Assembly: GCA_946415475.1 (NCBI GenBank)
Contig: CAMKSQ010000004.1
Location: 898 to 64,897 of the forward strand
DNA length: 64,000 bases
Source of the DNA: an uncultured Bacteroidales bacterium
GTDB lineage: Bacteria > Bacteroidota > Bacteroidia > Bacteroidales > UBA932
Direction of reading: 5' to 3'
The notes below the pieces were generated by a model. The model was not told the origin of the DNA. It was given only the letters and a program-made list of their open reading frames with translations, and made no database searches. The translations under genes were made by a program, and so were the position numbers. Positions 1 to 64,000 of this stretch are shown in pieces (positions within the stretch are counted from its first letter, which is position 1; every line of letters begins with the position of its first letter).

Positions 1-625
1 CAAAGCCCGTGGCGGTCTTTTTCACATGCATGCAACCGGGATGGCTGCCGCCGGAGACGCAGAGGAGCGTGTCTGCCGACTGATTGAAATTTTCGACCAT
101 GAAATCTCCCCAAATACGGATGTCGTCCGGGTTGCTTGCGTCGGCATCGACAATCAAGTAGTAGGGGATGCAATGCTCGCCGGGTGAATACTGTGCGCCT
201 ACTTCCTTCATGTACCGGTCGATGGCGGCCATATAGCTATCCTCCTCTACGCCACGTTTATAGGCGCAGATCTTCCCGTCTTTCACCTGGACGTCCGTCG
301 TGCCGGGAAGGCCCATGTCCGAATAGCTGACACGGTACCAGCCTTCGCCCAGCGCCTCAATTGCGTTTACGGCCGATTCGTCGGACGGACCGTCCTGCGC
401 TCCCGTGCGAAATACCCAATAAGAGTAGGTATCGTCATAATCGGCCTCCCATATAGCGTCGAGGATATCCTTTGAGAGGACGCTTTTCAGGTATGCGTCC
501 TCTACGGGCTTGCCGCTCAGGATGTGCTCGTAAAAATCGGCGATAAGCTCCGTATCACTCTGCTTGGGTGCACCGCAACCCAGCAGCATCAGGCTTGCGA
601 AAAAGGGAATAAGGATTCTTTTCAT
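1..625 (-). CDS. lipoprotein of unknown function (N-terminal part; gene runs off the left edge)
   Basis: Not in ORF track (no stop inside window). My translation of the reverse strand from ATG 623-625 gives MKRILIPFFASLMLLGCGAPKQSDTELIADFYEHILSGKPVEDAYLKSVL... (lipobox LLGC). The frame stays open to position 1. Confidence 0.6.
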   Translation of the reverse strand, partial: MKRILIPFFASLMLLGCGAPKQSDTELIADFYEHILSGKPVEDAYLKSVLSKDILDAIWEADYDDTYSYWVFRTGAQDGPSDESAVNAIEALGEGWYRVSYSDMGLPGTTDVQVKDGKICAYKRGVEEDSYMAAIDRYMKEVGAQYSPGEHCIPYYLIVDADASNPDDIRIWGDFMVENFNQSADTLLCVSGGSHPGCMHVKKTATGF

Positions 626-648
626 AGTTTTAGATAAATAGGTGACGT

Positions 649-1791
649 TTAACGACTTACGGCCTTGGCGAGTTTACGGCCCAGGGCCTCGCGGTTGAGA
701 TAAATGTAAGTGGTATTCAGGGCGATATAATCGCGGGACATGTACCAGATGCCCTTATAGGGCTCCGTCTCACCCCATGAGTTCTTTACCAGATAGTAGG
801 GGTTCCCGGCCTCATCCACGGCTTTGCCGTAAATGAGCATGACGTGGTCGTAGGTGAACTCCCAGTTGTCCCACTGCTCCTGCCGAAGCTCCTGCGTGGG
901 AACGACGCCTTCCGGGAGCAGCGCAATGCACTCCTTCCTGTAGAAGTCGCCGGAAACGTCTCCGCCCCAGGCTACGGTGTACCCCTTGTCGATGGCCCTG
1001 TCAAGCGCCGCCATCAGCTGGTCGATGGGAATGTTGTAGCTGGGCTTCAGCCGCCATTTGTAGGGCGATTCCAGCACGAACCACTCCTCGAAGGGATGAT
1101 GCGTAAAGCTGGTCAGGCTCACATAATCGTCCATATTGAGGCCGAGCTGATCGGCAAAGGACCTGGGCGTATAGGTTTTTCCTTCATAGACGAAGGTCTC
1201 GGGACATTGGCCGACATACTTGTCGATAACCGCCTGGACGCCTTCCTGCCAGTTCTCTGCGGGCCTTTTGTTGCGGAGCGGGGCCTGCTCTTCCACGGTG
1301 AAACGGTTCAGCTCAGGCTTTCCTTCCTTCCAGACAACCGCGCTGACGGCCCGCTCCAGCTCAGGGAAGAACGTCCTGAAGTTGGCGTACGGGTCTCCGG
1401 TAAGGGAGCCGGGGAGGGGCATCGCGTCCTCCGGGCAGATGCCGTAGCGGCGGATTACATCGGCAACATCGTCACAAGAACCGCCCTCGGAAATCTGGCT
1501 GAATCCGTGCATGCGGACATAGTGCGTGGCGCAGTCCATATAGTCCTTGTTCACCACGAACATCTCGCAGAGGTCGTAGGTCTTGCCGGTTTTGCGGAGA
1601 ATTTCGCTCTCGAAATAGCCTATGGTGGCATAGTCCCAGCAGGTGCCGCTGCGGTACTGGTTTTTCACGCTGGTTATAGGGAGTTCCTTGATGTTCGTGA
1701 AAGTCTTTTGAGGCTGGGCGGACAGGTGCTTTGTCGGCGCGGCAAGCATGGCCAGGACCGAAAGGGCTATCAACAGGTGCTTATTCATCAT
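649..1791 (-). CDS. secreted C1-family (papain-like, aminopeptidase C-like) cysteine peptidase
   Basis: 380-aa ORF with signal peptide MMNKHLLIALSVLAMLAAPTKHLSAQ. Catalytic-Cys context NQYRSGTCWDYA and late VKNSWG motif are typical of C1 peptidases. Confidence 0.85.
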   Translation of the reverse strand: MMNKHLLIALSVLAMLAAPTKHLSAQPQKTFTNIKELPITSVKNQYRSGTCWDYATIGYFESEILRKTGKTYDLCEMFVVNKDYMDCATHYVRMHGFSQISEGGSCDDVADVIRRYGICPEDAMPLPGSLTGDPYANFRTFFPELERAVSAVVWKEGKPELNRFTVEEQAPLRNKRPAENWQEGVQAVIDKYVGQCPETFVYEGKTYTPRSFADQLGLNMDDYVSLTSFTHHPFEEWFVLESPYKWRLKPSYNIPIDQLMAALDRAIDKGYTVAWGGDVSGDFYRKECIALLPEGVVPTQELRQEQWDNWEFTYDHVMLIYGKAVDEAGNPYYLVKNSWGETEPYKGIWYMSRDYIALNTTYIYLNREALGRKLAKAVSR

Positions 1792-1841
1792 GGTCGATAA
1801 TTTGAATGTTTCCCAAATATACTAAATTTCCCTCGATTAAT

Positions 1842-1945
1842 TCGTCCTCTGCCGAATGTCGTCCTTAAAAACGGCCCCCAAATGAGGACGAAAGGGGGTA
1901 AATGTTGGTCTCGTCCTTGAAAATGCCCTGAAACAAGGACGAGAC
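1842..1945 (+). repeat. dual-hairpin element copy 1 (TCGTCCT/AGGACGA stems)
   Basis: Hairpin A is TCGTCCT 1859-1865 / AGGACGA 1885-1891. Hairpin B is GTCTCGTCCTTG 1908-1919 / CAAGGACGAGAC 1934-1945. An extra TCGTCCT half-site lies at 1842-1848. Collinear with the reverse strand of 19557-19642. Confidence 0.7.
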
Positions 1946-1978
1946 AAAAAAAGAGACCTCGAAAAAGGTCTCTTTTTT
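1946..1978. terminator. bidirectional intrinsic terminator
   Basis: AAAAAAGAGACC-tcgaaaa-GGTCTCTTTTTT: a GC stem flanked by an A-run and a T-run. It sits directly 3' of tRNA-Val on the minus strand and would also stop a plus-strand transcript. Confidence 0.75.
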
Positions 1979-2055
1979 GGTAGGGACGATCGGATTCGAA
2001 CCGATGACCTCTTCAATGTGACTGAAGCGCTCTAAACCAGCTGAGCTACGCCCCT
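1978..2055 (-). tRNA. tRNA-Val (anticodon CAC)
   Basis: Reverse strand reads AGGGGCG TA GCTC AGCTGGTTTA GAGC G CTTCA GTCACAT TGAAG AGGTC ATCGG TTCGAAT CCGAT CGTCCCT A CCA, a 78-nt cloverleaf folded by hand. The anticodon loop gives U33-CAC-A37 and CCA is encoded. Confidence 0.85.
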
Positions 2056-2066
2056 GTTGGGGAATG

Positions 2067-2097
2067 CAAAGGTAGTATCTTTTCTGGAAATAGCAAA
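2067..2097 (-). promoter_or_regulatory. Bacteroides-type promoter of tRNA-Val
   Basis: Sense strand has TTTG (2094-2097), a 19-nt gap, then TACCTTTG (2067-2074), 11 nt upstream of the tRNA 5' end. This matches the TTTG(-33)/TAnnTTTG(-7) consensus. Confidence 0.7.
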
Positions 2098-2104
2098 ATT
2101 TATT

Positions 2105-3100
2105 TTAATTTTCTTCGCTGGGGCGTTTTTCACTCTCCGGGTCATAGCAGTAGGGGCCCATGGTAACGCTGCTCACGGCGCCTACAAGGCCCAGGCCGCC
2201 CTTGACATTGCTCCAGGTGAAGTTGGCGGGGATGAGCCCCATGTTGGACAGGAAGTCAAAATTGCTCTGGAACATGGCCTTGGCAAAGAGGAAGAATTCC
2301 TCTGAAAGCCTGTAGAAAGTGAAGGTATATTCCGTGTGGGTTTCCACGGGCTCAATCTTCTCCTTGTCCTCTTTCTGGTTGCCCACCTCTCCGCTGGTAA
2401 TGCCACCGCCGGCAGCACCCGTGTCACCCTCCGGCATGCGGCCCCGGATAGTATCCAGCAGCTGCGCGTCAAACGACCCCAGGTAGAACGTATATTCATT
2501 CCCCTCGAACTGTTTCTTGGTAACCATGGTGAGTGGCTGGTAAGTGGGCCCGCCCATAAACGTGCCGTCAAAATTCACCTGCATGAAGTCTTCCAGGTCG
2601 AAGCTGCCGCTTTGGATCAGCGTCAGAATATAGCCCGGCGTGGCATAGGTAGTGGTATCTTTCACGGTGCCGTCCTCATAAACCAGTTGCTGGTCCCGCT
2701 GGATGCAAATGCCATAGTATTCGCCCTCTCCCGGTTCATGAGCCAGTTTGAACGTGACTTGCGTAACCACCAGCGTGTCGATAGGGAAGGTCCTTGCAGA
2801 GACATTCACCAGATCCGGCACGGGCGGCACGGTAGTGCTTCCGCTGGCGGTGCCGATGCCATCGGCCTGTATTTCCAGCGAGAAACGGTCTCCGTCCAGG
2901 GTGGTGCGCACGTCCATCGACACGTCTTCCATCTGCTTGCCGCTCACCGGATTGGCCACCTGCTGGGTGACGAAAACCTCCCCGTTGTGGGCGATGCCCT
3001 GCACGTAAATGCGCGGTTGCCCGTTCTGCTCCAGTTGGAACGGAATTTCGCAGGAGGCGGCCAGCAGCAGCATCGACAATATGTAAAAGACTTTTTTCAT
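2105..3100 (-). CDS. DUF4249-family lipoprotein
   Basis: 331-aa ORF with lipoprotein signal (MLLLAASC). C-terminal SNVKGGLGLVGAVSS resembles the conserved DUF4249 motif. It has a 1-nt TGATG overlap with the upstream TonB-dependent receptor, its usual partner. Confidence 0.8.
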   Translation of the reverse strand: MKKVFYILSMLLLAASCEIPFQLEQNGQPRIYVQGIAHNGEVFVTQQVANPVSGKQMEDVSMDVRTTLDGDRFSLEIQADGIGTASGSTTVPPVPDLVNVSARTFPIDTLVVTQVTFKLAHEPGEGEYYGICIQRDQQLVYEDGTVKDTTTYATPGYILTLIQSGSFDLEDFMQVNFDGTFMGGPTYQPLTMVTKKQFEGNEYTFYLGSFDAQLLDTIRGRMPEGDTGAAGGGITSGEVGNQKEDKEKIEPVETHTEYTFTFYRLSEEFFLFAKAMFQSNFDFLSNMGLIPANFTWSNVKGGLGLVGAVSSVTMGPYCYDPESEKRPSEEN

Positions 3101-5199
3101 CAGAACTTATACGTGACGGTGAAGGTGGGGATGATGGGGATGAGGCCGTAAGCCATGCCGCTGAAGTTGCCGTCCTTGTCCGTGCGCAGGAAGGCCAGCG
3201 AGGCGTTCAGGTGGTTGTAGGTATTGTAGATGCTCAGGTTCACTTTGAGCCCGTGCCCGTTGCGGAAGGTGGTAGTAAAGTCCACGCCGATGTCCAGGCG
3301 GTGGTAGTCCGGCAGCTGCATGTTATACGGTGCGTCGTACAGGTAGCGGCGCTTGCCGTCCACCTCGATGTAGTGCGAGGGGAAAGTGATGCGGTTGCCC
3401 GAATGGTAGTTCCAGTTGGCAAACGCCTCCCAGTGCTTGGCAAAGTGCCAGGAAGCGATGAGATTGATTTTGTGTCGATTGTCGAGGCGGTCCGGATACC
3501 AGTCGGGGTAGATGGCCTCGAAGAAGCGGCGCGACCACGACAGGGTGTAATAGGCGGTGAGGGTAAGCGGCCCCTTGCTGTACGTGGCTTCCACCTCCAT
3601 CCCGTAGGAACGTCCACGGCCCTCCGTGAAGGACTTTTCCCATTCGGTGATGGGCGGTACAAACGTGTTGATGCCATTGTACACCAACATGTGCTCCATG
3701 GTCTTGTACCAGCCTTCCAGGTTGAACTTGAACGGGCCGAAGGTGGTAAAGATGCCGCCGGCCACCTGGTCGCTGAGCATGGGCCGGGCGTTCGCCGTAG
3801 AAGGCATCCAGCTGTTGGACGGCAGGTCCATGTACACGGCCGATACCAAGTGCGCGAACTGGCTCATGCGCGTATAGGACAGTTTGGCCGATATAGAATT
3901 GTTAATCAGCCATTTAAACGCCACACGCGGCTCAAACGACGGATAGGTTTTCCCGGGCGTGGAGAACAGGGCGATGCGCAGGCCCGCGTTGAGCGTAAGG
4001 TTGTACCGGAGGAAAATCTCGTCCTCCGCATAGATAGCTGGTTCAAAGGCCCGATAGCCCTGCGACACGTCGTCGGAATTCTTGGAAGTGGGCACGCCGT
4101 CTTCTTCACTGAGCGATGAAAACGCGCGTCCGGAATGGTACCAATGGTACTGGGCGCTGAGCCCGAAGCGGACACGGTTGTACTGGTTGGGCAGCCACTC
4201 CCAGTTGGAGGTAAGGCCCACCTCACGCACATAGGCGATGTCATTATCGTCCATGGCGTTGCGCGTGGAAATGCCCTCTTTCTGGCCCAGGAACTCGAAG
4301 TTGTACCCGGTGTCCGAGTCGCTTTGCGTATAATAGAGTGCCGATTTGACCTTCAGCTTCTTGGAGAACTCGTAAAAATGCGAGACTGAGCCGGTTAAGC
4401 TGCCCCATTTAACGCCGATCTTCATGTTCGATTTCCCCTTGTTTTCCAGGGAGGCGCGGAGGTCATCGGCACCGGTATAAAAGCACGCATTGAGCACGTT
4501 GCCGGGGGAGAAGCGGTGCGTTACGCGGGCGTTGATGTCCCACATGGCATAGCTGCCGCCCACGGTCTCGTCGGGCCCGTTGCGCCGGTTGGCGTACCAG
4601 ATGGCGGGAATGGTGACCACATCCATCCACGTACGCCGCAGTCCGACGTTAAAGGAAGTTTTTTCCTTGACGATAGGCCCTTCCACCTGTACGCGCCCGT
4701 CGATGAGCCCCAGCGACGCACTGCCGTGGTACTCCTTCATGTTGCCCTCGCGGGTTTCCACATCCACCACCGACGACATGCGGCCGCCATACCTGGCCGG
4801 GAAACCGCTCTTGTAAAAGTCCAGGTTGTCGATGATGTCCGTATTGAAACTGGAGAACAGGCCGCCGAAGTGGCTGATGTTGTACAGCGGAACGCCGTCC
4901 AGCAGGAAGAGGTTGTCGTTGCCGTCCCCGCCGTGCACGTAGAGGCCGCTCATGAGCTCATTGCCCGCGGCCACGCCCGGCAGCATCTGCAGCTTCTTGA
5001 TGATGTCCGGGGTGCCAAAAACGGCAATGCCGGAGGTGAGCTGCTTGCTGTCGATGTGCACGAGGCCGGTCTGGGTGGTGTTACGGGTTTTTTCCCGCAG
5101 GGCCGATATGCGCGAAGCGTCCAGCGTATCCGCCAGCTCCTGCGCCTGCAGGGTCACTGCCCCCAGCAAAAGCAACCATATAACTAACACCCTCTTCAT
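3100..5199 (-). CDS. TonB-dependent outer-membrane receptor
   Basis: 699-aa ORF with signal peptide and plug-domain motifs (IIKKLQMLPGV, LFLLDGVPLYN, FPARYGGRMSSVVDV). C-terminus ends ...TFTVTYKF. Confidence 0.9.
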   Translation of the reverse strand: MKRVLVIWLLLLGAVTLQAQELADTLDASRISALREKTRNTTQTGLVHIDSKQLTSGIAVFGTPDIIKKLQMLPGVAAGNELMSGLYVHGGDGNDNLFLLDGVPLYNISHFGGLFSSFNTDIIDNLDFYKSGFPARYGGRMSSVVDVETREGNMKEYHGSASLGLIDGRVQVEGPIVKEKTSFNVGLRRTWMDVVTIPAIWYANRRNGPDETVGGSYAMWDINARVTHRFSPGNVLNACFYTGADDLRASLENKGKSNMKIGVKWGSLTGSVSHFYEFSKKLKVKSALYYTQSDSDTGYNFEFLGQKEGISTRNAMDDNDIAYVREVGLTSNWEWLPNQYNRVRFGLSAQYHWYHSGRAFSSLSEEDGVPTSKNSDDVSQGYRAFEPAIYAEDEIFLRYNLTLNAGLRIALFSTPGKTYPSFEPRVAFKWLINNSISAKLSYTRMSQFAHLVSAVYMDLPSNSWMPSTANARPMLSDQVAGGIFTTFGPFKFNLEGWYKTMEHMLVYNGINTFVPPITEWEKSFTEGRGRSYGMEVEATYSKGPLTLTAYYTLSWSRRFFEAIYPDWYPDRLDNRHKINLIASWHFAKHWEAFANWNYHSGNRITFPSHYIEVDGKRRYLYDAPYNMQLPDYHRLDIGVDFTTTFRNGHGLKVNLSIYNTYNHLNASLAFLRTDKDGNFSGMAYGLIPIIPTFTVTYKF

Positions 5200-5207
5200 A
5201 GAGAGTG

Positions 5208-5215
5208 CAAAGGTA
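5208..5215 (-). promoter_or_regulatory. -7 box (TACCTTTG) for the TonB-dependent receptor gene
   Basis: Sense TACCTTTG lies 8 nt upstream of ATG 5199, and ATTG lies 19 nt further upstream. Confidence 0.5.
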
Positions 5216-5223
5216 CAATTATT

Positions 5224-6507
5224 TTATTCACCTGCAATGATTTGGCGCGCTTCTTCGCTGGTGGGAATGCCAAAATGTTCATCCACGCGGGAACGCAGGG
5301 CTTCCAGGCGGGCGCGGTGCTCCACCACCTTGTTCTCCACAAACACGGCTACGCAGGAGAGGAAATAATACACCACGGTCTGGATGGTCATGGCCCGGAT
5401 TTCCGGGGCGATGTCCTGCAGGGTGCAGCCGGCGGTGTTCAGGTTGATGAACGCCCGGCAGCCGAAGGTGGAAGGGAAGAGGAGCCCCACCTTTTGCCAG
5501 AACGCCGGGATGGCGGTGGTGGGCCAGGAAAAGCCCGTGAGGAACAGGCAGATGGGGGAGACGGACAGGAACAGCACAAATACCGTTTCCCGCTTCCAGA
5601 TGAGGGTGGACCAGGTGAAGGTGAAGAAAATGCAGTCCAGGATGTAGAACACCAGGAGCACCATCACATCGCCCCAGAAGGCATGTTGCGGCAGGCGGAA
5701 CAGCCAGGGGATGAACAGGGCGATGATGGTTCCCGTTACCAGGTAGATGGCAAGGTAGGCGGCCCCGCGGCCCAGTACCACACGGCCTACCCCCAGTCCT
5801 TGCAACTGTTTGGGCAGGGAGGCAAAGCTCCGGTTCTGCTCGCGCAGCGTGCCGGCCAGCAGCGACCCGCCGTAGAACATGGTCTGCTGAATCACCAGCA
5901 GCAGCGCGGCGGAAATGAAAAAGATGGTATAGGAGAAGGGCCGGTTATAAGGCATTTGTTCGTCCGAAAGCACCGGCTGCACCAGCTGGTAGGCGCTCTG
6001 GCCGTCCAGGCCGGCCGCCGTATAACGCTCGGTCTGAATGGTGTGCATCTCGTCCAGCATGGTGAGGCTGGTGCCCATGGTGAGGCACTTGTAGTACAGG
6101 AAGCTGGACATGTCGGCATAGGTGGAAATGACGCCTTGCTCGCCGCGTACGATCCGGGCATCGAAATCGGCAGGAATATATATTACTCCGTGCACCACCT
6201 GCCGCTGCATCAGCTGTTTGGCTTCTTCCAGGGAGGTGCAGTAGGTGAGGATTTCGCACTCGCGCGTGGCATCGACCTTCTGGAGATAGCGACGGCTGTA
6301 GGAACCGCCGGAGAGATCCACTACCGCTACGGGCATATCGTCCACCGTACCGTTCTTGTAAATGAGGTTGTACAGCACGGGGTACAGCAGGCCGCCCACG
6401 AAGAAGATGACCATCACTCCTCCATCGGTGAAAATGAGCTTGAGCTCATGGACAAAGATGCTGTACCAGTTGCGCAGCCACAGGCCGATATAGTTAGTCT
6501 CTTTCAT
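5224..6507 (-). CDS. ABC-2 type transporter permease (YhhJ/YbhR-like)
   Basis: 427-aa ORF with an N-terminal TM, a large extracytoplasmic loop and a C-terminal multi-TM block. It overlaps its upstream paralog by 14 nt. Confidence 0.85.
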   Translation of the reverse strand: MKETNYIGLWLRNWYSIFVHELKLIFTDGGVMVIFFVGGLLYPVLYNLIYKNGTVDDMPVAVVDLSGGSYSRRYLQKVDATRECEILTYCTSLEEAKQLMQRQVVHGVIYIPADFDARIVRGEQGVISTYADMSSFLYYKCLTMGTSLTMLDEMHTIQTERYTAAGLDGQSAYQLVQPVLSDEQMPYNRPFSYTIFFISAALLLVIQQTMFYGGSLLAGTLREQNRSFASLPKQLQGLGVGRVVLGRGAAYLAIYLVTGTIIALFIPWLFRLPQHAFWGDVMVLLVFYILDCIFFTFTWSTLIWKRETVFVLFLSVSPICLFLTGFSWPTTAIPAFWQKVGLLFPSTFGCRAFINLNTAGCTLQDIAPEIRAMTIQTVVYYFLSCVAVFVENKVVEHRARLEALRSRVDEHFGIPTSEEARQIIAGE

Positions 6508-7654
6508 AGTTTTGATTCACATAAGCGTCTTCCAGCCTTCTCATGAGCAGGGGAGGAAGCAGCAGGAACACTAACAGGTGCACCATCTCCTGCCAGCAGC
6601 CGGCAAAACCGCTGCCCCAGAGCGTCTGCTGCACATGGAACAGGTAATAGTGCCGTAAAGGGAACATGGCGCTGAAGCCCTGCACGTAGGGCGGCATGGA
6701 GCTCACCGGCAGGGAGAAGCCGGCCAGCGAGAAGCCCAGCACGCTGATGATGGCCCCCACGCTGATAGCGAGGCGCAGCACCGGGAACAGTTCAATAATG
6801 AGCAGCCCCACAGCCTCCGAAGCCGTCACCAGGAGCAGGATATCCACAAACATCCACCACAGGGACCCCTGCAGCGGGTACTTCAGCCAGTGGAACAGAA
6901 GAAGTTCCAGACCGATGCCCAGCGCCGTAAAAATGAGGTTGTAGGGGAGGAGCTTTCCCAGCAGCGCCTTTCCGATGGAGCCGCCGGTCGTGCGCATCAA
7001 GTGCTTTGAGGTGCCGTATTTGAGCTCGGAGCCCACCGCGTAAATGGTAATCAGGATGACAATCATCTCCAGCACGCCCGGCAGGATAACGCCGTTGAGG
7101 TACACCCCGTAGTTGGTGGCCGGATTGCCAATCTGGTGCTGGTCCATCACGATGGGCTGGATGCGTCCGCGGATTTCCCGCTCGTTCACGCCCTTGGCAC
7201 GCAGCACCTGGCGCTGGACGGCGCCATTGGTGAGGTTGGCCATGGTGAGGACGTCCTTGTACGCCAGGGCGCCACCCACAAAGTACAGCGAGTTCACGTA
7301 GTAGGAAAGGTGCGGCTGGCGGCTGGCCTGGATATCGGCATTGAAACCTTCCGGAATGAGGACGAAGGCGGTGATTTTTCCCGTTTGCATGTCGGCGCGG
7401 GCGCGGTGGAGGTCGTCATAGTAGATGACCTTGCCAAGCTGCGTGGCGTCCAGCTGCGTGGCGAAGGAACGCGATGTGGAGCTTTGGTCCCGGTCCACAA
7501 GGCCGATCGGAAGGTCGTGCGGGAGGCCGTCCTGCATGAGGGAGAGGTAGAACACCGTATTCACCAGCAGCACCCCCAGCGAGGCGAGGATGTACAGCGG
7601 GCGTTTCCGGATAATCAGGAGCTCCCTCCGGACAACTTTGTAGATGGAATTCAT
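6494..7654 (-). CDS. ABC-2 type transporter permease (paralog)
   Basis: 386-aa ORF with the same architecture as 5224-6507. 4-nt overlap with the HlyD gene. Confidence 0.85.
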   Translation of the reverse strand: MNSIYKVVRRELLIIRKRPLYILASLGVLLVNTVFYLSLMQDGLPHDLPIGLVDRDQSSTSRSFATQLDATQLGKVIYYDDLHRARADMQTGKITAFVLIPEGFNADIQASRQPHLSYYVNSLYFVGGALAYKDVLTMANLTNGAVQRQVLRAKGVNEREIRGRIQPIVMDQHQIGNPATNYGVYLNGVILPGVLEMIVILITIYAVGSELKYGTSKHLMRTTGGSIGKALLGKLLPYNLIFTALGIGLELLLFHWLKYPLQGSLWWMFVDILLLVTASEAVGLLIIELFPVLRLAISVGAIISVLGFSLAGFSLPVSSMPPYVQGFSAMFPLRHYYLFHVQQTLWGSGFAGCWQEMVHLLVFLLLPPLLMRRLEDAYVNQNYERD

Positions 7655-8646
7655 TGCTCCTCCCGCGTCAGGATTACGCTCATGCCGGGACGCAGGCCAT
7701 CGACCTGGTGGTTGGGCCGGGCGCGTACTTCAAAGGTTTTGGTGTCGAACTCGCCAATCTCACGCGTGGCCTTCCAGGTGGCGTAGGACTCGCGGGCGGC
7801 CAGGTAATAGACGGTAGCCGTTACTTCGCGCTTGTTCAGGGCGGGGATGGTGAGAAGAATCTGGTCCCCGGACTGCATCCCATTCAGGCGGTCTTCGCGC
7901 ACGTTGAAGGTGAACCACATGTCGGACAGGTCCTGGATGGTCATGATGGGCGCGCCCTGGCCCACCAGCTCGCCCACCTTGGGATAGATATCGGCAATGA
8001 CCCCGTCCGAGGGGGAGGTGAGGCGAATCTCGTCCCGATAGGAATTCACCAGCTCCACGGCGGCGTTGGCCCTTTCCACCAGCGCGATGGCGGCGTCCTT
8101 GTCTTCCTGGCGGGCGCCCTTGACGGCCATGGAATACTGGCTGTAAGCGGCCTTGGTGGTGGCCTGGGCGGCACGGTACTGCGCTTCTACCTCGTCATAC
8201 TTCTGGTCCGACACCACCTTTTGCTCGTGCAGGGAACGGATGCGCTCGAAGGACTTGCGCATCACTTGTTCACCCACCTTGGCCTTTTGCCAAAGCTCGT
8301 AAGCGCCGGTAATCTGCTCTTGCCGGGCGCCGTGCATGGCCTTGTCCTTCTGGGCGGTGGCGGCTGCCTTGGCGGCATTGGCCTCCGCAATCTTGGAACG
8401 GATTTCCGGCGAGTCGATAATCACCAGCGTGTCGCCTTTTCTGACCAGCTGGCCTTCGATGCCGCGGAACTCCTCGATTCGGCCCGGAACTTTGCCGGAA
8501 ATGCGGTACTCCGTGGCCTCTGCCTCACCCTGGATGACGATGGGCTTGGGACGGGAAACGATGTATCCGACGATGGAAATGACAAGTAAAATGGCAACCA
8601 AAGCCGCAACCCCTATCAGGAGGTTGTAATTCTTCTGTGATTTCAT
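7651..8646 (-). CDS. HlyD-family periplasmic adaptor (membrane fusion protein)
   Basis: 331-aa ORF with a single N-terminal TM (LLIGVAALVAILLVISIVGYIV), lipoyl-like PGRIEEF...GDTLVIID and a coiled-coil middle, as in YbhG/HlyD. Confidence 0.88.
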   Translation of the reverse strand: MKSQKNYNLLIGVAALVAILLVISIVGYIVSRPKPIVIQGEAEATEYRISGKVPGRIEEFRGIEGQLVRKGDTLVIIDSPEIRSKIAEANAAKAAATAQKDKAMHGARQEQITGAYELWQKAKVGEQVMRKSFERIRSLHEQKVVSDQKYDEVEAQYRAAQATTKAAYSQYSMAVKGARQEDKDAAIALVERANAAVELVNSYRDEIRLTSPSDGVIADIYPKVGELVGQGAPIMTIQDLSDMWFTFNVREDRLNGMQSGDQILLTIPALNKREVTATVYYLAARESYATWKATREIGEFDTKTFEVRARPNHQVDGLRPGMSVILTREEQ

Positions 8647-8655
8647 AAGGAAAGT

Positions 8656-10176
8656 TTAGTTTTTGTAGCCGCCTTCCGCTTTCCGGAGACTGGCGGCGGT
8701 CATTTGCAATTCAATGCCTGCGTCAATATATTCGCTGTGGGCGCTGAGCCAGGCGGTGTGCGCGCCCAGCACCGTGTTGGTGGCAATGACGCCGGCATCC
8801 AGGCCTACGCGTGCGCTACGGAGGTTGTCTTCCGCCAGGTCCAGGTTGGAGCGGGCCATCTCCACTTTCTGGAGGGCCTCGTCAAAGAGCTTGCGCTGCT
8901 GGGTCACCTGGAGGTTAATCATCTCTTTGGCATCGTCCAGCTGGTCCTGGTACAGACGGGCTTCCGCCTTGGCCTTCTTGTATTTGAACAGGGCCTCGCC
9001 GCCGTGGGTGATGGGAATTTTCACCATGACGCCGGCGCTCAGGTTGCCGCCCTGCCACTGGTTCTGGAAGCCGTTGTAGACATTGGGGTTGGAAACGGTG
9101 AAAGCGCCCATGAGGGCCACGGTGGGCATGAGGTCTGCGCGCACCACTTTGGCTTTCTTGTCAAAGATTTTGGTGGCCAGGGTGAGGCTGCGGGTCTCCG
9201 GGCGGGACTCATAGATGTCTTCCAGGCTCTTTTCCACCGGGCGGCCGGGTTCCGGAATCACGTCCAGGGTTTCATCGGCAAGGACAATGGCACTGTCCAG
9301 CGGAAGGCCGATGCGCTTGCACAGGAGCATCTTGGAAAGGGTGAGGCCGTTGGTGGCCTTGGTGAGCATCATGCGGGCCTCGTTGGCTTTTACGCGCACC
9401 TGCAAGAGGTCGCTTTCCGTGGAGACGCCTGCATTGACAGCGGTTTGCACGTCTTTTTCCATCTCTTCCAGGAGCTCCACATAGCTCTCCGCCAGTTTCT
9501 TTTTGTTGGCGATGGAGATAATCTGCCAGTAGGCCTGGTCCACGTCCAAAAGGACATCGGCCTCCTTCATGTCATATTTGGCCTCCGAAAGCTGCTGGGC
9601 CAGCACGGCCATCTGGTTGCTGTAGATGATTTTACCGCCCACGAACACCGGCTGCTGCACGGTGATGGCACCCACCCAGATGTTGTGCAGGTTCGGGTGC
9701 AGGGCGTTGTCAATGTCCTGGCCGATGGCGTTGATGGGGGTGGCGATGTCCGGCAGGTTGGGATTGGCGCGAAGGGCCTCCAGCAAGCGTGTGGCTACCT
9801 CCCGGGTAAGGTCTCCCTGGATGTTGTCGGCGCCGCCTTGCAGGTAATCCCAAAAGGCATTCTGCACGTTGGTGCCGGCATTCCGGAGCCGGTTGCTCTG
9901 GTCCTCGTTGAGGAGGGCCACGTCGCGGTTGTTATATACGTAGGCGCCGGTGGCGCTGATTTTGGGGAAATAGTTGGCCATGGCAATTTTGCGGTCATAG
10001 CCGGCCATTTCCGTCTCGATGCGGGCCTGGTCCAGCGCTTTGCTTTCCTGTACGGCCATCTGGCGGCAGTCATCCAGGTTGAGCACCTGCCCGTGGTAAG
10101 TGGCCGGAGCCGGATTCTGCGCCCCAACTGACAAAGTGGCAAATGTCAGGGCCCAAATTAACATACTTCTTCTCAT
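8656..10176 (-). CDS. TolC-family outer-membrane efflux protein
   Basis: 506-aa ORF with a signal peptide and duplicated TolC-type helical/barrel repeats. It is the first gene of the efflux operon. Confidence 0.88.
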   Translation of the reverse strand: MRRSMLIWALTFATLSVGAQNPAPATYHGQVLNLDDCRQMAVQESKALDQARIETEMAGYDRKIAMANYFPKISATGAYVYNNRDVALLNEDQSNRLRNAGTNVQNAFWDYLQGGADNIQGDLTREVATRLLEALRANPNLPDIATPINAIGQDIDNALHPNLHNIWVGAITVQQPVFVGGKIIYSNQMAVLAQQLSEAKYDMKEADVLLDVDQAYWQIISIANKKKLAESYVELLEEMEKDVQTAVNAGVSTESDLLQVRVKANEARMMLTKATNGLTLSKMLLCKRIGLPLDSAIVLADETLDVIPEPGRPVEKSLEDIYESRPETRSLTLATKIFDKKAKVVRADLMPTVALMGAFTVSNPNVYNGFQNQWQGGNLSAGVMVKIPITHGGEALFKYKKAKAEARLYQDQLDDAKEMINLQVTQQRKLFDEALQKVEMARSNLDLAEDNLRSARVGLDAGVIATNTVLGAHTAWLSAHSEYIDAGIELQMTAASLRKAEGGYKN

Positions 10177-10262
10177 AGCTGTCTAAAAACCTGTTTTACA
10201 GGGTCGGCGCCTAATGCTGCAAAAAGTTTGCCACGGGGGCCGATTACGAGAAATTTTGGTGT

Positions 10263-11009
10263 TTATCGGCCCAAAAGGGCGGCGCACTGCTGCTGGGCCT
10301 GTTCCAGCTGGTCGAATTTGCCCACGTCCACCAATTGCAGGTCCTCTGCCAAAATGCCATAGATGGGCTCCTTGTGGCAGGTTTTCAGGTAAAAGTCCAT
10401 GATGGGGAAACGGCCGGTAAAGCCCCATTCCTCAAAATGCGGGAAAATGCGGGGCGAGAGGTTGTGGATGCCGGAAAAGGCGTATTTGCGGCAGGCCGAC
10501 GGGTCCAGGCGGGGGTAGGGGGAACGGACCTCGCCGGTCTCGTTGTCCATCCAGCCCATCAGGCGCATATCGTCCCCGAAAAGCAGGTTCCGGCGGGTTT
10601 TCCGTTCGCTTACTACCAGGGTGGCCAGGGCGTCCGGGCGTGTTTGCCGCTGTACCCATCCCAGGTCCAGGTTGGAGACGATATCTACGTTGTGCACCAG
10701 GAAGGGCTCCTCCGTGGGCAGGATGTGCTCTTTTGCATGGAGGATGCCGCCGCCGGTTTCCAGGAGGGCCTCGCTTTCGTCGGAAATGGCAATGGGAATG
10801 CCCCAGTTACGGGAGGCAATATAGGCACGGATTTGTTCCGGGAAATGATGTACGTTTACGGTGAGCTGGGTGTAGCCCGCCGCTTTGAGTTTTTGGATGA
10901 CATGGTACAGGAGCGGTTCCCCGCACACGGGGACCAGGGCCTTGGGCAGGGTGTCGGTGATGGGCTTCAGGCGGGTGCCGAGCCCGGCTGCAAAGATGAG
11001 TGCCTTCAT
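10263..11009 (-). CDS. murU: N-acetylmuramate-1-phosphate uridylyltransferase-like nucleotidyltransferase
   Basis: 248-aa ORF. MKALIFAAGLGTRLKPITDTLPKALVPV is the NTP-transferase G-loop. The protein aligns along its length with Pseudomonas MurU as I recall it, and sits immediately downstream of the AmgK-like kinase. Confidence 0.8.
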   Translation of the reverse strand: MKALIFAAGLGTRLKPITDTLPKALVPVCGEPLLYHVIQKLKAAGYTQLTVNVHHFPEQIRAYIASRNWGIPIAISDESEALLETGGGILHAKEHILPTEEPFLVHNVDIVSNLDLGWVQRQTRPDALATLVVSERKTRRNLLFGDDMRLMGWMDNETGEVRSPYPRLDPSACRKYAFSGIHNLSPRIFPHFEEWGFTGRFPIMDFYLKTCHKEPIYGILAEDLQLVDVGKFDQLEQAQQQCAALLGR

Positions 11010-11010
11010 G

Positions 11011-12441
11011 CTACAGTGTTTTTTCTATCTTGCGCTCCCGGTGGGTCACAACAATTTTTAGGTCGAATTTGGCGGCCAGATGCGCGGCCAGGTGCTCTGC
11101 GCAGTATACGGAACGGTGCTGGCCGCCGGTGCAGCCAAAGCTCACCTGGAGGTGGGTGAACCCGCGCTCCTGGAAGCGCCGGACATGGGCATCGACCAGT
11201 TTATATACGCTCTCCAGGAAGGTGGTGACTTCGCCGTCTTCTTCCAGGAACTGGATGACGTCGGCGTCCATGCCGGTGGAGTTGCGGTAGCGTTCGTACT
11301 TGCCGGGATTGTGGATGGCGCGGCAGTCGAAGACATACCCGCCGCCGTTGCCGGTAGGGTCCTCCGGAACGCCTTTTTTGAGGGAGAAGCTGTAAATGTG
11401 CACCAGCAGTTTATCGGCCTGCTCCGGCACTTTCTCCTGGAATTGGGGCAGGGCGGTGATTTGCTCCAGCAGGCTGTTCAGGTAGGGATAGTCCGTGAAG
11501 GGCTTTTTAAGCAGGCCACGCAGGTTGTCCATGGCCGGGGGAATGCTGGAGATGAACTGGGCTTTGCGCTCAAACAGGCCCCGGAAGCCGTAAGCCCCCA
11601 GCACTTGCAGGGTGCGGAACAGCACAAACAGACGCAGGCGGCTGTAAAAATGCTCCGGGTCGATTTCCTGGTAAGGCTGCAGGGCCTTCAGGTAGGCTTC
11701 CAGCAACCGTTGCCGGGTGGCCTCCGGGAAGCGGGAACGGGCCTGCCACACGAACGAGGCTACGTCGTAATAGATGGGACCGCGCCGGCCTCCCTGGAAG
11801 TCAATGATCCAGGGTTTTCCGTCTTTGACCATGATGTTTCTGGCCTGGAAGTCCCTGTGCATGAAGGTGTTGCTCTCTTCCAGCAGAAGGTTTGCTTTAA
11901 GCCTTTCAAAATCGTCCTGCAGGCGTTCCTCGTTGAACTCCAGGCCGGTGGCTTTGAGGAAACAGTACTTGAAGTAGTTGAGGTCAAAGTCTACCATGCG
12001 GGCGTTAAACGCCTCATACATGCACTGCTGCCAGTCCAGCCCTTCTGCACCCGCAAACTGCAGGCGTGGGAGTTCCTCCAGGGCTTGGCACAGCAGCCGG
12101 GTTTCTTCCTCGTTGTAGGAGCCCTTTTCCCGTCCGGGGGCCACCAGTTCAAACAGGCCAGTTGTTCCCAGGTCCTCCTGCAGGTAGGTCATCTGGTCCT
12201 CGCTCACGGCCACAACCGCAGGAACGGGCAGCCCTTTTTCCCGGAAATGGCGGGAAAGATAGATGAAGGCCCTGTTTTCTTCCAGATTGTTGCCCACTAC
12301 ACCCATCAGGGAGCAGGAAGCGCTTTGCAGACGGAAATAACGGCGGTTGCTGCCAGAGGAGGGCAATTCCTGCATTTGTTCCAGTTTTTGTCCGGTATAG
12401 GATTCAAATAAAGGGCGTAAAACGTGTTCCGGCATAGCCAT
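11011..12441 (-). CDS. amgK: AmgK-like anomeric sugar kinase (APH fold) fused to a RapZ C-terminal-like domain
   Basis: The N-terminal ~340 aa form a kinase fold (HRDFQARNIMV...IDFQGG). The C-terminal ~130 aa (GGGYVFDCRAIHNPGKY...VSFGCTGGQHRSVYCAEHLAAHL) align with the E. coli RapZ C-domain (DYVFDVRFLPNPHW...IGCTGGKHRSVYIAEQLA). Start is taken at ATG 12441 (MAMPEH); the ORF-track start at 12492 is less likely. Confidence 0.8.
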   Translation of the reverse strand: MAMPEHVLRPLFESYTGQKLEQMQELPSSGSNRRYFRLQSASCSLMGVVGNNLEENRAFIYLSRHFREKGLPVPAVVAVSEDQMTYLQEDLGTTGLFELVAPGREKGSYNEEETRLLCQALEELPRLQFAGAEGLDWQQCMYEAFNARMVDFDLNYFKYCFLKATGLEFNEERLQDDFERLKANLLLEESNTFMHRDFQARNIMVKDGKPWIIDFQGGRRGPIYYDVASFVWQARSRFPEATRQRLLEAYLKALQPYQEIDPEHFYSRLRLFVLFRTLQVLGAYGFRGLFERKAQFISSIPPAMDNLRGLLKKPFTDYPYLNSLLEQITALPQFQEKVPEQADKLLVHIYSFSLKKGVPEDPTGNGGGYVFDCRAIHNPGKYERYRNSTGMDADVIQFLEEDGEVTTFLESVYKLVDAHVRRFQERGFTHLQVSFGCTGGQHRSVYCAEHLAAHLAAKFDLKIVVTHRERKIEKTL

Positions 12442-12495
12442 TTCAAATAATTTCGTAAAGTTACCCACAAAAAGGGGAAAAAGCAAAAACAATCC

Positions 12496-12527
12496 TTTGC
12501 GTTTTTAGGTCGTTTTTCTTATTTTTG
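12496..12527 (+). promoter_or_regulatory. Bacteroides-type promoter
   Basis: TTTG 12496-12499, a 20-nt gap, TATTTTTG 12520-12527; ATG at 12557. Confidence 0.65.
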
Positions 12528-12556
12528 CACATTACAAAAGAGAAACAAGGTATCAA

Positions 12557-13399
12557 ATGAAAAAACTGTCGCTTCTTATCGCCTCGCTCATAGTCTGCCT
12601 GGCAGCCAATGCCCAGAGCCCCATCAAGAAAATCATGGAACGTTTTGATGATCCTGAAAGAGGGCATTCGGTGTTCATTGAAAAGGGTTCCCGTACCATG
12701 GGTATTTCCGGCTCCTACCGTAATTTACGGGCAGGTGGTACGGAGGCGGGCGACGGGTTCAGCATCCTGTCGCTCCTAAACATGGGTAGCGGACAAGCGC
12801 ATATCTGGAGGGTGGCGCCCAAATTTAACTGGTTCCTTGCAGATGATTTTGCCCTGGGAGTCCGGTTGGAATATAGCGGATATAGGGTAGATACAGACCT
12901 CCGTCTGGATTTGACTAACGTGCTTGGAGAGTTCGTGGGCCCTGAGGATAAGGAAGCTCTCAATGTGACAATCTCCAACCGGCATTGGCACCAGCACTCG
13001 GGCGGCTTTGCCGTTACGGCCCGTAAATACTTGTCCTTCTTTGGCAGTAAAACTTTTGGTGTTTTTGGCGAAGGCATGCTTTTTGCCCGTTACGCCGCAA
13101 CCACTTCCTATCCCATCCCTAAAAATGGCGAAGAGCTAACCCAACGCCGTTTTAACCAAGGCATTGGGGTTGGTCTCAAGGGAGTGGTTGGATTGGCTGT
13201 TAAACTGCGCGAAGGCAGTCTCATCACTGCAGGAATTCCTATTGTTGGCATAGAGTATAGTTATACCCTGCAGGACAAGAAGAAGAATGACATACCAAAC
13301 AAAGCGTCCATGTCCTCCTTCAAGATTGCCCGCGACTTGGATCTGATCGGTATCCAGATTGCCTATTCCCGCGTAATCGCCCCCAAGAAGAAGAAATAG
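12557..13399 (+). CDS. putative outer-membrane beta-barrel protein, function unknown
   Basis: 280-aa ORF with signal peptide MKKLSLLIASLIVCLAANAQ and alternating beta-strand-like segments. No family recognised. Confidence 0.65.
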   Translation: MKKLSLLIASLIVCLAANAQSPIKKIMERFDDPERGHSVFIEKGSRTMGISGSYRNLRAGGTEAGDGFSILSLLNMGSGQAHIWRVAPKFNWFLADDFALGVRLEYSGYRVDTDLRLDLTNVLGEFVGPEDKEALNVTISNRHWHQHSGGFAVTARKYLSFFGSKTFGVFGEGMLFARYAATTSYPIPKNGEELTQRRFNQGIGVGLKGVVGLAVKLREGSLITAGIPIVGIEYSYTLQDKKKNDIPNKASMSSFKIARDLDLIGIQIAYSRVIAPKKKK

Positions 13400-13405
13400 T
13401 CCCGG

Positions 13406-14254
13406 ATGGAATACCAGAAAATCAATTTGGACAACTATGTCCAGACAGGTGAGGGTGGAACAGCCCTCACTTATAGTAATAAGGCCGGCAATACGCTCGT
13501 AAAACTGTTTTCTCCCGGTATGGGGGCAGAGAATGCGGCGCGTGAGTTTCTGGTGAATCAGGTGGTATACCGCCTGGGTGTTCCCACGCCGGAACCCCTT
13601 CGGCTGGTAACGGACGGGGAACGCTATGGCGCCGAGTATGAACTCATTCCCGAAAAACGTTCCTTCACGCGCATCATCTCCGAGGAACCCGAGCAGCTGG
13701 AACCGCTTACGCTGCGTTTTGCCCGGCTGGCCCGGCAGCTGCACCAAACCCCGGCCGATACAGCCATTCTCCCGGACATGCGGGAACTGGTGCGCTACCA
13801 TATCGGCCGATACGAAGCTCTGCCCGAGGAACTCAAGGAGCGCCTGCTGGCGAAGCTTGCCACCATCCCTACGCAGGCGGTCTGCCTGCACGGGGATTTG
13901 CATATTGGCAATATCATTACCGACGGCACGCGGAACCTTTGGATCGATGTGGGCGATTTCGCGTACGGCTGTCCGGAGTGGGACCTGGGCATGACGTATT
14001 TTGCCTTCCAAAGCATGTCGGAGGCGCGTGCACAGAGTATTTTCCACCTGAGCACAGAAACCCTCAAAAAGCACTGGGCCCTTTTTGCCCGTGCCTATTG
14101 GAACACGGAGGATGCCGCGGAAATCGCCGCCCGTGAACGTGCCCTGGCGCCCTATATCGCCCTTAAGCTGGCCGCCATGGTCAGTAAACTACATAACGGA
14201 AAAGGGCCCGTTTCCGAGCCCTTCTTAAAAGCTATTAGCGCTTATCTGCGATAG
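13406..14254 (+). CDS. aminoglycoside-phosphotransferase-fold kinase (APH family)
   Basis: 282-aa ORF with catalytic-loop HGDLHIGNII and metal-binding WIDVGDF motifs. It is a paralog of 18566-19420. Confidence 0.8.
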   Translation: MEYQKINLDNYVQTGEGGTALTYSNKAGNTLVKLFSPGMGAENAAREFLVNQVVYRLGVPTPEPLRLVTDGERYGAEYELIPEKRSFTRIISEEPEQLEPLTLRFARLARQLHQTPADTAILPDMRELVRYHIGRYEALPEELKERLLAKLATIPTQAVCLHGDLHIGNIITDGTRNLWIDVGDFAYGCPEWDLGMTYFAFQSMSEARAQSIFHLSTETLKKHWALFARAYWNTEDAAEIAARERALAPYIALKLAAMVSKLHNGKGPVSEPFLKAISAYLR

Positions 14255-15245
14255 CCTGGTCAATGGCGTTCAGCTCTTCCTGGCTGAAAGCAGTATTTTC
14301 CAGGGCCTTGAAGTCGTCTTCAAGCTGGGAAACACGGCTGGCGCCCACAATGACGCTGGTGACCCGGTTATCCTTGAGGCACCAGGCGAGGGCCATCTCC
14401 GCGAGGGTCTGGCCGCGACGGGCGGCAATCTCGTTCAGCGCCAAAAGGGTTTTTAGCATCTCAGGGGTGAGGGCCGATGACTTGAGGAAGTGCTCCTTAG
14501 CCATGCGGGAATCGGCCGGAATGCCGTCCAGGTAACGGCCTGTCAGGAGGCCCTGCGCCAGGGGAGAGAAGGCAATAAAGCCAACGCCGCTCTGCTTGGC
14601 CTGGTCCAGGATGCCTTCGGTTTCCGGTTCGCGGTTGAGGAGGTTGTATCGGCCTTGATAAATGAGGCAGGGAACATCCCTGTCCTTCAGGTATTTATAG
14701 GAAAATTCCGCAGCCTGGAGCGGGTAATTGGACAGGCCCACATAGAGGGCTTTTCCGGCCCTTACAATGTCCACCAGGGCCTGCATGGTTTCTTCCAGCG
14801 GCGTGTTGGGGTCATAGCGGTGGGAGTAGAACAGGTCCACGTAGTCCAGGTTCATGCGCCTCAGACTATGATCCAGGCTGGCCATGAGGTATTTGCGGGA
14901 ACCCCATTCGCCATACGGGCCGGGCCACATGTCGTAGCCGGCTTTGGAGGAGATGAAAAGCTCGTCACGGAAAGGAGCGAAGGACTTTTTCATGATAAGG
15001 CCGAAGGTCTCTTCTGCTGAGCCGTACGACGGGCCATAGTTGTTGGCCAGGTCGAAGTGCACGATACCATGGTCAAAGGCGTAGTGGGCCATCTCCAGGG
15101 AGTTCGCCAGCGGGTTCACGTCGCCAAAGTTGTGCCACAGTCCCAGGGCAATTTCCGGGAGCAGGATGCCACTGCGGCCAGTGCGGCGGAAACGGATGCC
15201 GCTTTCATAGCGGCCGGGGGCGGGGGAGTAGACGGGATTGATCAT
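14235..15245 (-). CDS. aldo/keto reductase (YghZ / Kv-beta-like)
   Basis: 336-aa ORF. GLWHNFG...FDLANNYGPSYGSAEETFG and the overall length match AKR family members such as E. coli YghZ. Confidence 0.88.
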   Translation of the reverse strand: MINPVYSPAPGRYESGIRFRRTGRSGILLPEIALGLWHNFGDVNPLANSLEMAHYAFDHGIVHFDLANNYGPSYGSAEETFGLIMKKSFAPFRDELFISSKAGYDMWPGPYGEWGSRKYLMASLDHSLRRMNLDYVDLFYSHRYDPNTPLEETMQALVDIVRAGKALYVGLSNYPLQAAEFSYKYLKDRDVPCLIYQGRYNLLNREPETEGILDQAKQSGVGFIAFSPLAQGLLTGRYLDGIPADSRMAKEHFLKSSALTPEMLKTLLALNEIAARRGQTLAEMALAWCLKDNRVTSVIVGASRVSQLEDDFKALENTAFSQEELNAIDQAIADKR

Positions 15246-15293
15246 GGGGTGTTGGTTTCTTGGGTCAAATATAATGAGTTTATTGGAATTATG

Positions 15294-15325
15294 TTTGATT
15301 TTCTCGCAAACAATCTTTAATTTTG
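15294..15325 (+). promoter_or_regulatory. Bacteroides-type promoter
   Basis: TTTG 15294-15297, a 20-nt gap, TAATTTTG 15318-15325; ATG at 15355. Confidence 0.65.
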
Positions 15326-15354
15326 ATAGTCTTTGGATTTAAAGCACTTTTACT

Positions 15355-16221
15355 ATGAAACTGGATGGAAGACGCGAAAGCACGCATGTAGAAGACCGCA
15401 GAGGTCTGAGTGGTGGCAGCAAGGCCGGTCTGGGCCTGGGCGGCATTGCCATCGTTGCCATTATTACCCTTTTGATGGGCGGGGATCTGGGCGATGTTTT
15501 TAGGAACGTGGCTTCTTCCGGCGGCATGCAGTCGGCGGTAGAAACCTCCTATGAGCCCACGGCAGAGAACGAGGCCCTGGCCAAATTCTCCCGCCAAATC
15601 CTGGCCTCCACAGAGGACGTATGGGGCAACTATTTCATGGACAACGGGATAGGCACGTACAAAGCCCCCACGCTGGTGCTCTATACCGGTTCCACCAGCA
15701 CCGCCTGCGGGCAGGGCCAGGCCGCCATGGGGCCGTTCTACTGCTCGGCCGACGAAAAACTGTACATAGACCTTTCCTTCTTTTCCAGCATGAAACAGCA
15801 GCTGGGGGCCGATGGCGACTTTGCCTACGCGTATGTGATTGCCCATGAGGTGGGCCACCACGTCCAGCACGTGCTGGGCACGCTGGATCAGGCGCACAGC
15901 CAAATGGGCCGCATGAGCAAGGCGCAGGCCAACCGTGTGAGCGTCCGCATAGAGCTCCAGGCCGATTTTTACGCCGGCGTGTGGGCCCATTACGAGGGCG
16001 CCCTGTTTGGCTCGCTGGAAGACGGCGACCTGGAAGAGGCCATCCGCTGCGCTTCCGTGATTGGTGACGATTATCTGCAAAAGAAGGCCCAGGGTTACGC
16101 CGTGGAGGAGTCCTTCACCCACGGTACTGCCGCACAGCGCATGCGTTGGCTCAAGAAAGGCATGGAAACCGGTGACATCCGCCGCGGCAATACCTTCGAG
16201 CTGAGCGACAACCAGCTATAG
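15355..16221 (+). CDS. ypfJ: YpfJ-family neutral zinc metallopeptidase
   Basis: 288-aa ORF with N-terminal RRESTHVEDRRG, one TM and an AHEVGHHVQ zinc motif. Confidence 0.85.
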   Translation: MKLDGRRESTHVEDRRGLSGGSKAGLGLGGIAIVAIITLLMGGDLGDVFRNVASSGGMQSAVETSYEPTAENEALAKFSRQILASTEDVWGNYFMDNGIGTYKAPTLVLYTGSTSTACGQGQAAMGPFYCSADEKLYIDLSFFSSMKQQLGADGDFAYAYVIAHEVGHHVQHVLGTLDQAHSQMGRMSKAQANRVSVRIELQADFYAGVWAHYEGALFGSLEDGDLEEAIRCASVIGDDYLQKKAQGYAVEESFTHGTAAQRMRWLKKGMETGDIRRGNTFELSDNQL

Positions 16222-16222
16222 C

Positions 16223-17425
16223 ATGAAAAAGAGGTTGACTTTCAAAAAGATAGACTGGCAGGATTTCTTTATCTCTGTCATAGGAACCGCCATCGGCATA
16301 GCAATCACCTTTATCGTGGACGGCATGCTGGAGCGCCGGAACAAGGCGCAAGCCCAGCGGCTCACGGCCATCATGGTCATTCATGACATAGACAATACCG
16401 TAGATATCGTCAAAGAAAAGAGGGAGGAAGAAGAGCGGAATGGCGAATTGCTGCGTTACATCCTAAAGCAAAAGGACCATCTGGAAGGGGTCCCGTACGA
16501 CACGCTCACCAGCGTTCTGGGCATTCTGGCCGATTCCCGTTCAGAATTTAGCTTCGATACATCCAAGGAGAAGATTTTCAATAGCGACCTGGATACCTGG
16601 CAGAATCTGGGCAACATGGCGTTTCTGGACAATGTTCAGACCTTCTATCATTACAGGCAAGGGGCTCAGGAGGGCATGAATGAGTCCACAATGTGGCAAA
16701 GACCCATTTCCAACGAGGAGTACATGCAATTAATCATGCGTGGCGGATGGGTAACGAAGGAAGCGTTTGCTGCCGCCATACAGCCCTTCCTCAAAGAGAA
16801 ACTCCAGGATAAAAGGGTCGTCTATTACATCAATGTTTCCTCCAGCAGGCTGGACTATCTTACACAATTGATTGACTATTGGACCGGCCTGAACGACGAG
16901 AACAAGTTCCTGATGGGCATCACGGACCAGGAGCTGGAAGACTATGTCAAGAATATCAATAAGAAGGGTGTTCCTTTGAACCGGTCCAAACTGCTGGGCC
17001 ATTGGGTTATGACCATTGGGGAACAAACCAACGAATACGACTTCCATGCCGACCACAGCTATGACTTTGCCGTGGACTATGCCTCTGCTTTCAGACGGAT
17101 GCAGTTCTTCTCCGGCAGGCTGAAGATAACGCTCTCCTATTCTGGCGAATGGGCTTTCCAGGGCGATTCACTGGCTCTGACCCCCGACTACAATACGGTA
17201 GATCTGAGCGTGGATCCGAGCGGGCTGGTTCCGGAAGAGAACATGCAGGATAGCCTGGACGCCTGGGTAAACAGGTACCGGGAGCAGTCCATAAACAGCT
17301 TCAAGGAAATGGCGGACAAAGGGGAAAAACGCGCTTTCAAAGCCAGCGTGGATTCTTCCAACGACAAAATGGAATGGACCGGTCCCGATGGTGCCGTGCG
17401 TTACCTGAAACGGAAAAGGGAGTAG
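16223..17425 (+). CDS. membrane-anchored protein of unknown function
   Basis: 400-aa ORF starting 2 nt after the ypfJ stop, with one N-terminal TM (FFISVIGTAIGIAITFIVDGML). No recognisable domain, and visibly less GC-rich than its neighbours. Confidence 0.65.
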   Translation: MKKRLTFKKIDWQDFFISVIGTAIGIAITFIVDGMLERRNKAQAQRLTAIMVIHDIDNTVDIVKEKREEEERNGELLRYILKQKDHLEGVPYDTLTSVLGILADSRSEFSFDTSKEKIFNSDLDTWQNLGNMAFLDNVQTFYHYRQGAQEGMNESTMWQRPISNEEYMQLIMRGGWVTKEAFAAAIQPFLKEKLQDKRVVYYINVSSSRLDYLTQLIDYWTGLNDENKFLMGITDQELEDYVKNINKKGVPLNRSKLLGHWVMTIGEQTNEYDFHADHSYDFAVDYASAFRRMQFFSGRLKITLSYSGEWAFQGDSLALTPDYNTVDLSVDPSGLVPEENMQDSLDAWVNRYREQSINSFKEMADKGEKRAFKASVDSSNDKMEWTGPDGAVRYLKRKRE

Positions 17426-17465
17426 GACGTCTGGCCCGTCGCAGCAGAGCTAACTCGTAACTCCT

Positions 17466-18497
17466 TTATTGGCGCACCATCGTGAGGAAGGTCCGTTCCG
17501 TCATTGTTGCGGACTGCACGGCGTCGGTTATGGCCTCTTCCACCAATCTGGCGGAGAGTGCGCCTACGGCATCCAAGCTTGCGGGGACTTTCTCTGGGCC
17601 GACAGAGATAGCATAGACGGTGTCGCCGTCGGCGGTGGTGAAGACCGGGTCGATGCTGCGTGCCAGGCCGGCAGAGGCCATCTGGGCCAGGTGCTTGAGT
17701 TGGGCGGGCGAAAAGTCTCCGTTGGTGAAAACAGCCACCAGGGTGGTGTTGGCCGTGAAAAGATTATCGACAGAAGTTTGGAGCAAGGCTTCGTAGGAGT
17801 CGGCAAAAGTGGAACGGTCCGGGGTGAGCATCCCGGCGATTCTCTTCCCGTGGGAGTAGATGTCTCCATAACTGTTCAGCACAACGGCTACGCCTATCTG
17901 GAGGGAACCCATTTGTGCCGCCGCGTAACCGATCCCGGCTTTCTGGGCCTGCTGCATTCCGGCAGCCTTGCCCACCGTGGCCCCCGTACCGGCGCCGATA
18001 TTGCCGCTGCACGGGCTATTCCCGGTAAATGATGCCTCGCACGCCGCATATCCCATCTTCTCATCCGGGCGGACGGAAGCGCTGCCATAGCCCAGGTCGT
18101 AGATACAGCTCTGGCAGACGATGGGCACTAGGGCGATACCGGTATCAAAGCCGATACCGTGTTCCTCCAGGCAGCGGGTGACACCGCCGGAAGCGGCCAG
18201 TCCATAGGCCGATCCGCCGGAAAAGACCAGGGCATTGAGCGGATGGTTCCGCTCGGGGGCGATGGCTTCTGTTTCCCGCGAGGCCGGACCTCCGCCATAG
18301 ACTTCTACGGCCGCGCGCCCCGCATCCGTAAAGCGGAAGACGGTCACGCCTGTACCCGCTGCGTTATCCTGGGCATTCCCCACACGGACACCCTGAACGG
18401 AAGAAAAAGGGATTCTCTGAGGCCCGGAGACCTGACCGTAAGCCGCCGTGCAGAGTGAAAGTGCGGATCCAAGTAGGGCAGTTAAAATATGACTCAT
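17466..18497 (-). CDS. P1/S58 (DmpA-like) family peptidase
   Basis: 343-aa ORF with a signal peptide. ALVFSGGSAYGLAASGGV and the overall pattern are typical of S58 aminopeptidases. Confidence 0.8.
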   Translation of the reverse strand: MSHILTALLGSALSLCTAAYGQVSGPQRIPFSSVQGVRVGNAQDNAAGTGVTVFRFTDAGRAAVEVYGGGPASRETEAIAPERNHPLNALVFSGGSAYGLAASGGVTRCLEEHGIGFDTGIALVPIVCQSCIYDLGYGSASVRPDEKMGYAACEASFTGNSPCSGNIGAGTGATVGKAAGMQQAQKAGIGYAAAQMGSLQIGVAVVLNSYGDIYSHGKRIAGMLTPDRSTFADSYEALLQTSVDNLFTANTTLVAVFTNGDFSPAQLKHLAQMASAGLARSIDPVFTTADGDTVYAISVGPEKVPASLDAVGALSARLVEEAITDAVQSATMTERTFLTMVRQ

Positions 18498-18565
18498 AAT
18501 GAAATGGCAAGGGTTGTTGGTTTAGTGTTGCGGAAGAAACTCTCCCGGGAAAAACCGCGCAGTAC

Positions 18566-19420
18566 TTACATCGTAACGGCGCTGCCGATGCGCGCGCGAA
18601 GGAAGGCGATGAATTGCGGGTTGTCGCTTTGGTGGAGGTAAAAGGTGCGGATGATGTCCAGTGCCGCATAGGGCCGAAGGGAGCGGTTGAGTGCTTCTAC
18701 GTCTTCTGTACCGGTATAGGCCTTGGCAAAGGCGTCCCAGAAGGTGAGCATTTGTTCGCGGGTCATGTGCGTGAGTTCCTGCACGGTGGGAATGACGCTG
18801 TCTTCTACCATCATTTTGTACAGGTGCGCCAGGTCCATCATGTACCAGCCCTGCGAGAGCCAGCCCAGGTCTATCCAGTAATGTTTTTCATCGGCCAGAA
18901 TGATGTTTCCCGGCTGGAAGTCTCCGTGTAGGACGGTGCCTGTATCCGGCATGGCTTTCACCAGCGCCGTGAGTTGCTCCCGTTGGGTATCCGTCACAAG
19001 GATAGACGTGGAGAGAGCCGTGAGGAGCAGCTCTTTCATGGGAATGACCCGTGCCGATGCCTGGATGGGTATCTTGTGCAACTGTTTGCCGTAAGCGGCC
19101 ATTTGTGCAGCGAGTTGGGGGATTTGCGCGGGCGCGTTGGCGCAAAGCCGGGCAAAAGAATGTTTGCCCACGATTTGCTCGCTCAGGATGCCGTGGTCCT
19201 TGCCGTCCCGGACAATCTCATAGATCCGGGGTGTAGGGATGCCGGCCTCAAAGGCAATGCGGGAGGCCTCGAATTCCTGCTCCACTTTTTCTACCGAACC
19301 CATGTCCGAGCGGACCAGTTTGAGGAGGATGCCCGGATGCAGGGGGGAGACGAGCGCTTCTCCGTTGTAGCCCTCGCCAACCTTTGTCCATTCTGAAAGA
19401 TTGATTTGCGGATAGTTCAT
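18566..19420 (-). CDS. aminoglycoside-phosphotransferase-fold kinase (APH family), paralog 2
   Basis: HGDFQPGNII and WIDLGW motifs. The start is moved to ATG 19420 (MNYPQINLSEW...) because a TACTTTTG -7 box sits at 19425-19432 and the upstream 78 codons of the ORF-track call run through hairpin repeats. Confidence 0.8.
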   Translation of the reverse strand: MNYPQINLSEWTKVGEGYNGEALVSPLHPGILLKLVRSDMGSVEKVEQEFEASRIAFEAGIPTPRIYEIVRDGKDHGILSEQIVGKHSFARLCANAPAQIPQLAAQMAAYGKQLHKIPIQASARVIPMKELLLTALSTSILVTDTQREQLTALVKAMPDTGTVLHGDFQPGNIILADEKHYWIDLGWLSQGWYMMDLAHLYKMMVEDSVIPTVQELTHMTREQMLTFWDAFAKAYTGTEDVEALNRSLRPYAALDIIRTFYLHQSDNPQFIAFLRARIGSAVTM

Positions 19421-19424
19421 GGTG

Positions 19425-19432
19425 CAAAAGTA
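19425..19432 (-). promoter_or_regulatory. -7 box (TACTTTTG) 4 nt from the ATG
   Basis: Sense TACTTTTG-cacc-ATG, which implies a leaderless or near-leaderless mRNA. Confidence 0.5.
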
Positions 19433-19556
19433 GAAAATTTCTGCCGCGTTTGCAATTGCGACTGGGGGGCGCCTGGTCCCTCCACGGGCGCGAAAACGCC
19501 TCAAAGCGTAGCACAGGCGGACCTTTCGGCCCGCTTCCCTTTCACCGGGATGCGGA

Positions 19557-19642
19557 ATCTCGTCCTTATTTTGCCTTGATTCTGAGGACGAGATGCCCCA
19601 ATCGCCCTTGTCATCCTTAAAATCGCCTGTTTTTGAGGACGA
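19557..19642 (-). repeat. dual-hairpin element copy 2
   Basis: ATCTCGTCCT 19557-19566 pairs with AGGACGAGAT 19585-19594. TCATCCT 19611-19617 pairs with AGGACGA 19636-19642. The second stem is fully paired only as minus-strand RNA (G-U); on the plus strand it has an A-C mismatch. Confidence 0.7.
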
Positions 19643-19859
19643 GCACCATTGCAACTGCCAAAGGTCATACTTATTATGGCCATTTCCCTGGATAGGTGGG
19701 TAAGTAAATTATAGTCAGGAGTGAAATAGTTTGCATTTCTTTTGAAGTACTTCCGGATCTTGACAAAACAGAATTGATGCATTGCTGGTGATGTTCCAGA
19801 CAACACATCAAAAACTAGAAAAAAATCAAAATCTATCTGACTTTTTCATAGTTTTTGAT

Positions 19860-19867
19860 TATATTTG
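19860..19867 (+). promoter_or_regulatory. -7 box (TATATTTG)
   Basis: TATATTTG lies 26 nt upstream of ATG 19894. Confidence 0.5.
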
Positions 19868-19893
19868 CCTCAAGATACTAGTTGGGAGAAGCA

Positions 19894-21255
19894 ATGAAAA
19901 GAAAACTGACACAGAAGCTGATAGACTGGAAAAACAGGCCAGACCACAAGCCGCTCATCCTCCAGGGAGCCCGGCAGGTGGGCAAGACCTACATCCTGGA
20001 GGAGTTCGGTCGCAATCATTACAAGAATTATATCAAGGTAAGTCTGGACTTGGTAACGGATGTGACCAATTTCCTCAAGGACAATATCAACCCTATTGAG
20101 ATTATTGCCTATCTGGAATCCTTGTACAATCAGCGCATCTTGCCCCACGAAACACTGGTTATCTTGGATGAGATTCAGGATTGTAAAAGAGCGCTCCTGG
20201 CTTTGAAATACTTCAAAGAGGATTATCCTCAATATGATATTGTGGCGGCAGGAAGCCTTCTGGGTGTGGCTGTGAATCAGGGAAACAAGCCTGATGAGGA
20301 TGAAAAGACAGACAAACAGGAGGAAGACGAATTCTCATATCCCGTTGGCATGGTGGATGAACTGAACCTGTTTCCCATGGATTTTGAGGAGTTTCTTTGG
20401 GCGACGGGAAATGACATTCTCTCGCAGGAAATTCGTTCCCACTATGAGGCCAACGAAGCTATGCCGGCATCGGTGCATTCCCTGGCGTTGGATCTTTATC
20501 AAAAGTATCTTGTTGTAGGAGGCATGCCAGAGAGCGTGCAAAAATGGGTGGACACACATAGCTATCTGGAGTGCAGGACCGTTCAGCAGTCTATTTTGGT
20601 TGGGTACAATGCCGATATGGCCAAATACGCCAAACCCGCAACTACGGTGAAGATAAGGGCCTGTTTTAACAGCATTCCCGCCCAGTTGGCAAAGGAAAAC
20701 CGCAAGTTCCAATATAAGCTTGCCATGAAAGGCGGTACGGCCAAAATATTCGGAGAAGCCATTGAGTGGCTCATTCTTGCCGGCACCGTACATAAGTGCA
20801 AACTGATTACACACGGCTTCATCCCTATCTCGGCCCAGGAGGACGACAGCGATTTTAAGATTTACATGTCCGACGTGGGACTTCTGAATACCAAGACGCA
20901 GATGCCGGTTCAGATGCTGCTGAACGCTATAGAGACCGACAATACATTCCTCGGGTCTGTCGCTGAAAACTATGTGGGCCAGGCACTTGCAGCCAATGGC
21001 ATAACACTCCGTTATTGGAAGAACGACAATACACAGGAGGTCGAATTCATCCTGCAAGACGGGATGAACGTGATACCCGTTGAAGTCAAAAAGGGTAAGA
21101 AGGTGGATGCTATCAGCCTGAACAATTTCAAAAAGACCTACAATTGCCCTTATGCCTACAGAATCTCCGGCAAGAATTTCGGGTATGCAAACGGAATCAA
21201 GGCTGTTCCTCTTTATGCCGTCTTTTGTATAGAAGCGAATGGGGACCTTGAATAA
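19894..21255 (+). CDS. AAA-family ATPase with DUF4143-like C-terminal domain (COG1373-type)
   Basis: Walker A LILQGARQVGKTY and Walker B-like LVILDEIQ, followed by a long C-terminal domain. ATG 19894 is preferred over the TTG at 19882. The gene is clearly AT-richer than its surroundings. Confidence 0.8.
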   Translation: MKRKLTQKLIDWKNRPDHKPLILQGARQVGKTYILEEFGRNHYKNYIKVSLDLVTDVTNFLKDNINPIEIIAYLESLYNQRILPHETLVILDEIQDCKRALLALKYFKEDYPQYDIVAAGSLLGVAVNQGNKPDEDEKTDKQEEDEFSYPVGMVDELNLFPMDFEEFLWATGNDILSQEIRSHYEANEAMPASVHSLALDLYQKYLVVGGMPESVQKWVDTHSYLECRTVQQSILVGYNADMAKYAKPATTVKIRACFNSIPAQLAKENRKFQYKLAMKGGTAKIFGEAIEWLILAGTVHKCKLITHGFIPISAQEDDSDFKIYMSDVGLLNTKTQMPVQMLLNAIETDNTFLGSVAENYVGQALAANGITLRYWKNDNTQEVEFILQDGMNVIPVEVKKGKKVDAISLNNFKKTYNCPYAYRISGKNFGYANGIKAVPLYAVFCIEANGDLE

Positions 21256-21362
21256 AGACAAGAGCCCTTGAAGCGCTATGATTTCCGCGGTGACAAGTTT
21301 GCAAGTTTTTTTGGCCACTTTTTGGGCCACTCACCCGGGATTTCGCCTTCGGCGACATCCCT

Positions 21363-21383
21363 GCCCGCCTGCGGCGGGCTTTG
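21363..21383 (+). terminator. intrinsic terminator
   Basis: GCCCGCC-tgc-GGCGGGC followed by TTT. It is preceded by a second hairpin, GGGATTTCGCC-ttc-GGCGACATCCC (21337-21361). Confidence 0.55.
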
Positions 21384-21394
21384 CAAAGCTTACC

Positions 21395-21434
21395 AAAAAA
21401 TGCGTGCTCAAGCAAGCTTGGCACGCACTTTTTG
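21395..21434. terminator. bidirectional terminator 3' of tRNA-Ser
   Basis: AAAAAA-TGCGTGC-t-CAAG-caag-CTTG-g-GCACGCA-c-TTTTT. Confidence 0.65.
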
Positions 21435-21444
21435 CTAATCTTTG

Positions 21445-21531
21445 CGGTGAGTGAGGGATTCGAACCCCCGGTACGCTCACACGTACACCTGTTTTCGAGG
21501 CAGGCTCCTTCAACCACTCGGACAACTCACC
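21445..21531 (-). tRNA. tRNA-Ser (anticodon CGA)
   Basis: Reverse strand reads GGTGAGT TG TCCGAGTGGTTGAAGGA ... CCTGC CTCGAAA ACAGG, then a long variable arm (GTGTACGTGTGAGCGTACC) and GGGGGTTCGAATCCCTC ACTCACC G. It is an 87-nt class II tRNA with no encoded CCA. Confidence 0.85.
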
Positions 21532-21544
21532 AAAATGGGGACTG

Positions 21545-21552
21545 CAAAGTTA
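21545..21552 (-). promoter_or_regulatory. -7 box (TAACTTTG) of tRNA-Ser
   Basis: Sense CTTG, 19 nt, TAACTTTG, 13 nt, then the tRNA 5' end. Confidence 0.6.
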
Positions 21553-21563
21553 GTAAAAAATAT

Positions 21564-22697
21564 TTACTTTACAAGGGTTACGCCGATGCCGGGGTCGGTG
21601 GGGAGGGTGAGTTTGCCGTCCACCACGCGAACGCCGCTGAAGCGGTCGTTGGAGATGAGGAGGTTGCCGTCCAGGTCGGCGAAGTCCACGGCGGGGGAGA
21701 GCTGGGCGGCGGCGGAGACGGCGCAGGAGGTTTCCGTCATGCAGCCCACCATCACCTTCATGCCCAGGGCGCGGGCGGTGGAGACCATCTTCCAGGCTTC
21801 GCGCATGCCGGTGCATTTCATCAGCTTGATGTTGATGCCGGAGAAGGCGCCCACCAGCCCCGGAATGTCCTTGAGCCGCTGGATGCTTTCATCGGCAAAG
21901 ATGGGAAGGGGACTGCGCTCGGTGAGCCAGGCGATATCGTCCAGCTGCGTGACAGGCATGGGCTGTTCCACCATGACGATGCCCTGCGACGCCAGCCAAT
22001 GAATCTCGTCCAGCGCCTTGGAACGGTCTTTCCAGCCTTGGTTGGCATCGACCGCCAGCGGTACGTCGGTGACGGAACGGATGGTGCGGATCATCTCCTC
22101 GTCGGTGTCCAGGCCAACCTTCACCTTCAGAATGTTGAACCGTCCGGCGGCCTCCAGCGTTTTTTCGCGCACCACATCGGCCGTATCAATACCTATAGTA
22201 TACGTTGTCGATGGTGCCTTGGCCGGATCCAGGCCCCAGATGCGGTACCAGGGCTGGCCCATGAGTTTGCCCACGAGGTCGTGCAGGGCAATGTCGATGG
22301 CCGCTTTGGCAGCGGAATCGCCCTCCGACAGGCTATCGACATAGGTGAGGATGTCTTCCAGCTGGAACGGGTCCGTGAACTGCGAGAGGTCCACCTTCTC
22401 CAGGAAAGCCGTCACGGAAGCCACCGACTGTCCCAGGTAGGGCGGCATGGAGGCCTCGCCGTATCCCGTAATTCCCTCATACTCAATCTCTACCTGCACG
22501 TCGGGCGTGGTTTTGCGGCTATATGATGCCACGGTAAAGGTGTGCGTCAGTTCCAGCTCGTACGGGAAGAACTTCAGGTGCATGCGTCCATCGCCCTTGA
22601 CGATATTGAAGCGTTGCGGACCGCCGGTGCATCCCACCAGCGCCACACCGGCCGCGGCCAGAGCCGAAGTCTTGAGGAAATCGCGTCTATTCTGCAT
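21564..22697 (-). CDS. L-Ala-D/L-Glu (dipeptide) epimerase, enolase superfamily, with Tat-type signal
   Basis: 377-aa ORF. MQNRRDFLKTSALAAAGVALVGC is a twin-arginine/lipoprotein-like signal. Mid-barrel KVKVG, AVDANQGW, EQP and IKLMKCTG are as in YkfB/YcjG-type epimerases. Confidence 0.85.
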   Translation of the reverse strand: MQNRRDFLKTSALAAAGVALVGCTGGPQRFNIVKGDGRMHLKFFPYELELTHTFTVASYSRKTTPDVQVEIEYEGITGYGEASMPPYLGQSVASVTAFLEKVDLSQFTDPFQLEDILTYVDSLSEGDSAAKAAIDIALHDLVGKLMGQPWYRIWGLDPAKAPSTTYTIGIDTADVVREKTLEAAGRFNILKVKVGLDTDEEMIRTIRSVTDVPLAVDANQGWKDRSKALDEIHWLASQGIVMVEQPMPVTQLDDIAWLTERSPLPIFADESIQRLKDIPGLVGAFSGINIKLMKCTGMREAWKMVSTARALGMKVMVGCMTETSCAVSAAAQLSPAVDFADLDGNLLISNDRFSGVRVVDGKLTLPTDPGIGVTLVK

Positions 22698-23634
22698 AAT
22701 AAGGATTGCTTAACGTGGTTTGGATGAGCGGATCCGTGCCGATATAAGGCAGGATGCGCGTGCCGAAGAGGTATCGACCCGTATTGTAAGCGTCGTAATA
22801 GGCGTCATCCGGCACAAAGCTGCCGATTTTTACCAGGCCCAGCGAGTGGATGAAGCGGCCGTTGCCCAGGTAGAAGCCCACATGGCTGATGCCGGCGGTG
22901 CCGTCCTCCTTCCATCGACCAAAGAAAACCAGGTCTGCCGGCTTAAGCTCGTTCATGTCCGTAATGCGCTGGCCCACTTTGCTTTGCGGACCGGCGTCGC
23001 GGGGAAGGATGAGGTCGTGCATGAACAGGACCGTGCGTACGAAACCGCTGCAGTCCATACCTTTGGGCGACATGCCGGCCCAGAGGTAGGGGAAACCCAG
23101 CATGCTTTTGGCCGTTGCCAGGATGGCTTCGGGACTATTGTCGATGTCCTTGCGCCAGTCGTCTTCCTCCTTTGCCAGTTTGCGGGAAAGGAAGCCGGTG
23201 CGCCCGTCCGGGAAGGCCACCTTGAAGTAATTGCCGCGCTTGCCCAGGTAGCGGAGCATGTCTCCGGCCACCACGTCCGACACCGTGGCGGAGCTCTTGG
23301 AAGCCTCCTGGTGCACAATGCCGGTGAGGGCCGTCACCACCACCTTCGGGGCAACGTTCCATGCGTGGTAGGTGTCATAATCCATCACGGTGATGGCGTC
23401 CTTGTGCACCCAGCCGGTATAGGTGTCCGGCGTCTGCACCTGGGGCCAGTTGTAGCTGCCGCCCGTCTGCAGAATGTGCACGGGCGTGCCCAGCAGGGCC
23501 TGCGACACCATTTCGGCGCTGTACGTAGGCGTATCGCGCAGGTTGCACACGGAAATGTTCACGACGCCCCATTCCTGGGCGAAAGCGGAAAGGCCGGCAA
23601 GCTGCGCCGCCGCCAAAAGGATCATTTTTTTCAT
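22687..23634 (-). CDS. NlpC/P60 gamma-D-glutamyl-L-diamino-acid endopeptidase with SH3b domains (YkfC-like)
   Basis: 315-aa ORF with a signal peptide. It has N-terminal SH3b-like repeats, the catalytic Cys in GMDCSGFV and His in ISHVGFYLGNGRFIHS. Confidence 0.85.
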   Translation of the reverse strand: MKKMILLAAAQLAGLSAFAQEWGVVNISVCNLRDTPTYSAEMVSQALLGTPVHILQTGGSYNWPQVQTPDTYTGWVHKDAITVMDYDTYHAWNVAPKVVVTALTGIVHQEASKSSATVSDVVAGDMLRYLGKRGNYFKVAFPDGRTGFLSRKLAKEEDDWRKDIDNSPEAILATAKSMLGFPYLWAGMSPKGMDCSGFVRTVLFMHDLILPRDAGPQSKVGQRITDMNELKPADLVFFGRWKEDGTAGISHVGFYLGNGRFIHSLGLVKIGSFVPDDAYYDAYNTGRYLFGTRILPYIGTDPLIQTTLSNPYYAE

Positions 23635-24557
23635 TCTGCTTGTAGTAATGCCAAGGCCTCCTCGACGGAAAGTGCCTTGTCGATGGTAAATTCTCCGCTC
23701 CGGGAACGGATGAGCCCGCTCAGGTGCGCGCCGGAGTTCAGCGCCTCTCCCAGGTCGCGGGCAAAGGCCCGGATGTACGTCCCCTTAGAACACGCAATGC
23801 GGATGGTGGCCTCCGGTAATCCTAACCCTGAAGTATCTGCTACGTGAATTCTTGACGATGCAGAATTGTTTGAGGATGGCATAGGGGTATCTGAACCGTC
23901 GCTTCGCGACCCCTCCCATTCGCAGCGTGCTTCGCACGGCTGTGGGCCCCTCCCTCTTACACGGCCGAGGGTGGCCATGGGTTCAGATACCCCTATGCCA
24001 TCCTCTGTAAAATCGAGCAACTCTAACTCGCTGATGTTGATGCGGTTGCGGTGGAGGGTTTCCAGGGCGGCAGCGTCGATGGCCTCCGTGTTGCCGGCCC
24101 GGTAGAGTTTCCGGGCAAGTTCGTAGGCTCGGACTCCATCCACGCTCTTGGCGCTGAACAGCGGAGCCACCTGCTCCTGCTCGCCCAGGAAGGCGGGAAG
24201 GGCGGTGCGCACGGCATCGGCACTTATATGCTCAAACGGGAACTGGCGGTCCACCTCCTTCTCCAGGTCGTACGACGGCGTGGTGGCGCCAAAACGGATG
24301 CGCGCGATATACTCTTTGTCGTGGTCCTGCAGCTCCTGCGCCCGTTTACAGGCATTGCCGATGCACACCAGCAGTACCCCCGTCGCCAGGGGATCCAGCG
24401 TGCCTGCATGCCCCACCTTCAAGTTCTTCTTCCCGAAGTGCTTGATGGCGGCATACTTGAGTTTGCGGATGACGTCGGCAGAAGTCCAGCGGTAAGGTTT
24501 GTCTACCGCCAGCACAATGCCTTCCGGATAATCGGCAATGTCGCGGCTGAAAATCAT
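23631..24557 (-). CDS. truB: tRNA pseudouridine(55) synthase carrying an in-frame repeat insertion
   Basis: VDKPYRWTSADV, GHAGTLDPLATGVLLV and CSKGTYIRAFARDLG motifs. At 308 aa it is longer than usual because of the insert at 23872-24005. Confidence 0.93.
   Translation of the reverse strand: MIFSRDIADYPEGIVLAVDKPYRWTSADVIRKLKYAAIKHFGKKNLKVGHAGTLDPLATGVLLVCIGNACKRAQELQDHDKEYIARIRFGATTPSYDLEKEVDRQFPFEHISADAVRTALPAFLGEQEQVAPLFSAKSVDGVRAYELARKLYRAGNTEAIDAAALETLHRNRINISELELLDFTEDGIGVSEPMATLGRVRGRGPQPCEARCEWEGSRSDGSDTPMPSSNNSASSRIHVADTSGLGLPEATIRIACSKGTYIRAFARDLGEALNSGAHLSGLIRSRSGEFTIDKALSVEEALALLQAE
23872..24005 (-). repeat. hairpin-forming MITE/RPE-like element inside truB
   Basis: A perfect 26-bp inverted repeat (23872-23897 / 23980-24005) encloses a 40-nt core (23940-23979) that is 39/40 identical to the reverse complement of 56372-56411. 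Confidence 0.85.
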
Positions 24558-24985
24558 TTGACAGGCATCTTGTCGATGCGGTTCTGGTGACGGCCGCCCT
24601 CAAACGGGGTGTCCAGCCACTCGCGCACAATGGCCGATGCCAGGCGGTAGCTGATGAAGCGGGCCGGCAGCACCAGCACGTTAGCGTTGTTGTGCTGTGC
24701 CACCAGATGGCCGATGGCGGTGCCCCAGGCCAGTCCGGCGCGGATGCCCTGGTGCTTGTTCAGGGTGATGGCCATGCCGTTGCCGGTGCCGCAAAGGGCG
24801 ATGCCCAGGTCCACCTCGCCGTTTTCCACGGCATAGGCCAGCTTATGGGCATAGTCCGGATAGTCCACGCTATCCGTGGTGTCCGTACCAAAATTCACTA
24901 CCTCGATGCCGCGTTTCTGCAGCATTTTCACAAGCTTGAACTTGTATTCCACGCCCGCGTGGTCGTTGCAAATGCCAATTTTCAT
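24554..24985 (-). CDS. rpiB: ribose-5-phosphate isomerase B
   Basis: 143-aa ORF. MKIGICNDHAG...CGTGNGMAITLNKHQGIRA...HNNANVLVLPARF matches the RpiB/LacAB signature. Confidence 0.93.
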   Translation of the reverse strand: MKIGICNDHAGVEYKFKLVKMLQKRGIEVVNFGTDTTDSVDYPDYAHKLAYAVENGEVDLGIALCGTGNGMAITLNKHQGIRAGLAWGTAIGHLVAQHNNANVLVLPARFISYRLASAIVREWLDTPFEGGRHQNRIDKMPVK

Positions 24986-25046
24986 ATCGTCCTAAGTTTA
25001 TACTACAAAAATAGTAATTTTATGCGATAAATCCCTCGTTTTCCGT

Positions 25047-25550
25047 TCATTCCTTTCCTTCTATTTTCAGGGCGCCGCGGTAGGTGATGTCGTCCCGGTT
25101 GACGCAGTGGACGAAGAGATCCGCATCGCCGCTGTCGAAGACAGTCAGAGTGTAGATATAGGAGTCTTCCTCGTTTTTTACGCCGATTTTAATCGTCCTT
25201 TTTTCGGAGGACGATCCGGAATCGGAATACGAGGCAATCTTCTCCTGGAAATTAAGTCCCTTGCCGCCGCCATAGGGCACCATTCTAGCCTCTCCGAAGT
25301 AGGGGAGATAGGAGAAAAGGGTGTCGCCGTGGACCTTGATGGAGTGGGCTGTGACGGCTTTCCCGCTGCTGCGGAGCGGTATCATGAAATTGATGTCGAT
25401 GGTGTAGTTCCTGGAATCCAGTATCTCCTGGATGCGCCGGGCTTCGGCCTGTTTCTCCTGAGGAGTCTTCCTGGTGACGCCACAGGCGGTGACAATCACA
25501 ACGAAGAGGATAGCGATAAGACGGATGGGTTGCATAACTTGCTCGTTCAT
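25047..25550 (-). CDS. DUF4251-family lipoprotein
   Basis: 167-aa ORF with lipobox (IVTACG). The NYTIDINFMIPLRS...LPYFGEA pattern is typical of DUF4251. Confidence 0.7.
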   Translation of the reverse strand: MNEQVMQPIRLIAILFVVIVTACGVTRKTPQEKQAEARRIQEILDSRNYTIDINFMIPLRSSGKAVTAHSIKVHGDTLFSYLPYFGEARMVPYGGGKGLNFQEKIASYSDSGSSSEKRTIKIGVKNEEDSYIYTLTVFDSGDADLFVHCVNRDDITYRGALKIEGKE

Positions 25551-25562
25551 TGAATTTCATCA

Positions 25563-26459
25563 TCAATCACTTAGGTATTCTTCCAGGAATTCCGAGGCGT
25601 CGGCATAGGCATCGTGTTCCAGTTTATAGAACCCGCAGGGAAGTTCATCGATAAGGTCGCGGCTGCTGTAGGCTTCCGCCGTATACTTTGCTGTCAGGAC
25701 GTCTCCGGCATGGCCATGGATCCAGACTCCGAGCGCTGCCGCGTCCTCGGCTCCGTATCCTCTTGCCAGAAGACCGCCGATGAGGCCGGTGAGCACATCT
25801 CCACTACCACCTTTGGCCATGCCCGGGTTGCCCGTTGTGTTGACGAGACATTCCCCGCCGGGGGTGAAGATACGGGAGTGGTAGCCCTTCATGACGATGT
25901 GGCACCCGGTTTCCGCGCAGAGTTCCCAGGCGAGGGTTTCCCGTTCCTTGTCGTCCCGGCAGGGGAGGAGCCGCTTCAGCTCTCCCTTGTGCGGGGTGAG
26001 AACGGAGCCGGGCGGGATGAGTTCCGTCCAGTCGGCCATGACCGAGAGGATATTGAGGGCATCGGCATCCAGGACAGCCGGGATGCGGCGCTCACAGGCT
26101 TCTCCCAGGAGGTCCATCATGGCGTTCATGGTGCCGGGGGACCACCCGAGTCCCGGGCCGATGGCAAGGGCGGTGTAGCGCTCGAGCTTCTCCGGGACCG
26201 TGCTGAAGTGACTTCCCGGGTCCTCGGAGAGCATGGCAGAAGGGTAGGAGGCCGCTGCTGCGAAAAGGGTTCGCGGGGTGGAGTGAAGCATCACCAGACC
26301 GCAACCGGAGCGGAGCGCTGCACCGGTGGCGAGAAGGGCCGCCCCGGGCATGGTTTCGCACCCGGCAATGACAAGGAGCCTGCCGTAGTCGTGCTTGTGG
26401 GAATCGTTCTGGCGGCGCAGCAGCCGCGGTCGGAGGAATTCGGGCGTAATCTCTTGCAT
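25563..26459 (-). CDS. nnrD: ADP-dependent NAD(P)H-hydrate dehydratase
   Basis: HKHDYGRLLVIAG and GNPGMAKGGSGDVLTGLIGGLLARG motifs. The start is set at ATG 26459 because the TTG at 26468 lies inside the -7 box. Confidence 0.88.
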   Translation of the reverse strand: MQEITPEFLRPRLLRRQNDSHKHDYGRLLVIAGCETMPGAALLATGAALRSGCGLVMLHSTPRTLFAAAASYPSAMLSEDPGSHFSTVPEKLERYTALAIGPGLGWSPGTMNAMMDLLGEACERRIPAVLDADALNILSVMADWTELIPPGSVLTPHKGELKRLLPCRDDKERETLAWELCAETGCHIVMKGYHSRIFTPGGECLVNTTGNPGMAKGGSGDVLTGLIGGLLARGYGAEDAAALGVWIHGHAGDVLTAKYTAEAYSSRDLIDELPCGFYKLEHDAYADASEFLEEYLSD

Positions 26460-26465
26460 GGTATA

Positions 26466-26473
26466 CAAAGATA
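26466..26473 (-). promoter_or_regulatory. -7 box (TATCTTTG) 6 nt from the nnrD ATG
   Basis: Sense TATCTTTG-tatacc-ATG. Confidence 0.55.
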
Positions 26474-26484
26474 AATATATTTTC

Positions 26485-26492
26485 TATATTTG
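26485..26492 (+). promoter_or_regulatory. -7 box (TATATTTG) of hrpB
   Basis: This divergent promoter overlaps the GTG used as start in the ORF track, which argues against that start. Confidence 0.5.
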
Positions 26493-26503
26493 TGTCTACA
26501 ACC

Positions 26504-28984
26504 TTGGCTATTCTTCGTCATACGGACATTGTAACCCTCCCGGCTATGGGCATCGTGGAGGAGGTGAATCGTGTGCTTACGGAGAGGGGAAGGGTCATTG
26601 TGACGGCGCTTCCCGGGGCGGGTAAATCCACGGTCCTTCCGCTCACCATTGCCGATGCGTTCCCCGAGGGGAAAGTTATCCTGCTGGAGCCACGGCGGGT
26701 GGCTGCCCGGCAGGTCGCATCCCGTATGGCCTGGCTCTTGGGGGAGCAGGTGGGGGAGACGGTGGGCTACCGCATCCGCTTCGAGAGCCGGGTCTCCCAA
26801 AAGACCCGCGTGGAGGTGGTGACGGAGGGCATTCTGACACGGATGCTGCTGGACGATCCTGCCCTCGAAGGGGTGGGAACAGTCATTTTCGACGAGTTTC
26901 ATGAGCGGAGCCTCACCTCCGACGAAGCCCTCGCTCTCACGCGACAGTGCCGCGCCCTCCTCAGGGAGGATCTGCGCCTGGTCATCATGTCTGCTACCAT
27001 CGACACGTCGGCCCTTTCATCGGCCCTGGATGCACCTGTGGTGGAGAGCGAAGGGAAGATGTATCCTGTGGAGATTATTCATGCGAAGGAAGAGGCCGAT
27101 GCCTTTGGTTGCGCCTCCCTTGTGGCGAAAACCGTCCTGCAGGCGCACCGTAGCCATGCGGGCGATATCCTGGCCTTCCTGCCGGGAGAAGGGGAGATTC
27201 GCCGGGCCGAAGAACTCCTTTCCGGGAACCTCGGGGATACGGCCATCTACCCGCTCTACGGCCTTCTTTCCAATGACGAGCAGGCGCGGGCCATCGCCCC
27301 TAGTAGGCCTGGGGAGCGAAAAGTGGTCCTCGCTACCCCCATCGCCGAGACCTCCCTCACCATCGAAGGAGTACGGGTAGTGGTCGATAGCGGACTTTAC
27401 CGGAAGATGGTCTTCGATCCGCGCAGCGGACTCAGCCATTTGGAAACCGTGCGGATATCGCTCGACATGGCCACCCAACGGACAGGACGTGCGGGTCGCG
27501 TTGCGCCCGGCATCTGCTACCGTTTGTGGAACGCTGGCACGGAAGCCCGCATGGCGAAAATACGTACGCCGGAAATATTGGAGGCCGATTTAGCCCCGCT
27601 GCTGCTGGATGCCGCCGTCTGGGGCGAAAAGGAAGTGGAAAGCCTCCCGTGGCTCACGCCTCCGCCGCGTCCGGCCCTTGTCCATGCCCGGGAACTGCTT
27701 CTGTCCCTCGGTGCCATCGACGAGGAAAACGGCATCACGGCCCGCGGAAAAGCGCTCTCGAAACTCCCGTGCCATCCCCGTATCGCGGCGATGCTCTTAT
27801 CGGCACGGACCGACCAAGAAAAGGCGCTTGCGGCTGACCTCGCGGCGCTTCTCGAAGAAAAAGACCCGATGGCAGGGGAAGGGGACGTGTCGATGGACCG
27901 GCGCGTGGATGCCCTCCGCCATGGGAGAAATTCCCGGCAGTGGATCCGTATCGCGCGGATTGCCCGCCAGTATGCCGCTCTGGTAAAGGCGCCTGTCGAT
28001 GACACACCGGTAAACCCTTATGACGCCGGGCGGCTGCTTGCCCAGGCATATCCGGAGCGGATAGGGAAAGCCTGGAAGGAGGGTGTGGGTACGTTCCAGC
28101 TCTCCGGCGGGGAACTCGTTGCCGTAGACGCTTCAGACCCGCTTGCCGGAGCGGAATGGATAGTTGCCGCGTCGATGCACCCCAACGCCGGAGGGGTCGG
28201 CAAAGTGTTCCTTGCCAGCCTCGTGGCGTCGGAGGACCTGTCGGCCTTTACGCGGGAACGCGACGTCGTCTTCTGGGATGCCAAGGGTGGAACGGCCGTC
28301 GCCCGCCGGGAATGCCGTTTGGGCGCCATCCTCTTATCGACCAAACCCTTGTCCGGCCTTGAGAGGGAGCAGGTGCAGTCCGTAATCTGTGATGCCATCG
28401 TCAGAAATGGCGCGTCGATGTTGTCCTTTGACGATGAGGTGGGGAACCTGCAGCGGCGCATCGCCTTTATCGCACTTCGTCACCCCGAGCTCGAACTTCC
28501 GGCGGTGGATACTAGTTCACTTTGTGCCGATGCCCGCGAGTGGGGACCGCTCTTCATCGGAAAGGCGACGACGGCCGCTGAACTCAAGAAAATCGACCTT
28601 TGCGAGGTTGTCTGGAGCCGGCTTTCGTACAGCCAGCAACAGGCGATGGAGCGTCTGGCACCTACCCATATCACCGTGCCGACGGGTAGCCATATCCGCC
28701 TGGAGTACCGCCAGGGAGCGGAGGCGCCGGTCCTGCGGGTACGCCTGCAAGAGTGCTTCGGGCTGGTGGATACCCCCGAGGTGGACGGTTCGCCGGTCCT
28801 GATGGAACTCTTGTCGCCGGGGTACAAACCCGTGCAACTTACTACGGATTTGCGGAGTTTCTGGGGCGGGACCTATTTCGAGGTCCGGAAGGAACTGCGC
28901 CGGCGTTATCCCAAGCACGCCTGGCCGGAAAATCCCCTGGAGGCCGAGCCCGTTCGCTCCGCAAAGAAGTGTGTTCCGAAATAA
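26504..28984 (+). CDS. hrpB: ATP-dependent RNA helicase HrpB (DEAH box)
   Basis: GAGKST, DEFHERS and the HrpB C-terminal region are present. The start is uncertain: TTG 26504 or ATG 26546. GTG 26492 lies within the -7 box. Confidence 0.9.
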   Translation: MAILRHTDIVTLPAMGIVEEVNRVLTERGRVIVTALPGAGKSTVLPLTIADAFPEGKVILLEPRRVAARQVASRMAWLLGEQVGETVGYRIRFESRVSQKTRVEVVTEGILTRMLLDDPALEGVGTVIFDEFHERSLTSDEALALTRQCRALLREDLRLVIMSATIDTSALSSALDAPVVESEGKMYPVEIIHAKEEADAFGCASLVAKTVLQAHRSHAGDILAFLPGEGEIRRAEELLSGNLGDTAIYPLYGLLSNDEQARAIAPSRPGERKVVLATPIAETSLTIEGVRVVVDSGLYRKMVFDPRSGLSHLETVRISLDMATQRTGRAGRVAPGICYRLWNAGTEARMAKIRTPEILEADLAPLLLDAAVWGEKEVESLPWLTPPPRPALVHARELLLSLGAIDEENGITARGKALSKLPCHPRIAAMLLSARTDQEKALAADLAALLEEKDPMAGEGDVSMDRRVDALRHGRNSRQWIRIARIARQYAALVKAPVDDTPVNPYDAGRLLAQAYPERIGKAWKEGVGTFQLSGGELVAVDASDPLAGAEWIVAASMHPNAGGVGKVFLASLVASEDLSAFTRERDVVFWDAKGGTAVARRECRLGAILLSTKPLSGLEREQVQSVICDAIVRNGASMLSFDDEVGNLQRRIAFIALRHPELELPAVDTSSLCADAREWGPLFIGKATTAAELKKIDLCEVVWSRLSYSQQQAMERLAPTHITVPTGSHIRLEYRQGAEAPVLRVRLQECFGLVDTPEVDGSPVLMELLSPGYKPVQLTTDLRSFWGGTYFEVRKELRRRYPKHAWPENPLEAEPVRSAKKCVPK

Positions 28985-28989
28985 ATTGT

Positions 28990-28997
28990 TATCTTTG
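28990..28997 (+). promoter_or_regulatory. -7 box (TATCTTTG)
   Basis: It lies 17 nt upstream of ATG 29015. Confidence 0.5.
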
Positions 28998-29014
28998 CAA
29001 AAACGATTAGTGGT

Positions 29015-29824
29015 ATGAAAATCAGACTTTTATTGGCGCTCCTGCTCATAGGCACGGCCCTGAATGCGCAAGTGAAACAAATGCGGATTGTTTATTCCAC
29101 GGGGGAGGAAGGTGTCCGCTACAATTTTACCTATAACAAGGATGGCGCATTATCGCAGCTGAAAAAGCAGGTCCCCGGCTCAGGCGCTGTCACCATTCAG
29201 TTTGTATACGACGAGAAGCACAACCAGCTGATGACCCGTACGCTGGAGGGGCAGGCTCCCGAGAGTGTGTCGCTGTTGCTGCCAACATATTCCCTCTTCA
29301 GCAATCACAAGGCATTTTCCTGTACGGTGGGCCGGAATGTGATGTCGCTGGAAAAGGGGGAGGATCTTATAACCCTTGGCAGTTATACGGGGCTGCGTTA
29401 CCAGGATGGATATCTCCAGGACTGTTATTTCGAGGATTTTATGACCAACGGTGTCTGCAGTTTCGAATTAGCGTGGAAAGATGGCCTTCTGACAGGACTT
29501 AAGGGCTTTGGCCCCGGCGATGAATCCTTCGATGTCAAGGATATGCGCTATGACGCTTCTCCCAATCCTTTTAGCCCGGTAGATCCGCTTGCCTATATGA
29601 TTCTGAACGAAGTCGATCTTTTCTGGCAGGGTCTCGCCGGTGAGCGGCCTTCCAAACAGCTCAAGTCGTACCAACTTCGCGTCAACGAGTGGGGGGAGGT
29701 TAATCCGAACGACCCTTGGATACAGGTCCGTTTTGAATATGTGAAAGATGCGGAAGGACGGATCACCCAGGTGAAGGAACTGCGTGACGATGCTTTGTTC
29801 AGAACAATGATAATTGCTTGGTAA
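29015..29824 (+). CDS. secreted protein of unknown function
   Basis: 269-aa ORF with signal peptide MKIRLLLALLLIGTALNAQ. No family recognised. Confidence 0.65.
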   Translation: MKIRLLLALLLIGTALNAQVKQMRIVYSTGEEGVRYNFTYNKDGALSQLKKQVPGSGAVTIQFVYDEKHNQLMTRTLEGQAPESVSLLLPTYSLFSNHKAFSCTVGRNVMSLEKGEDLITLGSYTGLRYQDGYLQDCYFEDFMTNGVCSFELAWKDGLLTGLKGFGPGDESFDVKDMRYDASPNPFSPVDPLAYMILNEVDLFWQGLAGERPSKQLKSYQLRVNEWGEVNPNDPWIQVRFEYVKDAEGRITQVKELRDDALFRTMIIAW

Positions 29825-29838
29825 TTAATAAGAAGACT

Positions 29839-30378
29839 ATGCGTATCTCAATTATTACTTTCGCCCTTGCGCTCGCTTGTGTGAGCATGGTTTCCGTTGC
29901 AACTTCTTCTGCGGGCAGTGTGCAAACGCAACCGGTACAGCAGGATCAGGACCAGCTGGTTGGCCAGCGCTTCATAGACGTGCAGGCAAAGGATGTCAAT
30001 GGAAAAACACACCGGCTCAGCCAATATGCCGGCAAGGGTAAGTGGATCCTGCTGGATTTCTGGGCCTCCTGGTGCGGCCCCTGTCAGGAAGAAATGCCCA
30101 ACGTCGTGGCCGCTTACAAGAAGTACCACAACAAGGGATTTGATATCGTCGGCATTTCCCTGGACGAGAGCAAGGAAGAGTGGGTGGACGCCATCGAAAA
30201 CTGGGATATGCCCTGGATCCACCTCTCAGACCTTAACGGCTGGAAGTGCAAGGCCGCGCAGAAATATGGCGTAGAAGGCATTCCCACCAACTTCCTCATC
30301 AACCCCGACGGCGTCATCGAGGCATGCGACCTGAGCGGCGATGAACTGTCCGAATTCCTCTCAGCAGCGCTGAATTAA
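29839..30378 (+). CDS. TlpA-like thiol:disulfide oxidoreductase (thioredoxin fold)
   Basis: Signal/anchor sequence followed by FWASWCGPCQEEMP, the CxxC redox motif. ATG 29839 is preferred over TTG 29818. Confidence 0.85.
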   Translation: MRISIITFALALACVSMVSVATSSAGSVQTQPVQQDQDQLVGQRFIDVQAKDVNGKTHRLSQYAGKGKWILLDFWASWCGPCQEEMPNVVAAYKKYHNKGFDIVGISLDESKEEWVDAIENWDMPWIHLSDLNGWKCKAAQKYGVEGIPTNFLINPDGVIEACDLSGDELSEFLSAALN

Positions 30379-31709
30379 ATCTCTTTTACGGAGTCCAGCG
30401 CGGCAATAATGTCGCGTAGCAGACCGTTGAAATCTATCACCTTGTCAGGCTTGGGGGAGTAGCCCAAAACTACCACCACAAGGTCTTTGGATGGGACGAT
30501 GTAGATTTGCTGACCGTTGTGGCCGTTGCAAGAGAACATGTCGGAGGGCACATCCGGGCATCTGCCACCCAGGTTGAGCCAGAAGAAGGCACCGTAGTTG
30601 CCTTTGCTGTCCGAGGCCGGCGTCCGGGTATAATCGACCCATCCCTCCGGGAGGACGCGTTGTCCTTCAACGCAGCCGTCATCCAGGTAAAGCTGGCCGA
30701 AGCGGGCAAACTCCATGGCCTTTAAGTACAAGTACGAAGAGCCAACGGGAGTACCGCTGGCATCTTGCTCAAAGACGGCATTACGAATCCCGATGGGCGC
30801 AAAGAGTCGGTTGCGGATATAGCCAAGGAATTCCGCGTCGGAGGAAAACTTGCCGCGCAGGTAACGCATCACGATATTGGTCGTGCCGCTGGAATAGTAC
30901 CAGTGGGTGCCGGGCGCGTATTCCAACGGCATATCCAGGGCGTGTAGGCCCATGTCTTTCTCACGATGCAGCATCAGGTTCACGTTGGAGCGGGCGCCGT
31001 AGTCCTCGTTCCACTTGAGGCCGCTTTGCATCTGGAGGAGGTTGTTCAAGGTGATATCCTTCCTCCCATCATTCTGCCACTCGGGAATATCCATGGGTGC
31101 GTCGATATCCACAAGGCCGTCACCGGCCATAACACCCGCAAGGGCGCTGGTAAAACTCTTAGCCATGCTCCAGCTAAGCAGTTTGGTATCAGGGCCGATG
31201 CCTTTGTCGTAACGCTCCGCCACCACCTTCCCTTTATGAAGGGCCACGAAGGCGAAGGGATGGCCGTTGTAGCTTCTATCGTCCACCAATGCCTTGGCGA
31301 TAGGCTCCAGAAGCGCCACTTCGGCCGAATCACCTGACGGCAGCGGTGCTACGCAATCACTCTCCGGGGGAAGCGGATAGGCTTGTGCCCTCAATTCGTC
31401 GGCCTTGATGCCGCGAAGCAGCGTTACGCCGTAACCGTCTCTGTATAGGGCTGTTGCCTTGCGCCACAGGAAACGGCTGGTGACGGTTTTGTTCTCCCGG
31501 TCGATCTTGTATTTGTTGAATTTGATGAAGGAGAAGTTCAGGTCCAGGGCTTCCACTTCATCGGCATCTCTGCCGGACACAAAAACGGCCGATGCCATTC
31601 CCTTTGCACCGTAGCCGGTGATAATGGGCAGAAGGCCGTCCAGATAGATGCAGCCGCCTAAAATGGCGAGAAGGAGCACTACTCCCACGATGCGTAAAGC
31701 TTTTTTCAT
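30375..31709 (-). CDS. beta-lactamase-related serine hydrolase
   Basis: 444-aa ORF with an N-terminal TM and SxxK motif (WSMAKSFTS). Overall like class C / esterase family proteins. Confidence 0.75.
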   Translation of the reverse strand: MKKALRIVGVVLLLAILGGCIYLDGLLPIITGYGAKGMASAVFVSGRDADEVEALDLNFSFIKFNKYKIDRENKTVTSRFLWRKATALYRDGYGVTLLRGIKADELRAQAYPLPPESDCVAPLPSGDSAEVALLEPIAKALVDDRSYNGHPFAFVALHKGKVVAERYDKGIGPDTKLLSWSMAKSFTSALAGVMAGDGLVDIDAPMDIPEWQNDGRKDITLNNLLQMQSGLKWNEDYGARSNVNLMLHREKDMGLHALDMPLEYAPGTHWYYSSGTTNIVMRYLRGKFSSDAEFLGYIRNRLFAPIGIRNAVFEQDASGTPVGSSYLYLKAMEFARFGQLYLDDGCVEGQRVLPEGWVDYTRTPASDSKGNYGAFFWLNLGGRCPDVPSDMFSCNGHNGQQIYIVPSKDLVVVVLGYSPKPDKVIDFNGLLRDIIAALDSVKEI

Positions 31710-31777
31710 GGCTATAACGATTTATGCTTTTGCAAAGATAGCAAGAATCCTGACACTCTGCACTCGATTATTTTTTG

Positions 31778-31785
31778 TACATTTG
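31778..31785 (+). promoter_or_regulatory. -7 box (TACATTTG)
   Basis: It lies 30 nt upstream of ATG 31816. Confidence 0.5.
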
Positions 31786-31815
31786 CGTATCTGCATCTAA
31801 GGGCAGGAGAAACCC

Positions 31816-32676
31816 ATGAGAATTTGCGTCATCGGCGGCGCCAACGTGGATATCACCGCCACGTCCGGCCGCGCTTTCCAGTTCGGTGATTCCAACCCCG
31901 GGACCGTCCAGGTCTCCTGGGGCGGTGTGGGACGGAACATCGCGCATAACCTGGCGCTTCTGGGAGATGAGGTAGAGCTGGTGACCATCTTCGGCGGTGG
32001 CCTTTTCGGCCCTGTCATCGCTTCATCCTGCCGGGAGCTGGGCATCCGGATCGACCATTCGGAAATCGCCCATGAAGGGACCAACTCTTTCTTTGTGTCT
32101 GTCAACAATGCCGATGGGGAACTCGTCGGGGGAGTGGCCGACATGAACGCCACGGAAGGGATGTCTCCGGAGTGGCTCTCAAAGCGTCTGGAAGCCATCA
32201 ACAGTGCCGATGCCGTTGTTGCCGATGCCAACTCATCGGCCGAAGCCCTGGCCTTCCTTATCGACCATTGCACGCGTCCGCTGTACTTGGATGCCGTCTC
32301 CGTGGCCAAGGCAGGACGCATCCGTGAGGCGGTGAGGCTCTCCGAGAAGAAAGCCTTCTATGCTCTCAAGTGCAATGCCCTTGAGAGTCAGGAACTTGCG
32401 GACCTCGGGGAAGAGGCCGTTATCCAGCGGAGATACGTCAGTGTCGGAGCCGAAGGGCTTCGTGTGGAAGAGGACGGGCGGGAGTACGCCTTCCCGGCGC
32501 TTCCGTGTATCGTCAAGAGCGTCACCGGCGGGGGAGATGCCCTCCTTGCGGGCATTGTTCACGCAGGAGTGGGTGCCCCCGTTACCGAGACGGCCCGCTG
32601 GGGCCTGGAATGCGCCCGCTGCGCCGTGGAAAGCCCGGATGCGGTGAGTGACCGCATCAAGGACCTCCGGCTGTAA
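31816..32676 (+). CDS. PfkB-family carbohydrate kinase (pseudouridine-kinase-like)
   Basis: MRICVIGGANVDI...GGVGRNIAHNLALLG N-terminal pattern and a C-terminal TGGGDALLAG anion hole. Confidence 0.8.
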   Translation: MRICVIGGANVDITATSGRAFQFGDSNPGTVQVSWGGVGRNIAHNLALLGDEVELVTIFGGGLFGPVIASSCRELGIRIDHSEIAHEGTNSFFVSVNNADGELVGGVADMNATEGMSPEWLSKRLEAINSADAVVADANSSAEALAFLIDHCTRPLYLDAVSVAKAGRIREAVRLSEKKAFYALKCNALESQELADLGEEAVIQRRYVSVGAEGLRVEEDGREYAFPALPCIVKSVTGGGDALLAGIVHAGVGAPVTETARWGLECARCAVESPDAVSDRIKDLRL

Positions 32677-32688
32677 CTAAACCCGCCC

Positions 32689-33930
32689 CTATGAGATAGC
32701 GTCCAGGCTGGGATTGAAGCTGCGCTGGACCATGCCGGCAAAGAGGATGGAAATTTCCTGTACGCTGAGGCCGAGGCTTTTACCGATACCGTAAATGAAA
32801 TTCACCTCCTTCTCGCCGATTTCCCTATCGGCCAGAATAATGCCGATGATGTATTCCATCATATTCGACTTCAGATTCGGATTGATGGAGAGGATGGTCT
32901 TGACAGACTCTTGGAAAAGCGCATCGACATCTTCTTTCAGCACGGAATCGAGGAAATTCTTGGGGAAGATCATGCTGCCCGAAAGGGTCCCGATGATGTG
33001 CTCGTATTCCTCCTTGGTCACATTTCCGTCCACATTCGCGGCAATGATACCGGCCGTGGCGACGAAGATGGACATCGGCTGATCCATAGGATTATTGCCC
33101 ACCTTCAGCAACACCTGAATAAGCTCGTCCATACCCTTATCCAGTTCGTCCTGGTTCCGGGCGTTTGCGAACAGGTTGATGGCCTGCACACGGATGGGAT
33201 TCACCGGATGGTCGTAATGGCTCATGCCGCCGCCTTTGAGGAAATATTCCAAATGTTTGCTATTATCGGCCAAAAGGTCATCAATGCTCACATGCATCTT
33301 CTCCAGGTCCAGGCCGGAGGCCATCTTGAAGAAGGCGGTTACGCAGGCCTCCAGATTGCCACAGGCAATGTAACCATACCGGTCTGCCACTAGTTCCGCC
33401 AAATTGTCGTGCAGATGGATTTTGTACTGCAGCGTAAGGGGAATCTGGGTCGATTGGGGCGGATACACAAAGTGAATCAGGCGCCTTAACGCCGTATCCT
33501 GGTTAATGAGATGGCCCAGCTCATGACCGACCACAAACTTTAACTCGTCCTCGCTCATCAGGTTGAAGAGTTCGGAATTTACATTGACGATATGGGGATG
33601 CTGATCGTCTTCCGCAGCGATGGAGAAGGCATTGATAGAGGAATCGCCCGTAACGTAGAAATCGACATCCTCCTGAAAGTTCAGGCGGTGCTTGACCTCA
33701 TGGCAAAGATTGTAAAAGTCGCCCAGAAGGTTTTTATCGACCTTCATGCAATGGCCTTCCATACGGCTTCTCCAATAATCGTCATCCGTAGAACTCTGGG
33801 CATTCTTAAGGACGAAGCGGACGACATCGCCCTCAAGGGCATTATAAATTTGACCGGCAAGCGCCTGCTCCAGTTCAATCTCGGGTTTGAGGATCCGGGT
33901 CATGGTAGGGGGTATGTTCTTGGTTATCAT
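32689..33930 (-). CDS. M48-family zinc metallopeptidase with TerB-like C-terminal domain
   Basis: HELGHL zinc motif (VVGHELGHLINQD). The C-terminal ~130 aa resemble TerB/DjlA-N tellurite-resistance-like repeats. The start is ATG 33930 (3 nt after the -7 box, leaderless) or ATG 33903. Confidence 0.75.
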   Translation of the reverse strand: MITKNIPPTMTRILKPEIELEQALAGQIYNALEGDVVRFVLKNAQSSTDDDYWRSRMEGHCMKVDKNLLGDFYNLCHEVKHRLNFQEDVDFYVTGDSSINAFSIAAEDDQHPHIVNVNSELFNLMSEDELKFVVGHELGHLINQDTALRRLIHFVYPPQSTQIPLTLQYKIHLHDNLAELVADRYGYIACGNLEACVTAFFKMASGLDLEKMHVSIDDLLADNSKHLEYFLKGGGMSHYDHPVNPIRVQAINLFANARNQDELDKGMDELIQVLLKVGNNPMDQPMSIFVATAGIIAANVDGNVTKEEYEHIIGTLSGSMIFPKNFLDSVLKEDVDALFQESVKTILSINPNLKSNMMEYIIGIILADREIGEKEVNFIYGIGKSLGLSVQEISILFAGMVQRSFNPSLDAIS

Positions 33931-33933
33931 GCA

Positions 33934-33941
33934 CAAATATA
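33934..33941 (-). promoter_or_regulatory. -7 box (TATATTTG)
   Basis: Sense TATATTTG-tgc-ATG, the same 3-nt geometry as at tmk. Confidence 0.5.
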
Positions 33942-34042
33942 ACATTTTTTCTCTAGAAATAAGAGTTGCGGTCACTTACCGCAAATCATTTCCATGGAGG
34001 TGTACTGCGGCTTGAAGCCTGCGAAGATAAGAAATTTTATGC

Positions 34043-34050
34043 TACCTTTG
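34043..34050 (+). promoter_or_regulatory. -7 box (TACCTTTG)
   Basis: It lies 8 nt upstream of ATG 34059. Confidence 0.5.
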
Positions 34051-34058
34051 CAAGTGAC

Positions 34059-35378
34059 ATGAAGAAACTGCCGAACACATACGTAATCATCGCCATGCTC
34101 ATTGTGCTGTGCGCCGTCCTCACCTGGATGGTGCCGGGCGGGCAGTACGTCACGGACGGGGAGGGGAGACTCACCTATGAGGAGGTGGCTGCCGTCCCAC
34201 AGACCTGGCAGGTGTTTTCGGCCATCTACCATGGCTTCGTGAAGCAGGCGGGCATCATCATCTTTATCCTCGTTGTCGGCGGGGCGTTTTCCCTTCTCAC
34301 TGCTACCGGAGCCGTGGATGCGGGGATCCGTCGGTTTATCGCCCTTATCGGCCGGAAGGACAAATGGGTGCTGGTAGCGCTTACGCTCCTTTTCTCCCTG
34401 GGCGGAGCGGTGTTTGGCATGAGCGAGGAGGCCATTCCTTTTGTGGGAATTGTGGTTCCGCTGGTGGTATCCTTGGGCTATGACGCCATTATGGGGCTCC
34501 TGGTGGTCTATGTGGCTTCCAATATCGGCTTTTCCAGCGCCTTCCTCAATCCCTTCACGGTGGGGATTGCGCAAGGGATGGCGGATCTTCCGCCCTTCTC
34601 CGGAATGGGCTACCGCATCTTCTGCTGGGCCTTCCTGACCGTGCTGCTGTGCCTCTTCGTGGTCCTGTACGCGCGGAAAACAAAGCGTGAGCCGCCGGAG
34701 GAGGGGACTGCCCTCAAAGAGGAGACGCTTTCTTCCAGGCAGGGCTGGATTCTGGGTATCCTGCTTCTCACGGTCATTGCCCTTATTGTCGGAGCCACCC
34801 TGTGGGGCTGGTACATGGCGGAAATTACCGGACTCTTCCTGGCGATGGGCATCCTCTGCGGCATCGTCGCCCGCTTCCCGGCCAACCGGATTGCGGACGA
34901 GCTCCTTGCCGGAGCCAAGGACATCCTTCCGGCCGCCCTCGTGGTCGGTTTCGCTACCGGAATCGTCACTATCCTTCAGGACGGAAAGATTATCGACAGC
35001 ATCCTGCACGGCATGCAGGATTCGTTGGACGGAACAGGGGAGGCGTCTTCCCTGGCGGCCATGTATGGCATCCAGGCGGTCATCAACTTCCTCATCCCGA
35101 GTGCAACGGCCAAGGCGGCCATCACCATTCCCATCATGGCCCCGTTCTCGGACCTGGTGGGGGTGTCCCGGCAGGCCATGGTCCTGGCCTTCCAGTTCGG
35201 CGACGGATTTACCAATATGATCACCCCCACATCCGGCGTCCTTATGGCGGCACTGGCCATGGCCCGCGTCCCCTACGAAAAGTGGCTCAAGTGGGCCTGG
35301 AAGCTGGTGGCTGTCCTCTTGGTGCTCGGCCTGGGGCTCCTGCTGGCCACCCTTCCGCTGGCACCGGCGGGGTTTTAA
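34059..35378 (+). CDS. yfcC: YfcC/DcuC-family anaerobic carrier-type membrane transporter
   Basis: ~440-aa polytopic membrane protein starting MKKLPNTYVIIAMLIVLCAVLTWMVPGGQY, the typical YfcC N-terminus. The ORF-track start at 33966 was rejected. Confidence 0.8.
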   Translation: MKKLPNTYVIIAMLIVLCAVLTWMVPGGQYVTDGEGRLTYEEVAAVPQTWQVFSAIYHGFVKQAGIIIFILVVGGAFSLLTATGAVDAGIRRFIALIGRKDKWVLVALTLLFSLGGAVFGMSEEAIPFVGIVVPLVVSLGYDAIMGLLVVYVASNIGFSSAFLNPFTVGIAQGMADLPPFSGMGYRIFCWAFLTVLLCLFVVLYARKTKREPPEEGTALKEETLSSRQGWILGILLLTVIALIVGATLWGWYMAEITGLFLAMGILCGIVARFPANRIADELLAGAKDILPAALVVGFATGIVTILQDGKIIDSILHGMQDSLDGTGEASSLAAMYGIQAVINFLIPSATAKAAITIPIMAPFSDLVGVSRQAMVLAFQFGDGFTNMITPTSGVLMAALAMARVPYEKWLKWAWKLVAVLLVLGLGLLLATLPLAPAGF

Positions 35379-35385
35379 ATATTTG

Positions 35386-36081
35386 TTAGAGCTTCCCCGT
35401 AAAAATATAGCCCGTGCCTTCGACGGCCCTGCGAATACTGTCCTCTGATGCCGTGCCCTTGACGGATAGGGTCCTGCGGCGCAAGCTGGCCTTGGCGGAC
35501 ATCACTCCTTCCACCTCCCGGACGGCATTCTCAACAGTGGCTTTGCAATGGGAGCAGTACATCCCCTCGATGCCGTAGATGGATACGGCTCCCTCCTTTC
35601 TGGGGAACCAGGGCCAGACGCGGTTGACGCGGCGACAATAGGCATCGTATTCGGCCCCATAGCGTTCATGGAGCCATTTCTCCTCCGTCAGCTTCATCGT
35701 GAGGGCCATGAGGATGGAGAAGATGACAGGCAGGAAGAGAAGCCAGAGATTCCCGGCAAAAAAGGACACGCCGATGCAGATGAACATGCATCCCGTGTAA
35801 AGGGGATTTCTGCACCAGGCATAGATGCCGTCAGTGACCAGGCGGTTGTTCCGGATGCCCTCGTCAATCCGGGAACGGAAGAAAGCGTATCCCCAGATGA
35901 AGACCCCCACAAGGATAAGGAGGATGCCGAGAATCATCATCGGCGTTCTCAGACCGGGTATCAGCCCGCTATCCAGGTAGCCCTTCCAGGAGAGCGCCAT
36001 CCCGGCGACCGTAATGACAGCGATAGCTCCCACATAATATGGGCCTATACCGAAAAAAGGGAGGTGTTCTTTCTGTTTCAT
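35386..36081 (-). CDS. ICMT/PEMT-family membrane methyltransferase fused to a heavy-metal-associated (HMA) domain
   Basis: The core NRLVTDGIYAWCRNPLYTG...EEKWLHERYGAEYDAYCRRV matches the ICMT/PEMT family. The C-terminal GMYCSHCKATVENAVREVEGV carries an MxCxxC HMA motif. Start at ATG 36081 (MKQKEHL). Confidence 0.75.
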   Translation of the reverse strand: MKQKEHLPFFGIGPYYVGAIAVITVAGMALSWKGYLDSGLIPGLRTPMMILGILLILVGVFIWGYAFFRSRIDEGIRNNRLVTDGIYAWCRNPLYTGCMFICIGVSFFAGNLWLLFLPVIFSILMALTMKLTEEKWLHERYGAEYDAYCRRVNRVWPWFPRKEGAVSIYGIEGMYCSHCKATVENAVREVEGVMSAKASLRRRTLSVKGTASEDSIRRAVEGTGYIFTGKL

Positions 36082-36131
36082 AGCGGGAGCAAAAATAGTG
36101 ACCTTTCGGCGCAACCGGGTTGCAAAGCTGT

Positions 36132-36833
36132 CTACATCACCTCCAGCTTGGGCTTGACCGGGTCAATGAGATGGTAGATATGGTCCCGTTCAACGGCAGT
36201 GACGCCCTTCACATTGGCAAAGAAGGCGATAGCCTGGAGGATGTCCCCGGGGACTTTGATGGCGATGCCGGAGATGATATGGTATTCGTAGATAATCTCC
36301 GCCCCGTACGACTTGACGGCTCTAAGGAGCGGCCCCTTCCCGACCTGCGGATCATACATGATGATGAGGTTAGTCGGAGAAACGAATTCAATATCCTCCT
36401 TCAGAATTATCTCCTCTCCGGTGGAGAGCTTGTAAATTGCCTTTTGGAAATTGGCCTTCCCGAAGTTGACGGCCGCCTCCAGCGAGTCTTCCGGGAAGAG
36501 ACGGACACTGTCGAAGTAGTAGAGGCTGTCTGACGGGTCCAGCCATCCGCCCACGAAGCCGTCGTGCGTGGTGGCATGACTTACCACGGCATCCAGCGCC
36601 TGCCTTCCGTGGCTGTCCTGCGTGGCCCAATACGCAACGCTGATTCCCTCCCTGGGTTCAGTCATCTTGCGGACATCGAGTGTGAATCCGTCCGGATGTG
36701 TCTGGCTGAGCGTCCAAACGGCATCCGCGAGGCTTTCCTTCGAGAGGCGCCTTGGCGTCCCGCAGGAGAACAGGACGCTCAGGAGCAGGAGAAGGGTAGA
36801 CGTCTTCCCGGCGATATGCAGGAAACGCATCAT
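36132..36833 (-). CDS. lipoprotein of unknown function (C-terminal inhibitor-I9/propeptide-like fold?)
   Basis: 233-aa ORF with lipobox LSVLFSCG. 4-nt overlap with the upstream rhomboid gene. Confidence 0.65.
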   Translation of the reverse strand: MMRFLHIAGKTSTLLLLLSVLFSCGTPRRLSKESLADAVWTLSQTHPDGFTLDVRKMTEPREGISVAYWATQDSHGRQALDAVVSHATTHDGFVGGWLDPSDSLYYFDSVRLFPEDSLEAAVNFGKANFQKAIYKLSTGEEIILKEDIEFVSPTNLIIMYDPQVGKGPLLRAVKSYGAEIIYEYHIISGIAIKVPGDILQAIAFFANVKGVTAVERDHIYHLIDPVKPKLEVM

Positions 36834-37441
36834 AGTCCGAGCTGCACTAGAAAGTGCTGGAAGAAGTCCGGACGGCAGACCAGCGGGAAAAGGAGTCCGT
36901 AGACCGCGCCCCAGAAGTGGGCGGTATGGCCGATATTGTCCATGTTGCGCCTTGCCATGTACCAGCAGTACAGAAGGTATAGCGGCGCAAAGATATACCC
37001 CGGGACCGGAATGGGAATCAGGAAGATGTAGATACCCATCTTGGGTTCAAAGAGGATGGAAGCAAACAGGATGGCCGATACGGCTCCGGAAGCGCCCACG
37101 GCGTTGTAGTTCCAGTCGTCCCTGTACTTCACGAGGTCCCAGATGCTCGATACGGCGATGGCGCTGACATACAGGACAACATACAGCACGATGCCTATCG
37201 TCTTGCCGAAAGCCAGGGCGAAATACTGCTCTACGACACCCCCGAAGAAATAGAGCGTGAGCATGTTGAAAAGCAGATGCCCCCAGCCGCCGTGTACAAA
37301 GCCATGGGATAGCATCCTGTGCCACTCCCTCCTGTGCCAGACGGAGTAGGCGTTGAAAAGGAGCCGGTTCCCGTTCAGCGTCCCGGTGAAGCATAGGATG
37401 CTCACAAGGCAGGTGATGGCGATGATGATGAGAGTGACCAT
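36830..37441 (-). CDS. rhomboid-family intramembrane serine protease
   Basis: WHRMLSHGFVHGGWGHLLFNM and the catalytic GASGAVSAILFA motif. ATG 37441 is preferred over TTG 37450. Confidence 0.85.
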   Translation of the reverse strand: MVTLIIIAITCLVSILCFTGTLNGNRLLFNAYSVWHRREWHRMLSHGFVHGGWGHLLFNMLTLYFFGGVVEQYFALAFGKTIGIVLYVVLYVSAIAVSSIWDLVKYRDDWNYNAVGASGAVSAILFASILFEPKMGIYIFLIPIPVPGYIFAPLYLLYCWYMARRNMDNIGHTAHFWGAVYGLLFPLVCRPDFFQHFLVQLGL

Positions 37442-37528
37442 ACGAAGCAAAAATACAACAAATACCCGAAAAAGTGGTAGAATGGAGCACCAAGCGCTTG
37501 GTGTTGGTCGGAGCGGGAAAAATAGGGC

Positions 37529-37888
37529 TTAGAATGGGATAACTTTCCGGCCGATGCGCAGGTTCAAGCAGGCACAGACGACTTCCACTACGCCCAGGAC
37601 GAAGAAAATATTACTGAGGGCGACAAAACCCCATATCCACCATTCCAATGCAATCCAAAGCATAAGAATGATGCCGCAGGCAAGACAGGTCCAGTAGGCC
37701 AGTCGATGGTTCTTAAAGAGCATGAGGGCGGCCAATATCTGCGGAAGGCCATTTACAGCAAGCAGTGCAAAGCCCGAAGGAATGAAGTCCTTGAAAAAGA
37801 CATCGGGCCAGGGCATTTTGGCCCGGAGCAGGTCCAGCATCGGTTCTCCTCCCCAGCTCATTCCGCTGGGATCCATCCACATCATCAC
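37529..37888 (-). CDS. small multi-TM membrane protein, unknown function (5' end possibly frameshifted)
   Basis: 119-aa ORF with 3 hydrophobic helices. The frame remains TM-like upstream (GIGPAGAIGGAV) but has no ATG there. A 21-codon ORF in another frame begins at ATG 37950. Confidence 0.55.
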   Translation of the reverse strand: MMMWMDPSGMSWGGEPMLDLLRAKMPWPDVFFKDFIPSGFALLAVNGLPQILAALMLFKNHRLAYWTCLACGIILMLWIALEWWIWGFVALSNIFFVLGVVEVVCACLNLRIGRKVIPF

Positions 37889-38070
37889 AGCGCCGCCGAT
37901 GGCTCCGGCTGGCCCGATGCCATGTACTTTCTGAATTCCTGTATTGTCATAGCTCTTTTTTCAGTGTGCTATTGTGTCTTTAGAAGAAGGGCATCCAGCG
38001 CGTCCGATACCGGATGTCGCTCCTATGATGATGGCAGTTTGCATGCTCAAATATACGGTTTTTCTGTGAA

Positions 38071-38120
38071 ATGACATGAACCCCAAAAGTTGGACAAAAA
38101 ACTTTTGGGGTTCATGTCAT
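38071..38120. repeat. perfect 21-bp inverted repeat (hairpin)
   Basis: ATGACATGAACCCCAAAAGTT 38071-38091 and AACTTTTGGGGTTCATGTCAT 38100-38120 with an 8-nt loop. It lies 36 nt downstream of the stop of the 38156-39262 gene. Confidence 0.8.
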
Positions 38121-38155
38121 GAAGAGATGGCGGCAAGTTGTTGAGAGGGTGTCTA

Positions 38156-39262
38156 CTAGCAATACTCACCCCATTCGCAGCCCACATTCTCGGCATGGAT
38201 GCGGTCGATAAGGTTCCCCTTGATGTCGAAAAGCTGCACAGTACCCCTGCCATTGCCGCCGTTCCAGAGGCGGTTGTGGCGCTTGACCCCATCCGGGGCC
38301 TCGTAATTGACAAGGAGCATGTCCTTTTTCTCGCAGGTGATGTCGGTCACCATCCTGCCGGAAAGGGAGCGCTGTTCCACGTGCCAGATAATCTGCGAGT
38401 CGGTCTCCTTGCAGTCGAACTCCGTATGGACCCCCGTCCAGGCCTTCGAGAAGTTAAACTCATAGGGTTTTCCCTCATACCAGAAGGCGGAAAGGAGCTT
38501 ACGGGGAAGGGCAAGGTGGCCAACCTTGGGTCGCCCTCCGCCGATATCGAATACACTGTCCGTCAGCTTCCTCCCGGTGATTTCGCTGGTGAGGTTGTTG
38601 GAAGAGAGCCACACCCAGGGGCTGGTGAAGTCCTTGCCCCAGTTCTTGTCGGCGTAGCCGTAGCAGTCCTCCGGGCGGACCAGGTAGCGACGGCCGTTCC
38701 AGATGACTTCTCCCTCGAAGGTGCTCTTCATACCCTCCGCATGCCAGAACATCTCGAAGGCTTCAGCCTTGCGGAAGACATCATCAGCACCGAAACCGAC
38801 ATTGAAGGCCGTTATCTTGTTGATCTTGAGGTCCCACGACATCTCCCCATCCTGGCACATCCACTCAGGATGTGCTGCGGCATCCTCTACTTTCACATGG
38901 CCGTGGGTGCGGTCTTCTGTGAGGAAGCACTCATCGGCCTCGATGGAAAAGGGGACACCCCAATCCACCTGGATCTTCTTCCAGCCGAAGAAACGGTGAA
39001 GCTGTGCGGCATCCTCTCCCCAGGCACCGGCCTTGACCATCAGGTAGGACGGCTTCCGGGGTTCCCCGGGGACCTGGCCGAAGACAGGTTCATCCCCGCC
39101 GAGGGCGGGATTACAGAGGAAGAACTCGATGAAGAAAGGTTTGGCGGCGCCGGTCTCGGCGTCGTGGCCGGTGAAAGAGTGCCACCACCAGTCATAGCCT
39201 TTCCGGGCCTGGGCCCCGAAGAGCTGGCAGGCATCGCGGGCAATATCGTGCTTATTGAACAT
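38156..39262 (-). CDS. tocopherol-cyclase-like family protein
   Basis: YADKNWGKDFTSPWVWLSSNNL resembles the EKNWG..FP..W.W core of tocopherol-cyclase-family proteins. ATG 39262 is preferred over TTG 39268. Confidence 0.65.
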   Translation of the reverse strand: MFNKHDIARDACQLFGAQARKGYDWWWHSFTGHDAETGAAKPFFIEFFLCNPALGGDEPVFGQVPGEPRKPSYLMVKAGAWGEDAAQLHRFFGWKKIQVDWGVPFSIEADECFLTEDRTHGHVKVEDAAAHPEWMCQDGEMSWDLKINKITAFNVGFGADDVFRKAEAFEMFWHAEGMKSTFEGEVIWNGRRYLVRPEDCYGYADKNWGKDFTSPWVWLSSNNLTSEITGRKLTDSVFDIGGGRPKVGHLALPRKLLSAFWYEGKPYEFNFSKAWTGVHTEFDCKETDSQIIWHVEQRSLSGRMVTDITCEKKDMLLVNYEAPDGVKRHNRLWNGGNGRGTVQLFDIKGNLIDRIHAENVGCEWGEYC

Positions 39263-39337
39263 TTTCAAAAGTATCTTTTCTGAACTGACCTGTTATCAGC
39301 AAAAGTCAGTCCATGCCTTCCCTTATGACATTTTGGC

Positions 39338-39376
39338 GCAACAAAGAAGGGACGCTGCCCATCCAGGAAGCGTCCC
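39338..39376 (-). terminator. intrinsic terminator of hsp20
   Basis: Sense GGGACGCT-13 nt-AGCGTCCC followed by TTCTTTGTTG. Confidence 0.6.
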
Positions 39377-39404
39377 TAACAGTTTATGACTGTAGAGCCA
39401 GCGA

Positions 39405-39836
39405 TTACTGGATCTCAATCTGCTTGACGGCCTTCTGCACATCCACCTTTTCCTTCTTGGGGATGTGGACATTCAGCACGCCGTGCTCCACCTTGGCCTC
39501 GATCTTCTCGGCTTCGGCATCCTCGGGAAGGGTGAGCATCTGCTGGAACTTCTCATAGGAGAATTCGCGGCGGAGGTAACGGCCGTTATGCTTCTTCTCG
39601 TGGTTCTCGGCCTTCTTCTCCATGTTGATTACAAGGTTGTTATCCTCGTCCACATGGACCTGGAAGTCCTCTTTGGTGAGACCCGGAGCGGCAAGCTCCA
39701 CGTCATATTCCTTTTCGTTCTCAAGTACATTGATGGCCGGAGCGGTGTAGTTCGTTCTTTCCATCCAGCTGTTGTCGAAGAAGTCGTTGAAGATGTCAGG
39801 CAACCAGCTTTGATTCCTTCTAATCGTAGGTAACAT
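39405..39836 (-). CDS. Hsp20/alpha-crystallin small heat-shock protein
   Basis: 143-aa ORF with PAINVLENEKEYDVELAAPGLTKEDFQV...GVLNVHIPKKE, an alpha-crystallin domain. Confidence 0.92.
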   Translation of the reverse strand: MLPTIRRNQSWLPDIFNDFFDNSWMERTNYTAPAINVLENEKEYDVELAAPGLTKEDFQVHVDEDNNLVINMEKKAENHEKKHNGRYLRREFSYEKFQQMLTLPEDAEAEKIEAKVEHGVLNVHIPKKEKVDVQKAVKQIEIQ

Positions 39837-39940
39837 AACAAAATCACTTTAAACGTTCTTCGGTTTCGGGTCCTTACGTGGCCTTCCGTCCGGTTTCCTT
39901 AACGGAACGCCTAAGGATATTGCAAAGCCGGAGCCAGTGC

Positions 39941-40021
39941 GTCAGAAATGGACTTTTTGGCAAGACTTGGGTGACAGAAAGTCCATTTTGTGGACAAAAT
40001 GTCCAGTTTATTGACAGAAAG
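39941..40021 (-). promoter_or_regulatory. cluster of TGGAC/GTCCA dyads and TTTCTGTCA direct repeats upstream of hsp20
   Basis: AAATGGACTTT 39946-39956 pairs with AAAGTCCATTT 39978-39988. GTCCA-N5-TGGAC-N5-GTCCA spans 39981-40005. TGACAGAAAG occurs at 39972-39981 and 40012-40021. Confidence 0.35.
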
Positions 40022-40053
40022 AGGAACCACCCAATCATATACATCTGGATTTG

Positions 40054-40629
40054 TTACCGAACAGTGTATACCATTCGCTGGAAGTCGATTCCCAGGACCT
40101 TGCGGCGCTCCTCGGGAACGAAGCCATAAGAGGAATAAAGACGGATGAGGTGGGGCATTGTGACATCGGCAACAAGGCCCATCTGCTTGTATCCCAGGCC
40201 GATGCCTTTGCGGATGCCGTCCTCTATGAGCGTGTGGCCGATGCCCTGGTGCCGGAACGCGGGCGAAACGGCCAGTGAGTCCAGATAAAACTCGCCGGGG
40301 CCGGTCTCCTGCTCGGATTCGGCATCCAGCCTCAGAAGGTCCGGCCACAGTTCCTCGAAGGTCTTGTGCCGGAGGCCGCGGTACAGCTCTCCCGGGTAGG
40401 AGAGGAGGGACCCGGCCGGCACTCCACCTACTTCTGCCATCCGGGCAAACTTATAGGTATACAGCAGGTCATCGCGCTTAATGCATTCAATAAGAAGCCG
40501 ATATACCTCCTTGTCTTTGGGCCCTTCCGGCTCGAAGTCATAGAGATGGAAGCCTGCCAGGATACACTGTGCCAGGAAAGGAGCGTCGGAGGGCAGGGCA
40601 TCGCGAATGATAGCGTGTTGGTCGGTCAT
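40054..40629 (-). CDS. GNAT-family N-acetyltransferase
   Basis: The acetyl-CoA motif region LDSLAVSPAFRHQGIGHTLIEDGIRKG is present. ATG 40629 lies 20 nt after the channel gene stop. Confidence 0.85.
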   Translation of the reverse strand: MTDQHAIIRDALPSDAPFLAQCILAGFHLYDFEPEGPKDKEVYRLLIECIKRDDLLYTYKFARMAEVGGVPAGSLLSYPGELYRGLRHKTFEELWPDLLRLDAESEQETGPGEFYLDSLAVSPAFRHQGIGHTLIEDGIRKGIGLGYKQMGLVADVTMPHLIRLYSSYGFVPEERRKVLGIDFQRMVYTVR

Positions 40630-40649
40630 GGTTTCACTTTTATTATGCC

Positions 40650-41420
40650 TCAATTCTTCTTCATCTCCTCCAGCTTCTTCTCCAGGTCTTCCAGCTTTTG
40701 CAGAATCTTGGCGTTGTCATCGTCCTCCATGGCATCGACAAAAATGGAGTTCACCAGCGAGACACCCAGGATGCCGCCAAAGAAGAAGACGATGGCAAAA
40801 GCGGCGCGGGAGAGATGACCAACCAGCTCCGAGCTGTTCTCGGCGATTCTCACAGGCACGGCACCCCAGTCATCGCCCGAGAAGTAGCGGAAAATGGTGT
40901 AGAGCGATACGCCCGGATTCCCGAACAGGTCCGGAACAACCTTACTATATAAGGTAGAAGCCAGAATGGACGTGACAAACACGATGACCACGAAGGCAAT
41001 AATGACGATAAGGGAAGCCTTGGCAGCCACCTTCATGCCCTTGAGCAGGCCGTTCACGTTGGGAATGAACTTGAACAGACGGAAGGACTTGAAGATGCGC
41101 AGCGTCCGCAGGGACAGCAGAATGTTGGTGGCCAGGTCGTACTCGATGAAACTGTTCATCAGGGACGGAATCGCCACGACCGTCAGGATAAAATCGAAGC
41201 GGTTCCAGCCGTCCTTCCAATAACGCTTCCATCCGTAAGTATGGATTTTGACGATAGCTTCTATGACGAACAGAATCGTGAAGAAGGCATCGCTCCAGTT
41301 GAAGAAGACGGAAGTTTCGAAGAATCCTCCCACAAAGATGGCGAGCGTGTTCACCAGGACCAGGATGAGCATGATCCGGTCGTTTGTGAAGAAGGATTGG
41401 ATGGCGTTCTGCTTTCCCAT
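40650..41420 (-). CDS. single-domain voltage-gated cation channel (BacNav/NaChBac family)
   Basis: Six TM segments. The S4 segment LRTLRIFKSFRLFKF has R/K every third residue. The pore SLYTIFRYFSGDDWGAV aligns with NavAb SLYTLFQVMTLESWSMG. There is a C-terminal coiled coil (ILQKLEDLEKKLEEMKK). Start at ATG 41420. Confidence 0.85.
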   Translation of the reverse strand: MGKQNAIQSFFTNDRIMLILVLVNTLAIFVGGFFETSVFFNWSDAFFTILFVIEAIVKIHTYGWKRYWKDGWNRFDFILTVVAIPSLMNSFIEYDLATNILLSLRTLRIFKSFRLFKFIPNVNGLLKGMKVAAKASLIVIIAFVVIVFVTSILASTLYSKVVPDLFGNPGVSLYTIFRYFSGDDWGAVPVRIAENSSELVGHLSRAAFAIVFFFGGILGVSLVNSIFVDAMEDDDNAKILQKLEDLEKKLEEMKKN

Positions 41421-41529
41421 GTGAAATACCCTATAATTAATCGTACGAAGATACGAAAAATTTGGTGGTACCAAAATAAATCCGTACATTTGCAGGCTAA
41501 AATTTTTAAAACTTTAAACTCATTGCATC

Positions 41530-41805
41530 ATGGCAGAATATTTACAGCCTGAGAAAAAGCAAGAGATTTTCGCGAAGTACGGGAAGTCCAATAAGGACAC
41601 CGGCTCTCCTGAGAGTCAGGTTGCTTTATTTTCCTACCGTATCGCTCACCTTACAGAGCATGTGAAGAAGAACAAGAAAGACGTGGTAACGCGCCGCAGC
41701 CTTCTCCGCCTGGTCGGTAAGCGTCGTCAGCTGCTGGACTACCTCCAGAGAATCGACATCGAGAGATACAGGGCTATCGTTAAGGAGCTGGGTCTCCGCC
41801 GATAA
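41530..41805 (+). CDS. rpsO: 30S ribosomal protein S15
   Basis: 91-aa ORF with [27 protein letters not shown]...RRQLLDYL. Confidence 0.95.
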
Positions 41806-41825
41806 GCAAAAGGATAGGAAAAAAC

Positions 41826-41867
41826 GGGGGCAGAGTAATATGCAAGGCATATTCTCTCCCCCTTTTT
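41826..41867 (+). terminator. rpsO terminator/attenuator hairpin
   Basis: GGGGG(c)AGAG(t)AATATGC-aag-GCATATT-CTCT-CCCCC followed by TTTTT. Confidence 0.75.
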
Positions 41868-41924
41868 AGTGAAAAAGACAGCGGAGCGGAATTTGGTTTT
41901 TCGCGCACCGTCGCAAAAAATAAA

Positions 41925-41982
41925 TTTCGTCCGCTTGCATACAGACGAAATATTGACGAAACAAAGACGAAAAAAGACGTAA
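41925..41982 (+). promoter_or_regulatory. helically phased GACGAAA repeats in the pnp leader
   Basis: GACGAAA at 41944, 41955 and 41966 and GACGTAA at 41976 (spacing 11/11/10 nt), plus an inverted copy at 41925-41931. The last copy ends 4 nt before the pnp ATG. Confidence 0.4.
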
Positions 41983-41986
41983 TTAG

Positions 41987-44317
41987 ATGAACATTATCAA
42001 AAAGACCATCACGTTACCCGACGGTCGGGTAATCGAGATCGAAACCGGAAAACTCGCCAAACAGGCTGCCGGTTCTGCCGTTGTGAAAATGGGTGGCACC
42101 ATGCTGCTCGCCACCGTCACCTGCGCCACGGAGGTGAAAGAGGGTACCGACTTCATGCCCCTCACCGTGGATTATCGTGAAAAATATTATGCCGCCGGCC
42201 GTTTCCCCGGAGGTTTCCTCAAGCGCGAAAGCCGCCCCTCCGACTATGAGGTGCTCATCGCCCGTCTTGTGGACCGCCCCATCCGCCCGCTGTGGCCGGA
42301 CGACTTCCACCTGGAGGTCTTTGTGAATGTAATGCTCATCTCGGCCGAGAAAGACATCCAGCCGGATGCCCTTGCCGGTCTGGCCGCATCGGCCGCCCTT
42401 GCCACCAGCGACCTGCCCTTCGGCGGTCCCGTGAGCGAGGTTCGCGTAGCCCGCATCGACGGTAAATTCGTCATCAACCCCGGTTTCGAGGACAACAAAC
42501 GGGCCGACCTGGACCTGATGGTTGCCGCCACCGAGGAAAATATCATGATGGTAGAAGGTGAGATGAACGAGGTTTCCGAGCACGATATGCTGGAAGCCAT
42601 CAAGTTCGCCCACGAAGAAATCAAGAAGCACTGCCGCGTGCAGAAAGAACTCATGCACGAGCTGGGTACCGACGTGAACAAGCGCGACTACCCGCACGAC
42701 GAGGAAGACGAAGACCTCAAGAAGGCCGTGCGCGAGGCTTGCTACAGCAAGTGCTATGAACTGGCCAAGAGCGCCAAGCCCAAGCACGAGCGCGAGGACG
42801 GCTTCAACGCCATCCGTGACGAATTCAAAGCCGGCTTCTCCGAGGAAGACCTGGAGGTGAAGGGTGCCATGATCGACCGCTACTACCACGACGTAGAGAA
42901 GGAAGCCATGCGCAACCTGGTGCTGGACGAAGGCAAACGCCTGGACGGCCGCGCCACCAACGAAGTCCGTCCCATCTGGTGCGAGACCGACTACCTCCCT
43001 TGCGCTCACGGCAGCGCCATCTTCACCCGTGGTGAAACCCAGTCCCTGGCCACCGTCACCCTCGGTACCAAGATGGACATGAAGGAGATGGACGAAGTCC
43101 TCATCCAGGACGATCAGCAGTTCGTGCTCCACTACAACTTCCCGCCGTTCGCCACTGGCGAGGCCAAGCCGCAGCGTAGCACCGGCCGTCGTGAGATCGG
43201 TCACGGCAACCTGGCCATGCGTGCCCTCAAGCCCGTCATCCCTACGGCTCCCGAATTCCCTTACGCCGTGCGCGTAGTTTCCGATATCCTGGAATCCAAC
43301 GGTTCCTCTTCCATGGCCTCCGTGTGCGGTGGCTGCCTGGCCCTGATGGATGCCGGTGTCAAGATCAAGAAGCCGGTGGCCGGCGTGGCCATGGGTCTGA
43401 TCACCGACGCCGTCCGTCCTAACGACCGCTACGCTATCCTCACCGATATCCTCGGTGATGAGGACCACCTTGGCGACATGGACTTCAAGGTAACCGGTAC
43501 CAAGGACGGTATCACCGCCACCCAGATGGATATCAAGGTGGACGGCCTGTCCTACGAGGTGCTGGAGAAAGCCCTGGAGCAGGCCCGTCAGGGACGTATG
43601 CACATCATGGGCGAAATGCTCAAGACCATCGCCGAGCCGCGTGAGGACTTCAAGCCCTTCGTACCTCGCATGGTCCAGATCGAGGTGGCTTCCGAGTTCA
43701 TCGGCGCCATCATCGGCAAGGGTGGTGAAACCATCCAGGGCATGCAGAAGGAATTCGGTACCACCATCACCATCGACGAGGTGGACAACGGCGACGGCAC
43801 CACCAAGGGTGTGGTCGATATCTTCGGTACCGACAAGGCTGCCATGGATGCCACGCTGGAGCGTATCAAAGGCATCTGCGCTGTGCCCGAGGTCGGTAAG
43901 GTTTACCACGGCAAGGTGGTGAGCATCCTGGAATTCGGTGCTTTCATCGAGATCCTGCCCGGTAAGGAAGGCCTGCTGCACGTCTCCGAGATTGCATGGA
44001 CCAAGACCGACAAGGTGGAGGATGTGCTCAAGGTGGGCGACGAGGTCGATGTCAAGCTCCTGGAGATTGACGCCAAGACCGGCAAGATGCGCCTTTCCAT
44101 GCGCGCCCTCACCGAGAAGCCGGAAGGCTATGTGGAGCCCAAGCGTGCTCCCCGTGGAGACCGCGGAGACCGTGGCCCGCGTCGCGAAGGCGACCGCAAA
44201 GGTGGCAACGACCGCCGTGGAGACCGTGGCCCGCGTCACGAGGATCGTCACGACAAACCCCGCAAGCCCCGCTTCGAGGAAGACGAGCCCAAACAGAATG
44301 AACCTGACGTGTTCTAA
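41987..44317 (+). CDS. pnp: polyribonucleotide nucleotidyltransferase (PNPase) with Arg/Gly/Asp-rich C-terminal tail
   Basis: 776-aa ORF with two RNase PH domains, KH and S1 domains. The extra tail reads [44 protein letters not shown]. Confidence 0.96.
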
Positions 44318-44333
44318 AAACTGAAACTCCTGA

Positions 44334-44363
44334 GAGCCGGTCTTTGAGACCGGTTCTTTTTTT
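44334..44363 (+). terminator. pnp intrinsic terminator
   Basis: GAGCCGGTC-tttga-GACCGGTTC (one G-U pair) followed by TTTTTTT. Confidence 0.8.
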
Positions 44364-44373
44364 ATTATCTTTG
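44343..44373 (+). promoter_or_regulatory. tmk promoter (leaderless geometry)
   Basis: TTTG 44343-44346 (inside the terminator loop), a 19-nt gap, then TATCTTTG 44366-44373, 3 nt before ATG 44377. Confidence 0.6.
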
Positions 44374-44376
44374 TAC

Positions 44377-45057
44377 ATGCTTATCGTATTGGAAGGCCTG
44401 GACGGGGCAGGGAAGTCCACGCAGGTCAAGAAACTGAAAGAATATCTGCAGCAGCGTTGCGGGGCATTGGAGTACATCCATTTCCCGCGCTACGATGCGC
44501 CTGTATATGGAGACCTCATCAGCCGTTTCCTCCGCGGAGACTTCGGCTCCAATGAAAGCGTGCACCCGCAGTTGGTGGCGCTGCTTTTTGCGGAAGACCG
44601 CCATGGCGCAGGCCCCGTTATCCGGAAGGCCCTGGAGGAGGGGAAAACCGTCCTTTTGGACCGCTATGTATATTCCAACATCGCCTATCAATGCGCCAAG
44701 CTCCAGGACCTGGATGAGCGTAAGCAACTCAGGGATTGGATTTTCCACACGGAATACGGAGATTTCCAGCTCCCGGTTCCGGACCTGAACCTCTTCCTGG
44801 ATGTCCCCATCAGCTTTGTGGAACAGAGCCTGTCCCAGCATCGCTCCGGCGAAGACCGGAACTACCTGGAGGGTGCCCAGGACATCCATGAGGCCTCCAT
44901 CGCCTTTCAGCAAAATGTCCGTTCGCTCTATCTGGAGCAAACCCAGATGGACAGCCATTTTTCCCGTATCGACTGTGCCGATGCAAACGGCGAGATGCTT
45001 CCCCCGGACGATATCTTCGCCAAAGTCCGTCTCATGATAGACCCTTATCTTCAATGA
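44377..45057 (+). CDS. tmk: dTMP (thymidylate) kinase
   Basis: MLIVLEGLDGAGKSTQ P-loop at the N-terminus. The ORF-track upstream start at 44344 was rejected. Confidence 0.9.
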   Translation: MLIVLEGLDGAGKSTQVKKLKEYLQQRCGALEYIHFPRYDAPVYGDLISRFLRGDFGSNESVHPQLVALLFAEDRHGAGPVIRKALEEGKTVLLDRYVYSNIAYQCAKLQDLDERKQLRDWIFHTEYGDFQLPVPDLNLFLDVPISFVEQSLSQHRSGEDRNYLEGAQDIHEASIAFQQNVRSLYLEQTQMDSHFSRIDCADANGEMLPPDDIFAKVRLMIDPYLQ

Positions 45058-46229
45058 ATACCTCGTATCAGCGTTTCCGTCGTTTTGCGGCCGTCCTGGT
45101 GGGCATCGTCTTCCTGGTATCGGGCCTCCTGAAAATGGTGGACCCGGTGGGGACCATGCTCATTCTGCAGGAGTATTTCCGTTTCTTCCAAGTGCCGGGG
45201 ATGATGCCTGCGGCCAAGGGCCTGGGTATCGCGCTGGCGGTGCTGGAGGCCGGTGTGGGCGTGTCGCTCATTACCGGTGTGCTGCGCAAGCTGGCGGCTA
45301 TTCTCACGTATATCCTGCTGGGCTTTTTCACCATCGTCACGTTTGTGCTGTGGGTGCTTAACCCTACCATGGACTGCGGCTGCTTTGGCGAGGCCGTCCA
45401 TCTGTCGCACGCGCAGAGTTTCTGGAAGAATGTCATTCTTCTTTTGCTCAGCGTCATCGCGTTCACGCCCTTCCATGACTTCGGCCGTCCCAAGAGAAAC
45501 CGTATCGTGGCGGCCGTTCTGGCGGGCCTGTCGATACTGTTCGTGGTCATTTACAGCAATCGACACCTTCCTATCCTGGATTTCACCGCCTTCGACTGGG
45601 GCGCGGAGCTGTATGCCTCCCTGGACGACGAAGTGGCCGCGGACAACCACTACAAGGCTGCGTACGTGTACCAGAAAGACGGAAAGGAGGGGATTTTCGA
45701 CCTTACCGCCCTGCCGGATACTACCTGGACTTTCGTTCGGGTAGACACCGTATTCCGCAAAACCACGGCTGTCTCGGAGGACTATCCCATCCTGAGCTTC
45801 TCAGATGCCGACGGTATCTATCACGACCGCATGGCGGCCGAAGGAAACGTGGTGGTATTCTCGGTTTACGATCCTGTCACCGCTCCCTGGGGGTGCGTAC
45901 GGGAACAGTACTTCGCCGTGCTGGAGGCCGGCGGAACGCCGCTGGTGCTGGTATCGGCCGTTCCCGGAGATGTCCGTCTCCCTCAGGACCTTCCGCTGTA
46001 TTACGCAGACTATAAGACGCTTATTACCTTAAACCGCTCCAATGGCGGCGGCTCCTATTTCAATGCCGGGGAACTGGTGAACAAATGGGACGTGCGCCAC
46101 ATGCCGGAGAACCTGCAGGCAGACTTCTCCGCAGACCCGGTGGACCTTTCCACCCACTACATCATCCGCCGTCGCTTACGCACACAGGGCTTTTGCGTTT
46201 ATCTGGCGGCATTGCTGCTGCTGATATAA
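45054..46229 (+). CDS. MauE/DoxX-family membrane protein with C-terminal soluble domain
   Basis: 391-aa ORF whose N-terminal 4-TM region contains the MDCGCFGE motif typical of MauE-like proteins. ATGA overlap with tmk. Confidence 0.7.
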   Translation: MNTSYQRFRRFAAVLVGIVFLVSGLLKMVDPVGTMLILQEYFRFFQVPGMMPAAKGLGIALAVLEAGVGVSLITGVLRKLAAILTYILLGFFTIVTFVLWVLNPTMDCGCFGEAVHLSHAQSFWKNVILLLLSVIAFTPFHDFGRPKRNRIVAAVLAGLSILFVVIYSNRHLPILDFTAFDWGAELYASLDDEVAADNHYKAAYVYQKDGKEGIFDLTALPDTTWTFVRVDTVFRKTTAVSEDYPILSFSDADGIYHDRMAAEGNVVVFSVYDPVTAPWGCVREQYFAVLEAGGTPLVLVSAVPGDVRLPQDLPLYYADYKTLITLNRSNGGGSYFNAGELVNKWDVRHMPENLQADFSADPVDLSTHYIIRRRLRTQGFCVYLAALLLLI

Positions 46230-46270
46230 CTGCAAAAGCCCTGTAAAAGGTGCTTTGACAAGCGCAGTCT

Positions 46271-49003
46271 TTACAGGCTGCGCTTGATTTCTACAATCTG
46301 GAAAGCTTCGATGATGTCCCCGGGGTGGATGTCGTTGTAACGCTCCAGTCCGCAGCCGCATTCCATGCCGGAAGGTACTTCCTTCACCTGGTCCTTGCCC
46401 CTCTGGAGAGAGGAAAGTGCACCGGTGTAAACCACGATGCCGTCGCGGATGAGGCGTACATCGGCCTTGTTGGTGAGTTTGCCTTCCTTCACCAGACAAC
46501 CGGCGATGGTGCCCACCTTGGAGATCTTGAAGGTCTGCTTCACCTCTGCGGTGGCGGTAACCTCTTCCTTCTTCTCGGGCTCCAACATACCCTCGATACC
46601 TTCCTTGACTTCGTTGATACAGTCGTAGATAACGGAGTACAGGCGGATTTCGATGCCTTCCTTCTCAGCGGCACGGCGTGCCTCGGCGGAAGGACGCACC
46701 TGGAAGCCGATGATCACGGCGTCGGAGGCTTCTGCCAGCAGGACGTCGGACTCGCTGATGGCACCCACGGCCTTGTGGATAACGTTCACGCGCACTTCCT
46801 CGGTGGAAAGTTTGATGAGGGAATCCGACAGGGCTTCCACGGAACCGTCCACGTCACCTTTCACGATTACGTTGAGTTCCTTGAAGTTGCCGATGGCGAT
46901 ACGGCGGCCAATCTCTTCCAGGGTCAGGTGCTTCTGCGTCTTGATGCCCTGGATACGGATGAGCTGCTCACGCTTCTGGGCGATGGACTTGGCCTCTTTT
47001 TCATCGGCCATGATGTTGAACTTTTCACCGGCGGCGGGAGCTCCGTTCAGGCCCAGCAGGGAAACCGGCGTGGAAGGACCGGCGCTTTCCACCTTTTGTC
47101 CACGCTCGTTGAACATGGCTTTTACGCGGCCGTAGTAGGCACCGGAAATAATGACGTCGCCCACGTTCACCGTACCGTCCTGCACCAGGACCGTGGCCAG
47201 ATAACCGCGGCCTTTGTCCAGAGAGCTTTCGATCACGGCGCCGCTGCCCAGTTTGTTGGGGTTGGCTTTCAGTTCCAGGAGGTCGGTCTCAAAGAGCACT
47301 TTCTCCAGGAGCTTGTCCACGTTGAGGCCCTTCTTGGCGGAGATTTCCTGGCACTGGTACTTACCGCCCCAGTCTTCCACCAGGATGTTCATTTCCGACA
47401 GCTGACGGCGGATGGTATCCGGGTTGGCGCCCGGTTTATCGATCTTGTTGATGGCGAAGACCATGGGTACGCCGGCTGCCTGGGCATGGGCGATGGCTTC
47501 CTTGGTCTGGGGCATCACGGCGTCGTCCGCCGCTACGATGATGATGGCCAGGTCCGTCATCTGGGCACCACGGGCACGCATGGCCGTAAAGGCTTCGTGA
47601 CCAGGGGTATCCAGGAAGGTGATGCGGCGGCCGCTCTCCAGCTTCACGCTATAAGCGCCAATGTGCTGGGTAATACCACCGGCCTCACCGGCAATCACGT
47701 TGGAGTTGCGGATGTTGTCCAGCAGGGAAGTCTTACCATGGTCGACGTGACCCATCACGGTAATCACCGGCGGGCGTTCCACCAGGTCTTCCTCGCGGTC
47801 GGGTTCCTGCTGCTGCACTTCCTCGGTGAGTTCTGCGGTGACGAATTCCACCTTGTAACCGAATTCCTCGGCCACCAGCACCAGGGTTTCTGCATCCAGA
47901 CGCTGGTTGATGGATACCATCATGCCCAGGGACATGCAGGCGCCGATCACTTTCACCACCGGGGTGTTGTTCATCAGGGTGGCCAGGTCGTTCACCGTTA
48001 CGAACTCGGTGACCCGCAGGATTTTGTTCTCTGCAGCGGCGGCTTCCATCTCCTCCTGCGAACGGATGGCGGCAATCTCGCGCTTCTCCTTGCGGTGCTT
48101 GGCGCCGGTATTGCTCTTGCTCTCGTTCATGCGGGCATAGGTTTCCTTCACCTGCTTCTGGATTTCCTTCTGCAGTTCTTCCTGCTCGGCCTCCGTCATG
48201 GCGGGTTTGAAGCGTTCGCCCTTCTTGGTGGGCTTGGCTTTCTTGTTGTCCTCTTTCTTCTTGGGGGCTTTTTCGGCCTGTACCTTGGTAACGTCTACCT
48301 TCTGGGAGCCGCTGCTCTTGATGCGCTCGCGCTTTTTGGCGCGCTTGGGGTCGAACTGGGACAGGTCGATTTTGCCCAGCACCTTGAAGGGTGCTGCGCC
48401 TTCCTGGGCGGCAGGGGTTTCCGCGGGGGTCGGGGCGGATTCCGGCTCTGCTACGGGCTCAGGTTCTGCGACCGGTTCGGGTTCCTCAACTGTCATCTCG
48501 AGCGGAGCCGAAGGCGTAGTCGAGAGATCTCCTTGGGCAGGAGATACACTCGCTTCGCTCGGTATGACAACTTCCGGCTCTGCTGCGGGTTCCGGTTCCA
48601 CAATCGGCTCCGGCTCTACAACCGGCTCGGGTTCCGGTTCCACTACCAGTTCCGGCTCCGGCTCTGCCACGGGCTCGGGTTCCGGTTCCGCCACGGTGCG
48701 GGACAGATTGTTGTTCTTGATAACGGTTACCCGCTCGGGCTCGAACTCGTCTTCTTCGTCTTCCTGTTTCTTGGATGCCTTGTCCAGGATTTCGGTGAGC
48801 TTCACGTCCACCTTCTCGGCCTGTTCCTTCAGCTCCAGGTCTTTACCGAACTTCTTGTGCAGCTCCGGCATGTATTCGTCGGAGATTTTCAGGTTCGGAT
48901 TGGCGTCTTCGATGCCGGCGCCTTTGGAGTTGAGGAACTCCACCAGGGTGTCCAGCCCGATGTTGAATTGTTTAATAAGCTTCGATAATCTGATTTCTGC
49001 CAT
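46271..49003 (-). CDS. infB: translation initiation factor IF-2
   Basis: 910-aa ORF with G domain [25 protein letters not shown] and NKID, and a conserved C-terminus. Confidence 0.97.
48434..48694 (-). repeat. coding tandem repeats (EPEPxx) in the IF-2 N-terminal linker
   Basis: [40 protein letters not shown] ... [16 protein letters not shown], with the corresponding GGYTCNGG nucleotide periodicity. Confidence 0.8.
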
Positions 49004-49026
49004 ATATAACCCCCTATATTTCTAAA

Positions 49027-50295
49027 TTAGTCTTCAAATTCCTCGTGCAGGATGCGGAGCACTTCTTCCACGGTCTCGTCTTCCAGATCGGCCCGGGAGG
49101 CGATATCGGCCGGAGCCAGTGCCATGACGCTGCGGGCGGTGTCGCAACCGATGCTCTGCAGGCGCTCGATCACCCAAGGATCGATTACGTCCGTGAATTC
49201 GCTCAGCAGCACGTCGTCTTCCTCCTCCTCGTTCTGCGGCAGTTCGCGCCAGACCTCGATCTCGCGGCCCACCAGCATGCCGGCCAGCTTGATGTTCACG
49301 CCGCCCTTGCCGATACCTTTCTTCACCTCGTCCGCCTGCATGTATACCTTAATCTTTTCTTCGGGGCTGCTGCCCAGGTCGATGCGGGAGATACGGGCCG
49401 GGTTCAGGGCACGCTGGATCATCAGCTGCGGGTTGGTGCTCCACTGGATCACGTCGATGTTCTCGTTGCGCAGCTCGCGCACGATACCCATGATGCGGGA
49501 ACCCTTCACGCCGATGCAGGCTCCGATCGGGTCGATACGGTCGTCATAGGACTCCACGGCCACCTTGGCACGCTCGCCGGGGATGCGGACCACCTTCTTC
49601 ACGGTGATGAGGCCATCGTAGATTTCCGGAACCTCCATCTCGAAGAGTTTCTCCAGGAAGCTGTCGGTGGTGCGGGAAAGGACGATGTACGGCGTGGTGT
49701 TGTTCTTCATCTCCACGCTCTTGATGATGGCGCGCACGGAGTCGCTCTTCTTGAAGCGCTCGCCGGGGATCTGCTCGCTCTTGGGCATACGGAGTTCGTT
49801 GCCTTCCTCGTCCAGGATGAGGACCTCGTTCTTCCAGGTCTGGTATACCTCGCCGGTGAAGATTTCACCTACGCGCTCGGAGTACTTCTTGAACACGTTG
49901 GCTTTCTCGATGTCCATGATACGGCCCTGCAGGTTCTGACGGATGTTCAGGATACCGCGGCGGCCGAAGGAAGCCAGGGAGAGTTTGCGGGTGAAGGTGT
50001 CGCCAATCTCGTAGTCGTCGTCGCCGGTCTCTGCGGCAATCTCCTCTACGGTGATCTGGGTCACAGGGTCTTCCACCTCTTCCACTACCTCAAAGTTCTG
50101 GTAAATCTCGCAGTCGCCTTTGTCCACGTTGATAATGACGTCAAAGTTGTCTGCGCTGCCGTAGGTTTTGGCCAGCTGGGTGAGGAATACATCCTTGAGT
50201 ACACCGAGCATCACCGGACGGTCAATGCTCTTTTCTTCCTTGAAGTCCTTGAAGGCATCAATCAAGGTTACTTCTTTCTCTTTTTCTTTTGCCAT
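49027..50295 (-). CDS. nusA: transcription termination/antitermination factor NusA
   Basis: 422-aa ORF with S1 and KH domains (GERAKVAV, IGACIGVKGSRI, GKGGVNIKLA). Confidence 0.96.
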   Translation of the reverse strand: MAKEKEKEVTLIDAFKDFKEEKSIDRPVMLGVLKDVFLTQLAKTYGSADNFDVIINVDKGDCEIYQNFEVVEEVEDPVTQITVEEIAAETGDDDYEIGDTFTRKLSLASFGRRGILNIRQNLQGRIMDIEKANVFKKYSERVGEIFTGEVYQTWKNEVLILDEEGNELRMPKSEQIPGERFKKSDSVRAIIKSVEMKNNTTPYIVLSRTTDSFLEKLFEMEVPEIYDGLITVKKVVRIPGERAKVAVESYDDRIDPIGACIGVKGSRIMGIVRELRNENIDVIQWSTNPQLMIQRALNPARISRIDLGSSPEEKIKVYMQADEVKKGIGKGGVNIKLAGMLVGREIEVWRELPQNEEEEDDVLLSEFTDVIDPWVIERLQSIGCDTARSVMALAPADIASRADLEDETVEEVLRILHEEFED

Positions 50296-50316
50296 TGGTT
50301 ATATTATATTGTTTTT

Positions 50317-50361
50317 TGTCATACCGAATTGTCATACCGAGGCCCGGAGGGCCGAGTGTAT
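50317..50361 (-). repeat. GTCAT-prefixed mini-hairpin with duplicated TGTCATACCGA, in the rimP-nusA spacer
   Basis: TGTCATACCGA occurs at 50317-50327 and 50330-40. The hairpin is ATAC-CGAG-GCCC-gga-GGGC-CGAGT-GTAT (50334-50361). Confidence 0.7.
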
Positions 50362-50362
50362 C

Positions 50363-50836
50363 TTATTTAAACTCTATATACGGTGTAACAGAGTTGATCT
50401 CGGAGAGCGGGCATACATCCGTGTGCTCCACCTTCTCCTTCTTCTTTTTCCCCTCGACGGCCTCCAGGGCGGTATAGCGGAGCGTGACGCTGTCCTCGGC
50501 GGCATCTTCCAGGGTGGCTACCAGGCGTTTGCCGCCTTTGAACTTTACGTCCACCTGGGTGCCTTTGGCCTTGAGGAACTGTTTGAACACCTTGAACGGG
50601 CGGTCCAGTCCGGCCGATGACACCGTAAGGGCGTAGTCTTCATCGTCCTGATTGAATGCGGCGTGCATCACCTGGTCGATGGCGGCGCAGTCTTCCCAGT
50701 CCACGACCCCTTCTTCTTTTTCGATAACGATCTCGATGTCGTTCTCTGCGCTTACGCTCACTTCCACCAGGAAGCAGCCCCGCTGCTCCACTGCCGGCGT
50801 CACCGCCTGTATGATTTGTTCTTTGTTCATAATCAT
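50363..50836 (-). CDS. rimP: ribosome maturation factor RimP
   Basis: 157-aa ORF immediately upstream of nusA-infB. Contains RGCFLVEV...LTVSSAGLDRPFK. Confidence 0.9.
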   Translation of the reverse strand: MIMNKEQIIQAVTPAVEQRGCFLVEVSVSAENDIEIVIEKEEGVVDWEDCAAIDQVMHAAFNQDDEDYALTVSSAGLDRPFKVFKQFLKAKGTQVDVKFKGGKRLVATLEDAAEDSVTLRYTALEAVEGKKKKEKVEHTDVCPLSEINSVTPYIEFK

Positions 50837-50881
50837 TAAAAAAAGATAGGGGACCGTCGTCCTCTATCTCGTTCACGGGTG

Positions 50882-50889
50882 CAAATATA
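50882..50889 (-). promoter_or_regulatory. -7 box (TATATTTG) of the rimP-nusA-infB operon
   Basis: Sense TATATTTG lies ~45 nt upstream of the rimP ATG. Confidence 0.55.
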
Positions 50890-50915
50890 GGAATTATATT
50901 CCTAAATACCAAATT

Positions 50916-51569
50916 TTACAGGCGTTTGAGCCACAAGATGCTGTCCGGTCCTTCATTGAAAAGCAGGTCCAGCGCGCTCAGCCGCGGGGTGAATCCGCCC
51001 ATGCGGTCCTGAAACACCTGATAATAAGGCTTTCCCAGCCCCAGGTCGGCCAGTATGTTGTCCGGATGCTTGGGATGGATGACGTTCCGGTAATCGTCCA
51101 GCTCGCTGCCGGGTGCGGCAAACGCGGAAGTGGGGGAGAGGGTGCAGGCAATGCCCGTCTTCTCCAGCAGGAGGCGGATGGTGGCCAGGTTCAGTTCCCA
51201 GAGCGTCTCCGGCCGGGCATCCAGGACGGCAAAGACATCGTCCCGATAATACTCATAATAAGCCGCCGTCTCATAGGCCGTATCCAGCGCCCTCTGCGTC
51301 CGCACCACCCAGGGCGTGGAATAATCCACCAGAACGTTTTGAATGTTTAAGGGCACCTCTCCCTTTCCATGTTTCACCGGTACCTGGAGCATCTGGGGGC
51401 CGTCGCCGGCCAAGATGTAGCACCGGTTGCGATAACTCTGCTTCTGGTAGTTCTCGCAGGCTTCCAGCTGCACTACAGAAGGCAAAACCCTGTCCGGGGA
51501 CAGGGCGAAATCGCGGGCCGCAAGCGCCAACCAGCTCAGCGGCGGAAAATATGCGCTGGAAAGCAGCAC
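50916..51569 (-). CDS. WbqC-family protein
   Basis: 217-aa ORF with LLSSAYFPPLSW...ENYQKQSYRNRC, typical of the WbqC-like family. GTG start overlaps the lpxA stop. Confidence 0.75.
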   Translation of the reverse strand: MLLSSAYFPPLSWLALAARDFALSPDRVLPSVVQLEACENYQKQSYRNRCYILAGDGPQMLQVPVKHGKGEVPLNIQNVLVDYSTPWVVRTQRALDTAYETAAYYEYYRDDVFAVLDARPETLWELNLATIRLLLEKTGIACTLSPTSAFAAPGSELDDYRNVIHPKHPDNILADLGLGKPYYQVFQDRMGGFTPRLSALDLLFNEGPDSILWLKRL

Positions 51570-52366
51570 TAGCGGGTAGGACGCGGTTTGGGAATGAGTC
51601 CGCGGGTCGAGTTTTTGATGAAGCGGAGGATGGTGTCCCGCTGCTCAGTGGGAGGGAAGTTGGCCTCGATGTACTCTGCAGCCTGACTTACGTTCATGCC
51701 CTTGAAATACAGCGTCTCGTAGATGTCTTTGATCTCGTTCACCTGCTCCTCCGTGAAGCCGCGACGCAGCAGGCCTACGCGGTTAACACCCTCGAACACA
51801 ACCGGTTCGCGGCCAGCCAGTACGTACGGCGGAACATCTTTGGAGAGTCTTGAGTAGGCTCCTAAGAATGCATGGGCGCCTATCTTGGTGAACTGGTGGG
51901 AACCGGACTTGCCGCCCATCACGCCCCAGTCGTGCACTTCCGTTTCACCGGCCAGGCCGGCATAGCTCACGATGATGCAGTGATTGCCAATCTGGCAGTC
52001 GTGCGCGATGTGCGCGTAAGACATAATCAAGGTGTCGCTGCCGATGCGGGTTACGCCTTTTCCGCTGGCTTTGGTACCGCGGTTGATGGTGGCACATTCA
52101 CGGATATTCACGCGGTCACCGATCTCCACCCAGGATTCTTCTCCCTCGAATTTGAGGTCCTGCGGAATGGCACCTACCACGGCTCCGGGGAACACGGTGC
52201 ACTTGGAGCCCATTTTAACATGGTTGAGGATGGTGGCTCCGTTCATGATGTGGCAGCCGTCGCCAATGACGGTGCCGGCATCGACATATGCGAAAGGTCC
52301 AATCTCTACGTTGTCCCCCAGCTGGGCTGCCGGGTCCACATGTGCCATGGGATGGATTTTGTTCAT
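51569..52366 (-). CDS. lpxA: acyl-ACP--UDP-N-acetylglucosamine O-acyltransferase
   Basis: 265-aa ORF with left-handed beta-helix hexapeptide repeats and an LpxA C-terminal helical domain. Confidence 0.93.
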   Translation of the reverse strand: MNKIHPMAHVDPAAQLGDNVEIGPFAYVDAGTVIGDGCHIMNGATILNHVKMGSKCTVFPGAVVGAIPQDLKFEGEESWVEIGDRVNIRECATINRGTKASGKGVTRIGSDTLIMSYAHIAHDCQIGNHCIIVSYAGLAGETEVHDWGVMGGKSGSHQFTKIGAHAFLGAYSRLSKDVPPYVLAGREPVVFEGVNRVGLLRRGFTEEQVNEIKDIYETLYFKGMNVSQAAEYIEANFPPTEQRDTILRFIKNSTRGLIPKPRPTR

Positions 52367-52373
52367 AACTCTT

Positions 52374-53285
52374 CTATTTAAGCAGGGCCCGGAGGGCTTT
52401 TGCTGCCTTGGTGTTGATGGAATGGCCCGGTTTGTAGGCCGTAATGCGGGCGTTGAGGTAACCGCCTGCCAGCCGCAGGTCTCCCATGAGGTCCAGCAGC
52501 TTGTGACGGCCGCATTCGTCCGGGAAGTGCAGCTCCAGGTTGTTCAGGTAGCCTTCGTCGGTGATTTTGATGCCCGGCAGGTTGAACAGGTTGGAAATAC
52601 TGCTCAGCTGTTCTTCGTTTACCGGATGCTCTACAATGACGATGGCGTTGTCCACGTCGCCGCCCTTGATGAGGTTGTTGCGGAACAGGTATTCAATCTC
52701 GTGGAAGAACACGAACGTGCGGCATACGCCAATCTCATGGGCATAGTCCGTGTGCTCGTCCCAGTGGGCGCTCTGGATGCCCAGGATTTTGGAGTCGAAG
52801 TCTACGGTGATGTCTGCGCTGGGGGCGGCGGAAGGCTCTATGCGAACCCAGGAACCGGAACGGTCGTCGCGGATTTCCAGCGACTGCGGAATGTCGATGT
52901 ATTTGCGGGGAACACCCTGATCCTCAAGGCCATCCTTAAGAATGGCGTCGATGTATGGCTTGGCGCTGCCATCCAGAATGGGGACCTCGATGTTGTCCAG
53001 CTCAATAAAAGCATTGTCGATTCCCAGGCCGGTGAGGGCGCTCATGACATGCTCGATGGTGACCACCAAAGTTTCTTTGCGGGAAATGGTGGTGCTGCGC
53101 GCCGTATTGCTCACATTCTCCGCCAAAGCCTCGATGACGGGCTTGCTGCGGAGGTCTGTCCGGCGGAAATTGATGCCGGAATCGACCGGTGCGGGCATAA
53201 TCTTCATGTGGGCGTAAGTACCTGTGTGTAAGCCTTTTCCCTGGAAATAATATGCCTTTTTGATTGTATGCTGATTGCTATGCAT
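52374..53285 (-). CDS. lpxC: UDP-3-O-acyl-N-acetylglucosamine deacetylase (stand-alone, no FabZ domain)
   Basis: 303 aa from ATG 53285 (MHSNQHTIKK...GKGLHTG). TIEHVMSAL, FFHEIE and HKLLDLMGDL motifs are present. The stop at 52374 lies 8 nt upstream of the lpxA start. Confidence 0.92.
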   Translation of the reverse strand: MHSNQHTIKKAYYFQGKGLHTGTYAHMKIMPAPVDSGINFRRTDLRSKPVIEALAENVSNTARSTTISRKETLVVTIEHVMSALTGLGIDNAFIELDNIEVPILDGSAKPYIDAILKDGLEDQGVPRKYIDIPQSLEIRDDRSGSWVRIEPSAAPSADITVDFDSKILGIQSAHWDEHTDYAHEIGVCRTFVFFHEIEYLFRNNLIKGGDVDNAIVIVEHPVNEEQLSSISNLFNLPGIKITDEGYLNNLELHFPDECGRHKLLDLMGDLRLAGGYLNARITAYKPGHSINTKAAKALRALLK

Positions 53286-53320
53286 GCAAAACTTATCTCT
53301 GTAACACGTGTAAAAGTGCA

Positions 53321-53328
53321 CAAAGATA
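53321..53328 (-). promoter_or_regulatory. -7 box (TATCTTTG) internal promoter before lpxC
   Basis: Sense TATCTTTG lies 35 nt upstream of ATG 53285. Confidence 0.5.
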
Positions 53329-53363
53329 AGTAAATTCTGCGGAATACCCAAATGGGTAATTTT

Positions 53364-54353
53364 TTAGCTCTCCGCCGCGCGCTTGAAAAGGGCGTAGGCT
53401 TTCATGAAGGTTCGGGCCGAAATGGCAGGGGAGCCCAGCAGGACCTGACCCTCTTCCTTGATGTTGCCGATAACGCCGCCCTGCGCCATGATGGTGGTAT
53501 GGTCGGCAATCTTCACGTGGCCGGCAATGCCCACCTGGCCACCGAAGATGCAGTATTTTCCCACCTCGGTGGAACCGGCGATGCCCGTCTGCGCCGCCAT
53601 GGCGGTATGGTCGCCGATTACCACGTTGTGCGCAATCATGCACAGGTTGTCGATGCGGACGCCGTTGCCGATGATGGTGGACTCCATCTGCGCGCGGTCC
53701 ACGGTGCTGTTGGCACCAATTTCCACATCGTTGCCGATGACCACGTTCCCCAGGTGCTCAATCTTTTCCCAACTGCCGTCCGGACGCGGAGCGTTGCCAA
53801 AACCATCGGCCCCGATCACCACACCGCTGTGCAGAATGACGTTGTCGCCGATCACCATGCCCGGGTAAATGCGTACGCCGGGATAAAAGATGCAATTCTT
53901 GCCGATGGTGCAGTTCTCGCCTATGTACACCTGCTCGTGGATGATGGTATTGTCACCCACGGAGGTGTGGCGTCCCACATAGGAGAAGGCGCCCAGATAA
54001 ACGCGCTTCCCAAAGTGGGTGCTCAGGAACCAGCGTGCCCGGAGGCTGCGGTGGCACTTGGCCTTCTTCTTTTTGTCGGCCACGTACTTCAGGAGGTCGG
54101 CAATGGCGGAATAGGCATTCTCCACGCGCACCAGGGTGGGGGTTACCGGCTCCTTGGGCTCAAAGTCTTTATTGACGATGAGGATGGAAGCCTTGCTGGT
54201 ATAGACAAAGGGCTCGTACTTGGGATTGGCAAAGAAGCTGAGCGTGCCCGGCTTGCCATGTTCGATCTTGGCGAACTTGGTGGCGGTGGCGTTCTCGTCT
54301 CCTTCAACCGTTCCTTTCAGTAACTGAGCTAAAGATTTGGCAGTAAATTCCAT
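53364..54353 (-). CDS. lpxD: UDP-3-O-(3-hydroxyacyl)glucosamine N-acyltransferase
   Basis: N-terminal LpxD domain plus hexapeptide repeats. ATG 54353 (MEFTAKSL) is preferred because ATG 54362 lies inside the hairpin repeat. Confidence 0.93.
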
Positions 54354-54357
54354 AGCT

Positions 54358-54385
54358 GTCATTCTGAGCGAAGCGAAGAATCTCC
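54358..54385 (-). repeat. GTCAT-prefixed mini-hairpin (GCGAAGC core) in the gpmI-lpxD spacer
   Basis: GTC-ATTCT-GA-GC-gaa-GC-GA-AGAAT-CTCC. It shares GAGCGAAGCGA with the truB/tilS elements. Confidence 0.7.
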
Positions 54386-55905
54386 TAAATCAGCGGCTCA
54401 GCGGTCATGGCTGCCGGCTGCGGGATGCCCATCAGTTTCAGGATGGTGGGAGCCACGTTGCAAAGGGCGCCGTCCTTGACGGTTTTCACGTCGTCACCGG
54501 CGTTCATGACCACGAACTGAACGGTGTTCAGGGAGTGGGCCGTGTTGGGCGTGCCGTCTGCATTCACGGCAAAGTCCGCGTTGCCATGGTCGGCGGTAAG
54601 CAGGACCACATAATCGTGGGCGATGGCCTCGTCCACCACCTCTTTCACCAGACGGTCGATACAGCTGACGGCCTGGGTGATGGAGGTATAGACACCGGTG
54701 TGACCCACCATGTCACCGTTGGCGAAGTTCAGGATAATCATGTCCTGTTTTTCGGTGCGGATCTGGGCGATGAGTTTCTCCGCCACTTCCGGGGCGCTCA
54801 TGGCCGGCAGAAGGTCGTAGGTGGGCACTTTGGGGCTGTTCACCAGGATACGCTCTTCGTTCTCGAATACGGTCTCGCGACCGCCGTTGAAGAAGAAAGT
54901 AACATGGGCGTATTTCTCGGTTTCTGCAATGCGCAGCTGGTTTTTACCGGCCTTGGAGACGGTCTCTCCCAGGGTATCCTGCACCAGTTCCTTGTCGAAG
55001 AGGATGTGCACGCCCTTGAAGGAGGCATCGTACGGGGTGAGGCAGCAGTAGTACAGCGGAAGGGTGTGCATGCCCTCTTCCGGCATGTCCTGCTGGGTGA
55101 GTACGGCGGTGAGCTCACGGGCGCGGTCGTTGCGGAAGTTGTAGAAAATGATGGCGTCACCTTCCTCGATGGTGGCCACGGGCTTGCCGTTTTCAGTCAC
55201 CACGATGGGCTTGATGAATTCGTCCGTAATTTCGGCATCATAGCTGGCCTGGATACCGGCCTGGGCGCTCTCGAATGCGGCACCCTTGCCTTCTACCAAC
55301 AGGTCGTAGGCTTCCTTCACACGGGTCCAGCGCTTGTCGCGGTCCATGGCATAGAAGCGGCCGCACACGGATGCAACCTTACCGGTGGTCTCGGCCATTT
55401 TCTCTTCCAGTTCCTTCACGAATCCCAGACCGCTGCGCGGGTCCGTGTCACGGCCGTCCATGAAAGCGTGGACATACACTTTGTCCAGGCCTTGTTCCTT
55501 AGCTACACGCAGGAACTCATAAACATGATCCAGGGAGCTGTGCACGCCACCGTGGGAGGTGAGGCCCATCAGGTGCAGCTTTTTGCCGCTCTGCTTCACG
55601 TAGTCGTAGGCAGCCTTGATTTCTTTGTTCTCCAGCAGCTTGTGCTCGCGGCAGGCGATGTTGATTTTCACCAGGTCCTGATACACCACGCGGCCGGCGC
55701 CCAGATTCATGTGGCCCACTTCGGAGTTGCCCATCTGGCCATCCGGAAGACCTACGAATTCACCGCAGGCCTGCAGGTGAGAGGAAGGGTATTTGGCGCG
55801 GAATGCGTCAATGTTGGGGGAACCCTGGGTCCAAATAGCGTTGGAGTAGTCGTGACGGCCTTCGCCCCAGCCATCAAGAATCATGAGAAGTACTTTTCTG
55901 TTCAT
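54385..55905 (-). CDS. gpmI: 2,3-bisphosphoglycerate-independent phosphoglycerate mutase
   Basis: 506-aa ORF with [19 protein letters not shown] and ADHGNA motifs. Confidence 0.96.
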
Positions 55906-55958
55906 ATCGAGTTGTATTATTATTCAAATCAGGTGCAAAAATTCTTGTCCCCAGCCTA

Positions 55959-55966
55959 CAAAGTTA
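55959..55966 (-). promoter_or_regulatory. -7 box (TAACTTTG) of gpmI overlapping the tilS stop
   Basis: Sense TAACTTTG lies ~53 nt upstream of ATG 55905. Confidence 0.45.
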
Positions 55967-57145
55967 GTCATTTTTTGCACAAATACGAAGAATCCGGCGG
56001 GTGGTGGATGTCACCCGGACGCTATGGTCGATGCAGTAGGGGATAACGGCCAGCACGTGGTGCGGTTCCACTGCGCTTTTAAGCAGCGGAATGAACGGTT
56101 TTTCGTCGGCCGGAATATGATGGTCCGTAAACCAGTCCTGCAGTTTCTTGCGTCCCGGTGCCCCCAGCGGCTTGATCCAGTCGCCGCTTTTCCAGGCTCC
56201 CTCCGTATATTCTCCCGCCTTGTCCGCATCCAGGATAAGCACCCCCTCCGGCTGCTTCACCGCCTCCGTTCCATCCCATTCCTCTATAGCGATAGAATAC
56301 TCCTTTGAGAAACCAGGGTCTTTTGTCGTAAAGCCTGTTGAGACATCTGGAAGGGCATGTGCCTCTGACCCCATGGCCACCCTCGGCCGTGTTAGAGGGA
56401 GGGGCCCACAGTTAGTGCCCGTCGCAGAAGGGCACGACGCATTGGGAGGGACGAGGAGCGAAGCGACGAAGGGGTCAGAGGTACATGACCCTTCCAGTGT
56501 CTCTATTTCCTCTGCAAATCGGGCCATGTCCCGGTTCAGGGTTTGGATGAACGAGGGGTTGATGGTGGCAAAAATGGGGAAGACCTGATTGCGGATTTTG
56601 TTGCGTTTGTAGGCGCTCTGGGCGTTGGTGCTGTCCTCCCGCCAGGAAAGGCCATGCTCGCGGGCAAAGGCCTCGATTTCCTCGCGCGTCATTTCCAGCA
56701 ATGGCCGCCGCAGGGGAATGTCCCCAAACTCAGGATCCGGGATAAAGCCTTCCGCCTTCATGCCCGTGATGCCTTTTAGTCCGGTACCACGTAACAAATT
56801 CAGGATCAGCGTCTCCGCGTTGTCGTTGGCGTTGTGCGCCACCGCCACGGCCTCATAACCGTACTCCCGGCACAGTTCCCCAAACCAATGGTAACGCAGT
56901 CGCCGCGCCGCCATCTCAATGGAAATACCCTGTGTCGATGCAAACGCTTCCGTGTCGAAGCGCTTCACGTGGCAGGGGATGTTGTAGCGGGCCGCCTGCT
57001 CACGGACAAAGGCTTCGTCCGCGTCGCTTTCCGGGCCTCTCAGGCCAAAGTTGCAGTGTGCAACGGCAAAAGGCCCGCCTTCCTCGCGGACCTTTTCCAT
57101 AAGGCACATAGAATCAATGCCTCCGCTGACTGCAACCAGGAGCAT
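55964..57145 (-). CDS. tilS: tRNA(Ile)-lysidine synthetase carrying an in-frame repeat insertion
   Basis: PP-loop VAVSGGIDSMCL is right at the N-terminus. The C-terminal TilS domain reads GRKKLQDWFTDHHIP...PLL. TAATG overlap with the upstream gene. Confidence 0.9.
   Translation of the reverse strand: MLLVAVSGGIDSMCLMEKVREEGGPFAVAHCNFGLRGPESDADEAFVREQAARYNIPCHVKRFDTEAFASTQGISIEMAARRLRYHWFGELCREYGYEAVAVAHNANDNAETLILNLLRGTGLKGITGMKAEGFIPDPEFGDIPLRRPLLEMTREEIEAFAREHGLSWREDSTNAQSAYKRNKIRNQVFPIFATINPSFIQTLNRDMARFAEEIETLEGSCTSDPFVASLLVPPNASCPSATGTNCGPLPLTRPRVAMGSEAHALPDVSTGFTTKDPGFSKEYSIAIEEWDGTEAVKQPEGVLILDADKAGEYTEGAWKSGDWIKPLGAPGRKKLQDWFTDHHIPADEKPFIPLLKSAVEPHHVLAVIPYCIDHSVRVTSTTRRILRICAKND
56340..56503 (+). 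repeat. hairpin-forming MITE/RPE-like element inside tilS
   Basis: ~33-bp imperfect inverted arms (56340-56372 / 56471-56503) enclose the 40-nt core 56372-56411, a GTGCCC/GGGCAC hairpin (56415-56435) and GGAGCGAAGCGAC. Confidence 0.85.
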
Positions 57146-58251
57146 TAGCGCTGATGAGTGAAGCTATACGTAAATCCGAACTCCAGGTATTCCTTGAACT
57201 GGACGCCTTTGGCATCGGCCTTACCGTCTTTGTCGGTGTCGCGCACACGCACCAGCGGGTCATAGATAAGGTTGGTGGCGACGGTGAGGGCAAAGAACTT
57301 ACGCAGTTTCCAGTACACCTTGTTGTCCCAGGTGATACGCGGTTCCACCTTGGGTCTGAGGTAGTTGTAGAAAGCGGTGATCTGGGTGGTGTAGGAGAAG
57401 TTGTCGTTGATGACCCATCCCATGTCGATCTTGAGCTGGGCACCGAACTCCAGACGTGCGGAGCGGAAAGCGTCGTAGTGTTGTTCGTCGTGGGCGTATT
57501 TGCGGACATCTTTTCCTTCAAGTTCCGCCCACTCTGCGAACTCATCCGGATTCCTCAGGTCCATACCGTAGGTGTAGCGCAGTTGCGGGATGCTGACCAC
57601 GACGGCACTACCGGCAACGGGTGCAAAGTTCAGGGAGAACCACGGCTTGGGCGTCCACAGGATACCCAGACCCAGGTTGATGTAGGCGGGTGCCATGAAG
57701 CCGGATTTCAGTACGCGGGCCTCCAGCCAGTCCTTGGTGGTGGGGTCCAGCTGATTGCCGTCGTCATCGTACTTGGTAGCCGGCGTCTTATAGTCGTAGT
57801 TGCGGCCAAACTGGTTCAGGAAGTCAAAGGTGGCAGAATACTTCAGGTTCTTGACGTTTGTTTCATAACCCCATTTGGACTCGAGATACATACGGTCCTT
57901 GCTCTTCTGGAGGATAGGTTTATCCGCGCTCCACAGAAAGCCGTAGTCCAGTTGGATGCGGTTGGAGCCGGTGAACTTATCTTTGGCATAATCGGCTTTG
58001 AAATCCACGTTGCCGGCCAGCGACAGGTTGTTGTAACCGCCGGCTGCCCATTGGCTAAGGAAGGTTTGGCCAAAATTGATGTTGGTGAGGACGGAGAGGG
58101 TCCAATATTTGGGCTTTTCCACTTTCTCCGGAACGTCTTCCGCGGCGCTCAGGGCTGCCGCAGCCTCTGCCGCAGCTTCCTGCGTGTTCTGTGCCTGGGC
58201 GGCCAGTACGGTGGCAGCCAGCAGCGCAATTGATACGAAGATTTTTCTCAT
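57145..58251 (-). CDS. DUF3078-family outer-membrane protein
   Basis: Signal peptide MRKIFVSIALLAATVLAAQAQ, then SQWAAGGYNNLSLAGN...LDYGFLW, the DUF3078 pattern. ATG 58251 is preferred over the ORF-track start. Confidence 0.75.
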   Translation of the reverse strand: MRKIFVSIALLAATVLAAQAQNTQEAAAEAAAALSAAEDVPEKVEKPKYWTLSVLTNINFGQTFLSQWAAGGYNNLSLAGNVDFKADYAKDKFTGSNRIQLDYGFLWSADKPILQKSKDRMYLESKWGYETNVKNLKYSATFDFLNQFGRNYDYKTPATKYDDDGNQLDPTTKDWLEARVLKSGFMAPAYINLGLGILWTPKPWFSLNFAPVAGSAVVVSIPQLRYTYGMDLRNPDEFAEWAELEGKDVRKYAHDEQHYDAFRSARLEFGAQLKIDMGWVINDNFSYTTQITAFYNYLRPKVEPRITWDNKVYWKLRKFFALTVATNLIYDPLVRVRDTDKDGKADAKGVQFKEYLEFGFTYSFTHQR

Positions 58252-58259
58252 AGCTTTTC

Positions 58260-59738
58260 TTAATAGGAACGGGCAAAGAGCACTCTCTGGTGCGAGGGCT
58301 TGCCGGTATAAATGCATTTTCCTTCTTCCATGCACACGGCGCTGTCCACCGGGATGCAGCGGATGGTCGCCTTGGTCTCTTCCTGGATTTTGGCCTCGGT
58401 TTCTGCGGTGCCGTCCCAGTGGCAGAGCAGGAAGCCGCCCTTCTCGATTTCTTCCTTGAATTCCTCCCAGGTATCCACCTTGCGGATGGAAGCGTCACGG
58501 TAGGCCAGGGCCTTGTTGTAAATGTTCTGCTGAATATCGTCCAGCAGGCCGATGATGCGGTCCTCCAGACCCTCCAGCGGCTCGGAGATTTTCTCCAGGG
58601 TGTCGCGGCGGGCAACCTCTACGGTGCCGTTCTGGAGGTCTCTCGGGCCCATGGCCAGACGTACCGGCACGCCCTTGAGTTCCCATTCGGCAAACTTGAA
58701 GCCGGGACGCAGGGTGTCGCGGTCATCGATTTCCACGCTGTGGCCCTTGGCTTCCAGCGCCTTTTTCACCTCGTACATTTTATCCAGCACGGCGTTGTGC
58801 TCTTCCTCGCTCTTGTAGATGGGAACCATCACTACCTGGATAGGGGCCAGGGCAGGGGGGAGAACCAGGCCGTTGTCATCTCCGTGGGCCATGATGAGGG
58901 CGCCCATCAGACGGGTGCTCACGCCCCAGGATGTAGCCCAGACATAGTCCTGCTTGCCTTCTTTATTGGTGAAGGTGACGTCGAAGCTCTTGGCGAAGTT
59001 CTGACCCAGGAAGTGGGAGGTGCCGGCCTGCAGGGCCTTGCCGTCCTGCATCAGGGCCTCGATGGTCATGGTGTCCAGTGCGCCGGCAAAACGCTCGCCG
59101 GGGCTCTTGTGACCCACCACTACGGGCAGGGCCATCACCTCGCGGGCGAACTTGGCGTACACATTGACCATCTGGGTTTTCTCGGCCTCTGCCTCCTCTG
59201 CGGTGGCGTGGGCGGTGTGGCCTTCCTGCCACAGGAATTCGGCGGTTCTCAGGAACAGGCGCGTACGCATTTCCCAGCGGACCACGTTGCACCACTGGTT
59301 GCACAGGATGGGGAGGTCTCTCCAGCTGTGGACCCAGTTTTTATAGGTGTTCCAGATAATGGTCTCTGAGGTGGGGCGGACGATGAGCTCTTCCTCCAGC
59401 TTGGCTTCCGGATCCACTACGATGCCGTTTCCGTTGGGGTCGTTCATGAGGCGGTGATGCGTGACCACGGCGCATTCCTTGGCGAAGCCGGCCACGTGTT
59501 CCGCTTCACGGCTGAAGAAGCTCTTGGGGATGAACAGGGGGAAGTAGGCGTTCTTTACGCCGGTTTCCTTGAACATGCCGTCCAAAATATGCTGCATCTT
59601 TTCCCAGATGGCATAGCCATAAGGTTTGATGACCATGCAGCCGCGCACGGCCGATTGTTCGGCCAGGTCGGCCTTGACTACCAGGTCGTTGTACCACTGA
59701 GAGTAGTTCTCGGACCGTTTAGTTACCTCTTTTGCCAT
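58260..59738 (-). CDS. proS: proline--tRNA ligase (archaeal/eukaryote-like type)
   Basis: 492-aa ORF with class II motifs and a C-terminal zinc-binding-like domain ending ...RVLFARSY. Confidence 0.96.
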
Positions 59739-59876
59739 ATCTTTGCTTGTTTATTTTTGTTTTTATGCGTAATATTGCAGGGCTGAAAGGGCTGTACAAC
59801 GTACAGGTATAATAATTGCATGTATAAGCCCAAATGCCCTATTAGGGCACAAAGATACTTATTTTTATTGGATTAA

Positions 59877-59882
59877 AGGAGG
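59877..59882 (+). promoter_or_regulatory. canonical Shine-Dalgarno (AGGAGG) 8 nt before the ATG
   Basis: AAAGGAGGTactgacgATG. No comparable purine-rich SD is seen upstream of the other genes I inspected in this window. Confidence 0.55.
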
Positions 59883-59890
59883 TACTGACG

Positions 59891-61168
59891 ATGAAAAAGA
59901 GTTTTTTGGCCTGTGCCATCGCGGTATTAGCCGCCTGGGGCTGCTCTTCCACGAGCCAGCTCCAAACCAAAGTGTACGATGACGGGGTCTATACCCGTCC
60001 TTCTGTCGCTCCTGCCAAGCCAACCATTACGGCCGCAACGGAGTCGGAACTGGATAATCTCCTTGCCGAAAGCAAGCAGTCGCAAGCTTATATCGTGAAC
60101 AGCAACGGAGACACCCTGGTGGTGCCTGCCGCCAAGTCGCAACGCCTTACTACAGAAACTTCTACCCTGGTTGTTGTTAACGGCCCCCTGTGGCTTCGCG
60201 ATCCGTTTTACTATGGAGACCCCTGGTATCGTCCCTGGTATTGCGATCCTTGGGATCCCTGGTATCGTCCCTGGTACTGGGGTGGCCCGTTTTACTATCG
60301 TTCCTGGGTTTGGGATCCTTGGGACCCCTGGTATCGTCCCTATTGGTATGGCCCGCATTATTACTGGGATTCCTGGTACCGGCACCGTTGGTACAGTTAC
60401 GGACCGGGCTTCTATTACGGCCCTGCTGGCGGCTATTACTGGGTCCATCGAGGCAGGTATAATGCTCCTTATGCCGGCGGCTACAGCGCCCGTGGCGGTG
60501 CCTTCCGTAACGATGTCCGCAGCATAACTTCCACCCGCGTTGGAACGGCCCGCAGCAGTTCCCGCGTGGGGGCCAGCACCCGCTCGGTCCGGCAAGGAAC
60601 GGTTTCCTCCGGTGGCGCCAGTGTCCGGCCTGCTTCTTCCAGCAGCCGCACTGCCCGTGCTTCTTCCGCAACTCGTTCTGCCAGCACCACCTCGCGTTCC
60701 GGCGTATCCACGGTATCGCGTTCCGGTGTATCGGCGGTTTCCCGTTCTGCCAGCACCAGCGCTTCCCGCAGTGGCGGCAGCTCTTCCGTGAGCAGTGGAC
60801 GTTCCACTTCATCCGGCAGTGGTTCCGTGAGCCGTTCCGGCAGCGGCACTCGCAGCAGCAGTTACAACGGTTCTTCCCGTTCCGGAAGCTCCAACTACCG
60901 TTCTTCCGGCAGTTCCAATTATCGGTCTTCCGGTAGCAGTAGTTCCCGTTCCAGCGGCAGCAGCAGCTATCGCTCCAGTGGCAGCTCCCGTTCTTCCGGA
61001 AGCAGTTATTCCGGTAGCTCACGCTCGTCCGGCGGCTACTCTGGTGGCGGTTATTCCGGCGGCGGTGGCTCCCGTTCCAGTGGTGGTTATTCCGGCGGCG
61101 GTGGCTCCCGTTCCGGTGGTGGTTATTCCGGCGGTGGTGGCGGCGGTGGCCGTTCTTCCCGCAGATAA
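59891..61168 (+). CDS. lipoprotein with Trp/Tyr/Pro repeats and a long Ser/Arg/Gly/Tyr low-complexity tail
   Basis: 425-aa ORF with lipobox LAAWGC. DPWYRPWY-type repeats span residues ~105-190. From ~205 the sequence is almost only S, R, G, T, Y, ending ...GGYSGGGGSRSGGGYSGGGGGGGRSSRR. Confidence 0.7.
   Translation: MKKSFLACAIAVLAAWGCSSTSQLQTKVYDDGVYTRPSVAPAKPTITAATESELDNLLAESKQSQAYIVNSNGDTLVVPAAKSQRLTTETSTLVVVNGPLWLRDPFYYGDPWYRPWYCDPWDPWYRPWYWGGPFYYRSWVWDPWDPWYRPYWYGPHYYWDSWYRHRWYSYGPGFYYGPAGGYYWVHRGRYNAPYAGGYSARGGAFRNDVRSITSTRVGTARSSSRVGASTRSVRQGTVSSGGASVRPASSSSRTARASSATRSASTTSRSGVSTVSRSGVSAVSRSASTSASRSGGSSSVSSGRSTSSGSGSVSRSGSGTRSSSYNGSSRSGSSNYRSSGSSNYRSSGSSSSRSSGSSSYRSSGSSRSSGSSYSGSSRSSGGYSGGGYSGGGGSRSSGGYSGGGGSRSGGGYSGGGGGGGRSSRR
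60221..60341 (+). repeat. three copies of CCCTGGTATCGTCCCT (coding PWYRP)
   Basis: The 16-mer occurs at 60221-36, 60257-72 and 60326-41. Confidence 0.85.
60503..61165 (+). repeat. coding low-complexity Ser/Arg/Gly/Tyr region with short tandem repeats
   Basis: Examples are SSNYRSSGSSNYRSSG and the GGYSGGGGSRS units, with matching nucleotide tandem repeats (GGTGGTTATTCCGGCGGCGGTGGCTCCCGTTCC x2). Confidence 0.8.
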
Positions 61169-61180
61169 ATCTGACTTGTC

Positions 61181-62860
61181 ATGAAAAAAATCATAACATT
61201 CGCATTGGGAGCGGTCGTCACGGTGGCGGCCGCTGCCCAGAGTTGGCAGGATGCCCTCTATTTTTCTGAGAACCTTTACCAGGGAACCGCACGGAGCGTC
61301 GGCATGGGCAATGCCCTTACGGCGGTTGGCGGAGACCTCGGTTCCATCGGCCTCAATCCGGCCGGTTCGTCTGTGGCGGGTTATTCCCAGGTGGTCGTTA
61401 CGCCCGGCCTGAGTATTTCCAGCACCCATGCTACCGGCGTCATCCCGGAGGGCTCTACATCAGCTATGGGGCTGGGGGATAAGGTCAGTTCCAACTTTGC
61501 CCGCGTAAAGCTTCCCAATATCGGCTTTATAATTAATGCGGATACCGGCAGCCGCTCCGGGTGGAAGCGTTTTTCCTTCGGTCTGGTGTCCAATGCCACC
61601 AACGATTTCACGAATCGCGTCGTAGGGTCGGGCGTAAATGCTGACAATTCTTTTGCTGCCGCATTGGCGTCATCGGCAGAAGGATATACGGAGAAAGTGC
61701 TGGGTACGGAAGACTGGTGGTACGATGGCTCTGACCTGTCCCGTATGCCGGCCTGGATAGACATGGTGGGCTATCGCAGCGGCATGTTTAACGGCATTCC
61801 CGGCACCACCAACATGTACCAGGCGGTCACTGAGGTGCGCGATGCCGGCAACAATCGCTGGCTGGCCGCCCCCGTTTACCAGAAATACGGTCAGCAGACG
61901 TACGGCTACAAGCAGGACCTGTTCCTGAACATGTCGGCCAATTACAACGACCAATTTTACCTGGGCTTCAATTTTGGCTTCTCCATGCTCAACTACGATA
62001 TGTCGGAGTATTGGCAGGAGTCGCCGGAAAATGCCGATGAATTCCCGACCATCGAATACACGGACGGTACCAGCGGGCGCTTTGCTTCCCTGATGATGAA
62101 GCACAATTACTCTCTGCGGGGAAACGGCGTATATGTGAAGGCCGGTTTGCTGTGGCGTCCCGTAGCAGGATTGCGGCTCGGTGTGGCCATTCAGTCGCCC
62201 ACCTGGACCAATATGCGGGCCCGTCAGGCATACTCCGGTGAGGTAAGGCTTACCGGAAAGAACCTCGCTCCTTCTACTAGCCCGGAGGATGAATGGACCT
62301 ACCGTCTCCGTCAGCCCTGGCGCCTGAACGCCGGTGTGGCATACTCCTTTGGCTCCGTGGCAGTACTCAGCGCAGATTATGAACTTACGGATTACACCAG
62401 CGCCCGCTACACAGGCAGCAGTTCCAGCATGCCCTCTTACCTGACGGATGCCAATGGCGATATCCGCAATGCCCTTACCGTGGGGCACCAGATCCGTGTC
62501 GGCCTGGAAGTGAAGCCTACTTCCTTCTTCTCCATCCGTGCCGGTTACAACTACATTACATCGGCCCAGAAGAACTGGCTCAATGCCGACTGGACCATGA
62601 CAGCGCTGACATCGGCGGATAAAATCCGTCAGGCCAAGCACGTTGCGTCTCTGGGACTCGGTGGCAGTTTTGGCGCGTTCTTCGTGGATGCGGCCGTACG
62701 CGTACGCTTCATGCCCACGGATTACATCCTGACCTACGATTATTTAACGTACGATTCAGACCCGCTGTCCAAGCGGGTAGACAACACCGTACTCACGCCG
62801 GAATTGGAGTCCCATACCCATCTCTGGGATGCCCTCCTTACCTTTGGCTGGCGGTTCTAG
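61181..62860 (+). CDS. outer-membrane beta-barrel protein (FadL/PorV-like N-terminal motif)
   Basis: 559-aa ORF with a signal peptide. GTARSVGMGNALTAVGGDLGSIGLNPAG resembles the FadL/OMPP1-type N-terminal hatch motif. The C-terminus ends ...LTFGWRF. Confidence 0.7.
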   Translation: MKKIITFALGAVVTVAAAAQSWQDALYFSENLYQGTARSVGMGNALTAVGGDLGSIGLNPAGSSVAGYSQVVVTPGLSISSTHATGVIPEGSTSAMGLGDKVSSNFARVKLPNIGFIINADTGSRSGWKRFSFGLVSNATNDFTNRVVGSGVNADNSFAAALASSAEGYTEKVLGTEDWWYDGSDLSRMPAWIDMVGYRSGMFNGIPGTTNMYQAVTEVRDAGNNRWLAAPVYQKYGQQTYGYKQDLFLNMSANYNDQFYLGFNFGFSMLNYDMSEYWQESPENADEFPTIEYTDGTSGRFASLMMKHNYSLRGNGVYVKAGLLWRPVAGLRLGVAIQSPTWTNMRARQAYSGEVRLTGKNLAPSTSPEDEWTYRLRQPWRLNAGVAYSFGSVAVLSADYELTDYTSARYTGSSSSMPSYLTDANGDIRNALTVGHQIRVGLEVKPTSFFSIRAGYNYITSAQKNWLNADWTMTALTSADKIRQAKHVASLGLGGSFGAFFVDAAVRVRFMPTDYILTYDYLTYDSDPLSKRVDNTVLTPELESHTHLWDALLTFGWRF

Positions 62861-62922
62861 CGTCCAAAAATCTGCCATTTTGTCAGCAGAAAAACGCTGG
62901 CACGATGTTCGATAAAATTGAA

Positions 62923-62956
62923 GGCGTCGCTCCACTTGGAGTGGCGCCTCTCTTTT
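62923..62956 (+). terminator. intrinsic terminator
   Basis: An 11-bp stem GGCGUCGCUCC-acuu-GGAGUGGCGCC with two G-U pairs that form only on the plus strand, followed by TCTCTTTT. Confidence 0.7.
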
Positions 62957-63001
62957 GGGAGGCAAAGGAATAGAAACAAAAAATTTAAAAGGATATAAAC
63001 T

Positions 63002-64000
63002 ATGGGTAAAATTATCGGTATCGACCTGGGAACCACTAATTCCTGCGTCGCTGTGATGGAAGGCAATCAGCCTACTGTCATCATCAACAACGAGGGGCAG
63101 CGTACTACCCCTTCCGTAGTGGCCTTCACCGACGGTGGTGAGCGTAAAATCGGCTCTCCGGCCAAGCGTCAGGCCATTACCAACCCGAACAATACCGTGT
63201 TCTCCATCAAGCGTTTCATGGGTGAGACCTATGATCAGGTGAACACCGAAGTAAGCCGCGTGCCCTACAAAGTGGTCCGTGGTGAGAACAACACCCCGCG
63301 CGTAGACATCAATGGTAAGCTGTACACGCCGCAGGAAATCTCCGCCATGATTCTGCAGAAGATGAAGAAGACGGCCGAGGAATACCTCCGTCAGGAAGTC
63401 ACGGAAGCGGTCATCACCGTTCCTGCATACTTCTCCGACTCGCAGCGTCAGGCCACCAAGGAGGCCGGCCGTATCGCCGGTCTGGATGTCAAGCGTATCA
63501 TCAACGAGCCCACGGCTGCCGCTCTGGCATACGGCCTGGACAAGAAGGAAAAAGATATGAAAGTGGCCGTGTACGACCTCGGCGGCGGTACCTTCGATAT
63601 CAGTATCCTCCAGCTTGGTGACGGCGTATTCGAGGTGCTCTCCACCAACGGTGACACCCACCTGGGCGGTGACGATTTCGACCAAGTCATCATCGACTGG
63701 CTCGCCAGCGAGTTCGCTGCCGAGAACGGCGGTATCGACCTCAAGAAGGATCCTATGGCCCTCCAGCGTCTGAAAGAGGCTGCAGAAAAAGCCAAGATCG
63801 AGCTCTCCAGCCAGACCTCCACGGAAATCAACCTTCCGTATATCATGCCGGTGGACGGCGTGCCCAAGCACCTGGCCAAGACGCTCACGCGTGCCAAGTT
63901 CGAGCAGCTGTCTGACGCCCTGTTCCAGCGCAGCATCGCCCCTTGCCGTCAGGCCCTTTCCGATGCTCACCTGAATCCTTCGGATATTGACGAAGTGCTG
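63002..64000 (+). CDS. dnaK: molecular chaperone DnaK (N-terminal 333 codons; runs off the right edge)
   Basis: Not in ORF track (no stop before window end). Translation from ATG 63002 gives [42 protein letters not shown]...[12 protein letters not shown], the Hsp70 signatures. Confidence 0.96.

Follow-up and report, generated by a model that had tools for sequence, protein, structure and literature searches.

The stretch of DNA analysed (64,000 nucleotides, hereafter 'the window') comes from an uncultured Bacteroidales bacterium. On its minus strand it carries truB (23631..24557), which encodes a protein of 308 aa with the Pfam domains TruB_N and TruB_C_2, and this gene contains a palindromic block at 23872..24005 that encodes TruB residues 185-229. 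The G-rich strand of the block is the minus strand, that is, the sense strand of truB. The perfect 26-bp inverted repeat that delimits it (23872-23897 and 23980-24005, with 82 nt between the arms) had been described in a first-pass annotation of the sequence, and proved to be the best of only 12 inverted repeats in the window. As also described there, the block lies within a single 308-aa ORF that carries both GHAGTLDPLATG and CSKGTYIR. The term 'in-frame' used for it is correct for the ORF, which is continuous, and incorrect for the palindrome ends, since the 134 nt cannot be divided evenly into codons. Both strands are predicted to fold far better than shuffled sequences (z of -9 to -10 as RNA, about -9 as DNA). 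Between the aligned blocks, TruB of Mycobacterium tuberculosis (1sgv) has 28 residues, compared to 98 in the present TruB; the clade therefore has extra TruB sequence beyond the element. An AlphaFold2 model of TruB built on a 26-sequence alignment was unusable (mean pLDDT 40.5).

The block consists of an outer stem, P1, that encloses three hairpins and two conserved G-rich segments. On the G-rich strand, the repeat at 23980..24005 forms the 5' arm of P1 and that at 23872..23897 the 3' arm (plus-strand coordinates). Between the arms, and on the minus strand, are found the hairpin P2 (23960..23979, CATGGCC-ACCCTC-GGCCGTG), whose stem covaries among copies; the first G-rich segment, TAAGAGGGAGGGG (23947..23959), containing the GAGGG that is the partner of the P2 loop; the variable hairpin P3 (23915..23946), closed by an invariant CCC/GGG and ending in the tip CGTGC-GAA-GCACG; the remainder of the second G-rich segment (23911..23914), made of nearly invariant columns that lie outside our search pattern; and the hairpin P4 (23898..23910, GTCGC-GAA-GCGAC), with a C(GNA)G triloop. 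The second G-rich segment reads GGGAGGGG overall, its GGG being common with P3 and one G common with P4. The small hairpin CGTGC-TTC-GCACG previously located at 23926-23938 is thus the tip of P3. The sole stop triplet of the core is a TAA in the first G-rich segment (23947..23959), in one frame. A covariance model of the family, R1, scored the truB copy at 86.2 bits (E=5e-22, positions 23886-23991).

A second copy is present in tilS (55964..57145, minus strand, 393 aa), at 56340..56503, where R1 scored 56.6 bits (E=1e-13, positions 56360-56483). Here the plus strand is the G-rich one, antisense to tilS. In the protein, this copy accounts for TilS residues 215-269, which lie after the PP-loop domain (2-187) and before TilS_C (319-357). 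The annotation had pointed out that a 40-nt core at 23940-23979 recurs on the other strand at 56372-56411. This match stands, with one difference (A/T) and 0 such matches expected in shuffled sequence; the idea that the core alone is repeated does not. The tilS copy has its own, different, imperfect 33-bp outer stem (5' arm of 33 nt at 56340..56372, 3' arm at 56471..56503, 79% complementary), and therefore the whole hairpin architecture recurs, not only the 40 nt. On the plus strand, P2 and the first G-rich segment TTAGAGGGAGGGG occupy 56372..56404, a longer variant of P3 occupies 56405..56446, and the second G-rich segment (AGGG) is followed, within 56447..56470, by a degenerate P4 region with GCGAAGC, which R1 aligned as an insertion.

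The family was scanned for with one 27-nt core pattern, and the figures given here are the matches listed, hence lower bounds. At least 119 stretches from at least 86 Bacteroidales species genomes matched the pattern, as did at least 120 metagenome stretches, giving at least 239 stretches with one match or more; further copies elsewhere had been foreseen in the first-pass annotation. Among the at least 86 distinct genome assemblies listed, all hosts were Bacteroidales, and as far as sampled the family is confined to uncultured Bacteroidales of ruminant and equine gut, including Candidatus Cryptobacteroides. From bystander copies in the fetched loci, and from the 2 copies in the 64 kb of the window, the density is roughly one copy per 30-85 kb. 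Element length ranges from about 85 to 240 bp and is typically near 120 bp; P1 measures 20-33 bp, and the base composition is 63% G+C. The truB block is thus a member of a dispersed repeat family that is palindromic, structured and non-autonomous, and of which a genome holds dozens of copies. In rumen metagenomes, such elements will confuse orthology and variant calling.

The palindrome inside truB belongs to a family of folded DNA repeats for which we found no earlier description. The Rfam 15 covariance models, which include twister, pistol, hatchet, HEARO and Bacteroidales motifs, gave no match at gathering score on the window or at any element position, none at E<=10 on the truB copy and none at E<=1 on 8 loci. 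In the literature searched, neither the core sequence strings nor Bacteroidales elements resembling the Rickettsia palindromic elements (RPEs) were found. Viral contigs of IMG/VR, searched for carriage by phages, contained 0 matches, and a subfamily-specific metagenome pattern aimed at young copies found nothing. In an all-against-all comparison of the ORFs at 119 loci, only orthologous neighbourhoods recurred, and no transposase or linked protein family adjoined the copies.

The copies share one architecture, in which a copy-variable P1 (20-33 bp) encloses a nearly invariant core made of P2, P3, P4 and the two G-rich segments. The structure was built by hand and tested by pair counts; within the region of the 27-nt pattern invariance is partly a matter of ascertainment, so that only flanking positions and bystander copies are unbiased. 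All four helices covary: 87.4% of cells were paired, compared to 34-46% in slid controls, and double changes were found in 21 of 29 pairs, values reached by none of 500 shuffles. The P2 loop and the first G-rich segment occur in five combinations (CCCTC/GAGGG, which is that of truB, CCCGT/ACGGG, CCCCC/GGGGG, CCCGC/GCGGG and CCCAT/ATGGG), and a non-complementary combination in 0 of 256 copies; from this covariation, the two are predicted to form a pseudoknot or an alternative helix. RNAalifold, applied to a MAFFT alignment, had left P4 out and, in place of P2, had chosen the invariant CCCUC/GAGGG helix; it was replaced by the hand-built structure, and the CCCUC/GAGGG pairing was afterwards backed by the variant copies. 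As a structured motif that has so far gone without annotation, the conserved core lends itself to direct tests of protein binding, G-quadruplex formation or catalysis.

The P1 arms are far more variable, with a median identity between copies of 0.50-0.59, and they stay complementary through paired changes. Across unrelated loci, the outer 5' arms have a weak family consensus, ..CCGGAGGGGGTAT... An unbiased stem finder with equal penalties counted 38 G·T against 11 A·C in P1 (P = 1.4e-4), which argues that the fold is kept on the G-rich strand. Strand-biased deamination, instead of selection, could account for part of this G·T excess. In 89 of 113 copies, P4 is capped by C(GNA)G, the same loop as in the classic stable DNA mini-hairpin d(GCGAAGC); GNRA loops were absent from P4 in these 113 copies, and UNCG is not the P4 type either. 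P3 often has a G(CUUG)C loop, a classic RNA tetraloop, and a function at the RNA level therefore has to be considered as well.

About half of the copies lie in ORFs with the frame open (68 of 121 in a test that called for an open frame crossing the copy and extending at least 120 nt on both sides; 56 of 121 with a crude gene caller). The annotation had likened the block to RPEs, as a palindromic repeat able to settle in ORFs while leaving them intact, and this description is therefore a fair one. Most remaining copies have a long open frame on one flank only, which is consistent with gene ends. Intragenic copies have no preferred orientation (23 sense, 33 antisense). Outside genes, copies occupy short spacers at gene 3' ends: 21 copies were in convergent, 37 in tandem (orientations 19 and 18) and 3 in divergent spacers. 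Copies sometimes occur in close pairs. A mean of 3.13 of the six frames is open across the copies, compared to 2.05 in shuffles; copies persist inside genes because they are poor in stop codons and, where they survive, frame-keeping. Translation of the same nucleotide core gives MATLGRVRGRGP in truB, GPLPLTRPRVAMG in tilS, and readings of both types are found at the same site in close relatives. Judging from the reading frames, the host ribosome would translate the element as an extra peptide in tolerant regions, between the conserved blocks of TruB and between the domains of TilS. For annotation, the effects are altered gene lengths, spurious antisense ORFs and 'hypothetical' peptides.

Comparison of homologous sites gives access to the history of the two loci. 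In one pair of close relatives (L120 and L122), the arms are identical and the 82-nt loop is exactly reverse-complemented; such exact loop inversion recodes about 27 residues. Independent flips number at least five among TruB homologues and at least two among TilS homologues; the sampled loci yielded 9 further orthologous pairs, none of them flipped. Both orientations were seen only between lineages, never in one sample. In-frame deletions also occur, one of them of 138 nt, leaving 12 nt of one arm between flanks that are 100% identical. The tilS alleles without the element, examined as candidate empty sites, proved to be such deletion derivatives; a further comparison (L078 with L043) was not clean. 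The element is ancestral at truB as at tilS, where the filled state is ancestral across TilS homologues, and both insertions are ancient, not recent. Distant truB copies (L022 and L101) had flanks that aligned too poorly for relative rates. No pre-insertion site was found for truB or tilS, and no direct repeats, nor a TA duplication, flank 60+ well-delimited copies; insertion at these two loci is therefore something we infer rather than observe. Resident copies are long-lived, and change by loop inversion, paired arm changes, in-frame deletion and core exchange within the genome. With hundreds of copies in many species, a clearly covarying core, and natural flip, deletion and conversion variants at one site, the family offers favourable study material.

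Transposition itself has left traces in one MAG, in which three copies (L021, L061 and L097) are 97-98% identical, P1 included, while their flanks are unrelated. These copies reflect recent transposition of the whole unit in one genome and, as no clean empty site is available, it is only through them, and indirectly, that insertion is seen. They share a direct motif at their flanks, ambiguous with n=3, which could be a short target preference. Cores are more similar within an assembly than between assemblies (identity 0.83 compared to 0.69, P = 7e-10), while P1 stays diverged, and at an apparently orthologous pair of sites both copies of L078 have GAA and both copies of L091 have GGA. Cores evolve in concert within genomes.

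Several known systems resemble the family in part. RPEs were reportedly described by Ogata et al. in 2000. They are mentioned in PMC1458961 and PMC4316617. The likeness that we claim is one of behaviour only: dispersed palindromic repeats of 100-150 bp (median about 120 bp here) without a transposase of their own, many of them inside genes with the frame preserved and the extra peptide in tolerant regions, others intergenic, and the copies long-lived and vertically inherited. The present family differs in phylum and base composition, in that its fast-evolving stem encloses a core of several helices, nearly invariant and with a pseudoknot-like pairing, and in its in-place flips and concerted core evolution. 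In-frame palindromic repeats were formerly a Rickettsia curiosity, and a Bacteroidales family would show independent origin. As to bacterial MITEs, for example the Neisseria Correia elements and the Coxiella QMITEs (PMC10969869, PMC5896051), they too are short, non-autonomous, bounded by terminal inverted repeats and able to be co-transcribed and to add protein residues, and their hairpins, like the present ones, would be expected to be RNase III substrates. MITE termini are conserved and match a parent IS, however, whereas here the termini are the most variable part (arm identity 0.50-0.59) and the centre is conserved; no parent IS adjoins the copies, and target-site duplication is absent from the 60+ well-delimited ones.

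The REP/REPIN-RAYT system of Proteobacteria also consists of hairpin-forming repeats that are retained for long, located at gene 3' ends and sometimes in close pairs, and without target-site duplication. The enzyme proposed to recognise REPs and REPINs, in the form of folded single-stranded DNA, is a single-copy HUH protein that acts in trans. These repeats are strictly extragenic, shorter and without a branched core, while about half of the present copies are inside ORFs, and no RAYT (Y1 HUH) candidate was found in the fetched 8-kb loci. The ends of IS200/IS605 elements, and the small palindromic elements derived from them, likewise work in a folded, single-stranded form; their intra-strand pairings go further than simple hairpins, there is no target duplication, and the possible target preference (n=3) would be a further likeness. 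Theirs are distinct left and right subterminal hairpins, compared to one long closing stem here, and neither TnpA nor TnpB is associated with the present copies.

Our preferred explanation, held with moderate confidence, is that of a dispersed, non-autonomous, structured element of the RPE or REPIN kind, recognised as a folded single strand by an enzyme acting in trans. The conserved core would be the recognition module for this enzyme on folded single-stranded G-rich DNA, and the enzyme would work, by analogy, as HUH/RAYT-type transposases do on REP/REPIN or on IS200/IS605 ends; with the core as such a module, it would be kept, while P1 would need only to pair. For inversion, the perfect arms would recombine or allow template-switching during replication, with no dedicated invertase involved, and the 26-bp duplex in the mRNA would probably reduce expression. 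A bolder proposal, possible though on the unlikely side, makes the core a new class of functional folded nucleic acid, comprising P2, the pseudoknot-like pairing, the two GGGAGGGG segments, P3 and P4: the G-rich single strand, as DNA or RNA, would promote its own inversion, copying or gene conversion, or bind a host factor, and would create recoding switches in housekeeping genes genome-wide. We regard it as unlikely that the G-rich strand gives rise to a structured, functional RNA (cis-regulatory, protein-binding or a small ribozyme) spread by the mobile hairpin, so that core conservation would reflect RNA function and not DNA recognition by a transposase. The covarying multi-helix fold with its pseudoknot-like pairing, the wobble pairs enriched on one strand, the G(CUUG)C loops of P3 and a core of about 90 nt, a size typical of riboswitches and ribozymes, would all suit such an RNA. 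Yet orientation is unbiased relative to transcription, in genes (23 and 33) as in tandem spacers (19 and 18), and with frequent flips half of the copies would have the C-rich strand as their transcript. Even at E<=10, Rfam offers no matching family; the triloops of P4 are of the GNA type, not GNRA or UNCG; and essential mRNAs would pay a high price for containing an RNA that cleaves itself or regulates strongly.

Programmed recoding invertons, by which a recombinase would switch isoforms of TruB, TilS and other proteins as a phase variation beneficial to the host, deserve comparison because of the exact in-place inversion with identical arms, the recurrence of flips at two loci and the frame open in both orientations. 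In Bacteroides, recoding intragenic invertons are documented (bioRxiv 10.1101/2023.03.11.532203), and there as here (L120/L122; at least five flips at truB and two at tilS) a segment inside an ORF is flanked by inverted repeats and found in both orientations, both of them open, with two protein variants per gene. Those invertons, however, are single loci, mixed within one culture and with a presumed invertase, whereas the present family is multicopy and has its two states only between related lineages, never within one sample. P1 repeats that differ from copy to copy fit a sequence-specific invertase poorly; moreover, none of the 9 other orthologous pairs was flipped, the recoded peptides are low-complexity loops rich in G, R, P and S in tolerant regions, and in-frame deletion of the whole insert is tolerated too. 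We thus consider programmed switching improbable. Selfish palindromic repeats are tied here to intragenic inversions that recode proteins, which suggests a source of some recoding invertons. There is next to no chance that selection on the protein maintains the insert as a TruB peptide specific to the clade, with an incidental palindrome, or that the insert is an assembly artefact. Its position is conserved across many TruB homologues, but the same nucleotide core turns up at unrelated loci by the hundred, where it is also read in different frames and from the opposite strand, and close relatives have the peptide wholly swapped for the reverse-strand reading; the dispersed core, the reverse-strand peptides and the independent assemblies together refute both forms. 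The annotation's reading would have been refuted by a block with no other copies together with a peptide conserved in distant TruB; it is the nucleotide core that is conserved, and not the peptide. An artefact, also raised there, is contradicted by independent assemblies from four sources (NCBI, ENA, JGI and Logan), in which over 100 distinct TruB protein clusters have the same insert. There is, finally, a small chance that the mobile part is the core with the inner stem only, the outer P1 being made on site by inverted duplication of the host DNA alongside or by outward palindrome growth via template switching. In two groups of copies (L174/L222 and L016/L029/L135), core and inner P1 are 97-99% identical while the outer arms, copy-specific, differ and are yet complementary, and the element-less tilS allele retains 12 nt identical to the outer 5' arm. 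These 12 nt, however, match the consensus ..CCGGAGGGGGTAT.., shared weakly by unrelated loci, as well as the arm that L093, a distant tilS orthologue, carries, and the filled state is ancestral across TilS homologues. Diverged outer P1 beside near-identical cores is attributed to core gene conversion, which is independently evidenced and explains the pattern, although outward growth would give the same picture; a target-derived outer stem is judged less likely than core gene conversion. L021, L061 and L097 share an identical full-length P1, and their palindromy ends with it.

The palindrome that the first-pass annotation had described inside truB was borne out as a perfect 26-bp inverted repeat (23872-23897 and 23980-24005) with 82 nt between its arms, stronger than any other of the 12 inverted repeats detected in the 64-kb window. 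The small CGTGC-TTC-GCACG hairpin was confirmed at 23926-23938, and the 40-nt core (23940-23979) does recur on the other strand at 56372-56411 with a single A/T difference; the number of matches expected in shuffled sequence was 0. As had been read, this copy is contained in a single 308-aa ORF (23631..24557, minus strand), which is TruB according to Pfam, PDB relatives and thousands of homologues. It encodes residues 185-229, between the two blocks alignable with solved structures of TruB, a stretch whose equivalent is 28 residues long in Mycobacterium tuberculosis TruB versus 98 here. The second copy (56340-56503) lies inside tilS (55964..57145, minus strand), in the opposite orientation relative to its host gene, and encodes TilS residues 215-269, between the PP-loop domain and TilS_C. 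It has its own 33-nt outer stem, imperfect and unlike that of the truB copy in sequence; the recurring feature is therefore an architecture, in which a long stem of variable sequence encloses a conserved centre. With a covariance model derived from 48 copies, only these two were found in the window (86 and 57 bits).

What looks like an ordinary hairpin belongs to a substantial family of repeats that has not been described before and whose properties are unusual. The copy search proposed in the first-pass annotation returned many further copies: at least 119 stretches matching CCCTCGNNNNNNTNAGAGGGAGGGGCC in a scan that took one genome for each species, and at least 120 more in JGI metagenomes, with no match in the IMG/VR viral contigs searched. 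The genome matches listed all came from Bacteroidales metagenome-assembled genomes (at least 86 different assemblies), sampled from goat, sheep, yak, buffalo and deer forestomachs, horse faeces and, for one bin, the human gut. Among homologues of the window's TruB and TilS, P0022 and P0172 carry the NCBI label Candidatus Cryptobacteroides. Nothing in Rfam 15 matched the element at any threshold tried, and a literature search found nothing on the core strings, nor on elements resembling the Rickettsia palindromic elements (RPE) in Bacteroidales. Across the 755 kb of loci that were fetched, the covariance model detected about nine bystander copies beyond the locus-defining ones; six belonged to variant subfamilies without the exact pattern, four of them within 200 nt of another copy. 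This density, together with the two copies in the 64-kb window, suggests that a genome carries dozens of copies.

Read 5' to 3' on its G-rich strand, the element starts with the 5' arm of the outer stem, P1 (20-33 nt, variable, weak consensus ..CCGGAGGGGGTAT(n5-7)TCYnGAAACC), followed by hairpin P2 (nnGCC-ACCCTC-GGCnn), a first G-rich segment (TAAGAGGGAGGGG), hairpin P3 (invariant CCC/GGG closing, length from CCCTTTAGGG up to about 70 nt), a second G-rich segment, hairpin P4 (mostly GTCGC-GAA-GCGAC), a linker of one G and the P1 3' arm. The second segment, GGGAGGGG overall, overlaps P3 by its GGG and P4 by its final G. It is nearly invariant and lies outside the search pattern, so that this is not an effect of ascertainment. 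In a 48-sequence alignment, standard pairs made up 87.4% of the four helices, compared to 34-46% with partners displaced by 1-3 columns; both sides had changed in 21 of 29 pairs, and none of 500 shuffles equalled any observed pairing measure.

A further pairing joins the P2 loop to the first G-rich segment. It was encountered in five versions (CCCTC/GAGGG, CCCGT/ACGGG, CCCCC/GGGGG, CCCGC/GCGGG and CCCAT/ATGGG), and none of 256 copies had a mismatched combination, both dinucleotides having been left unconstrained in the search. Since P2 and the loop pairing both covary, with linkers of only 1 nt and 3 nt between them, the core would be either a compact pseudoknot or a pair of alternative conformers. 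A G-quadruplex formed by the four G-tracts is conceivable. An extra module of about 17 residues was found nested in the element, at the identical internal site between P2 and the G-rich segment, in TruB P0030 and TilS P0162, P0205 and P0214, that is, in two host genes and both orientations ('RERFSPYNPQGDTCPDGA' / 'RDNFSPCNPPGDNCPCGA' / 'APQGQLSPGGLQGEKLSRN'); these copies are a subfamily bearing an added part.

The fold is strand-asymmetric. A stem finder that penalized all mismatches equally recovered 38 G·T and 11 A·C mismatches in P1 (P = 1.4e-4), from which it follows that the G-rich strand is the one whose fold is maintained. As to its active form, single-stranded DNA is favoured over RNA, because orientation to transcription is unbiased, both inside genes (23 sense, 33 antisense) and in co-directional spacers (19 versus 18). 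A cis-acting RNA is expected to be oriented to transcription, whereas a DNA-level signal needs no orientation. The loops were also considered. In P4, 89 of 113 copies have a C(GNA)G triloop and none a GNRA tetraloop; d(GCGAAGC) is a textbook ultra-stable DNA mini-hairpin. P3 loops are of several kinds, with C(GNA)G in 36, G(CTTG)C in 14 and C(TTTA)G in 11, and the 14 hairpins with G(CTTG)C, an RNA-type loop, speak for the less favoured reading that the element acts as RNA.

Regarding the proportion of copies residing in reading frames, a count also proposed at first pass, 68 of 121 well-delimited copies were crossed by a stop-free frame extending at least 120 nt beyond both sides, and a crude composition-based gene caller placed 56 of the 121 within genes. 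Most other copies had an open frame on one flank only, consistent with gene ends or spacers, and perhaps ten remaining ones had long frames on both sides. Several frames are used, on both strands; within the core, only one frame contains a stop, the TAA of GTAAGAGGG, and on average 3.13 of the six frames are open per element, versus 2.05 in composition-matched shuffles. Most intergenic copies are no more than about 20 nt from the end of an adjacent ORF, often at both sides, and by the same crude caller 21 were in convergent and 3 in divergent spacers. Very long stop-free frames antisense to real genes were also observed in the window (375 aa at 22720-23847 and 569 aa at 54337-56046, both plus strand, and others); they are a composition effect of the G+C-rich genome and may mislead reasoning from ORFs.

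The truB site is occupied in nearly all of 120 TruB homologues (74-100% identical), by the element or by a remnant of it. Between the truB loci L120 (P0022) and L122 (P0013), the 26-bp arms and the flanks are identical and the 82-nt loops are perfect reverse complements, an exact inversion between close relatives that alters the TruB peptide from ..PMATLGRVRGRGPEPCEARCEWEGSRSD.. to ..PSLRDPSHSQRASHGSGPLPLTRPRVAM... Flips of this kind have occurred at least five times between TruB proteins that are otherwise alike (P0001/P0022, P0017/P0039, P0018/P0024, P0020/P0073 and P0044/P0086), and TilS homologues are flipped as well (for example, P0152-P0158 versus P0164/P0165). Arm changes are paired: GIGV/TPMP becomes GTGV/TPVP through ATA to ACA in one arm and ATG to GTG in the other. 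Partial or whole in-frame deletions are common in TruB (P0021, P0027, P0105 and P0114). Some tilS alleles seemed empty, with flanks 100% identical and 138 nt missing, but their status as pre-insertion sites was rejected, 12 nt of the 5' arm being still in place. These 12 nt agree with the family consensus as well as with the arm of the distant tilS orthologue L093, and the filled state is the widespread one among TilS homologues, which makes the short alleles deletions. Both insertions are thus older than the divergence of these species. Directly upstream of the tilS site, a tandem duplication, LILKNGQNQGRE-GENQG-LILKNGQNQGRA, occurs with and without the element (P0166, P0167 and others; about 2140-2230 in locus L126).

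Direct evidence of a recent spread of the whole unit comes from three contigs of one assembly (L021, L061 and L097), whose copies are 97-98% identical over their full length, P1 included, within unrelated flanks. Just outside the palindrome they share a direct, not inverted, motif (left CT[GA][GA]AATG[AG]A, right GGAATG; n = 3), which may reflect a preferred target or else mark where the element really ends. Concerted evolution was also observed: median P2-P4 identity was 0.83 within assemblies versus 0.69 between them (P = 7e-10), and 17% of same-assembly pairs reached 95% identity, versus 0.3% of others, while their P1 arms stay diverged. At an apparently orthologous pair of sites, the P4 loop is GAA in both L078 copies and GGA in both L091 copies; the L018 core is 100% identical to that of L016 in the same genome, but not to that of L014, its gene-neighbourhood match in another species. 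These patterns indicate that core sequence is exchanged between copies, which also accounts for near-identical cores carrying different, internally complementary outer arms; alternatively, the arms may stem from outward palindrome growth from host sequence. Copies often come in close pairs, 50-150 nt apart (L018 3014-3107 and 3161-3253; L007 4574-4672 and 4755-4848; L020 1900-1984 and 2048-2141; L038 5515-5610 and 5751-5846), on opposite strands in three of these four; the L018 and L007 pairs join a main-type copy (CCCTC/GAGGG) to a CCCGT/ACGGG variant.

Among the ORFs of the fetched loci, no protein family recurs beside copies except via orthology, and the element is therefore non-autonomous; a non-autonomous structured repeat is the best-supported description. 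Its core may serve as a recognition module for some enzyme acting on single-stranded DNA, flips could arise by recombination or template switching between the arms, and transcribed copies might affect mRNA stability. The known elements that it most resembles in behaviour are RPE, to which it had been likened at first pass for its in-frame residence in genes, and REP/REPIN, with which it shares 3'-end spacers, long persistence and, putatively, recognition of the folded strand in trans. The strong preference for convergent over divergent spacers is that of REP-type elements, and the close pairs recall REP doublets and BIMEs; unlike REPs, however, the element is not restricted to extragenic DNA. 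Unlike those of MITEs, its terminal repeats are not conserved, and target-site duplications, a second defining feature of MITEs and one that the first-pass annotation had proposed to look for, were sought around at least 60 well-delimited copies and not found. Recoding intragenic invertons have been reported in Bacteroides (bioRxiv 10.1101/2023.03.11.532203). Intragenic copies with in-place flips are equivalent to these in outcome, but here the arms are copy-specific and the flips are known between close relatives.

Other repeat-like in-frame inserts share the variable spots of TruB and TilS homologues (P0016, P0020, P0062, P0073, P0077, P0115, P0236, P0216, P0217 and P0232), for example 'GPSSVIPGPDRESQF', an N-terminal 'MTPGSVIPGPPVIPGPTGNL', 'VDQVQG..GPGP', and peptides of 16 and 31 letters, which suggests further read-through repeat families in these genomes. 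The motif GTCATTCTGAGCGAAGCGAAGAATC, which contains GCGAAGC, occurs once in the window (54358-54382) and adjoins elements in L024, L090 and L093; the peptide sequence suggests that TilS P0233 reads it as 'HSERSEESI', and it seems to be a further dispersed repeat of Bacteroidales. At 38071-38120, two perfect inverted arms of 21 bp are separated by 8 nt (ATGACATGAACCCCAAAAGTT / AACTTTTGGGGTTCATGTCAT); this repeat is unrelated to the family. The window also contains tRNA genes at 1981-2055 and 21445-21531, both on the minus strand, and a Bacteroidales small SRP RNA is present at 2283-2390 of L014.

Follow-up and report, generated by a model that had tools for sequence, protein, structure and literature searches.

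The tilS locus and a second copy in truB

The window analysed here, a 64,000-nucleotide stretch of contig CAMKSQ010000004.1 from an uncultured Bacteroidales bacterium, carries a tilS gene that contains a folded element and reads through it in frame (Table 1). In the encoded protein Pfam places the PP-loop domain at residues 2-187 and the TilS_C domain at residues 319-357, with the insert at about residues 220-274, so that the initial annotation was right to locate it in the linker between the two domains. The element is antisense to its host and is translated as ...ETLEGSCTSDPFVASLLVPP...GPLPLTRPRVAMGSEAHALPDVS.... Its coordinates, and the 33-nt inverted repeat that bounds it, were recovered by an inverted-repeat search. 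A gapped alignment of the left arm to the reverse complement of the right contains exactly one G.T pair and two 1-nt bulges, as first reported, and both bulges also appear in the predicted fold, which is far more stable than shuffled sequences on both strands (z = -7.6 to -9.4). The central GTGCCC-N9-GGGCAC hairpin noticed at the outset is likewise present and corresponds to the variable hairpin H2 of the family described below; downstream of it a GGGAGGG...GGAGCGAAGCGAC segment can be read in the sequence. The third hairpin, H3, is a subfamily variant retaining only the GCGAAGC mini-hairpin, a form also found in the tilS orthologues L018, L112 and L063.

Table 1. Coordinates of the two element copies and their host genes in the window
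Feature	Coordinates	Strand	Evidence
Host gene tilS	55964..57145	-	ORF, Pfam, allele alignment
tilS copy, P1 outer stem, 5' arm (locus-specific sequence)	56340..56372	+	inverted repeat, fold, X-drop arm definition
tilS copy, hairpin Ha: stem C-ATGGCC / GGCCGT-G, invariant loop ACCCTC at 56379-56384	56372..56391	+	stem covariation
tilS copy, GAGGG, pseudoknot partner of loop CCCTC (56380-56384) and first of four G-tracts	56395..56399	+	compensated variants
tilS copy, variable hairpin H2 (CCC...GGG base), containing GTGCCC-N9-GGGCAC at 56415-56435	56405..56446	+	sequence, fold
tilS copy, GGGAGGGA junction and subfamily-2 H3 (ACGAGGAGCGAAGCGACGAA), with GCGAAGC mini-hairpin at 56458-56464	56444..56470	+	sequence
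tilS copy, P1 outer stem, 3' arm	56471..56503	+	inverted repeat, fold, X-drop arm definition
Host gene truB	23631..24557	-	ORF, Pfam, alleles
truB copy, 134 nt: arms 24005-23980 / 23897-23872 (perfect 26 bp), canonical interior, H3 GTCGCGAAGCGAC at 23910-23898	23872..24005	-	covariance-model match

The core of the element (56371-56411) has one further match in the window, on the minus strand at 23940-23980, in which a single nucleotide of the 41 differs; the chance expectation for such a match is zero. This is the truB copy of the initial annotation, where its core was called nearly identical, and it scores 105 bits against the covariance model. Here the element is sense to its host; its translation, ...EDGIGVSEPMATLGRVRGRGPQPCEARCEWEGSRSDGSDTPMPSS..., falls within a catalytic-domain loop directly before the CSKGTYIR motif, where it splits the Pfam match of the window's TruB protein so that TruB_N ends at profile position 111 of 149. 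Both host genes are on the minus strand, the two copies are mutually inverted and both ORFs read through them, which agrees with the initial description. The TCTGA(A/C)C motif singled out there does occur in both copies; it proved to be merely the loosely conserved inner end of the arm.

Family size, range and host genes

A scan of species-representative genomes with a 20-mer from the left core matched at least 113 stretches, and an independent scan of metagenomes with a 22-mer from the right side matched at least 120. The initial annotation had named a restriction to two copies without structural covariation as evidence against its reading; the block is far more widespread, with hundreds of copies, and its stems covary (see below). 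Among the left-core matches listed, all but 2 are in Bacteroidales MAGs (rumen, horse and reindeer gut), with several copies per genome. The element is a foldback of about 110-175 bp, hosted by at least 27 genes and by intergenic sites, and 65 of the 95 intact copies (68%) lie within long read-through ORFs, in both orientations. The readability in either direction seen in the window extends to the family at large, in which all six frames of the element are used.

Real Pfam domains are present on the read-through frame in 17 host groups. TilS, TruB, TruA and YggS are among the hosts, with the inserts in linkers and loops. The initial annotation remarked that both hosts in the window are tRNA-modification enzymes, perhaps by coincidence; enzymes acting on tRNA or rRNA account for about 8 of the 17 identified hosts, as a raw count in this sample. 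The interior is free of stop codons in 5-6 frames, and is open in 5/6 frames in intergenic copies too. This openness, together with the landing of copies in linkers and loops, explains how the element survives inside genes.

The block could in principle be ordinary ancestral TilS linker sequence, its likeness to the truB segment being due to chance or to convergent low complexity. The initial annotation had named ancestral protein sequence as a second ground for refuting its reading, but such an origin is scarcely credible. The linker does vary in length among relatives (340-408 aa), but one and the same stretch of nucleotides turns up in at least 17 unrelated proteins, translated in six frames, as well as at intergenic sites, and the likeness to truB is beyond chance. 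Moreover, where the window has GPLPLTRPRVAMG, the tilS orthologues L051 and L080 have WAPPSYTAEGGHG, so that conservation is at the level of the nucleotides and not of the peptide.

On present evidence the tilS block is probably one resident member of a family of selfish, non-autonomous DNA repeats that is dispersed through its hosts. The family is apparently undescribed and lives in housekeeping genes of uncultured Bacteroidales from rumen and gut, namely Candidatus Cryptobacteroides and its relatives. In the genome RGIG4875 at least 8 copies have the same arms at sites with different left flanks, and the arms therefore travel with the unit. The idea that the arms are inverted duplications of the host target was rejected, since the arms of unrelated loci share a consensus, albeit only a loose one (GGAGGAGGGTGTATGTTCCGAAACC-like).

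Structure and covariation

All members have a locus-specific outer stem, P1, of 21-33 bp around a conserved and asymmetric interior. The interior consists of a 7-bp hairpin Ha, in which the ACCCTC loop forms a pseudoknot with GAGGG further downstream, the variable hairpin H2 and a C(GNA)G mini-hairpin. An earlier model of the first hairpin, with CCCTC and GAGGG nested and closed by GGCC/GGCC, was replaced by Ha and the pseudoknot on the basis of the unbiased sample.

The observation that arms and central stem diverge yet stay complementary holds across the family. Among 99 distinct copies, 18 of 18 modelled P1 pairs change on both sides while 95.4% of cells remain paired, and none of 500 shuffles equalled the observed value. 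In the unbiased sample both sides change in 5 of the 7 Ha pairs. The pseudoknot is paired in 99.7% of cells and has compensated variants (ACCCCC with GGGGG, ACCCTT with AAGGG). H2 varies among copies in length and sequence and retains its CCC/GGG base. In Ha, 31 of 48 aligned cells keep a U.G/G.U pair.

GNA triloops closed by C-G are the only triloops that form DNA mini-hairpins of the d(GCGNAGC) type, in which the loop sits on a G-C stem, with stability decreasing in the order A>G>C>T (PMC13037366). Such loops make up 51 of 77 H3 loops (GAA 38, GGA 5, GCA 5, GTA 3), and as judged from sequence they match both the DNA mini-hairpin motif and its order of stability. The commonest loop of H2 is also C(GAA)G.

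Four G3 tracts (GGG-A-GGG...H2...GGG-A-GGG) are kept in every variant seen. A G-quadruplex would at most be an alternative state, because the pseudoknot supported by covariation uses the first G-tract.

Which strand folds

Wobble pairs in the arms are distributed unequally between the strands. Counted on the strand of the conserved core, G.T outnumbers A.C by 14:1 in copies sense to the host gene, by 28:2 in antisense ones and by 16:6 between genes, so that the core strand is always favoured. Antisense copies show the same preference as sense copies, and the host mRNA is therefore not the species that folds, a candidate that these orientation-split counts exclude; consequently, the RNase III-type processing proposed in the initial annotation is without support here. 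No bias towards sense transcription is seen: inside genes 16 copies are sense and 35 antisense to transcription, and in unidirectional intergenic contexts the figures are 5 and 9. The active form is probably the CCATGGCC... strand folded alone, as single-stranded DNA. Folding energies of the interior alone, computed for sense and antisense with RNA and DNA parameters, did not distinguish the strands.

Selection might instead act on an RNA fold of the CCAUGGCC... strand, in which case the element would be a functional non-coding RNA, a ribozyme-like module or a retro-mobilised RNA, with its gene copies strewn over the genome. We regard this as unlikely. The pseudoknot and three-helix junction with conserved purine-rich linkers, the covariation of every stem, the U.G/G.U pair kept in Ha, the far better tolerance of G.U than of A.C on one strand and the G(CUUG)C and GNRA-like sequences of some H2 loops would all suit an RNA. 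About two thirds of the copies are, however, antisense to local transcription, and flipping of the interior (see below) would switch an RNA product on and off at random. No promoter-like AT-rich sequence is present in the conserved part, nor could a conserved one come from arms that vary. The loops are mostly C(GNA)G, the signature of DNA mini-hairpins. Finally, Rfam searches gave only tRNAs in the window at gathering thresholds, and only noise in permissive scans of three copies.

The selfish-DNA reading has its own difficulties. Its pseudoknot, multi-helix junction and conserved U.G/G.U pair are features one would sooner expect in a functional RNA than in DNA. In addition, if most genes point in the direction of replication, the ratio of sense to antisense copies would not suit the simple expectation that the lagging-strand template carries the active strand.

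Persistence, inversion and decay

In orthologous pairs the identity of the flanks and of the arms is 0.66 in both cases, and that of the interior, outside the search seed, is 0.88. Resident copies are long-lived; their arms drift about as fast as the flanking host DNA and stay complementary, and the interior is near-constant. A purely selfish repeat would not usually stay so constant at orthologous sites of long standing, and a function at the level of the host could lie behind it.

The interior also inverts in place. The tilS alleles L112 and L116 have identical 28-bp arms and nearly identical flanks (89/91 and 60/64 positions), with interiors that are exact reverse complements of each other, and the TruB alleles P0133 and P0142 are likewise inverted. 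Orientation differs in 7 of 13 multi-member host groups and in 33 of 91 orthologous pairs.

These inversions bear on the claim that the fold, as a DNA cruciform or RNA hairpin, is under selection. The covariation supports that claim; the complementarity of the arms may in part be due to mechanical homogenisation by inversion or template switching. In its strongest form this alternative holds that arm covariation is wholly a by-product, one arm being copied onto the other by inversion with heteroduplex repair or by template switching at a quasipalindrome. Inversion demonstrably happens, arm divergence roughly keeps pace with that of the host flanks, as expected without sequence constraint, and template switching is known to convert imperfect inverted repeats to perfect ones (PMC7202029). 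Furthermore, L004 and L006 are set apart by substitutions that are compensated and by one compensated indel; the indel is easier to obtain by templated copying than by two independent events. A strand-symmetric process, in contrast, predicts equal numbers of G.T and A.C, at odds with the wobble counts above, and it cannot produce the covariation of Ha, H2, H3 and the pseudoknot, all of which lie between the arms. We regard copying as the whole explanation as rather unlikely.

The inversions could also be taken as programmed, the element being an intragenic inverton cassette that flips between in-frame inserts (MATLGRVRGRGP... or ...GPLPLTRPRVAMG) as a host-beneficial form of phase variation. 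At tilS and at truB, strains that are nearly identical do carry the interior in opposite orientations at one site, between identical arms, and the frequency of orientation differences among host groups and orthologous pairs points the same way. The frame is kept open in both orientations, and recoding intragenic invertons are known in Bacteroides (PMC10028968). The arms vary by locus, however, so that a sequence-specific invertase could not recognise them, and exchange between perfect repeats of 21-33 bp that are about 60-140 bp apart needs no dedicated enzyme. Many copies are intergenic, and those in TilS, TruB, TruA and YggS are inserted in linkers and loops, where alternative peptides have no obvious functional consequence. 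A programmed switch thus seems improbable, more so than a structured RNA.

Comparison of tilS alleles for presence or absence of the block, as suggested in the initial annotation, showed that the apparently empty alleles (L115, L117 and L118) are microhomology deletions. For L115, in which an outer left arm appeared to be present, a microhomology deletion that is nested among filled alleles is a better explanation than a target sequence from which the arms were duplicated. Remnants of the element occur at L047, L066, L070 and L113. Among the tilS and truB alleles no truly unoccupied site turned up; those that lack a full copy are deletion derivatives or remnants. Direct repeats are not visible at the arm ends, taken as the provisional boundaries of the element.

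Comparison with known elements

To our knowledge there is essentially one textbook example of selfish repeats inside protein-coding genes, the Rickettsia palindromic elements (RPEs). These are the closest known parallel to the present family, which is set beside them on the basis of published descriptions and is at most analogous. As summarised in PMC10969869, RPEs are short palindromic repeats of about 100-150 bp found in frame in unrelated housekeeping genes (Ogata et al. 2000), with tens of copies that add a peptide without destroying the gene, no known transposase and no known function, all of which recalls the family described here. Descriptions of RPEs give them a conserved peptide, and with it a preferred frame, whereas the present family uses all six frames. 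The hosts belong to different phyla, Alphaproteobacteria for RPEs and Bacteroidota here. The present family further differs in its locus-specific arms, pseudoknotted asymmetric interior, strand-specific wobble bias and in-place inversion. We know of no report of these features in RPEs.

In the attC sites of integrons the recombination substrate is the folded structure of one DNA strand, and the stem sequence is little conserved. This use of a single folded strand with little stem conservation would be shared with the present element. In contrast, attC sites lack a conserved 60-nt interior, are located in cassette arrays and have an adjacent integrase, none of which matches the present family.

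REPINs are non-autonomous hairpin repeats mobilised by RAYT transposases. They resemble the present elements in vertical persistence, in compensatory hairpin changes, in the lack of an obvious target-site duplication and in a proposed single-stranded DNA movement by an HUH/Y1 enzyme encoded elsewhere (PMC3116915). The architecture is, however, reversed: in REPINs the ends (two inverted REP 16-mers) are conserved and the middle varies, and here the ends vary and the middle is conserved and non-palindromic. REPINs are extragenic, whereas about two thirds of the present copies are intragenic, and no RAYT-like gene was found among the 86 neighbour ORFs of intergenic copies.

The intragenic invertons of Bacteroides, from the same bacterial order, similarly have inverted repeats within a gene that flank a short segment found in both orientations and in frame (PMC10028968). 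They differ in being single-locus, presumably driven by an invertase and heterogeneous within clonal cultures (PMC10028968). The present element is dispersed, with a conserved interior and arms that vary by locus, and its inversion has so far been seen between strains only. Classical MITEs (Correia, ERIC, BOX and RUP; PMC10969869) and palindrome-associated elements derived from IS200/IS605 are also small and non-autonomous, with inverted termini, strong secondary structure and an occasional location in ORFs. MITE termini, however, are conserved among copies, correspond to those of a parent IS and have target-site duplications beside them; in the present family the termini differ between loci, and neither a parent IS nor a duplication was seen.

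The family would thus be a second, independent and much larger RPE-like case, in another phylum and in abundant uncultured bacteria of the rumen and gut. Its hundreds of copies, with covarying stems, a pseudoknot, strand bias, inversion and a decay series, provide mechanistic handles that RPEs lack, with which one can study the movement of elements of this kind, the reasons for their tolerance and the question of whether they act at the level of DNA or RNA. Practical effects include split Pfam domain matches, inflated variation in protein length within species and alternative peptide inserts arising by flipping. Metagenomic pipelines may call the element as intragenic invertons or as assembly breakpoints.

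Possible mode of spread

For a selfish DNA repeat the following course may be envisaged. The whole unit, arms included, has spread to many genes and intergenic sites, and its folded single strand would be recognised in trans by an enzyme, as in the HUH/Y1-type transposition of IS200/IS605 and REPINs. Constraint on the hairpin of that strand would maintain the complementarity of the arms, aided by conversion during inversion or template switching. The interior inverts in place through exchange between the arms, and copies decay through microhomology deletion.

More speculatively, the family may represent a new class of strand-specific DNA module defined by its structure, with a conserved pseudoknotted fold, a freely evolving stem and a dedicated enzyme that both spreads and flips it. 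We think this rather improbable. If true, dozens of housekeeping enzymes carry a mobile, invertible and recoding cassette, in effect a portable intragenic inverton, which the host may use or which persists as a vertically inherited long-term replicator like REPIN-RAYT.

The 86 ORFs adjoining intergenic copies included neither a recurrent transposase or recombinase nor a member of the Y1/HUH family. Searches for a phage or plasmid origin gave no match in viral contigs, phage records or plasmid records. A long autonomous unit flanked by half-copies was not found either; the half-copies are remnants of internal deletions, with no distant matching halves. At locus L074 a gene located between two copies of the element encodes a Fic-family protein.

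A family of structured repeats in Bacteroidales

Two independent seed searches revealed that the elements in tilS and truB belong to a large family of self-folding repeats, and not to a family of two copies only. The exact left-core 20-mer ATGGCCACCCTCGGCCGTGT, searched against contigs from one genome per species, matched at least 113 stretches, and among the matches listed all but two chance matches were in uncultured Bacteroidales MAGs from rumen, horse and reindeer gut. At least 30 species-level genomes are represented in the 80 listed matches, and copies number several per genome. In metagenome contigs a right-side 22-mer, GGGAGGGGTCGCGAAGCGACGG, had at least 120 matching stretches. TilS and TruB relatives carry the label Candidatus Cryptobacteroides or Bacteroidales. 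A covariance-model scan of the 64-kb window, a check proposed in the initial annotation, returned the two known copies and no others, and few additional copies were found in 702 kb of retrieved loci, which suggests a copy number of roughly tens per genome. The window and individual copies match no Rfam family, viral contigs, phage records and plasmid records gave zero family matches, and a literature search on Bacteroidales returned nothing comparable.

The copies in tilS and truB

The initial annotation's description of the tilS copy was confirmed, and its interpretation is upheld and considerably extended by the family. A repeat search returned arms of 33 nt each, 98 nt apart, and aligning the left arm to the reverse-complemented right arm reproduced the one G.T pair and two single-base bulges described. 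The core said to be common to both copies is 41 nt long with 1 mismatch, and the truB copy is its only other match in the window (0 expected by chance). Both host genes lie on the minus strand with reading frames open through the element, as had been claimed. In TilS the insert occupies approximately residues 220-274, with the PP-loop domain at residues 2-187 and TilS_C at 319-357, and in TruB the TruB_N match breaks off at profile position 111 of 149. On either strand, both copies give a much more stable fold than shuffles do (z -7.6 to -9.4).

Positions of the elements and other features (L-numbers are loci from other genomes or metagenomes)
Feature	Sequence	Positions	Strand
tilS copy, left arm	window	56340-56372	
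tilS copy, right arm	window	56471-56503	
Core, tilS copy	window	56371-56411	
Core, truB copy	window	23940-23980	minus
G3 tracts, tilS copy	window	56395-56404, 56444-56450	
Short repeat GTCATTCTGAGCGAAGCGAAGAATC	window	54355-54385	plus
20-bp palindrome	window	38070-38120	
Extra structured domain	L116	~1000-1060	
Tandem duplication in TilS	L018	6416-6707	
Second repeat, GTCATTCTGAGCGAAGCGAAGAATC or related unit	L084	~400-540	

Fold and covariation

All intact copies are closed by an outer stem, P1 (21-33 bp), that is near-perfect within a copy and differs by locus, any consensus between loci being loose. Read on the strand written CCATGGCC..., the interior consists of a hairpin Ha with a 7-bp stem and an invariant loop ACCCTC (loop variants occur in the right-side sample); a linker of 3-4 nt followed by GAGGGAGGGG; a variable hairpin H2 with a CCC/GGG base enclosing 4 to more than 60 nt; GGGAGGGG; and a hairpin H3, typically GTCGC-GAA-GCGAC, then GG and the return arm. 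The tilS copy represents a subfamily with ACGAGGAGCGAAGCGACGAA in place of H3, where only the GCGAAGC mini-hairpin is kept; this variant is common to the tilS orthologues L018, L112 and L063.

The first search holds the left core fixed by construction, a bias from which the right-side search is free: only 12 of its 110 copies carry the exact 20-mer. Covariants of the Ha stem were (C)ATGGCC/GGCCGT(G), (T)GTGGCC/GGCCAC(A), (T)CTGGCC/GGCCGG(A), GTAGCC/GGCT.. and GTGCCC/GGGCGC, together with a form one base pair shorter on both sides. The Ha loop ACCCCC is paired with downstream GGGGG (L123, and L164/L222), ACCCTT with AAGGG (L129/L223), and ATCCTC in L229 gives a U.G pair. The Ha stem and the loop-GAGGG pairing are not both nestable, and together they would therefore form a pseudoknot; approximately three independent events lie behind it, which support it without proving it. 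The self-complementary divergence first noticed in the arms and central stem extends to the family, since both sides change in 18 of 18 pairs of P1 (95.4% of cells paired, 0 of 500 shuffles as high) and 3 of 4 at the H2 base (96.8%). The corresponding values are 4 of 5 for H3 (95.8%), 5 of 7 for Ha (86.2%) and 2 of 5 for the pseudoknot (99.7%).

In some subfamilies a further structured domain of approximately 50-60 nt lies between Ha and GGGAGGGG, replacing the TAAGA linker. Two distinct inserted sequences were seen, one in L116, L144, L148, L225 and L235 and the second in L123, L154, L173 and L206; they could be nested elements or modular expansions of the fold. Four G3 tracts (GGG-A-GGG ... 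H2 ... GGG-A-GGG) are present in every variant seen, even those losing the fourth G of a tract. This resembles a G-quadruplex-type arrangement with the hairpin as central loop, which would compete with the pseudoknot pairing.

Copies within genes

Long read-through ORFs contain 65 of the 95 intact copies, with the core strand sense in 23 and antisense in 42. These copies fall into 27 host-gene groups, 17 of which have genuine Pfam domains on the read-through frame. By raw count approximately 8 of these 17 are tRNA/rRNA enzymes, namely TilS, TruA, TruB, MetRS, SpoU methylase and MiaB/RimO-type, TrmB-type and THUMP-like enzymes, the latter two methyltransferases (the window and L008, L010, L026, L035, L044, L053, L105 and L112), which may reflect tolerant linkers of multi-domain housekeeping enzymes rather than targeting. 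The others are a YggS-type PLP protein, DapF, GT2, a YgiQ-type radical SAM protein, RibF, an ABC ATPase, a RapZ-like protein, a nucleotidyl transferase and a DHH phosphoesterase.

Across hosts, each of the six possible frames is used to translate the core, in line with the earlier claim that each orientation can be read through. Five frames anchored on the core are stop-free in most copies, intergenic ones included; the sixth is shut by GTG-TAA-GAG and open in a TTA variant, present in the tilS copy. Whole elements have 3.4 open frames when intragenic and 2.7 when intergenic, compared with approximately 2.0 in dinucleotide shuffles. It follows that coding compatibility is a property of the family and not the result of survivorship alone.

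History at a site

The proposed comparison of tilS alleles in close relatives revealed the element as in the window, with its interior reversed, as partial remnants, or apparently absent. The apparently empty alleles were rejected as unoccupied sites, as their DNA shows deletions retaining arm ends: in L115 the outermost 12 nt of the left arm remain, with the junction at a (C/T)ATGCC microhomology, and L117 and L118 keep the outer ends of both arms, joined at ACCTC. No unoccupied site was found among the tilS and truB alleles.

Between loci L112 and L116 the 28-bp arms are identical and the flanks agree at 89/91 and 60/64 positions, whereas the interiors are exact reverse complements, save for a 51-nt extra domain in L116. 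The difference is therefore an in-place inversion and not a re-insertion. The TruB protein alleles P0133 and P0142 have the arm peptides EDGIGVSEP and GSDTPMPSS in common, with the interior read in opposite senses, and P0141, P0147 and P0234 are deletion derivatives. Orientation differs in 7 of 13 multi-member host groups and in 33 of 91 orthologous pairs. Two sets of identities for orthologous pairs, 0.66/0.66/0.88 and 0.79/0.78/0.94 (host flank, inner arm and interior outside the search seed), show that the arms diverge along with the host flanks yet remain paired, the interior being near-constant. Compensated substitutions and one compensated indel separate L004 from L006.

Some TilS alleles (L018, P0046, P0047, P0065, P0070 and P0090) carry a tandem duplication of a unit of approximately 16 residues (GREGENQGLILKNxQNQ) directly upstream of the element site, so the tilS linker is unstable in more than one way.

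Strand and nature of the folding molecule

Arm mismatches on the model alignment comprise 75 G.T, 25 A.C and 53 others. Counting distinct arms only and orienting copies against Pfam-validated host genes, G.T and A.C numbered 14 and 1 in sense copies, 28 and 2 in antisense copies, and 16 and 6 in intergenic copies. The core strand is always the wobble-tolerant one, even where the host mRNA has the complement. Because the G.T excess extends to antisense copies, the host mRNA is ruled out as the constrained folding species. Arm-to-arm copying, by inversion or by template switching (PMC7202029), probably contributes to arm complementarity, but it can account neither for the G.T/A.C asymmetry nor for the covariation of the inner stems.

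Copies were not preferentially oriented for sense transcription, either in genes (16 sense, 35 antisense) or in unidirectional intergenic contexts (5 sense, 9 antisense), and the conserved part of the element contains no promoter-like sequence. In 51 of 77 copies the H3 loop is a GNA triloop with a C-G closing pair (GAA 38, GGA 5, GCA 5, GTA 3), and the commonest H2 loop is also C(GAA)G. According to a review of DNA mini-hairpins, of all 64 triloops in d(GCNNNGC) only GNA makes the structure, with stability A>G>C>T (PMC13037366). The strand bias, the transcriptional contexts, the lack of a promoter-like sequence and the GNA loops, all read from sequence, favour single-stranded DNA, whereas the pseudoknot and the U.G/G.U pair conserved in Ha favour RNA. 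Interior-only folding energies did not separate the two strands. DNA is ahead of RNA, although not decisively.

Mobility and comparison with known elements

The elements are dispersed foldbacks that are tolerated in coding sequence, are under a strand-specific pairing constraint, invert in place and decay by deletion. One MAG, RGIG4875, has a burst of copies, at least eight of them with the same AT-rich arms AAAAAATAACCTGTTCCATTTTTATCGCC at sites with different left flanks (L029, L040, L046, L059, L062, L074, L092 and L100). In this genome the arms thus travel with the unit, although several of the copies have a larger composite repeat in common on the right side. These copies are mostly intergenic, often as head-to-head pairs or joined to the repeat CCCTCTGAAAyTCCAGCAGTGCCCTGTCAGAC, and in L074 a Fic-domain gene lies between two copies.

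In IS608, hairpins and base-pairing in single-stranded DNA set the substrate. By analogy with IS200/IS605 and REPIN/RAYT, the element may spread in the form of a folded single strand on which an enzyme acts in trans. In both systems the substrate is defined by hairpins and base-pairing within single-stranded DNA (PMC3116915). No partner gene was found beside intergenic copies or between paired copies, and no target-site duplications were seen at copies.

Compared by description, Rickettsia palindromic elements are nearest in behaviour (PMC10969869). REPINs are nearest in proposed mechanism, and the recoding intragenic invertons of Bacteroides are alike in one visible consequence (PMC10028968). 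The family does not show the conserved termini that help to define classical MITEs, and of their other defining features no duplications were seen at the arm ends and no parent IS was found. Nor does it show the conserved ends and extragenic location that help to define REPINs, and no adjacent RAYT was found.

Other repeats in the window

A second short repeat, GTCATTCTGAGCGAAGCGAAGAATC, lies just 3' of a phosphoglycerate mutase gene and has an ATTCT/AGAAT stem enclosing the GCGAAGC mini-hairpin. Insert peptides such as an 11-residue one and SPVILSNSSPVILS occur in some TruB (P0136/P0140/P0193/P0196), TilS (P0116) and MiaB-like alleles. They look like in-frame translations of a unit related to GTCATTCTGAGCGAAGCGAAGAATC, which suggests a putative second family of coding-compatible repeats based on this mini-hairpin; the L053 host protein and L084 belong to the same set of occurrences. 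An intergenic gap contains a perfect 20-bp palindrome, ATGACATGAACCCCAAAAGT-N10-ACTTTTGGGGTTCATGTCAT; the covariance model matches its bare stem only. The palindrome bears no relation to the interior of the family and could be a terminator or operator.
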